This document shows positions 1-6,377 of a DNA stretch of 6,377 nucleotides, one piece after another. Below the pieces are notes generated by a model. It saw only the letters and a list, made by a program, of their open reading frames with translations. It made no database searches and was not told where the DNA came from. Each line of letters opens with the position of its first letter. Within the stretch, counting starts at the first letter, position 1. The position numbers and the translations under genes were made by a program. The DNA comes from Enterobacteriaceae endosymbiont of Donacia provostii (GTDB lineage: Bacteria > Pseudomonadota > Gammaproteobacteria > Enterobacterales > Enterobacteriaceae). The stretch covers positions 1 through 6,377 of the forward strand of contig NZ_CP046207.1 of assembly GCF_012570145.1 (NCBI RefSeq), written 5' to 3'.

Positions 1-87
1 ATGAAAAAAAAAATCTACTACATCTTTAAAGAGATAAAAAAGATAATCTTATTTTATGTAATTATTAATCTGTTAGCTACACAAGCT
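1..87 (+). other. Predicted Sec signal peptide of the adhesin (cleavage after TQA, residue 29)
   Basis: MKKKIYYIFKEIKK (basic n-region), IILFYVIINLLA (hydrophobic core), then T-Q-A / I, a small-x-small cleavage motif. Judged by eye only. Confidence 0.55.
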
Positions 88-2829
88 ATCTATACTAAAA
101 CAATAATTAAGAATAAAATTATAAAAAAAGAAAAACAAAATGTTAACTTCTATGTGAACAAAAATAGAATTAATAATCTTAGAAAAGAAATTTATCTAAA
201 TGTATTAGAAAATCAATATAAATCATTCTTAATATTAATTAGAAAAAAATTAGAATCTAAAAATAATAAAAATACAAATATTTTGATAAATGAAGAAACC
301 AATAATGTTTTGCAAAACTTGTTTTTTAAAAAATCTTTAGAAGAAGATGAAATAAAATGGAGTAATATAAAGAAAAATTATCATAGTAATTATTCAGGAA
401 GATCAAGTTATATTTCAGACATATATAAAACAAATATACAAAGTAATGATGATTCTGAGAATAATATTTTTAATTTATTTTTTTTAGCGAAAAAAAAATT
501 CTCTAATAGAGAAGTATTTATAGAAAATATAAAGTCTAACATTTTAAATAGATTCAATTTAAAACTTAATAACATAGTTAAATTAACTATGTATAGGATA
601 TTTGAAAAATTTCAGTTAAATGGAAAATCTTTAGTTAAGATAAATTTAAATGATAATTTGAATCTGAATAATTCAGAACTAGATTTATTATTTCCTTTTA
701 TAGAAAAGGAAGATTATATTCTTTTTATACAAAATAGTATACATAGAACAGACAATAGAAATCAAAATAACTTAGGTTTTGGATTGAGAAAACTATCATT
801 AGACAATAAGTACTTATTAGGAATAAATAGTTTTTTAGACTATGATATATCTTTAGATAATACAAGAGTTAGTTTAGGTTTAGAATTATGGGGTGAGTTT
901 TTTAAAATTAGTGCTAATACATATTATGGATTAAGTAGATGGTGGCATCAAAATAAAAGTTTTTTATATACGGAAAAAAATAATAATTTATATGATAATA
1001 TAAATGATGATGAATTTTTTTCAAAACCTGCTGCAGGATGGGATATTAATGCAGAAGGGTATTTTTTAAAGTTACCAGAAATATTATTTAAATTAAGTTA
1101 TACAAAATATTATGGAAACATAGGATTTAAACAAAGTGATTTTTTAGAAAAACATGAAAAATTATTTTCTCCTTCAATTTATTCATTTAGTATTAAATAC
1201 ACTCCTATTCCTGTTTTATCTTTTGTTATAGAAAAAATAAAAACTAATTATGGTAAAGATAATATTCAATTTGGAGGGTATTTAAATCTAAAATTAAATT
1301 CATCTTTTAGTGATCAAATACATAATAAAGTACATAATATATTTTCATCATCTTATGATAATAGATATGATTTTGTGAAAAGAGATAATAATATTGTTTT
1401 AAAATATAGAAAAAAATTTTTGATTAAATTATCAACAAAAAAAGAAATTTCAGGATATCCTAAAAGTGAACATTCTTTAGGACTAATAATTAATTCTGTA
1501 AACAAAAATATTAATATAAGTTTTCATAGTCAAGATAGTTTTTTTAGAAATGGAGGTTCTATGAAAATTCTTAATGGTGACTACATAATTAAATTACCTA
1601 GTTATGATTTTAAAAAAACACAAAATAATTCTTATAAAGTTAAAGTAATAGCTTATGATGCATTAAGTAACCGTAATGATATTTCTTATATCAAAATTAA
1701 TGTTATTTATCCATTAATAGATAAAAATAATTCTAATTTTAGTATTTACCCTAATTATATATTAATAAATTCCGAAGAGGCAAAAGTTACTTTTGATGCT
1801 AGAGATGTAAATAACGAACCCTTAATAAATATAAAAAATATTAGTTTTGTAGTTGAAAATGGTAATTTTCCTCGTCTTTATAATATAAAAATTAGTAAAG
1901 TACATGAAAATCCTAAAGGAACTTATACTGCAATTCTTAAAAGTTTAACTCCTGGAACAGCTTTAATAAGAGTAAAGATTAATGATGTTTGTAATAAGGA
2001 AATTGGTGCAAAAATTCATGTTACTAATGCATATACAGATAATATGCAAGTTGTAACTACTCCTTCTAATTTATTGTTGAAGGTAAATGAATCTTTTCAT
2101 TTTCTGATAAAAGTTTTTGATAAACATGGTAAGGGTATACCTTCTTCTGAAGTTAAAATAACTAAAGTAATAGCTATGGATCGAGCAGGATATGTTAGAG
2201 AAGATAATGGAGATTATCATTTTGATGATTTAACTAATAATACATCTTATGATGGTAATCATTTTATATCTTATACAAATAAAGATGGGGAATTAAAAGT
2301 TAAAGTTTCTGATCCTCATGGTATTGGAGTACGTACTTTTTTTAAAATTAGTGCAGACGATTGTGTTAGTAAAGAAATTTCTGTAGTTTTTTCTGTTCCT
2401 ACTAGTCCTAAAAGTGTATATGCTAAAATGTATGGTCATATGCCAGATTTTATATCTGTAAATAATTTGAAATTTTATAGACCTACATTATCTACTGAAC
2501 GTACAGGAGATCAAGTAAATCATTATTTAAATGAAGATTGGGCAAAATTTACTTGGTATAATGCTGAAGAATTTTGTAAATCAAGAAATTTAAGATTACC
2601 TACTAAAGAAGAACTATTAGATTTCTATCATATCCATTCAGGAAATGATTTATTAAGTAATTATGGGTGGCCTATAGTTGATAGATTTAATAGTGCTTGG
2701 AGTTCTTCTGCTATAAGAAATATGTATTTTCATGATCCTTTACATTTTTATGTTGATTTTTTAAATGATAAAATGGATAAAGAAATTGTTAGTGATGCCT
2801 TAGTTGTTTTTTGTGTTCAAGATAGTTAA
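1..2829 (+). CDS. Intimin/invasin-family inverse autotransporter adhesin (942 aa): signal peptide, N/K-rich low-complexity linker, inverse-autotransporter beta-barrel, about 3 bacterial Ig-like domains, C-terminal C-type-lectin-like domain
   Basis: Uninterrupted 942-codon ORF starting at the ATG at position 1. Residues ~258-470 (LGFGLRKL...LLGINSFLDYDISLDNTRVSLGLELWGEFFKISANTYYGLSRWW...KPAAGWDINAEGYFLKLPEILFKLSYTKYYGN...RDNNIVLKYRK; nt ~772-1410) match the conserved intimin/invasin beta-domain pattern as I recall it (NxFfDyd..R.slG.E.w.d.l.lsaN.Y..lS.W...ERpA.GfDi.a.gyLP..P.L..kl.y..YyG). Residues ~472-797 show Big-domain-like strand patterning (YKVKVIAYDALSNRNDISYIKINV; GTYTAILKSLTPGTALIRVKIND; TNKDGELKVKVSDPHG). 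Residues ~800-942 (nt 2398-2826) align with the intimin D3 / invasin D5 lectin-like domain: FTWYNAEEFCKSRNLRLPTKEELLDFY against intimin VTYNDAVNTCKNFGGKLPSSQNELENVF, and C-terminal VVFCVQDS against AYATCVK. No LysM-like segment is visible. Confidence 0.85.
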   Translation: MKKKIYYIFKEIKKIILFYVIINLLATQAIYTKTIIKNKIIKKEKQNVNFYVNKNRINNLRKEIYLNVLENQYKSFLILIRKKLESKNNKNTNILINEETNNVLQNLFFKKSLEEDEIKWSNIKKNYHSNYSGRSSYISDIYKTNIQSNDDSENNIFNLFFLAKKKFSNREVFIENIKSNILNRFNLKLNNIVKLTMYRIFEKFQLNGKSLVKINLNDNLNLNNSELDLLFPFIEKEDYILFIQNSIHRTDNRNQNNLGFGLRKLSLDNKYLLGINSFLDYDISLDNTRVSLGLELWGEFFKISANTYYGLSRWWHQNKSFLYTEKNNNLYDNINDDEFFSKPAAGWDINAEGYFLKLPEILFKLSYTKYYGNIGFKQSDFLEKHEKLFSPSIYSFSIKYTPIPVLSFVIEKIKTNYGKDNIQFGGYLNLKLNSSFSDQIHNKVHNIFSSSYDNRYDFVKRDNNIVLKYRKKFLIKLSTKKEISGYPKSEHSLGLIINSVNKNINISFHSQDSFFRNGGSMKILNGDYIIKLPSYDFKKTQNNSYKVKVIAYDALSNRNDISYIKINVIYPLIDKNNSNFSIYPNYILINSEEAKVTFDARDVNNEPLINIKNISFVVENGNFPRLYNIKISKVHENPKGTYTAILKSLTPGTALIRVKINDVCNKEIGAKIHVTNAYTDNMQVVTTPSNLLLKVNESFHFLIKVFDKHGKGIPSSEVKITKVIAMDRAGYVREDNGDYHFDDLTNNTSYDGNHFISYTNKDGELKVKVSDPHGIGVRTFFKISADDCVSKEISVVFSVPTSPKSVYAKMYGHMPDFISVNNLKFYRPTLSTERTGDQVNHYLNEDWAKFTWYNAEEFCKSRNLRLPTKEELLDFYHIHSGNDLLSNYGWPIVDRFNSAWSSSAIRNMYFHDPLHFYVDFLNDKMDKEIVSDALVVFCVQDS

Positions 2830-2918
2830 CTTAATTTTTTTTGATTAAAGACAATTTTTATTTAAAATAAATGTCATATAATATTCATATATTTATTATA
2901 AATATGAATTAATTTAAA

Positions 2919-3011
2919 ATGAATAATTTATTTTATAGGCATGTTAAAAATATTTTTTTTAATAGTATATTTATAATTACAGTTTTATTTTTTCATACAC
3001 ATGTATATGCA
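2919..3011 (+). other. Predicted Sec signal peptide of the polygalacturonase (cleavage after VYA, residue 31)
   Basis: MNNLFYRHVKN (basic n-region), IFFNSIFIITVLFF (hydrophobic core), then H-V-Y-A / QDT. Similarity to mature PehA starts shortly downstream. Judged by eye only. Confidence 0.6.
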
Positions 3012-4199
3012 CAAGATACACGTGCTGTTCATGAACCAGTAATACCTAAAGTATGTAAAATATTAATAGCAGATAATAAAAAAGATTTTACTAATGAAAT
3101 TAATAATGCTATTGTAGGTTGTGCTAAACAACATAAGATAATTAGCTTATTACCTTCCAGTAAAGGAGATAATTATTTTTTTTCAGGACCTATTATTATT
3201 CCATCTTTTGGTGGAATTTTAATTAATAAGGGAGTTATACTTTCAGCAATTAATGATCCTAACTTATATGATAAGGGTAATCAAATATGTGGAGAGTTAG
3301 ATAATATAGGTAAAGGATGTAATCCCTTTATAACTTTAAAAGGGGAAAATAGTGGTTTATATGGAGAAGGATATATTGACGGTCAAGGGGGTAGTATATT
3401 AAAAAATAAGAAATATACTTGGTGGCAATTAGCTACAGAAGCAAAAATTAAACATAAAAAACAAAATAATCCTCATTTAATTGATATTAAGTCAGGAAAA
3501 AATATATCTATATACAAATTACATTTAATAAATTCTCCCAATTTTCATATTGTACCCTATAATACAAATGGTTTAACTATTTGGGGTATAGAAATAAATA
3601 CTCCTTCTGATGCTCGTAATACTGATGGTATAGATCCCTCTTCTTCTCAAAATATAACAATTACACATTCTAATATTAATACAGGAGATGATAATATAGC
3701 TATTAAAGCTGGTAAAAATGGGCCATCTAAACATATATCTATAATAGATAATAATTTTGGTCATGGACATGGTATGTCAATAGGAAGTGAAACAAATAGT
3801 GGAGTTAGTAATGTTCTTGTTAAAAATTTAACATTACAAAATGCAACTAATGGAATTAGAATTAAAAGTGATATTACTAGAGGGGGATTAGTTACTGATA
3901 TTTATTATGAAAATGTTTGTATTTTTAATGTTAAAAATCCTATTATTTTAGATACTCATTATAGTGGCAAAATAAGTGAAGATAAAAATATACCAAGATT
4001 TAAAAATATTTTCTTCCAAAATGTTGAAGTTTTAACTCCTGGAGTATTAAAATTTGATGGATTAGATGAAGATAATATGATTGAGGTTTTTGTAAATAAT
4101 CTTCATGTAAGAAGTGGATCTTCATGGGTTAAAAATAATGTTATAATTCATGGTAATATTGATAATATAATCGATATAGATATTTGTAGGAAGTATTAA
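2919..4199 (+). CDS. pehA: Secreted endo-polygalacturonase, glycoside hydrolase family 28 (PehA-like pectinase), 426 aa
   Basis: All four GH28 signature motifs are in frame: NTDG at nt 3618-3629 (N234), GDD at 3684-3692 (G256-D258), GHGMSIGS from 3765, RIK at 3858-3866 (R314). Long collinear similarity to Pectobacterium PehA as recalled: FFSGPIIIPSFGGILINKGVIL / FLSGPLSLPSGVSLLIDKGVTL; CGELDNIGKGCNPFIT / CGVVDKNGKGCDAFIT; GYIDGQGG / GTIDGQGG; WWQLATEAKIKHKKQNNPHLI / WWELAADAKVKKLKQNTPRLI; LINSPNFHIV / LINSPNFHVV; ARNTDGIDP and TGDDNIAIKA are identical. The paired cysteines C46/C68 and C124/C134 are retained. An N-terminal signal peptide is present. Confidence 0.93.
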   Translation: MNNLFYRHVKNIFFNSIFIITVLFFHTHVYAQDTRAVHEPVIPKVCKILIADNKKDFTNEINNAIVGCAKQHKIISLLPSSKGDNYFFSGPIIIPSFGGILINKGVILSAINDPNLYDKGNQICGELDNIGKGCNPFITLKGENSGLYGEGYIDGQGGSILKNKKYTWWQLATEAKIKHKKQNNPHLIDIKSGKNISIYKLHLINSPNFHIVPYNTNGLTIWGIEINTPSDARNTDGIDPSSSQNITITHSNINTGDDNIAIKAGKNGPSKHISIIDNNFGHGHGMSIGSETNSGVSNVLVKNLTLQNATNGIRIKSDITRGGLVTDIYYENVCIFNVKNPIILDTHYSGKISEDKNIPRFKNIFFQNVEVLTPGVLKFDGLDEDNMIEVFVNNLHVRSGSSWVKNNVIIHGNIDNIIDIDICRKY

Positions 4200-4855
4200 T
4201 TTTTTTTTAAAACTAGAAAAGTAGTTTCATTATTTTTTTTATTTGATATATTTTTTTTTATAATATATAGATTATAAAATCTAGCAGCTATTTCATTTCC
4301 AATAGCTGCTAGATTATCTTGTGAAGAAGAATTTTTAATGAAATTCATAGCAAAAGATGTACTTGAACAGTATTTTATTTCCCATAGTGGATGTTCTTTT
4401 ATAAAAGAACTACATTGTTTTAATGGTTCTTTATGGCTATAGATTTTTTTTATTTTATTTAAAAAAATATTTTTTTTTTTGGTAACTAAACAGTTTTTAA
4501 TGGGTAACTTTATAGTTGTTTTTATTTTTACATAAGTACTATTTTTCTTTAAGTATTTTAATACTTCTTTAATAATTCCTGTATGATTATTTATTATAGG
4601 AACTATAGCTATTTGAATTATACCTGTTTTAATATGTAAAAAAATTTCATTAAAATTATGACAACTTACATTAATAATTTTTTTTTTAAAAAAAAAATTA
4701 TTAATGTAAGTTAATACAGCTAGATGAGAATAACTATATAATGGACCTAAAAAAGCAATGATCTTTTCTTTATTTTGATTATTTAAATTTAAAAAGATAT
4801 TTTTTATATCACTTATATTATTATTAATAATAATATTGTTATTTTTATTTAACAT
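4196..4855 (-). CDS. pheA: Prephenate dehydratase, stand-alone PDT domain (219 aa): a pheA P-protein derivative lacking both the chorismate mutase and the ACT regulatory domains
   Basis: Collinear with the PDT domain of E. coli PheA (about residues 100-285) as recalled: [19 protein letters not shown] / [36 protein letters not shown] / [50 protein letters not shown] / [47 protein letters not shown] / [22 protein letters not shown] / NFTRFVVL. The Thr equivalent to catalytic T278 is kept. Only 31 N/I-rich residues precede the PDT domain, and the stop comes 3 codons after FLVL, where the ACT domain would begin. Confidence 0.87.
   Translation of the reverse strand: [219 protein letters not shown]
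4278..4315. repeat. Perfect 15-bp inverted repeat with an 8-nt loop inside the 3' part of pheA (possible terminator for the convergent pectinase transcript, or a protein-binding palindrome)
   Basis: AATCTAGCAGCTATT (4278-4292), loop TCATTTCC (4293-4300), AATAGCTGCTAGATT (4301-4315). The arms are exact reverse complements. Each arm contains TAGCAGCTA, which matches the iteron core TAGCAGGTA at 8 of 9 positions. The function is not established. Confidence 0.4.
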
Positions 4856-4915
4856 ATGTATTTATATAAATAGTTTTATTTCATCATAACATAAATTATA
4901 TTTAAAGTAAAATTG

Positions 4916-5779
4916 TCATTTTTTAATAACATGTACAATATCATTTTTATCTATCCAACAACTCCATCCTGTAACTAATGAAACTTCAAATAAAGATTTT
5001 TTTAGAATTTGTCTAAACTTCCATAAAATAATAATTTTACTTCCACATAAGTTTTTTAAAGTTATTACCTTATAATATAAGGGGACATTATGAGTACAAT
5101 AAAAACAATGTATCCATTGCGATAATGGTCTTTTTTTTAGCTTTTTTCTTTCTTTTAAAGAAATTATAGTCCAAATAGATTGAGTAAAGAAAGATATTAT
5201 ATTTTTATTTAAAAAAATAACATTTTTTTTAGTTTTATCATTTCTATACCATTCTTGTAACAGATGACCTATATAGAAATAATCTCTATAATTAATTTCT
5301 ATACTACAGATAGATAACCTAATTAAAGATGATTTTAACCATTCATAGTCTTTTTTACCTGTTTTTCTATCTATGGATTTTAAAAAAGAATAAGATGAAA
5401 AAATAACTTTTTCTCCAAATGGTACTTTTGAAAATCGATACAAACATTCTAACCATACATCTAAATCTGATTGATCTAAACTTTCTCCAGTAAATTTTAT
5501 AATAAAATCATTTAGTGATGTTTTTAAGATATTTCTTTCATATCTTCTATATCCTTTTTTTAAAATACCAAATAAAGAACTACGTAAGATAATATTAGGT
5601 ACAGCTCTTCTATTTTTTGAGATATTTGGAAAAAAATTTTGTATATTAATACTTTTTTTTTTTCTCAAACATAGTTCTTTTTTTTTTTCTTTTTTTTTTG
5701 TTTTTTTTTTATTTATAACATTACTTTTATTAATGAGTAAACGAATTCTTTCGTAAAAATTTTTTTTTTTTTTATACAT
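4916..5779 (-). CDS. trfA: TrfA-family plasmid replication initiator (287 aa, about the size of RK2 TrfA-33)
   Basis: Collinear with RK2 TrfA as recalled: RRAVPNIILRSSLFG / MRAMPNDTARSALFT; IKFTGESLDQSDLDVWLECLYRFSKVPFGEKVIFSSYSFLKSI / ITYTGVELRADDDELVWQQVLEYAKRTPIGEPITFTFYELCQDL; LIRLSICSIEI / LSRLQATAMGF; LKNLCGS / FRLMCGS; C-terminal LVTGWSCWIDKNDIVHVIKK / LVEHAWVNDDLVHCKR. It ends in TGA (plus strand 4916-4918) at the same relative position as RK2 TrfA. An iteron array lies upstream. Confidence 0.88.
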   Translation of the reverse strand: MYKKKKNFYERIRLLINKSNVINKKKTKKKEKKKELCLRKKKSINIQNFFPNISKNRRAVPNIILRSSLFGILKKGYRRYERNILKTSLNDFIIKFTGESLDQSDLDVWLECLYRFSKVPFGEKVIFSSYSFLKSIDRKTGKKDYEWLKSSLIRLSICSIEINYRDYFYIGHLLQEWYRNDKTKKNVIFLNKNIISFFTQSIWTIISLKERKKLKKRPLSQWIHCFYCTHNVPLYYKVITLKNLCGSKIIILWKFRQILKKSLFEVSLVTGWSCWIDKNDIVHVIKK

Positions 5780-6065
5780 ATAAAATATATTGATTTAAAA
5801 TATTCTAATTTCAAATCAAAAAATGGATAATTTTTATAGTATTTTAAATATACTGTAATTTATAGAGTAATACTATTTTTTTTCACTCTCCGTAAAAGTT
5901 TAAAACAATATTATTTTCTACTAAAGCTATATATGAATTAAATAAAAGATTTATTATTAATAAAAACATCCTATAAAAATAATAATTAAGGTTAATTATA
6001 TCTTTTTTTTTTTATATGTCAAGATAATTTAATAAAATTTTTAAAAATCATATTTTATTCTAATT

Positions 6066-6216
6066 CAGAATAGCAGGGTAGTAAAACTCGGGATAGCAGG
6101 TAGTAAAACTCGGGATAGCAGGTAGTAAAACTCGGGATAGCAGGTAGTAACTCGGGATAGCAGGTAGTAAAACTCGGGATAGCAGGTAGTAAAACTCGGG
6201 ATAGCAGGTAGTAAAA
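6066..6216. repeat. Iteron array (putative TrfA binding sites, core of oriV): 5 identical 22-bp units, one 20-bp variant and one degenerate leading copy
   Basis: CTCGGGATAGCAGGTAGTAAAA occurs at 6087-6108, 6109-6130, 6151-6172, 6173-6194 and 6195-6216. A 20-bp variant lacking two A is at 6131-6150. A degenerate copy, CAGAATAGCAGGGTAGTAAAA, is at 6066-6086. Units abut head-to-tail with no spacers. Each unit has 10 G/C in 22 nt, far above the surrounding DNA. The 22-bp periodicity equals that of RK2 oriV iterons (17-mers on a 22-bp repeat). The array lies about 290 bp from the trfA start. Confidence 0.88.
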
Positions 6217-6377
6217 AGGTGAAGAAAAATCATAAACAAAAAAAATTTATATAATCCCTTTATAATCATTTTTTTTTAAAAAAAAAAATTGAATATTAAA
6301 ACAAACTAATGTAATATAAGAAAAGTATATGAAGTAAATAGAAAATTGTTTATTATTATTTTAAATAAAATTAAGTA
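6217..6377. other. A+T-rich tract next to the iterons: candidate DNA unwinding element, and across the presumed circular junction the promoter region of the adhesin gene
   Basis: Almost pure A/T, with no ORF. Contains a T9A11 tract at 6269-6288. Its position directly beside the iterons matches the usual layout of iteron origins. There is no experimental or motif-level proof, and I could not identify repeated 13-mers. Confidence 0.35.

Follow-up and report, generated by a model that had tools for sequence, protein, structure and literature searches.

The window, by which we mean the whole stretch of DNA analysed here (6,377 bp), carries four genes: an inverse-autotransporter adhesin (positions 1–2829, plus strand), a GH28 polygalacturonase (PG; 2919–4199, plus strand), a prephenate dehydratase (PDT; 4196–4855, minus strand) and the replication initiator gene trfA (4916–5779, minus strand). 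None of the four ORFs is cut by the window edges, the ATG of the first lies at position 1, and coding sequence amounts to 5,630 of 6,377 nt (88.3%), which reproduces exactly the figure of about 88% given in the original prediction. Its claim of a replicon plus three cargo genes and nothing else also holds: the other ORFs, of 28–69 amino acids, have no significant Pfam match (best E = 0.29), one of them being a translation of the iteron array, and neither tRNAs nor Rfam families were found in the window. All Pfam domains accepted here score above their gathering thresholds. As had been stated for par, toxin–antitoxin and kor genes, none is present in the window, nor is incC, and GGA/GAG/AGG-type Shine–Dalgarno motifs are indeed absent within 40 nt upstream of all four ATGs. 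The proposed lack of mobility stands for relaxase and mob genes, of which the window has none, whereas the absence of an oriT is unprovable from sequence.

The GC3 is 8–10.5% in all four genes, in agreement with the suggested adaptation of the cargo to an A+T-rich composition, and dN/dS values between 0.16 (trfA, the lowest on the plasmid) and 0.53 indicate purifying selection. Gene order is common to 11 plasmids (the window and ten related ones), and trees of the plasmid genes agree with that of the chromosome (PMC7289800); together with the uniform GC3, this supports long residence rather than recent acquisition. The Enterobacterales affinity of the cargo is likewise borne out. All NCBIfam matches of the adhesin are enterobacterial adhesin families, the best model for PDT is the enterobacterial bifunctional P-protein, with Buchnera and Tachikawaea as nearest outside relatives, and the nearest named free-living relatives of PG are found in Acerihabitans, Klebsiella and E. 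coli (49–51%), the copies from Stammera and stick insects being closer still.

The adhesin (942 amino acids), whose gene makes up 44% of the plasmid, was recognised from Pfam (IAT_beta 1e-48, InvE_AD 5e-23, BIg21 1e-11, Invasin_D3 1e-7), from sequence matches in the PDB (4E1T, invasin beta-domain; 4E1S, intimin beta-domain; 5N40) and from Foldseek, where a low-confidence model gave InvE, InvD, FdeC, invasin and intimin as best matches. A signal-peptide-like N-terminus is followed by a variable region (residues ~35–203), a beta-barrel (204–463), Ig-like domains (~480–800) and a C-terminal lectin-like adhesion domain (803–926), in which invariant alignment columns are most numerous. This order of barrel, Ig-like stalk and lectin-like tip is that of Yersinia invasin/InvE and E. 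coli intimin (type Ve secretion). In contrast to these proteins, the plasmid adhesin has no detected LysM domain, its N-terminal ~170 residues are unrelated and highly variable, and the bacterium carrying it is an obligate mutualist, not a pathogen. Upstream of the gene, an A+T-rich region (6289–6377, plus strand) extends past the 6377→1 junction as far as the start codon at position 1. As a large intimin/invasin-type outer-membrane protein, the adhesin would probably serve in host-cell attachment or entry.

A signal peptide of the Sec type (..HTHVYA|QD) was recognised in the PG (426 amino acids; Pfam Glyco_hydro_28, 1.5e-57), whose translation also shows NTD, GDD, GHG and RIK, the motifs of GH28. 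Its M. mutica orthologue hydrolyses polygalacturonic acid (PMC7289800), and the secreted enzyme would contribute pectin digestion to the leaf-feeding adult beetle. The PDT and PG genes converge, and the stop codon of the former reaches 4 nt into the latter. The PDT protein (219 amino acids) consists of the catalytic domain only: the Pfam PDT domain covers residues 33–218, the NCBIfam match comprises positions 95–285 of the 386 in profile PRK10622 (150 bits), and PDT chains in the PDB align over their catalytic domains only. In alignment with full-length relatives, it ends 2–5 residues past the invariant T211-x-F213. Neither a chorismate-mutase (CM) nor an ACT regulatory domain was found in PDT with Pfam, NCBIfam or the alignments, which rules out the label "bifunctional CM/PDT". 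The enzyme is homologous to the PDT domain of E. coli PheA (P-protein, CM/PDT plus ACT) and shares its catalytic T-x-F motif; however, it lacks the parts corresponding to CM (profile positions 1–94) and ACT (286–386), and the neighbouring genes leave no space for either. Both the chorismate-mutase partner domain and the phenylalanine-sensing ACT domain have been lost. Because the latter is missing, PDT should convert prephenate into phenylpyruvate without feedback inhibition.

Within the PDT coding sequence lies a perfect 50-bp palindrome (4663–4712; two arms of 25 nt, spacer 0), which is in codon register and encodes ..TYINNFFFKKKIINVS.. in the protein. At equal register, at least 21 of 25 Watson–Crick pairs are formed in 10 of the 11 plasmids, and five stems are perfect. 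Ten pairs have changed on both sides, compared with 4.3 in shuffles (0/500), and 93.8% of cells are paired, compared with 83.9% in shuffles (0/500) and ~50% in slid controls. The longest arm in shuffled sequences has a mean of 7.7 and a maximum of 11 nt, and the RNA free energy of the palindrome is −22.3 kcal/mol (z = −8.05). The 25-bp stem is kept by mirrored substitutions.

The replicon comprises trfA, a candidate promoter, an iteron array and a candidate DNA-unwinding element. TrfA (287 amino acids) matches its Pfam family above threshold (6.4e-9, 35.7 bits; cut-off 22). In tblastn searches, it is 68.5% and 62.9% identical to the products annotated as trfA on the symbiont plasmids of P. pusilla and M. 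mutica, respectively, and about 50% to those of Arsenophonus, Aeromonas and Pantoea, whose plasmids, along with Serratia ones, carry the nearest non-symbiont TrfA; against IncP-1-type trfA the figure is ~23–24%. The candidate trfA promoter (5995–6022, minus strand) is a perfect sigma-70 consensus, TTGACA-16-TATAAT, and the sole 12/12 match in the window (chance expectation, 0.038 per plasmid); its distance to the iterons is 41 nt, and the trfA ATG follows 215 nt downstream. A perfect consensus with a differing spacer occupies the corresponding place in four of the five plasmids compared, P. pusilla having 10/12. The iterons (6063–6216; period 22, 6.7 copies, 96% matches), presumably TrfA binding sites, consist of six exact copies of AACTCGGGATAGCAGGTAGTAA and a degenerate one, spaced by 22/22/20/22/22 bp. 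Arrays with a 22-bp period are found at the equivalent position in the P. pusilla, M. mutica, D. piscatrix and Logan plasmids, their sequence being lineage-specific. The candidate unwinding element (6250–6288), read from sequence and assigned its role by inference, contains two 11-bp TATAATC(C/A)(C/T)TT repeats (6250–6271) and a T9A11 tract (6269–6288). Repeats of the TATAATC type, 10–11 bp long, come after the iterons in each of the other four plasmids of the comparison (by TRF, ×2.7 in P. pusilla, ×4.4 in M. mutica and ×17.7 in D. piscatrix; scattered in the Logan contig).

We propose the following hypothetical scheme for a TrfA/iteron theta replicon: TrfA, made from the strong consensus promoter beside the origin, would bind the seven 22-bp iterons and open the adjoining TATAATC-repeat/T9A11 region, after which helicase, primase and polymerase of the symbiont would copy the circle. 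Copy number is presumably held down by iteron "handcuffing", since kor, par and toxin–antitoxin genes are lacking. The minimal replicon of RK2/RP4 (IncP-1; trfA plus oriV) likewise combines a TrfA-family initiator with an array of tandem ~22-bp iterons and an adjoining A+T-rich region with short direct repeats. The RK2 paradigm includes DnaA boxes at the origin, whereas near the origin of the window none was found at up to one mismatch, and two-mismatch matches are below chance; this leaves helicase loading unaccounted for in the TrfA/iteron model. The korA/korB/incC regulation of RK2/RP4 is also missing, and the iteron sequence appears unrelated. The original prediction of trfA plus iterons is confirmed, and its term "IncP-type" is justified for TrfA family membership only, given the identity of ~23–24% to IncP-1-type TrfA, the missing DnaA boxes and the missing kor/incC module.

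With a probability of about 0.95, the window corresponds to a whole circular plasmid, that of the "Enterobacteriaceae endosymbiont of Donacia provostii", an obligate gammaproteobacterial partner of this reed beetle with vertical transmission, and consists of a TrfA/iteron replicon with PG, PDT and adhesin as cargo. Its GC content of 21.72% and its length equal those of the published plasmid (6377 bp, 21.7%; Table 1 of PMC7289800), and at 100% identity its PG and PDT match the proteins GJT93_02240 and GJT93_02245, which the D. provostii symbiont encodes on a plasmid contig of 6,377 bp. A pectinolytic leaf-beetle symbiont that is vertically inherited and genome-reduced is the kind of source with which a comparison had been suggested. 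The symbiont belongs to the "Macropleicola" ("Candidatus Macropleicola") group of Donaciinae (reed beetle) symbionts (Reis et al. 2020, Nat Commun 11:2964; PMC7289800). The window is one of the Donaciinae symbiont plasmids (such as NZ_CP046227.1, NZ_CP046219.1 and NZ_CP046201.1), with which it agrees in size, GC, gene order and iteron position, without any difference at the level of the molecule. The reading as a minimal symbiosis plasmid is right, yet it was known before, the plasmid having already been published; the large adhesin gene, the truncated PDT and the conserved 50-bp palindrome are unmentioned in the literature searched.

That the window is a piece of the chromosome or of a bigger plasmid, self-contained in appearance only, is very improbable. 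In its favour, the 6377→1 continuity of the window itself is taken from the published circular record, and exact-sequence look-ups of three window proteins yielded no assembly for comparison. All deposited family records, moreover, open on the adhesin gene or close to its start, which seems to be a convention of the authors, so that comparing them is no independent test of the junction. However, besides the equal size and GC, the Donaciinae symbiont plasmids were recovered as single circular contigs, those of M. mutica from PacBio data (PMC7289800), and related records in PLSDB are circular. Circularity is supported for family members by two further observations: an independently assembled Logan contig (L061) closes by a 30-nt exact terminal overlap, with its break within the origin region, and carries the identical gene set with no extra genes; and the adhesin ORF of Macroplea mutica crosses the record junction, staying open for 120 nt in which the signal peptide is encoded, and is whole only on a circle. 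The alignment is collinear over the 6377→1 junction, the last iteron and the adhesin ATG are 162 nt apart in the window and 164 nt in the Logan contig, and the 11 plasmids (5.0–6.8 kb) share their gene order with nothing added. For the adhesin, we consider it unlikely that the gene is a functionless relic, a slowly decaying virulence gene of a free-living ancestor. It is the fastest-evolving gene (closest pair 63% identical, compared with 70–84% for the other genes; 30–40% in deep pairs), it is undiscussed in the literature searched, and its AlphaFold model is poor. Nevertheless, the ORF is intact in 11 of 11 plasmids (887–971 codons) at ~20% GC, where stop codons come easily, and dN/dS is 0.36 against D. 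piscatrix, the least saturated pair. Conservation follows the domains, with peaks in the barrel and in the adhesion domain at the far end, the two tip cysteines C859 and C938 are invariant, and even the smallest plasmids, which lack PG, retain the gene.

Two other alternatives carry more weight. The palindrome may be non-functional, a self-perpetuating by-product of hairpin-templated mutation in which quasi-palindrome correction by template switching copies changes from arm to arm; this is a plausible reading, to which we give somewhat less than an even chance. The strictly Watson–Crick pairing, with five perfect stems and rare G·T pairs (0–2 per stem), fits DNA-templated correction rather than selection at the RNA level, and further long perfect palindromes occur at varying positions in these plasmids. 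Yet the stem has kept its codon register in Plateumaris as well as in Donacia, and none of the 21 palindromes whose arms measure 13 nt or more (15 in the PDT ORF, six intergenic) falls in adhesin, PG or trfA, which make up ~78% of the DNA. In Stammera plasmids, whose GC is similar or lower, there is one in 18.9 kb. Long palindromes are, moreover, normally deletion-prone. A little further short of even, and thus tentative, is the idea that the plasmid serves as a means of amplifying genes that benefit the host, through a copy number that is high or adjustable, and that keeping an essential gene comes second, by analogy with Buchnera pLeu (where this is proposed) and the Stammera PG plasmids (where it is measured). 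The perfect-consensus trfA promoter is compatible with a high supply of initiator, and PDT without ACT points to selection for high flux. On the other hand, the literature searched gives no copy-number value for any Donaciinae plasmid, the symbiont contigs were chosen by "similar coverage" (PMC7289800), with no sign of a large excess, and M. mutica plasmid PG is not up-regulated in adults. Plasmids of Poales-feeding lineages persist though PG has been lost, which rules out PG dosage as a general explanation.

Comparison with other insect symbionts places the plasmid in context. The PG plasmids of Stammera capleta, a tortoise-beetle symbiont, are also small (2.5–9 kb), A+T-rich and non-mobilizable plasmids of a leaf-beetle symbiont, and their GH28 PG is homologous to that of the window (52–56% amino-acid and 71–75% DNA identity). 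Only PG is common, however: homologues of TrfA, PDT and the adhesin were not found on three Stammera plasmids by tblastn, and without a TrfA homologue the Stammera replicon differs. Buchnera aphidicola pLeu and pTrp are likewise small plasmids of an obligate insect symbiont with host-useful amino-acid genes and no mobility or stability functions, and copy-number modulation has been reported for pLeu. They differ in replicon type, pLeu having RepA-type initiators, and in cargo, which in the window unites an adhesin and a digestive enzyme with just one, truncated, enzyme of a pathway. We favour retention of an essential gene as the reason why the Donaciinae plasmid persists. PDT would be the only prephenate dehydratase and required for phenylalanine supply; since it is located on the plasmid and the symbiont is inherited strictly vertically, the plasmid would need no stability functions, carrying a gene that may be indispensable to the partnership.

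The window is the published plasmid of the Donacia provostii symbiont (Reis et al. 2020, PMC7289800). Its length of 6,377 bp and GC content of 21.72% agree with the entry for this symbiont in Table 1 of that study (6,377 bp, 21.7%), in which the plasmids of Donaciinae (reed beetle) symbionts span 4,977-6,762 bp and 17.3-23.4% GC, and a protein database search matched its polygalacturonase (PG) and prephenate dehydratase (PDT) at 100% identity and full length to GJT93_02240 and GJT93_02245, both encoded on a contig of 6,377 bp. When TrfA was compared with PLSDB by tblastn, the top matches were two small circular reed-beetle symbiont plasmids with the gene order of the window, from the symbionts of Plateumaris pusilla (5,276 bp) and Macroplea mutica (6,327 bp), both of which were described in the same study (PMC7289800). 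The original prediction of a complete minimal symbiosis plasmid was therefore correct, down to the type of host. It is real and rightly interpreted, yet it adds nothing beyond what was already known: the plasmid, its circularity, trfA, the pectinase and "pheA", as well as the argument that pheA explains the retention of the plasmid, have been published (Reis et al. 2020, PMC7289800).

Checks of ORFs, Pfam domains, coding fraction and sequence motifs found the predicted gene content to be exact in every particular. Four ORFs, none of them cut by either end of the window, occupy 5,630 of 6,377 nt (88.3%): an adhesin on the plus strand (1-2829, 942 aa; Pfam IAT_beta at 1e-48, Invasin_D3, BIg21 and InvE_AD), PG on the plus strand (2919-4199, 426 aa; Glyco_hydro_28, PF00295, 1.5e-57), PDT on the minus strand (4196-4855, 219 aa; PF00800, 1.2e-46, profile positions 1-178 of 181) and trfA on the minus strand (4916-5779, 287 aa; PF07042, 35.7 bits against a cut-off of 22, residues 53-283). 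All four genes have a GC3 of 8-10.5%, and a Shine-Dalgarno-like motif is absent before each of their start codons, as had been anticipated. Beyond these genes, the remaining ORFs, of 28-69 aa, match no family, one of them being the translated iteron array, and scans of the window for tRNAs, Rfam families and terminators returned nothing. The order adhesin, (PG), PDT, trfA, iterons is identical, with nothing added, in 11 plasmids (the window and ten relatives), and PG is missing from the 5.0-5.8-kb plasmids examined.

Several lines of evidence bear on completeness and circularity. The plasmids were reported as single circular SPAdes contigs, and those of the M. mutica symbiont as circular PacBio contigs (PMC7289800). 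In the M. mutica plasmid (NZ_CP046219.1), the adhesin reading frame continues uninterrupted for 120 nt back beyond the record start, in a stretch encoding a signal-peptide-like N-terminus (MKKNTFYKILKL...), so that the gene is complete only on a circle; it occupies 1-2664 and 6211-6327, with its true start codon 117 nt before the record end. The adhesin is missing from the PLSDB gene table of this plasmid because the gene spans the record start. A sister plasmid assembled in Logan from an unrelated run (L061, SRR32619173) carries only adhesin, PDT, trfA and iterons, and the ends of its 5,034-bp contig share an exact 30-nt overlap, equal to k-1 for k = 31, which leaves a 5,004-bp circle once trimmed. 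Its break falls inside the origin region, and its last iteron is separated from the adhesin ATG by 164 nt, compared with 162 nt across the 6377->1 junction of the window. A comparison of deposited records was rejected as a test of the junction: in all of them the first base lies at or close to the start of the adhesin gene, a choice that the authors seem to have made by convention, and they are for this reason not independent evidence. Exact-sequence look-ups of the window TrfA, PG and PDT and of the sequence P0006 in an assembly index yielded no independent assembly of the exact plasmid, and an exact search of genome contigs for the iteron pair gave no match. The published contigs, the overlap in L061, the M. 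mutica ORF and the shared gene order nevertheless make a strong, if indirect, case that the window plasmid is complete and circular. The L061 circle differs in size from all 26 plasmids of Table 1 (PMC7289800), and its iteron core is identical to that of the window; it is probably the plasmid of an undescribed reed-beetle symbiont.

The replicon had been described as IncP-type, with trfA plus iterons. The second part is borne out by an array with a 22-bp period beside trfA in the window and by arrays at the same position in relatives; the first holds for the TrfA family (PF07042) and the tandem iterons, but not for IncP-1 in the strict sense. In tblastn matches, TrfA is only ~23-24% identical to the proteins of pCNB1, Acidovorax JS42 and small vector-sized plasmids, which we take to be IncP-1-type, and ~50% identical to a clade found on Arsenophonus, Aeromonas, Pantoea, Serratia and Yersinia plasmids. 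Both the close TrfA/oriV similarity and the kor/incC module that would link it to IncP-1 plasmids such as RK2 and R751 are absent from the window plasmid. On these sequence grounds, "IncP-type" should read "distant TrfA-family iteron replicon".

The iteron array lies at 6070-6216, with a period of 22 bp, 6.7 copies and 96% matches; a repeat search resolved it into six identical CTCGGGATAGCAGGTAGTA units and a single degenerate one from 6063. Across the five plasmids compared, arrays with this period contain 4 to 8 copies, and the iteron sequence is lineage-specific, which indicates that iterons co-vary with TrfA. These five plasmids also share one origin layout, in which the trfA leader is followed by iterons, TATAATC-type repeats, A+T-rich DNA and the adhesin start. 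Beside the window iterons, the TATAATC-type repeats of 10-11 bp, which recur in the relatives compared, and a T9A11 tract form a candidate unwinding region. The 11-bp TATAATCCTTT repeat is present in 17.7 copies in the D. piscatrix plasmid (L003, 122-316) versus 2 in the window (6250-6271), and this variation in copy number accounts for part of the differences in plasmid size. The RK2 oriV paradigm includes DnaA boxes. The window origin differs from it in having no recognisable DnaA box: with at most one mismatch none was found in the non-coding region of the window, where matches with two mismatches were below expectation (1 observed versus 2.8 expected), and the box is likewise absent from window positions 5780-6377 and the homologous origin regions of four related plasmids (L001, L002, L003, L061). 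The replication steps that we infer for the window plasmid are modelled on the RK2 paradigm. Promoter-like sites as a whole occur at chance level (66 versus 63), and for this reason we used only the single perfect and conserved one. This sigma-70 consensus, TTGACA-16-TATAAT, is the only perfect match in the window (0.038 expected by chance); it lies at 5995-6022 on the minus strand, that of trfA, between iterons and trfA, and a perfect consensus is found at the equivalent position in 4 of 5 plasmids, whose spacers have diverged. We take it to be the putative trfA promoter, followed by an unusually long leader, which measures 215 nt here and 123-290 nt in relatives.

The translated PG has a signal peptide and the GH28 motifs NTDGID, GDDNIAIK, GHGMSIGS and IRIKS. 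Its nearest relatives are, in order, the PGs of other Donaciinae plasmids, those of Stammera plasmids together with stick-insect GH28s, and proteins of Acerihabitans, Klebsiella and E. coli (~50%). The orthologue of the M. mutica symbiont, which is 56% identical, has been shown to be active, and pectinolytic activity was also found in gut homogenates (PMC7289800). Shared ancestry of the window plasmid with the Stammera plasmids was rejected, as PG is the only gene that they have in common; in a tblastn comparison with three of the latter, no TrfA, PDT or adhesin was found. In a separate Logan contig (L068, SRR27871537, 478 kb, 38.8% GC), a PG 55% identical to that of the window lies beside a pectate lyase. 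The contig may come from a pectinolytic bacterium that is less reduced and akin to the lineage from which the beetle symbionts received their PGs; as it belongs to a different kind of organism, it was dropped as an A+T-rich background. In the window, PG and PDT converge and share 4 nt at their stop codons (4196-4199), with no terminator between them; each transcript should therefore run antisense into the other gene.

The PDT encoded by "pheA" consists of a bare catalytic domain. Pfam recognises the PDT domain alone, with no match to CM_2, the NCBIfam model of the enterobacterial P-protein aligns only over profile positions 95-285 of 386, and solved PDTs in the PDB align over their catalytic domains only. 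T211 and F213 stay invariant when the protein is aligned with full-length relatives; the Donaciinae proteins end 2-5 residues past this T-x-F motif, and that of the window stops 5 residues beyond T-x-F-x-V-L, whereas the full-length relatives run on for ~95 residues that form the regulatory ACT domain, and at the other end a short low-complexity leader replaces the chorismate mutase (CM) domain. A hidden remnant of either domain is excluded by the arrangement of the genes, since trfA lies next to one end of PDT and the other end shares 4 nt with PG. Both domains are missing in all 13 Donaciinae PDT homologues found, which are 216-230 aa long, and the truncation thus predates the sampled Donacia and Plateumaris lineages. 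In contrast to the bifunctional P-protein PheA (CM, PDT and ACT), the window protein therefore retains the PDT catalytic domain without CM and ACT, which corrects the published annotation as a bifunctional CM/PDT. Engineered fragments of E. coli PheA are active and insensitive to phenylalanine and, by analogy, the Donaciinae PDT should be active and insensitive to phenylalanine as well.

The adhesin is the largest gene and makes up 44% of the plasmid. Matches in Pfam, NCBIfam and PDB sequences place it, as a predicted member, among the inverse autotransporters (intimin/invasin, type Ve): the IAT beta-barrel was recognised by PF11924 at 1e-48 and by the beta-domains of invasin and intimin (PDB 4E1T at 1e-30 and 4E1S at 2e-29), and the C-terminal passenger contains Invasin_D3, BIg21 and InvE_AD, with PDB 5N40 aligned to residues 577-911. 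The top Foldseek matches of its AlphaFold model were InvE, InvD, FdeC, invasin and intimin; this model is of low confidence (mean pLDDT 49.5), so that they are only a weak corroboration of the family. By eye, a basic and then hydrophobic stretch, possibly a Sec signal peptide, is visible at the N-terminus of homologues. An intact copy is retained by all 11 plasmids, even the smallest, from which PG has been lost. The adhesin is the fastest-evolving gene, with 63% identity in the closest pair, and is constrained (dN/dS 0.36). Its most conserved part is the distal, C-terminal adhesion domain, in which 19% of the columns are invariant, compared with 16% in BIg21, 14% in the barrel and 2% in the N-terminal region, and the tip cysteines C859 and C938 are invariant. 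From this pattern we infer a working surface adhesin. The symbionts have been reported to switch between extracellular and intracellular life (PMC7289800), which makes a role of the adhesin in attachment to or entry into host cells plausible. The adhesin goes unmentioned in both papers on Donaciinae symbionts, and among all papers searched none pairs "inverse autotransporter" with Donaciinae.

The PDT gene also contains a perfect palindrome of 25 + 25 nt without spacer, at 4663-4712 and in codon register, which is unmentioned in the papers searched. In shuffles of the window, the longest palindrome arm averaged 7.7 nt and reached at most 11 nt. The homologous sites (window 4663-4712, L061 and the related plasmids L001, L003 and L062-L067) were compared, and a fixed-register comparison of the 11 plasmids counted Watson-Crick pairs out of 25 in a stem placed at +38 nt from the LGP..SYSHL motif. 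All 25 pairs are formed in D. provostii, D. piscatrix, D. crassipes, D. simplex and P. pusilla, 24 in D. tomentosa, 23 in D. clavipes, 23 plus two G.T pairs in L063, 22 in D. versicolorea, 21 in the Logan plasmid L061 and 14 in M. mutica. A palindrome at the homologous position in all five plasmids was rejected by this analysis, as those of M. mutica and Logan sit elsewhere. At nine stem positions, a difference from the window on one arm is matched by the mirror change on the other, and several of these changes alter the amino acids on both arms (NKSFF and KKTLI in D. simplex versus NNFFF and KKKII in the window). Pairing of stem cells (93.8% versus a shuffled mean of 83.9%), the number of pairs changed on both sides (10 of 25 versus 4.3) and the covariation score (0.276 versus 0.104) were each reached by 0 of 500 shuffles, and sliding the partner by 1 to 3 columns lowered the score to 0.055-0.081 and pairing to ~50%. 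As RNA, the stem has a predicted folding energy of -22.3 kcal/mol (z = -8.05). These comparisons suggest that the palindrome has not left its codon register since before the split of the Plateumaris and Donacia symbionts, with mirrored substitutions even where amino acids change. A second palindrome site ~200-210 nt past SYSHL recurs in D. versicolorea, L063 and Logan, the lineages with an imperfect +38 stem. A recurrent hairpin at +430 to +473 from the motif was not counted as independent evidence, because a conserved A-A-I...I-A-A peptide underlies the same stretch.

Two explanations of the palindrome remain. It could be a functional cis element, acting either on RNA, as a site for the processing or translational control of pheA, or on DNA, as a cruciform or priming signal, or it could be the self-perpetuating product of hairpin-templated mutation. 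The fixed position of the stem and the restriction of long palindromes to the pheA region speak for function: perfect palindromes whose arms reach 13 nt or more number 21 in the 11 plasmids (0.03 expected per plasmid), 15 of them in the PDT ORF, six intergenic and none in the adhesin, PG or trfA genes, with examples in or flanking PDT genes at 4278-4315 in the window, 4645-4697 of the M. mutica record and 2298-2363 of L063. Three Stammera plasmids of similar or lower GC content have one such palindrome in 18.9 kb. The near-absence of G.T pairs, on the other hand, favours a process at the DNA level, as expected for templated mutation. If the stem is functional, it might serve as an RNase III or other processing site or as a translational throttle that sets the output of pheA from a trfA-pheA transcript in a bacterium that has few transcription factors. 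At the DNA level, it could instead form a cruciform or a priming signal on which a plasmid lacking a recognisable DnaA box in its origin would depend. We give a probability of roughly 0.4 to the reading in which the PDT gene also carries a cis-acting nucleic-acid element and the adhesin is perhaps a colonisation factor for the switch between extracellular and intracellular life.

In summary, three parts of this plasmid merit specialist attention: the adhesin, the PDT stripped of its companion domains and the covarying palindrome. In an obligate mutualist whose genome measures ~0.46 Mb, 44% of the sole plasmid goes to an invasin-like gene that is kept in every lineage examined, and the adhesin is a concrete candidate for how the symbionts colonise or enter host cells. 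A PDT without its feedback sensor offers a clear structural route to unregulated output of the phenylalanine pathway for the host. The palindrome, finally, is a rare instance, and one open to testing, of nucleic-acid structure being shaped by selection, or by templated mutation, inside a protein-coding gene of a genome-reduced symbiont.

Follow-up and report, generated by a model that had tools for sequence, protein, structure and literature searches.

The closest described relatives of the gene reported here are inverse autotransporters of enteric pathogens. Among these, Yersinia invasin (InvA) does without a LysM domain and promotes uptake on its own, with no type III system needed. Its passenger is an Ig-like rod with a lectin-like cap, and InvE-type adhesins likewise combine a barrel, an Ig-like rod and a lectin-like tip, a plan shared with the protein analysed below. 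In InvE of Yersinia pseudotuberculosis and in the Salmonella RatA/RatB/SivH-type adhesins, a BIg21 domain is followed by InvE_AD (formerly DUF823/DUF824), again in common with our protein. Other members act differently: InvD binds antibody Fab regions, and some inverse autotransporters, e.g., YeeJ, function in biofilm formation (PMC6555100). LysM is optional among these proteins, i.e., not family-defining (PMC6555100, PMC4943183).

The window, that is, the whole stretch of DNA analysed, is the complete 6377-bp circular plasmid of the Enterobacteriaceae endosymbiont of the reed beetle Donacia provostii (Reis et al. 2020, PMC7289800); the TrfA encoded on it has 100% identity to GJT93_02250. Read as a circle, it carries on its forward strand an open reading frame at 1-2829 that runs from ATG to TAA over 942 codons; this is the largest gene on the plasmid and takes up 44.4% of it (2829/6377), as a preliminary description of the sequence had reported. 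The same description placed the gene 89 bp upstream of, and co-oriented with, a pectinase gene, and the coordinates agree, with the first base of the GH28 gene at 2919. Translation must begin at position 1, given an in-frame stop codon only two codons before it and no other possible start. The frame is much longer than chance would give (local GC is 17-27%, and the other five frames hold 56-179 stops each), and the 942-aa product exactly matches RefSeq WP_211080476.1. By family the product is an inverse autotransporter (type Ve), and its domain order is predicted signal peptide, N/K-rich region, barrel, three Ig-like domains and lectin-like tip. The features discussed below are as follows.

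1 to 2829, forward strand: complete gene for a predicted type Ve inverse-autotransporter adhesin (open reading frame, Pfam and NCBIfam matches, RefSeq WP_211080476.1, 12 intact orthologues).
1 to 87, forward strand: predicted Sec signal peptide, residues 1-29 (hydropathy and charge, by inspection).
88 to 609, forward strand: N/K-rich, fast-evolving region, residues 30-203, presumed periplasmic (composition, divergence, conserved columns).
610 to 1410, forward strand: beta-barrel translocation domain and linker, residues 204-470 (Pfam IAT_beta, PDB homology).
1411 to 2397, forward strand: three bacterial Ig-like domains, residues 471-574, 575-662 and 697-799 (Pfam, AF2, Foldseek).
2407 to 2826, forward strand: predicted C-terminal lectin-like adhesion domain InvE_AD, residues 803-942 (Pfam, InvE alignment, invariant columns).
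2830 to 2918, forward strand: spacer of 89 bp between the adhesin and GH28 genes (sequence; conserved across seven pectinase-bearing plasmids).

The preliminary description had called the product an intimin/invasin-type adhesin, and for the barrel this assignment stands. The comparison with HMMs and crystal structures that it had pointed to returned strong inverse-autotransporter matches: Pfam IAT_beta was found at residues 204-463 (E 1e-48, 166.7 bits vs a cut-off of 22.3) and recurred in 12/12 orthologues, and the single sequence retrieved the invasin and intimin barrels from the PDB (4e1t, 1e-30; 4e1s, 2e-29), as did a 12-sequence profile (1e-51 and 3e-50, respectively). The alignment to 4e1t and 4e1s extends to a conserved RYDxVxRNNNIVLxY motif, the end of the crystallised domain. 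The full-length AF2 model was poor (mean pLDDT 51); at the barrel, with pLDDT below 50, it gave a helix preceded by 11 strands within residues 225-428. Barrels of this family have 12 strands, with the linker inside the pore. On this sequence evidence, the barrel is homologous to those of intimin and invasin and lies N-terminal to the passenger; constraint on the protein is also strongest here (omega about 0.2). Of note, among the contigs covered by a scan, the one match was a barrel-only inverse-autotransporter reading frame on a Pelagibacteraceae single-cell contig, and no reed-beetle symbiont came up.

For the passenger, InvE proved closer than intimin or invasin proper. The Ig-like domain at residues 575-662 is Invasin_D3/Big_1-like (Pfam Invasin_D3, E 1e-07, 32.6 bits, just below the gathering score of 33), and the one at 697-799 is BIg21 (E 1e-11, 45.6 bits vs a gathering score of 27.4). 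InvE_AD follows (E 5e-23, 82.4 bits vs a gathering score of 32), and both BIg21 and InvE_AD were found in 12/12 orthologues, while Intimin_C had no Pfam match in the window protein. Modelled separately, the passenger reached a pLDDT of 73 overall and mostly 70-94 across residues 471-800, and its best Foldseek matches were InvE (5n40), InvD (5ldy), FdeC (4e9l), invasin (1cwv) and intimin D00-D0 (6tqd); TM-scores to such rod-like multidomain structures were low and served for ranking only. AF2 pLDDT of the tip is below 50 over most of its length; the domain aligns to InvE 5n40, and its matches to C-type lectins are weak. Cys859 and Cys938 are invariant in the tip among the 12-16 sequences aligned, as are the motifs A-x-MYG-x-M (808-814), RP-x-L (827-830), LNE-x-W (843-847) and YGWP (888-891). 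By domain content, the passenger is of the InvE/RatA type (BIg21 plus InvE_AD), neither the Tir-binding intimin type nor the integrin-binding invasin type.

The N-terminus begins with a predicted signal peptide, which by inspection has a K-rich n-region (+6/-1), a 12-residue h-region IILFYVIINLLA (hydropathy 2.8 on average) and a TQA motif after which cleavage is likely. This n/h organisation is kept in 12/12 orthologues although segment identity is 18-38%. Residues 30-203 contain 18% N and 15% K, compared with 19-21% N and K combined in the remainder of the protein, and Pfam returned no LysM, either for the window protein (E<=1) or for any of the 12 orthologues (E<=0.1), so that the low complexity and missing LysM noted from the sequence earlier are borne out. 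The preliminary description also considered this periplasmic part diverged or degenerated. It has indeed diverged, with identities of 24-43% between orthologues and omega of 0.3-0.95; AF2 confidence here is very low, with a helix predicted at 170-203, directly before the barrel. Degeneration is a poorer description, as length, signal peptide and conserved islands around E117-Y131 (e.g., E117, N122 and Y131) persist, and the region is fast-evolving yet not simply degenerate.

Sister plasmids of reed-beetle symbionts were reached via TrfA matches, and 12 were compared. Every one of them (from Plateumaris, Macroplea and Donacia) carries an intact orthologue of 923-971 codons, 30-64% identical to the window protein, with the same four-domain Pfam pattern and the same position beside the origin region; across the lineages examined the gene takes up 44-56% of the plasmid. 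Frameshifts or premature stops, named in the preliminary description as signs of pseudogenisation, were found in none of the 12. Saturation of dS, reached at about 0.6-0.8 in DNA this rich in AT, inflates omega, so conclusions were drawn from close pairs only, in which dN/dS is 0.25-0.38 (bootstrap 95% limits no higher than 0.46). Moreover, 499 single-base changes could create a stop; with dS as low as 0.15, no fewer than 25 of them would be expected and none was observed, and all 39 distinct gap blocks between orthologues are in frame. The gene is under purifying selection, as its intactness had suggested, and at the same time its protein evolves faster than any other encoded on the plasmid (dN exceeds that of TrfA about 2-3 times), with the tip (omega 0.4-0.6) evolving faster than the barrel.

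The preliminary description had also pointed to transcription as a check, and the orthologues are abundantly transcribed in published RNA-seq data, where their orthogroup is labelled 'IAT' (Datasets EV4 and EV5 of PMC12508126). In the symbiont of D. marginata, the gene has a baseMean of 6020 and an adult/larva log2FC of -2.57 (padj 2e-24); in that of D. versicolorea, whose accession is the 971-aa orthologue compared above, the values are 36187 and -1.03 (padj 0.005); in that of D. thalassina, baseMean is 2769 and the stages do not differ significantly; and in that of M. mutica, baseMean is 0.5 (PMC12508126). In the last case the gene spans the origin of the record, and its low figure may therefore be an artefact of read counting. 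Expression is thus high in three species and biased toward larvae in two of four; adult levels are likewise high (baseMean in the thousands). The gene tables of four sister symbionts contain secY, lepB, bamA, bamB, bamD, surA, degP and dsbA, and a text search of the same tables returned no 'type III secretion', flhA, fliC or fimbrial entry.

The reed-beetle symbiont is extracellular in the egg jelly and then rapidly colonises the midgut epithelial cells of the larva, where it is described as intracellular; later, in the Malpighian tubules, symbionts lie both inside and outside cells, and those of adults are partly luminal and shed into the egg jelly (PMC7289800). A role in host colonisation fits this life cycle and the larval expression bias, and we consider it probable, if by no means assured, that the protein is an adhesin for attachment to, or entry into, beetle epithelial cells during colonisation. 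The Sec pathway would export the precursor via its N-terminal signal peptide, and BAM would insert the barrel (residues about 204-470) into the outer membrane with SurA and DegP assisting. The passenger would then thread out through the barrel and fold as a short rod of three Ig-like domains capped by the InvE-type tip, which a DsbA-made Cys859-Cys938 disulfide would probably stabilise. Displayed in this way at the surface, the tip would bind some molecule on beetle epithelial cells, a putative host ligand that would let the symbiont attach to, and probably enter, cells of the larval midgut caeca after the egg jelly is ingested; attachment and uptake may recur later in the Malpighian tubules. 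This proposed role is favoured by a comparison with Stammera, which carries a pectinase, is described as an extracellular symbiont (PMC7289800) and lacks the adhesin gene on the three plasmids sampled, a contrast that amounts to a single comparison. Weighing against it are the larval bias in two of four species only, the high expression in adults, where many symbiont cells are extracellular, the near-zero count in M. mutica and the low confidence with which barrel and lectin-like domain were modelled.

Two further readings fare badly against these data. According to one, the adhesin anchors the cell on plant carbohydrate, acts jointly with the secreted polygalacturonase encoded downstream and shares a transcript with it. 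This alternative, raised in the preliminary description, draws on the co-orientation of the genes, their 89-bp spacer, the absence of any terminator-like hairpin found at 2830-2918, the weak C-type-lectin resemblance of the C-terminal domain and nearly equal baseMean values in D. versicolorea (36187 for the adhesin, 35963 for the pectinase). We regard it as highly improbable, and largely refuted, because the adhesin is retained where the pectinase has been lost: plasmids of D. fulgens, D. simplex, D. clavipes, P. pusilla and one more sample lack the pectinase and keep an intact adhesin. Stammera plasmids show the reverse, having the pectinase without the adhesin. (In-frame stops in the Stammera pectinase were considered as a pseudogene sign and rejected; they are TGA codons at conserved Trp positions, and Stammera uses genetic code 4. 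The window's adhesin and pectinase genes have TGG at every Trp.) The two genes are also regulated in opposite directions in D. versicolorea, the pectinase being adult-biased (log2FC +1.72) and the adhesin larva-biased (PMC12508126). Finally, the spacer holds a promoter-like element of its own, composed of an FNR/CRP-like TTGATTAAAGACAA (2841-2854) and TATAAT (2877-2882), with TTTTTTGAT invariant in the spacers of all seven pectinase-bearing plasmids. Only this cross-species conservation carries weight for the element, as FNR boxes were not above chance (7 vs 14.5 expected) and a consensus promoter scan was uninformative (66 sites vs 63 expected). A search for mapped transcription starts found no plasmid locus tags among the rows covered in the tables of the 2025 paper. 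The other reading, of a decaying relic without current function that is carried on a plasmid retained for its prephenate dehydratase gene, could appeal to the rapid protein evolution, the low-complexity N-terminal region and the M. mutica counts. It was rejected and strikes us as scarcely credible, since the selection tests contradict it: reading frames are intact in 12/12 plasmids despite 36-70% protein divergence, omega is significantly below 1, the nonsense changes expected under neutrality are missing, all indels are in frame and transcript levels are high in three species.

The remaining alternatives accept a selected adhesin and differ in its target. It could glue symbiont cells to one another, to the matrix of the egg jelly or to material in the lumen of the Malpighian tubules, serving aggregation, retention or packaging for transmission. 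The evidence from family, selection and expression applies equally here, expression is high in adults, in which part of the symbionts live in the lumen and are passed into the egg jelly (PMC7289800), and some inverse autotransporters, like YeeJ, promote biofilm (PMC6555100); however, expression is higher in the larvae of two species, larval symbionts are described as intracellular (PMC7289800), and the domain set best matches host-directed Yersinia adhesins, so that we think this unlikely. Less likely still is a passenger that binds a soluble or immune-related host factor and modulates host control, in the manner of InvD. InvD (5ldy) is the second-best structural match and binds an immune factor (PMC6555100), and the relatively fast evolution of the tip would suit such a role, but the sequence match to InvE is far stronger than that to InvD, and insects have no antibodies and offer no known candidate ligand.

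Returning to attachment and entry, the adhesin gene is the best candidate for how the symbiont attaches to or enters beetle cells in each generation. More tentatively, and with rather more doubt than belief, we raise a narrower proposal, in which the protein is a mutualist's invasin, giving host-cell entry by one protein without a type III system, upregulated in larvae for the entry of ingested cells into the epithelium of the midgut caeca and, later, the Malpighian tubules, and with a fast-evolving tip that tracks a beetle receptor; equally tentatively, it might then be the last recognisable virulence-type factor of a 0.45-Mb obligate nutritional symbiont. If true, this would explain how so eroded a genome manages the alternation between extracellular and intracellular life, which the genome authors called surprising (PMC7289800).

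The kind of protein was already known, as the orthologues bear the RefSeq name 'inverse autotransporter beta domain-containing protein'; what is of interest is its context, an obligate mutualist whose genome has 0.45 Mb. When the genome of an obligate insect symbiont falls below 0.5 Mb, surface adhesins and other tools of the pathogen kind have usually been lost, and to our knowledge it is mostly unclear how such reduced symbionts re-enter host cells. The adhesin makes the transition of reed-beetle symbionts from egg jelly to gut cell a testable question, since the candidate is a single protein that, as with Yersinia invasin, can be produced in E. coli or coated on beads. The plasmid may, in addition, be retained for other reasons besides its amino-acid gene and its pectinase, the two stressed in the literature. 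Tables apart, neither reed-beetle symbiont paper (PMC7289800, PMC12508126) takes the adhesin gene up in its text. The original GenBank records annotate only its C-terminal 261-316 aa as a 'hypothetical protein', an annotation trap in which fragments hide the full-length adhesin and which may have caused the gene to escape notice.

Compared with the described systems, the window protein resembles intimin (barrel 4e1s, E 3e-50) in its first Ig-like domains, which recall D00-D0 (6tqd), and in overall length (about 940 aa). Intimin, however, has LysM and Intimin_C, neither of which is matched here, and needs the translocated receptor Tir and a type III system, for which the sister strains' gene tables have no 'type III secretion' entry; the NCBIfam intimin equivalog scores 146.9 bits against a cut-off of 1400 and covers only the barrel and part of the Ig region. 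With invasin the likeness lies in the barrel (4e1t), for which the profile gives E 1e-51 and the fold alignment an identity of 29%. The invasin passenger (1cwv) was reached by the profile only via residues 547-674, which form an Ig-like domain (E 3e-07), the C-terminal domain finds its counterpart in InvE rather than in invasin D5, the integrin-binding determinants of the D4-D5 superdomain are not alignable, and the NCBIfam invasin N-terminal model gives 136.9 bits against a cut-off of 710. The closest passenger is that of Y. pseudotuberculosis InvE (5n40; profile E 1e-42 over residues 574-921, Foldseek E 1e-18), at an identity of just 23-24%; as we know of no ligand for InvE, this homology gives no receptor prediction for the window protein. 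Kinship with RatA and RatB is at the domain level only (50-66 bits against NCBIfam equivalog cut-offs of 3700-4079). Unlike InvE/RatA-type systems, the window protein has a short passenger of three Ig-like domains, and whereas enteric pathogens carry those systems, this one belongs to an obligate mutualist whose genome measures about 0.45 Mb.

The window is a complete small plasmid of 6,377 bp that carries four genes (GC 15–29%), and its features are as follows.

Features of the plasmid
1–2829, + strand: 942-codon ORF, the adhesin gene (ORF call, family matches)
2919–4199, + strand: GH28 polygalacturonase, the pectinase gene (ORF call, family matches)
4196–4855, − strand: prephenate dehydratase-domain gene (ORF call, family matches)
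4916–5779, − strand: trfA (ORF call; product 100% identical to GJT93_02250)
6063–6216: direct repeats, about seven copies of 20–22 bp with the unit AACTCGGGATAGCAGGTAGTAA (repeat search)

The preliminary description of a 942-codon ORF filling 44% of the replicon (44.4% by our count), followed by an 89-bp spacer and a co-oriented pectinase gene, was borne out. Once the ends are joined into a circle, the frame is closed by a stop two codons 5′ of position 1, and there is no other start; the other five frames of the adhesin stretch contain 56–179 stops each, and an ORF of this length at such base composition is not due to chance. The dehydratase gene overlaps the convergent pectinase gene by its final 4 bp, and its product matched the dehydratase domain alone (Pfam PDT, residues 33–218), covering positions 95–285 of the 386 in the NCBIfam P-protein model, with the chorismate-mutase and C-terminal regulatory parts unmatched in Pfam and NCBIfam. 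The AACTCGGGATAGCAGGTAGTAA repeats probably serve as iterons in an origin of the TrfA type. Related repeats occur in the D. crassipes and D. cincticornis symbionts, the D. piscatrix symbiont has a different tandem repeat there, and a 12/12 sigma-70 consensus (TTGACA-16-TATAAT; minus strand, 6022–5995) is directed towards trfA.

The 942-aa adhesin is identical to RefSeq WP_211080476.1, named ‘inverse autotransporter beta domain-containing protein’; proteins of this kind are already well known, and the name predates our analysis. GenBank QJC33919.1 comprises only its final 261 residues (window 2044–2829), labelled hypothetical protein, and on at least 11 reed-beetle symbiont plasmids GenBank annotates just the last 261–316 residues in this way, RefSeq giving the full length. 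We found no discussion of this adhesin for reed-beetle symbionts within the searchable literature, probably because the GenBank records cover the C-terminal fragment only.

Profile and structure searches upheld the initial assignment to the inverse autotransporters. Residues 204–463 match Pfam IAT_beta (E 1e-48) and give full-length alignments to the barrel crystal structures of invasin (4e1t) and intimin (4e1s), matches that strengthen to 1e-51 and 3e-50, respectively, with a profile of 12 orthologues. The barrel is followed by the passenger (residues 471–942), which is composed of these domains:

Domains of the passenger
Residues 471–574: Ig-like domain
Residues 575–662: Invasin_D3/Big_1-like domain (Pfam)
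Residues 697–799: BIg21 (Pfam)
Residues 803–926: InvE_AD adhesion domain, the tip (Pfam)

Y. pseudotuberculosis InvE (5n40) matched the orthologue profile at 1e-42 over residues 574–921. In an AF2 model of the passenger (mean pLDDT 73), the three Ig-like domains scored 70–94 and the tip poorly, and Foldseek ranked InvE best (1e-18), followed by InvD, FdeC, invasin and intimin D00-D0; the full-length AF2 model was poor and added little information. At the N-terminus, a K-rich n-region precedes a hydrophobic core, a layout common to 12/12 orthologues, with barely conserved sequence. Residues 30–203 are rich in N (18%) and K (15%), in line with the first description, and the LysM module reported to be missing was likewise absent from the window protein and the 12 orthologues in a Pfam search. 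By its domain order, barrel, passenger and N-terminus, the adhesin therefore has the architecture that defines a type Ve inverse autotransporter, with a passenger of the BIg21 + InvE_AD class.

Of note, a Pelagibacteraceae single-cell contig (L003, 4704–5630, + strand) has a gene for a 308-aa protein in which a signal peptide and an inverse-autotransporter-like barrel segment (49% identical to window residues 245–310) are present and a passenger is missing. Its layout looks like the ‘barrel-only’ type of Heinz et al. 2016; alternatively, it could be contamination.

An intact orthologue of 923–971 codons was present on 12/12 plasmids, i.e., those from the symbionts of P. pusilla, M. mutica and nine Donacia species (provostii, crassipes, cincticornis, piscatrix, fulgens, simplex, dentata, versicolorea and clavipes) and one from Logan SRR32619173, with protein identities to the window protein of 64% down to 30%. 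The Logan contig (L005, 5034 bp) is itself a complete plasmid and very near its counterpart in the D. fulgens symbiont (dN 0.07 and dS 0.29 for the adhesin); the reed-beetle sample behind it had presumably not been sequenced before or carries another label.

It had been proposed that the intact ORF implies purifying selection, and dN/dS (omega; Nei-Gojobori, least saturated pairs) agreed: 0.25 for D. fulgens and Logan SRR32619173 (95% limits 0.19–0.33), 0.28 for D. crassipes and D. cincticornis (0.22–0.35), 0.33 for D. dentata and D. versicolorea (0.24–0.44), and 0.38 for D. provostii and D. crassipes (0.31–0.46). Within the gene, the barrel was the tightest (about 0.2), the tip reached 0.4–0.6 and the N-terminal region was the loosest; in the same pairs, TrfA gave 0.08–0.30, the dehydratase 0.16–0.55 and the pectinase 0.17–0.32. 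On this comparison by region and by gene, the adhesin is the fastest-evolving protein of the plasmid, yet clearly constrained. Frameshifts or stops in sister orthologues, which would have signalled pseudogenisation, were not seen: each of the 39 distinct gap blocks that separate orthologues preserves the reading frame, and of the 499 single-base changes that would create a stop in the window gene, at least 25 hits were expected at dS 0.15 and 0 were observed. Cys859, Cys938, YGWP and several tip motifs are invariant in the orthologues.

Expression data were available from a study of four sister symbionts (PMC12508126; 2025, EMBO Reports), whose text does not mention the gene; its Dataset EV5 labels the orthogroup (N0.HOG0000365) ‘IAT’, and Dataset EV4 holds the DESeq2 values. 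We took a negative adult/larva log2FC as larva-higher, having checked the sign against the leucine-pathway genes (same sign) and the pectinase (positive), reported there as larval and adult-biased, respectively. The gene was larva-higher in the symbionts of D. marginata (baseMean 6020, log2FC −2.57, padj 2e-24) and D. versicolorea (36187, −1.03, padj 0.005), the latter's accession being exactly the 971-aa protein extracted from its plasmid, and showed no significant change in that of D. thalassina (baseMean 2769). In the M. mutica symbiont, baseMean was 0.5, as opposed to 6694 for trfA on the same plasmid. This orthologue, the most divergent (30% identity), spans the record origin (L002, 6211–6327 joined to 1–2664) and is intact, with a signal peptide, only when so joined; the near-zero count may stem from this crossing, and is either a counting artefact or real silence.

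The position of the adhesin gene upstream of the pectinase gene had also raised the idea that the adhesin tethers the cell to a carbohydrate substrate. We disfavour this reading, because the adhesin is intact on five plasmids without the pectinase, and in the D. versicolorea symbiont the two genes change in opposite directions between stages. Conversely, the three Stammera plasmids sampled carry the pectinase (52–56% protein identity) but no adhesin, TrfA or dehydratase gene. The spacer (2830–2918) also argues against it, being conserved above the flanking coding DNA in seven plasmids, with TTTTTTGAT invariant, and having a promoter-like geometry of its own, formed by two elements.

Elements of the spacer
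2841–2854, + strand: FNR/CRP-like box, TTGATTAAAGACAA (cross-plasmid conservation)
2877–2882, + strand: TATAAT (cross-plasmid conservation)

If the start is placed from TATAAT, TTGATTAAAGACAA is centred about 41.5 bp upstream of it, a spacing that, judging by sequence, corresponds to a class II FNR/CRP-dependent promoter. GH28 was proposed to be under the control of an FNR-like regulator that only pectinase-bearing symbionts possess (PMC12508126), and TTGATTAAAGACAA is a candidate site that would fit such control, the count of FNR-type motifs alone being not above chance.

Incidentally, the Stammera pectinase genes (L013, 3190–4470, − strand; L014, about 2850–4080, − strand) have in-frame TGA at conserved Trp positions, consistent with genetic code 4, already documented in Stammera (10.1101/2023.12.12.571295). 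Every Trp in the window adhesin and pectinase genes is TGG.

The symbionts are extracellular in the egg jelly, then rapidly colonise epithelial cells of the larval midgut organs and later move to the Malpighian tubules, inside and outside cells, a life cycle that the authors found surprising given the genome erosion (PMC7289800). The gene tables of the sister strains list the export and assembly genes that an adhesin of this kind requires (secY, lepB, bamA/B/D, surA, degP and dsbA) and contain no entries for type III secretion, flagella or fimbriae. Taken together, this life cycle and gene content make a host-cell adhesin the most economical reading: we think it somewhat probable that the protein serves at the surface in attachment to host epithelial cells and, probably, in uptake by them. 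Homology gives no prediction of its ligand. The novelty lies in the case as a whole: the gene is universally retained, under purifying selection, expressed at high levels and in part more so in larvae, and independent of the pectinase, and a specific, testable role can be proposed for such an adhesin in a mutualist whose genome measures about 0.45 Mb.

In this role the adhesin would act like Yersinia invasin without being one. The barrels are alike (4e1t), but the tip aligns to InvE instead of invasin D5, so we rejected an InvA-type identity. Its barrel is likewise similar to that of EPEC/EHEC intimin (4e1s), whereas the window protein lacks Intimin_C and LysM and reached 147 bits against the intimin equivalog cut-off of 1400, and an intimin identity was also rejected.

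What the first reader, a model, noticed from the sequence alone, without database searches (positions are those of the whole stretch)
2919..4199. Plasmid-borne, secreted PehA-type polygalacturonase with an intact catalytic signature: a host-serving digestive enzyme
NTDG, GDD, GHG and RIK motifs, both N-terminal cysteine pairs and a signal peptide are all preserved, so the enzyme is probably active and exported. Established knowledge: some herbivorous-beetle symbionts with tiny genomes (Candidatus Stammera capleta in tortoise beetles, Candidatus Macropleicola in reed beetles) supply GH28 pectinases to their hosts. This window fits that biology, but I cannot assign the organism without a database search. 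Sitting on a presumably multicopy replicon would raise gene dosage, like the Buchnera amino-acid plasmids. The export route is an open question. Pectobacterium uses a type II system for pectinases, and a reduced genome may lack one.
Basis: partly seen in the sequence, partly recalled or inferred. Interest (0 to 1): 0.7.

Follow-up and report, generated by a model that had tools for sequence, protein, structure and literature searches.

The report
Known reed-beetle symbiont plasmid pectinase
The gene is a real and apparently functional pectin-digesting enzyme, carried on the small plasmid of the bacterial symbiont of the reed beetle Donacia provostii, but this exact plasmid and its role in beetle leaf-feeding were published in 2020, so the finding is correct but not new.

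Summary
Window 2919-4199 (+) encodes a 426-aa GH28 polygalacturonase. The NTDG, GDD, GHG and RIK motifs are intact, the four N-terminal-half cysteines are present, and there is a typical Sec signal peptide (predicted cleavage VYA|QD after residue 31). The predicted beta-helix superposes on Pectobacterium PehA (1BHE) at TM 0.97 and rmsd 1.4 Å.

The window is the complete 6377-bp plasmid of the "Enterobacteriaceae endosymbiont of Donacia provostii" (Macropleicola): all four proteins match exactly, and the length matches Table 1 of Reis et al. 2020 (Nat Commun 11:2964). That paper describes the plasmid-encoded PG, shows the Macroplea mutica orthologue is an active enzyme, and links loss of the PG to host-plant switches.

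The gene is under purifying selection (dN/dS about 0.3). The export question stays open. The published chromosome gene table lists Sec, signal peptidase I and BamA, but no type II secretion genes and almost no Tol-Pal/Lpp names.

Three side observations may be new:
- A conserved TTTTTGAT box sits about 41 bp upstream of the likely PG transcription start, which is FNR/CRP class II geometry.
- An intact invasin-like inverse autotransporter of about 900 aa is present on all eight plasmids examined and is not discussed in either paper I read.
- The "PheA" gene contains only the prephenate dehydratase core.

Verdict: already known, low interest.

The parts
2919..4199 (+). Plasmid-encoded GH28 endo-polygalacturonase (pPG), 426 aa including the signal peptide. 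The stop codon is at 4197-4199.
   Evidence: ORF. Pfam PF00295 at 195.6 bits. 1BHE at E 1.2e-98. AF2 model with TM 0.97 to 1BHE. Exact match to WP_168821994.1. dN/dS about 0.3 against six orthologues.
2919..3011 (+). Sec-type signal peptide, residues 1-31 (MNNLFYRHVKNIFFNSIFIITVLFFHTHVYA), with predicted SPase I cleavage before Q32.
   Evidence: n/h/c regions and the -3/-1 rule checked by script, and conserved across 23 homologues. The cleavage point aligns with the mature N-terminus of PehA. The AF2 model shows a helix at 2-25 followed by low confidence at 26-29.
3618..3629 (+). NTDG motif (N234-G237). D236 is equivalent to catalytic Asp202 of PehA.
   Evidence: Invariant in A1 and A3. The numbering comes from the 1BHE alignment.
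3684..3692 (+). GDD motif (G256-D257-D258), equivalent to PehA Asp223/Asp224.
   Evidence: Invariant in A1 and A3.
3765..3773 (+). GHG motif (G283-H284-G285).
   Evidence: Invariant in A1 and A3.
3858..3866 (+). RIK motif (R314-I315-K316), the substrate-binding residues.
   Evidence: Invariant in A1 and A3.
2838..2854 (+). Conserved upstream box TTTTTGAT-TAAA-GACAA. It is either a candidate FNR/CRP-family half-site or the -35 element of the PG promoter.
   Evidence: There are 8 invariant columns in the alignment of 7 pPG plasmids. In 0 of 5000 shuffles was a G/C-containing 8-mer shared. The box is absent after the IAT gene in the PG-less P. pusilla plasmid and absent upstream of Stammera PGs.
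2877..2882 (+). Candidate -10 hexamer TATAAT of the PG promoter.
   Evidence: All 7 plasmids have a hexamer matching at least 5 of 6 positions at offset 35-36 from TTGAT, which puts the box centre at -40.5/-41.5.
1..2829 (+). Invasin/intimin-like inverse autotransporter, 942 aa, lying upstream of the PG on the same strand (context).
   Evidence: Pfam IAT_beta, Invasin_D3, BIg21 and InvE_AD. PDB invasin 4e1t at 1e-30. The ORF is intact in 8 plasmids.
4196..4855 (-). Prephenate dehydratase core (219 aa), convergent with the PG. The two stop codons overlap.
   Evidence: Pfam PDT. It covers only positions 95-285 of the 386-position PheA model NF007910.
4916..5779 (-). TrfA replication initiator (287 aa).
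   Evidence: Pfam TrfA at 35.7 bits against a cutoff of 22. 50-54% identity to TrfA of Arsenophonus, Aeromonas and Pantoea plasmids.
6070..6216 (.). Iteron array, 6.7 copies of a 22-bp unit (ATAGCAGGTAGTAAAACTCGGG). This is the putative oriV.
   Evidence: TRF score 271 with 96% matches. Repeat family D1.

Best explanation
Window 2919-4199 encodes the plasmid-borne endo-polygalacturonase (pPG) of the obligate symbiont of the reed beetle Donacia provostii ('Candidatus Macropleicola' lineage).

Shown by sequence:
- It is a PehA-type GH28 beta-helix enzyme with the complete catalytic set (D236, D257, D258, H284, R314, K316).
- It has an N-terminal Sec signal peptide.
- It has been kept under purifying selection.
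- It sits on a 6.4-kb TrfA/iteron replicon, next to an invasin-like adhesin gene and a prephenate dehydratase gene.

[quoted passage not shown] It is present only in symbionts of beetles that eat pectin-rich Nymphaeales or Alismatales leaves.

Inferred mechanism:
1. The preprotein is exported by SecYEG/SecA.
2. It is cut by signal peptidase I after Ala31.
3. It folds in the periplasm.
4. It reaches the Malpighian-tubule lumen and gut without a type II secretion system. The likely routes are leakage or vesiculation from an outer membrane that lacks Tol-Pal/Lpp anchoring, or symbiont lysis.
5. Transcription probably starts about 30 bp upstream of the ATG, from a promoter with a conserved TTGAT box centred near -41. 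That box may be the target of the FNR-like regulator found only in pectinase-bearing symbionts.
For: - Identity: all four window proteins match the D. provostii symbiont plasmid records exactly, on a contig of 6377 bp. Table 1 of PMC7289800 gives the same length.
- Synteny: IAT-PG-PDT-TrfA is in the same order in the plasmids of the D. piscatrix, D. versicolorea, D. tomentosa, Neohaemonia and Macroplea symbionts.
- Enzyme: Pfam GH28, 1BHE at E 1e-98, invariant catalytic motifs, and an AF2 model with pLDDT 91.9 and TM 0.97 to 1BHE.
- Selection: dN/dS is 0.29-0.41 against six orthologues, and the PG is the second most conserved gene on the plasmid.
- Activity of orthologues: recombinant Mmut-pPG (56% identical) hydrolyses PGA to oligomers, and guts of species carrying only pPG degrade PGA. 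pPG is up-regulated in D. versicolorea adults.
- Export: the signal peptide is conserved. The chromosome table lists SecY/E/A, signal peptidase I and BamA in all 26 genomes. It has no entry for 'secretion', 'gspD', 'disulfide' or 'dsbA' among the terms I searched, and the only 'Tol' entry is a TolQ-family protein in 3 genomes.
- Promoter: the TTGAT box and a -10 hexamer keep fixed spacing in 7 of 7 plasmids. FNR is present in exactly 11 genomes and was proposed as the GH28 regulator, though no binding site was given.
Against: - No activity, localisation or expression data exist for the D. provostii protein itself. The closest tested orthologue is only 56% identical, and the Donacia crassipes pPG could not be recovered in active form.
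- The absence of T2SS, Tol-Pal and Dsb rests on text searches of a published annotation table, not on a sequence search of the chromosome, which I could not fetch.
- The signal peptide was judged by rules, not by a trained predictor.
- The right half of the putative FNR site matches the consensus at only 3 of 5 positions. TTGATT could equally be an ordinary -35 hexamer: a -10-like hexamer at a spacer of 15-16 nt exists in 3 of 7 plasmids.
- Promoter-like matches in this AT-rich DNA are no more frequent than chance.
- Plasmid copy number has not been measured here.
Confidence: 0.85

Rival explanations
1. The PG is exported as in Pectobacterium: Sec to the periplasm, then a type II (Out/Gsp) secretion system across the outer membrane.
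For: The nearest characterised homologue, PehA, is a T2SS substrate (Palomäki et al. 2002, title cited in PMC7949064). The fold is nearly identical to PehA.
Against: The complete chromosome orthologue table for all 26 Donaciinae symbionts has no entry containing 'secretion' or 'gspD'. The genomes are only 0.45-0.52 Mb. The related Stammera genomes are reported to lack secretion machinery apart from SecA.
Confidence: 0.05
2. The gene is a decaying or functionally inert relic in this lineage: the ORF is intact by chance or only recently relaxed, and pectin digestion is carried by the second, chromosome-encoded PG.
For: D. provostii belongs to the clade that also has a chromosomal PG. Its pPG is unusually divergent, only 77% identical to the cluster of its nearest relatives. 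Endosymbiont proteins evolve fast.
Against: A 426-codon ORF is kept open at about 26% GC. Every catalytic and substrate-binding residue is invariant. dN/dS is about 0.3, lower than for PDT and IAT on the same plasmid. pPG was lost only in Poales feeders. The model is confident and PehA-like.
Confidence: 0.05
3. The enzyme is an exo-acting or oligogalacturonide-specific hydrolase rather than an endo-PG.
For: GH28 contains both modes, and exo-PGs appear among the weaker structural hits (3jur, 2uve). Gut extracts release monomers.
Against: The best structural and sequence match by far is the endo-PG PehA. There are no large insertions (rmsd 1.4 Å over 382 columns), whereas the exo-PG matches have rmsd above 5 Å. 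Mmut-pPG produces dimers, trimers and larger oligomers, and oligomer breakdown is attributed to the chromosomal PG.
Confidence: 0.05

Closest known systems
Plasmid-encoded polygalacturonases (pPG) of Donaciinae symbionts ('Ca. Macropleicola'), Reis et al. 2020, Nat Commun 11:2964
   Same: This is one of them. The gene is at the same position between the IAT and PDT genes on the TrfA plasmid. The protein is 56-77% identical to the orthologues. The motifs and the signal-peptide cleavage site are the same.
   Different: Nothing differs in kind. The D. provostii copy is the most divergent within the Nymphaeales-feeding Donacia clade, at 77% identity to the cluster of its relatives that groups at 90%. 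It has not been assayed itself.
Polygalacturonase of 'Candidatus Stammera capleta' (tortoise-beetle symbiont)
   Same: It is a GH28 of the same PehA-like subfamily, 52-57% identical. It is usually on a 4.5-8 kb plasmid and serves host digestion. Plasmid copy number has been shown to track host stage. Stammera lacks secretion systems.
   Different: The replicon is different: the one Stammera plasmid examined carries a RepA_C-type fragment, not TrfA. It has no IAT or PDT neighbours. The TTGAT upstream box is absent.
PehA endo-polygalacturonase of Pectobacterium carotovorum (PDB 1BHE)
   Same: 47% identity over the whole mature protein. The catalytic residues and the four cysteines align. The predicted fold superposes at TM 0.97. 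Both have a Sec signal peptide.
   Different: PehA is a virulence factor of a free-living pathogen and is secreted by the Out T2SS. Here no T2SS is annotated, and the enzyme serves an insect host.
Buchnera pLeu/pTrp amino-acid plasmids
   Same: Host-beneficial genes have been moved to a small plasmid in an obligate insect symbiont. Dosage regulation through copy number has been proposed.
   Different: The cargo here is a digestive enzyme plus one Phe-pathway step and an adhesin. The replicon is the TrfA/iteron type. Copy number is unmeasured.

Membership tests
Glycoside hydrolase family 28 (polygalacturonase, PehA-like) | Match to the family profile above the curated threshold | tested here: met
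   PF00295 at 195.6 bits against a cutoff of 22.9, covering residues 142-403.
Glycoside hydrolase family 28 (polygalacturonase, PehA-like) | Conserved NTD / G(Q)DD / G(S)HG / RIK motifs with three catalytic Asp residues | tested here: met
   N234-T235-D236, G256-D257-D258, G283-H284-G285 and R314-I315-K316 are invariant in 12- and 24-sequence alignments that include 1BHE.
Glycoside hydrolase family 28 (polygalacturonase, PehA-like) | Right-handed parallel beta-helix fold | tested here: met
   AF2 model with pLDDT 91.9 and pTM 0.88. Foldseek top hit is 1BHE with TM 0.97 (target-normalised) and rmsd 1.4 Å. All the following hits are GH28 enzymes.
Glycoside hydrolase family 28 (polygalacturonase, PehA-like) | Hydrolysis of polygalacturonic acid (endo mode) | not testable with these tools
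   Shown only for the 56%-identical M. mutica orthologue and for gut extracts of other species.
Sec-dependent secretory protein (SPase I substrate) | N-terminal signal peptide with a basic n-region, a hydrophobic h-region, and small residues at -3/-1 | tested here: met
   R7 and K10; h-region mean KD 3.24; V-Y-A before Q32; pattern conserved in the homologues. No trained predictor was available.
Sec-dependent secretory protein (SPase I substrate) | Host encodes SecYEG/SecA and signal peptidase I | tested here: met
   A text search of Supplementary Data 1 of PMC7289800 found SecY, SecE, SecA and signal peptidase I listed for all 26 genomes. This is a literature check, not a sequence search.
Type II secretion substrate (as PehA in Pectobacterium) | Host encodes a Gsp/Out type II secretion system | tested here: not met
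   The complete chromosome orthologue table has no entry containing 'secretion' or 'gspD'. The chromosome sequence itself could not be fetched.
TrfA/iteron (RK2-like) plasmid replicon | TrfA initiator gene | tested here: met
   PF07042 at 35.7 bits against a cutoff of 22. 50-54% identity to annotated TrfA proteins of Arsenophonus, Aeromonas and Pantoea plasmids.
TrfA/iteron (RK2-like) plasmid replicon | Array of directly repeated iterons near trfA | tested here: met
   6.7 copies of a 22-bp unit at 6070-6216, 96% matches.
TrfA/iteron (RK2-like) plasmid replicon | DnaA boxes at the origin | tested here: not met
   No TTATCCACA within 1 mismatch in 5780-6377. The single one-mismatch hit lies inside the IAT gene, and that is no more than chance.
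Donaciinae-symbiont (Macropleicola) plasmid | Exact identity to a deposited record, and conserved gene order | tested here: met
   Four exact protein matches on a 6377-bp contig. Table 1 of PMC7289800 agrees. Synteny with seven other plasmids.
FNR/CRP class II activator-dependent promoter | Palindromic TTGAT-N4-ATCAA site | tested here: inconclusive
   The left half TTGAT is invariant in 7 of 7 plasmids. The right half is GACAA here (3 of 5) and varies between species.
FNR/CRP class II activator-dependent promoter | Site centred near -41.5 relative to the transcription start, with a weak -35 | tested here: inconclusive
   A -10 hexamer at offset 35-36 in 7 of 7 plasmids gives a centre of -40.5/-41.5, if the start lies 7 nt after the -10. 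No transcription start has been mapped.

The most novel reading that the evidence does not exclude
The conserved TTTTTGAT box at 2838-2845, with its -10 hexamer 29-30 bp downstream of the TTGATT hexamer, may be the operator of the FNR-like regulator that co-occurs with pectinases in these 0.45-Mb genomes. That would give a concrete cis-element for regulated expression of a host-serving enzyme in a genome-eroded symbiont. The enzyme would then leave the cell without any dedicated outer-membrane secretion system, through an envelope that lacks Tol-Pal/Lpp. In addition, the plasmid's largest gene is an invasin-like inverse autotransporter that is conserved in all lineages examined and is not discussed in the papers I could search. 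It may mediate the symbiont's switch between extracellular and intracellular life.
Probability: 0.3. Interest if true: 0.45.

Novelty: already known. Interest (0 to 1): 0.15.

Why it matters
As stated, the finding re-discovers a published result. Reed-beetle symbionts carry a plasmid-encoded pectinase that lets adult beetles eat pectin-rich leaves, and loss of the gene tracks host-plant shifts to grasses and sedges.

The re-examination confirms that a tool-free reading of raw sequence identified both the enzyme and the biology correctly. It adds little new knowledge about the enzyme.

Three points remain open:
- How a periplasmic enzyme leaves a cell with no type II secretion system.
- Whether the conserved TTGAT box is the missing link to the FNR-like regulator.
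- What the conserved invasin-like gene next door does.

Each can be tested with existing RNA-seq data and simple biochemistry.

Tried and rejected
- Megablast of the whole window against PLSDB found only partial matches of about 72% to Stammera PG genes. The D. provostii record is not in that collection, so identification came from exact protein look-up instead.
- A scan of genome contigs for the PG found nothing. I therefore could not read the symbiont chromosome, search it for T2SS, Tol-Pal, Dsb or FNR genes, or inspect the region upstream of the chromosomal PG.
- The DnaA-box search was no better than chance.
- Rfam and tRNA scans were empty.
- The sigma-70 scan gave 66 sites against 63 expected, and only 1 terminator-like site was found, so generic scans are uninformative in this AT-rich DNA.
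- I asked whether the Stammera and Macropleicola PG plasmids share a replicon. In the one Stammera plasmid examined they do not: it has RepA_C, this one has TrfA.
- I looked for the TTGAT box upstream of the Stammera PG and the L004 PG. It is absent from both.
- A literature search for the PehA disulfide map and catalytic numbering gave nothing usable. The disulfide pairing is therefore stated only as conservation of the four aligned cysteines.
It was repeated with A3.
Full report
**Observation.** The window has four long ORFs:
- 1-2829 (+), 942 aa
- 2919-4199 (+), 426 aa
- 4196-4855 (-), 219 aa
- 4916-5779 (-), 287 aa

Overall GC is about 15-29%. The ORF named in the finding matches Pfam Glyco_hydro_28 at 195.6 bits against a cutoff of 22.9. 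It matches the crystal-structure sequence of Erwinia carotovora PehA (1BHE) at E 1.2e-98 over residues 33-408.

In alignments with 11 and 23 homologues, these motifs are invariant: N234-T235-D236-G237, G256-D257-D258, G283-H284-G285 and R314-I315-K316. By the 1BHE alignment, D236, D257 and D258 correspond to PehA Asp202, Asp223 and Asp224. That these are the catalytic residues is established knowledge of GH28, which I recall rather than tested here. C46, C68, C124 and C134 align with the four cysteines in the N-terminal half of PehA.

Residues 1-31 have a basic n-region, a strongly hydrophobic core and V-Y-A before Q32. The same architecture and an alanine at -1 recur in the orthologues. The predicted mature end coincides with the first residues of the mature PehA chain.

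An AlphaFold2 model built on the 24-sequence alignment has pLDDT 91.9. It superposes on 1BHE with TM 0.97 and rmsd 1.4 Å, and all further top hits are GH28 enzymes.

**What the window is.** All four proteins are found by exact look-up on one 6377-bp contig of the "Enterobacteriaceae endosymbiont of Donacia provostii" plasmid. The PG is QJC33916.1 / WP_168821994.1, and the locus tags are GJT93_02235-02250. Reis et al. 2020 (PMC7289800) list this symbiont with a 453,917-bp chromosome and a 6377-bp plasmid of 21.7% GC. The window is therefore that complete plasmid.

It has a TrfA initiator whose nearest relatives outside the beetle symbionts are TrfA proteins of Arsenophonus, Aeromonas and Pantoea plasmids at 50-54% identity. 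It also has 6.7 tandem 22-bp iterons at 6070-6216. A perfect TTGACA-16-TATAAT promoter points from the iteron side towards trfA.

The gene order IAT-PG-PDT-TrfA is the same in the plasmids of the D. piscatrix, D. versicolorea, D. tomentosa, Neohaemonia nigricornis, Macroplea appendiculata and M. mutica symbionts. The P. pusilla plasmid has the same order without the PG.

**What is already known.** Reis et al. 2020 report:
- A plasmid-encoded PG occurs in 8 Donacia, 2 Macroplea and 1 Neohaemonia symbionts.
- It groups with the Stammera PG.
- Gut homogenates of species with only this PG degrade polygalacturonic acid.
- The recombinant M. mutica enzyme cuts PGA into dimers, trimers and larger oligomers.
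- The plasmid PG was lost three times, always in Poales feeders.

By elimination, D. provostii is one of the five Donacia species that also have a chromosomal PG. The three Donacia species with only the plasmid PG are D. dentata and D. versicolorea, which the paper names, and by my inference D. tomentosa.

A 2025 study shows that the plasmid PG is up-regulated in D. versicolorea adults. It proposes an FNR-like factor as its regulator, because that factor is present only in pectinase-bearing symbionts. In Stammera, plasmid copy number per chromosome rises after larval eclosion, and Stammera genomes lack secretion machinery apart from SecA.

**Independent checks added here.** Pairwise Nei-Gojobori estimates give dN/dS of 0.29-0.41 for the PG against six orthologues. 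That is lower than for PDT (0.37-0.55) and IAT (0.37-0.77), and higher than TrfA in most pairs (0.17-0.38). dS is near saturation in this AT-rich DNA, so these ratios are probably overestimates. The gene is clearly constrained.

The D. provostii protein is 77% identical to the cluster holding the D. piscatrix protein, 69% to D. versicolorea, 62% to Neohaemonia, 56% to Macroplea, and 52-57% to the Stammera PGs.

**Export.** I could not fetch the chromosome, because the genome collection gave no match. I therefore searched the paper's complete chromosome orthologue table (Supplementary Data 1, not truncated).
- It lists SecY, SecE, SecA, signal peptidase I, BamA (YaeT) and OmpA.
- It has no entry containing 'secretion', 'gspD', 'disulfide' or 'dsbA'.
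- A search for 'Tol' and 'lipoprotein' returns only a MotA/TolQ/ExbB-family protein in three genomes, a hemin-binding lipoprotein and lipoprotein signal peptidase.

So by annotation there is no T2SS, no Tol-Pal, no Lpp, no TolC and no Dsb system. E. coli tol-pal and lpp mutants leak periplasmic proteins and hyper-vesiculate; this is established knowledge, not tested here. The most economical model is therefore Sec export and signal-peptide cleavage, followed by passive release (leakage, vesicles or lysis). This step is inferred.

**Promoter.** The 89-bp spacer between the IAT stop and the PG start is only 9% GC, yet it contains TTTTTGAT at 2838-2845. In an alignment of the seven PG-bearing plasmids, these eight columns are the longest invariant block. 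No G/C-containing 8-mer was shared in any of 5000 composition-preserving shuffles. That control ignores shared ancestry.

In all seven plasmids a -10-like hexamer lies 35-36 nt after the start of TTGAT. It is a perfect TATAAT in four of them, here at 2877-2882. If transcription starts 7 nt after the -10, a 14-bp site starting at TTGAT would be centred at -40.5/-41.5. That is the geometry of class II FNR/CRP-dependent promoters, and TTGAT is the FNR half-site (established knowledge).

The right half-site is poor: GACAA matches 3 of 5 positions. A simpler reading, in which TTGATT is an ordinary -35 element, is possible, and a suitably spaced -10 exists in 3 of 7 plasmids.

The box is missing after the IAT gene in the PG-less P. 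pusilla plasmid. It is also missing upstream of a Stammera PG and of a Stammera-like chromosomal PG. I rate the FNR reading at about 0.3.

**Other things on the plasmid.** ORF 1-2829 is an inverse autotransporter. It has an IAT beta-barrel (residues 204-463), Ig-like domains and a C-terminal InvE adhesion domain. It resembles the invasin and intimin barrels (4e1t at 1e-30, 4e1s) and a 'putative invasin' passenger (5n40).

It is an intact ORF of 887-971 aa in all eight plasmids examined, although it is the fastest-evolving gene on the plasmid. The main texts of the two Donaciinae-symbiont papers do not contain any of the terms I searched: adhesin, intimin, invasin or autotransporter in both papers; adhesion in both; hypothetical and outer membrane in Reis et al. 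2020; inverse in the 2025 study. None of the papers listed mentions Macropleicola at all. GenBank annotated only a 261-aa fragment.

The PDT ORF covers only positions 95-285 of the 386-position bifunctional PheA model. It therefore lacks both the chorismate mutase and the ACT regulatory domains, although the paper calls it bifunctional. Chorismate mutase is available from chromosomal TyrA in all 26 genomes. Loss of the ACT domain would remove feedback inhibition by phenylalanine (inference).

**Verdict.** Both the observation and the interpretation are right, but the object is a published member of a published family. Novelty is 'already known', and interest is low (0.15). The residual value lies in the candidate regulatory box, the secretion-system-free export problem and the undiscussed invasin-like gene.

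Noticed in passing
window 1-2829 (+): This 942-aa invasin/intimin-like inverse autotransporter (beta-barrel, Ig-like domains, C-terminal InvE adhesion domain) takes up 44% of the plasmid. It is an intact ORF in all 8 Donaciinae-symbiont plasmids examined, despite being the fastest-evolving gene (dN/dS 0.37-0.77). The main texts of the two Donaciinae papers I read contain none of the terms I searched for it, and GenBank annotated only a 261-aa fragment. It is a candidate for host-cell attachment or entry in a symbiont that alternates between lumen and cytoplasm.
   Followed up: partly
window 4196-4855 (-): The plasmid 'PheA' is a 219-aa prephenate dehydratase core only. It matches positions 95-285 of the 386-position bifunctional model, so it has no chorismate mutase domain and no ACT (feedback) domain, although the 2020 paper calls it bifunctional CM/PDT. 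Chromosomal TyrA can supply the mutase. Loss of ACT suggests feedback-insensitive phenylalanine production.
   Followed up: partly
window 2838-2882 (+): A TTTTTGAT box invariant in 7 of 7 PG-bearing plasmids has a -10 hexamer at a fixed 35-36 nt offset, which places the box centre near -41 (FNR/CRP class II geometry). It is absent from the PG-less P. pusilla plasmid and from the regions upstream of Stammera PGs. It could be the cis-element for the FNR-like factor proposed in 2025 to regulate GH28.
   Followed up: partly
window 5995-6216: There are 6.7 tandem 22-bp iterons (ATAGCAGGTAGTAAAACTCGGG) at 6070-6216. A perfect sigma-70 consensus (TTGACA-16-TATAAT) on the minus strand at 6022->5995 faces trfA. 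No DnaA box was found. The spurious 69-aa ORF at 6060-6269 is simply the iteron array translated.
   Followed up: partly
window 4196-4199: The PG and PDT genes converge and their stop codons overlap, with no terminator-like hairpin between them. The same overlap occurs in the D. piscatrix plasmid. Convergent read-through and antisense transcription are therefore likely.
   Followed up: no
L002:2931-4214 (D. piscatrix symbiont plasmid, protein P0006): In the D. piscatrix-cluster PG, the first conserved cysteine (C46 here) is replaced by glycine, leaving its presumed partner C68 unpaired. No Dsb protein appears in the published chromosome table, so the N-terminal disulfide may be dispensable in these symbionts.
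   Followed up: no
L003:2971-2997 (D. versicolorea symbiont plasmid): The called start of the D. versicolorea PG adds 9 residues (MLNNYELNK) that no orthologue has, and it overlaps the conserved -10 hexamer. The true start is probably the Met that aligns with M1 of the others, 27 nt downstream.
   Followed up: no
L004:8186-11269 (Logan SRR27871537, 478,069-bp contig): A chromosome-sized AT-rich contig carries a PG adjacent to a pectate lyase (Pectate_lyase_4). The PG is 55% identical to this one and 62% identical to a Stammera PG. It is probably a large-genome Stammera-like symbiont with chromosomally integrated pectinases.
   Followed up: partly
L009 (Stammera plasmid pStAm1, CP144849.1): This Stammera PG plasmid carries a RepA_C-type replicase fragment, a rhamnogalacturonan-lyase-like remnant and a permease fragment, but no TrfA, IAT or PDT. 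Closely related PG genes therefore sit on unrelated small replicons in the two beetle-symbiont lineages.
   Followed up: partly
protein search hits P0040-P0100: Dozens of stick-insect (Phasmatodea) GH28 genes are 45-52% identical to this bacterial enzyme. That is about as close as the enterobacterial PGs (42-51% in the same list), and it is consistent with the known horizontal transfer of gammaproteobacterial pectinases into phasmid genomes.
   Followed up: no

Follow-up and report, generated by a model that had tools for sequence, protein, structure and literature searches.

The window (the whole 6377-bp stretch of DNA analyzed) is a complete plasmid, the one that Reis et al. 2020 published for the symbiont of Donacia provosti. 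It carries an inverse-autotransporter (intimin/invasin-like) adhesin gene (1..2829, plus strand; domains IAT_beta, Invasin_D3, BIg21, and InvE_AD), a GH28 polygalacturonase (PG) gene (2919..4199, plus strand; Pfam Glyco_hydro_28, E 1.5e-57), a prephenate dehydratase (PDT) gene convergent with it (4196..4855, minus strand), the replication initiator gene trfA (4916..5779, minus strand; Pfam TrfA, 35.7 bits versus a cutoff of 22), and 6.7 copies of a 22-bp iteron, a putative oriV (6070..6216; Tandem Repeats Finder score 271). The TrfA initiator and the directly repeated iterons identify a TrfA/iteron (IncP-like) replicon and, with a matching 6377-bp NCBI contig, bear out an earlier note on this DNA, which had placed the PDT gene on a plasmid. 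Activity of the plasmid PG of a relative has been demonstrated (PMC7289800).

The PDT gene (GJT93_02245) is a PDT-only pheA derivative of 219 aa. Its protein is 100% identical to a protein on the NCBI contig (Donacia provosti endosymbiont), where the GenBank label is "hypothetical protein." The open reading frame stops three codons past FLVL (six residues past F213), as the earlier note had read it, and the region corresponding to ACT in Escherichia coli PheA (286-386) is missing. The stop codons of the PDT and PG genes overlap (TTAA, 4196..4199), so there is no space for an ACT remnant downstream; the identical 4-nt overlap was seen in four related plasmids.

Domain content was examined with several methods. 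Pfam PDT (PF00800) matched residues 33-218 (profile 1-178 of 181; E 1.2e-46; 159.2 bits versus a cutoff of 25.2), and neither CM_2 (chorismate mutase, CM) nor ACT was found in the 219-aa protein even at E≤1. Profile-profile alignment with hhalign (E 2e-55), using a reference profile of 17 P-proteins that were mostly from free-living organisms, placed residues 29-218 on E. coli PheA 102-285. The best NCBIfam model was the bifunctional P-protein PRK10622 (NF007910 equivalog), matched at positions 95-285 of 386 only and below the equivalog threshold (150 bits versus a cutoff of 577). The catalytic PDT domain (4202..4759, minus strand; residues 33-218, equivalent to E. coli PheA ~106-285) was also backed by AF2 and Foldseek. 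Six-frame tblastn searches of ten plasmids (this one and nine related) returned only noise for three CM domains (E>0.5) and no consistent remnant for ACT, the best chance match (E 0.038) lying at an unrelated position. Pfam, NCBIfam, hhalign, and tblastn alike upheld the earlier proposal that both CM and ACT are gone, leaving PDT as what probably remains of a P-protein of enterobacterial origin. Judged by its sequence, the gene contradicts the label "bifunctional CM/PDT" used in the 2020 paper.

In place of CM, the protein begins with an N/I/K-rich extension (residues 1-32; 4760..4855, minus strand), which varies in length from about 28 to 46 aa among 16 aligned orthologues. The claim that these ~31-32 residues are unlike CM agrees with hhalign, in which the extension scored against the CM domain with a probability of ~0, equal to the reversed control. 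Comparisons with P-proteins of AT-rich symbionts (MAFFT and phmmer) had hinted at a remnant of CM helix 3; this candidate was rejected, and the likeness was taken as a compositional effect because hhalign (mostly free-living P-proteins) did no better than that control.

The AF2 model of the protein (pLDDT 90.9; pTM 0.86) shows the two-lobed, periplasmic-binding-protein-like catalytic fold. Its best Foldseek matches were PDT crystal structures (6vh5, 2qmx, 3mwb, and 2qmw; E 1e-11 to 1e-16), with alignments of ~188 columns that cover the catalytic domain only (TM ~0.7 on the query). In the N-terminal extension, AF2 placed a strand (8-13) and a helix (14-24) with moderate confidence.

Eight E. 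coli residues (G110, S116, N160, S208, Q215, C216, T278, and F280) were invariant in 18/18 aligned sequences; by column mapping, T278, N160, Q215, and S208 correspond to T211, N89, Q147, and S140 here. Zhang et al. are said to have found, in 1998 and 2000, that the isolated 101-285 domain is active and that T278 is essential. The earlier note had pointed to two altered motifs with the catalytic Thr kept, and both changes are real. PIEN reads PIIN, with I88 (codon 4592..4594, minus strand) at the site of E. coli E159, and TRF reads TTF (T211-T212-F213; 4220..4228, minus strand), where the Thr and Phe are invariant and the Arg is replaced (R279 to T212). In addition, E232 is replaced by S164, and G113 is Tyr in the D. 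provosti symbiont protein. Glu at the E159 site was seen in Plateumaris symbionts only, with Y, S, or I in other reed-beetle symbionts, and the TRF Arg site is hypervariable in this group (T, F, I, N, H, K, or R). Among homologues more widely, the TRF Arg was replaced in 19/27 ACT-less versus 28/112 ACT-bearing (ACT-length) sequences, some of the latter still keeping the ESRP motif, and Glu159 was retained in 13/27 versus 100/112. R279 of the "TRF triad" has been described as critical for catalysis (PMC13217925), and E159A/E232A raise the substrate affinity of ACT-less E. coli PheA (PMC4719340). As an objection to function, which is how the earlier note had raised them, the substitutions carry less weight, since E159A is an engineered improvement and the TRF Arg is gone from most of the ACT-less homologues.

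The short C-terminal tail was common to 16/16 reed-beetle orthologues, with or without a neighboring PG gene; in all of them the protein runs on for just 2-8 residues past the FLVL-type motif (5-8 counted from its Phe), and the truncation is therefore ancestral. The open reading frame was intact in each of the 16. The PDT gene is reported as plasmid-borne in all 26 species, with a gene tree that matches the genome tree (PMC7289800). Its dN/dS was below 1 (D. crassipes clade, 0.31-0.61 by NG86 and 0.11-0.24 by YN00; YN00 gave no value for several pairs owing to AT bias and divergence, and NG86 is therefore given alongside), and the gene is under purifying selection. That dN/dS was nevertheless the highest among the four plasmid genes. 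The D. provosti copy was the Donacia copy most divergent from E. coli PDT, only the Macroplea copy being weaker.

A decaying or repurposed relic, in which the changes at E159, R279, E232, and G113 abolish or alter PDT activity and Phe comes from the host diet or another route, would account for the replaced PIEN Glu and TRF Arg, the Tyr at G113, the relatively relaxed constraint, and the "hypothetical protein" label in GenBank; PDT homologues may also gain other activities, such as the GqqA acylase (PMC8192741). We consider this improbable, given the intact orthologues and the gene's reported presence in 26/26 species, dN/dS below 1, the invariance of T278, N160, Q215, and S208, a confident PDT-like AF2 model, and retention of the remaining Phe pathway. 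Moreover, R279 is replaced in ACT-length homologues too, some with ESRP, and E159A boosts affinity rather than destroying the enzyme.

The closest full-length relatives in a similarity search had the CM-PDT(-ACT) architecture and came from Enterobacterales and symbionts (37-47% identity). A profile scan of contigs with the reed-beetle PDT alignment listed 80 pheA loci, mostly from free-living Enterobacterales with a few from other insect symbionts; no reed-beetle symbiont plasmid or chromosome was among them. On the relatives' chromosomes, tyrA adjoins bamD and pheA is absent from the bamD-tyrA junction; the E. coli order, for comparison, is bamD-raiA-pheL-pheA-tyrA-aroF. The gene would thus descend from an enterobacterial CM-PDT-ACT P-protein whose pheA left its chromosomal slot beside tyrA for what is now a TrfA/iteron plasmid, and both flanking domains were presumably lost before the reed-beetle symbionts diversified.

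The trfA-PDT spacer (4856..4915, minus strand) measures 60 bp from the trfA stop, with both genes on the same strand, as the earlier note had it. A promoter scan identified a candidate extended -10 promoter within it (TTTACT, 17 nt, TG-n-TATGAT; 4911-4883). A TATGTTATAAT-like block was conserved in 7/8 species, the rest of the spacer being poorly conserved, and the extended -10-like box may be the promoter of the PDT gene. Co-transcription with trfA and overexpression through plasmid copy number, as in Buchnera pTrp/pLeu, would fit the shared strand, the 60-bp distance, and a search of the spacer that found no terminator and no terminator-like hairpin; an EMBO Rep paper also mentions plasmid copy number among the general means by which symbionts achieve regulation. 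Published RNA-seq data, in which the PDT gene is transcribed, make this explanation quite unlikely. In the M. mutica symbiont (a relative, not that of D. provosti), baseMean was 125 for the PDT gene versus 6694 for trfA and 5513 for PG, which puts PDT reads ~50-fold below trfA. Life-stage regulation of the two genes was discordant in 2/4 species: larvae had raised transcript levels of the PDT gene in 2/4 (symbionts of D. marginata and D. versicolorea) and of trfA in the symbionts of D. marginata and M. mutica. These data and the conserved extended -10-like box argue against the co-transcription suggested in the earlier note, and the low expression in the M. mutica symbiont gives no sign of the Buchnera-style amplification that it had also suggested.

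A further source of CM, which the earlier note had called for, is found in the published annotation: chromosomal TyrA is listed as CM plus dehydrogenase in 26/26 reed-beetle symbiont genomes, and the table of chromosomal genes has no other "chorismate mutase" entry (PMC7289800 supplement). TyrA was assigned K14187 in four species. The symbiont lacks tyrB, which is present in beetle genomes, and keeps the rest of the Phe pathway (PMC7289800). A role in host cuticle tanning, as the earlier note had suggested, would be one possible use of the product; Reis et al. favor amino-acid supply to sap-feeding larvae (PMC7289800). In the mechanism that we propose, the CM domain of TyrA would convert chorismate to prephenate, and the plasmid enzyme would convert prephenate to phenylpyruvate (decarboxylation and dehydration); because the symbiont is without tyrB, the final transamination would fall to a host or other aminotransferase. 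With the ACT domain absent there would be no Phe-binding site, so the PDT step should not be feedback-inhibitable by Phe, and its output would be governed by transcription and substrate supply. Replacement of E159 (and E232) probably compensates for a weakening of substrate binding such as E. coli PheA suffers when its ACT domain is deleted.

E. coli PheA becomes feedback-resistant once its R/ACT domain is gone (PMC4719340), and an E. coli delta-pheA strain has been complemented by a PDT that lacks CM (PMC8192741). We found no enzyme assay of a natural ACT-less PDT in the literature. Most likely the gene product is a functional PDT, insensitive to phenylalanine, that draws its prephenate from chromosomal TyrA. 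The fuller account, a monofunctional, catalytic-domain-only PDT derived from a P-protein, moved to a plasmid, fed by TyrA, and free of Phe feedback, is one that we hold to be probable. Phe synthesis in reed-beetle symbionts would then rest on the TyrA mutase domain, without an allosteric brake.

In plant ADTs, the ACT domain affects prephenate use (PMC13217925), and its removal might change substrate preference here, a point that we counted against this account. Also counted against it were the replaced R279 and G113, the high dN/dS, and the low expression in the M. mutica symbiont.

PDT-only genes were also found in Blochmannia (Colobopsis obliquus, C. nipponica, and B. vafer) and in symbiont ERR13948499, and Buchnera genome OZ060412 has split, adjoining CM and PDT open reading frames without ACT; the PDT genes of all of these stop 5-13 residues after T-x-F. 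The PDT-only architecture is not unique to the plasmid but recurs in Blochmannia and Buchnera. It is possible, though we put this at somewhat less than an even chance, that insect nutritional endosymbionts (those of reed beetles, several Blochmannia, and Chaitophorinae-type Buchnera) have excised ACT again and again as a convergent adaptation, and that Glu159 and the TRF Arg were repeatedly replaced afterwards. These two residues would then serve allosteric coupling or substrate gating rather than chemistry. If true, evolution has several times reached the design of the industrial overproducer PheA(fbr, E159A/E232A).

Neutral erosion would instead leave a working enzyme whose CM and ACT domains were lost as dispensable in a host-buffered symbiont, CM because TyrA makes it redundant, with no Phe or Tyr overproduction implied and with the plasmid site a historical accident that now makes the plasmid indispensable. 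It would agree with the view of Reis et al. that the PDT gene is the reason for plasmid retention and not an amplification device (PMC7289800), with its low expression relative to its neighbors, and with the highest dN/dS of the plasmid genes. All Blochmannia PheA homologues listed show the PDT Pfam domain only, in several Blochmannia the ACT-length tail disappeared while the gene kept its chromosomal place, which fits general domain erosion, and Buchnera without TyrA retains a CM open reading frame beside the PDT one. We nonetheless regard neutral erosion as unlikely, since several nutritional symbionts have lost ACT independently and since the skew of Glu159 loss toward ACT-less homologues, at the site that engineers chose for E159A, looks less like random decay than like directional change. 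Buchnera PheA was also proposed earlier to be desensitized, in a study to which we return below.

Comparison with known systems begins with the E. coli P-protein PheA (CM-PDT-ACT), whose PDT domain is homologous (35-37% identity over E. coli ~102-285) and shares T278, F280, N160, Q215, and S208. Here, in contrast, CM (1-100) and ACT/R (286-386) are missing, E159, E232, R279, and G113 are substituted, and the gene is plasmid-borne without the pheL attenuator. Engineered feedback-resistant forms of PheA include the isolated PDT domain 101-285 (PMC8192741, after Zhang et al.) and PheA(fbr), 1-300 with E159A/E232A (PMC4719340). They resemble the present enzyme in that the regulatory domain is cut at essentially the same boundary and E159 and E232 become non-acidic (I88 and S164 here), and the E159/R279 substitutions can be compared with the feedback-resistant enzymes of industrial phenylalanine production; the D. 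provosti symbiont enzyme differs in being natural, ancient, and CM-less, with an unrelated 32-residue N-terminal extension.

The PheA of Buchnera aphidicola, likewise that of an insect nutritional endosymbiont, has an altered regulatory domain proposed to be desensitized to Phe (Jimenez et al. 2000, as cited in PMC5737371). In classical Buchnera PheA the ACT region is mutated but retained, whereas in reed-beetle symbionts it is deleted outright; CM is kept in the former because tyrA is absent and lost in the latter because TyrA supplies it. In Blochmannia, a TyrA with CM_2 adjoins the PDT-only gene. The genes of Blochmannia, symbiont ERR13948499, and Buchnera occupy the ancestral chromosomal slot (bamD-PDT-tyrA-aroF), whereas the reed-beetle gene lies on a plasmid and has an N-terminal extension, and Blochmannia obliquus retains both PIEN and TRF, unlike the D. 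provosti symbiont. Like Buchnera pTrp/pLeu, the plasmid puts an amino-acid gene on a small replicon of an obligate insect symbiont; it differs in its TrfA and iteron replicon, in pairing its one biosynthetic gene with genes for a pectinase and an adhesin, and in the low transcript level of that gene in a relative. The gene joins a pattern already seen in several insect symbionts, and the finding is an incremental refinement of the published annotation, not a new kind of system. It adds a clean example of obligate symbionts shedding metabolic feedback control, and the reed-beetle genes make up, with those of Blochmannia and Buchnera, a natural series of regulator-free PDTs.

The window is the entire 6,377-bp plasmid of the Enterobacteriaceae endosymbiont of Donacia provosti, a member of the set of 26 reed-beetle (Donaciinae) symbionts reported in 2020 by Reis et al. 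(PMC7289800). The plasmid carries four genes: an inverse-autotransporter adhesin gene identified by domain matches (1-2829, +), a GH28 polygalacturonase (pectinase) gene (2919-4199, +), a prephenate dehydratase (PDT) gene (4196-4855, -), and trfA (4916-5779, -), after which come 6.7 copies of a 22-bp iteron (6070-6216). The iterons (unit, ATAGCAGGTAGTAAAACTCGGG) are the sole GC-rich patch on the plasmid, and their repetition produces a 69-aa open reading frame (ORF; 6060-6269) as a by-product. A perfect 12/12 sigma-70 consensus (5995-6022, -; TTGACA, 16 nt, TATAAT) sits between the iterons and trfA, some 215 bp upstream of where trfA starts, and is likely the trfA promoter; its TTGACA is uncommon for DNA of ~17% GC. 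The adhesin (942 aa, intimin/invasin-like; IAT_beta, Invasin_D3, BIg21, and a C-terminal InvE adhesion domain) is retained with its ORF intact on all related plasmids examined. The symbiont genome is only ~0.45 to 0.5 Mb. The adhesin is a candidate factor for host-cell adhesion or entry in a symbiont living alternately extra- and intracellularly. Within the polygalacturonase gene, positions 3175-4064 share 71 to 75% DNA identity with polygalacturonase regions on ten plasmids of the tortoise-beetle symbiont Candidatus Stammera capleta, consistent with the published kinship of both pectinases. Long homopolymer tracts in reduced genomes are liable to transcriptional or replication slippage; here, the PDT gene contains T10A10 (FFFKKK) at 4680-4699 and trfA a near-pure, lysine-rich 37-nt A run close to its 5′ end (5678-5714), and both ORFs are intact despite these runs. 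In the Donacia crassipes symbiont plasmid (L086:1483-1640), ~77 bp comprising the trfA 3′ end and the first part of the trfA-PDT spacer are tandemly duplicated, a duplication not seen in the other aligned plasmids.

The 219-aa protein encoded at 4196-4855 (-) is 100% identical to GenBank GJT93_02245, there labeled "hypothetical protein." The profile scan proposed in the earlier note matched Pfam PDT at residues 33-218 (E value, 1.2e-46), and neither chorismate mutase (CM_2) nor the phenylalanine-binding ACT domain was detected in the protein even at an E value of ≤1. The top NCBIfam model was the bifunctional P-protein, matched only over positions 95-285 of 386 with a score far under the cutoff. 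With hhalign (16-orthologue profile against a profile of 17 P-proteins, mainly from free-living Enterobacterales with a few symbionts), residues 29-218 corresponded to Escherichia coli PheA 102-285, coinciding with the PDT domain as delimited by experiment (101-285; limits as quoted in PMC8192741). The protein ends ...TTFLVLKKN* where ACT would begin, as the earlier note had it. Six-frame tblastn of ten reed-beetle plasmids with the CM and ACT domains of E. coli and two AT-rich symbionts returned only scattered chance matches, with a PDT control at E values of 1e-26 to 1e-42. An AlphaFold model of the protein was confident (pLDDT, 90.9), and its Foldseek neighbors were PDT crystal structures, aligned over ~188 columns covering the catalytic lobe pair only. 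Pfam, NCBIfam, hhalign, and tblastn agree on a PDT-only content without CM or ACT, and every descriptive statement made at first reading holds.

The N-terminal 32 residues are rich in N, I, and K. MAFFT and phmmer alignments against other AT-rich symbionts ran into this region and hinted at a relic of CM helix 3, an idea that was rejected: hhalign gave a probability of ~0 against a CM-domain profile (from the mostly free-living P-protein set), and the reversed sequence did no worse. We treat the extension as unrelated or unrecognizable. Its length among orthologues is about 28 to 46 aa, a core "IIIN-N-I--F" is loosely conserved in Donacia symbionts, and a strand plus a helix are predicted with moderate confidence.

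In 16/16 assembled orthologues (Plateumaris, Macroplea, one Neohaemonia/Macroplea-like representative, and 12 Donacia), the stop lies 2 to 8 residues past the FLVL-type motif (5 to 8 past its Phe), indicating that the CM and ACT losses predate symbiont diversification. The C terminus is equally short beside the pectinase gene and, on plasmids lacking it, beside the adhesin gene. For the PDT gene, dN/dS in the D. crassipes clade was 0.31 to 0.61 (NG86) or 0.11 to 0.24 (YN00), below 1 yet about twice that of trfA and of the pectinase and adhesin genes. E. coli PheA positions G110, S116, N160, S208, Q215, C216, T278, and F280 are invariant.

Two substitutions had been raised as caveats, PIIN for PIEN and TTF for TRF; both are present, and neither weighs as first thought. 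Removal of the regulatory (R, ACT) domain is the standard route to feedback-resistant E. coli PheA, after which E159A and E232A are introduced to recover affinity (PMC4719340). Set against engineered PheA, the plasmid protein lacks the whole R domain and carries Ile in place of E159 and Ser in place of E232, turning PIIN into mild support. The TRF Arg is often replaced in ACT-less homologues: among 50%-identity cluster representatives of the best 150 exhaustive HMMER matches, it was kept in 84/112 with an ACT-length tail and 8/27 without (Fisher P = 2e-5), and Glu159 in 100/112 and 13/27 (P = 9e-6), counts that are a lead rather than proof because they are phylogenetically nonindependent, skewed to AT-rich symbionts, and may include fragments. 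The Arg is missing as well from several ACT-bearing proteins whose ESRP motifs are intact. The association of ACT loss with changes at E159 and R279 is a testable side result.

The PDT and polygalacturonase genes converge, and their stop codons overlap within a palindromic TTAA (4196-4199). Symbiont plasmids from D. proxima, D. cincticornis, and D. crassipes share this 4-nt overlap, as does a fourth related plasmid (L090). The two genes have no terminator between them, so their transcripts must overlap or collide. The trfA-PDT spacer has no terminator-like hairpin; it holds a TG-extended −10-like box (TTTACT, 17 nt, TATGAT; 4911-4883), and a TATGTTATAAT-like block is its best-kept element (7/8 species). 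Cotranscription with trfA had been suggested, as had a plasmid location serving overexpression. Published RNA-seq, from symbionts of relatives that do not include D. provosti, gives a baseMean of 125 for the PDT gene in the Macroplea mutica symbiont, against 6,694 for trfA and 5,513 for the pectinase gene; larval-up calls were given for "pheA" in the symbionts of D. marginata and D. versicolorea and for trfA in those of D. marginata and M. mutica. The unequal baseMean values and discordant life-stage calls, together with the −10-like box, argue against simple cotranscription, and the low PDT value argues against the plasmid as an overexpression device. What the first reading proposed on amplification, an operon, and cuticle lacks support.

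Prephenate had been expected from another CM, such as a chromosomal tyrA, and the published gene table bears this out: "chorismate mutase I / cyclohexadienyl dehydrogenase" (TyrA), adjoining aroF, is annotated in 26/26 genomes as the sole "chorismate mutase" entry, and tyrB is missing from the symbionts and found in beetle genomes (PMC7289800). Datasets published in EMBO Reports in 2025 assign TyrA to K14187 in four species, and their small RNA annotations place tyrA immediately beside bamD; against the E. coli order bamD-raiA-pheL-pheA-tyrA-aroF, the ancestral pheA slot is empty. The CM-less dehydratase GqqA complements E. coli ΔpheA (PMC8192741), and TyrA-derived prephenate can thus feed a separate dehydratase. 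Chorismate would likely be converted to prephenate by the TyrA CM domain and prephenate to phenylpyruvate by the plasmid PDT, with host transamination likely completing the pathway to phenylalanine. The gene product is most likely a working, monofunctional PDT that is insensitive to feedback and receives its substrate from TyrA. The loss of regulation may have been favored by selection or just tolerated.

The PDT-only content refines the literature label "bifunctional chorismate mutase/prephenate dehydratase" (PMC7289800); RefSeq's neutral "prephenate dehydratase domain-containing protein" is nearer the truth. The protein is a naturally occurring variant of a thoroughly studied enzyme, and novelty is modest, since both the gene and its presence on the plasmid had been published and other symbionts have the truncated design. 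In 2000, Jimenez et al. (cited in PMC5737371) put forward desensitization of Buchnera PheA through regulatory-domain changes, and no description of outright ACT deletion in symbionts was found in the literature searched, the coverage of which was incomplete. PheA domain loss is recurrent in insect symbionts. Buchnera OZ060412 (L092:3694-4573) has separate ORFs for CM (97 aa) and PDT (190 aa) without ACT, and annotations include short PDT-only ORFs (182 aa) in Buchnera from Periphyllus and, in Buchnera from Chaitophorus, a CM-plus-PDT protein of 283 aa that has no ACT-length tail. Blochmannia of Colobopsis nipponica and Blochmannia vafer have PDT-only versions (195 to 200 aa); other Blochmannia PheA proteins are CM-less (~290 aa), with PDT the only Pfam domain detected. 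In Blochmannia of Colobopsis obliquus (CP010049; L091:4001-4603), a PDT-only gene of 200 aa occupies the ancestral slot (bamD-PDT-tyrA-aroF) and TyrA has a full CM_2; the symbiont in run ERR13948499 (L093:2119-2721) has the same arrangement. These last PDT-only genes share the architecture of the plasmid gene but occupy the chromosomal slot.
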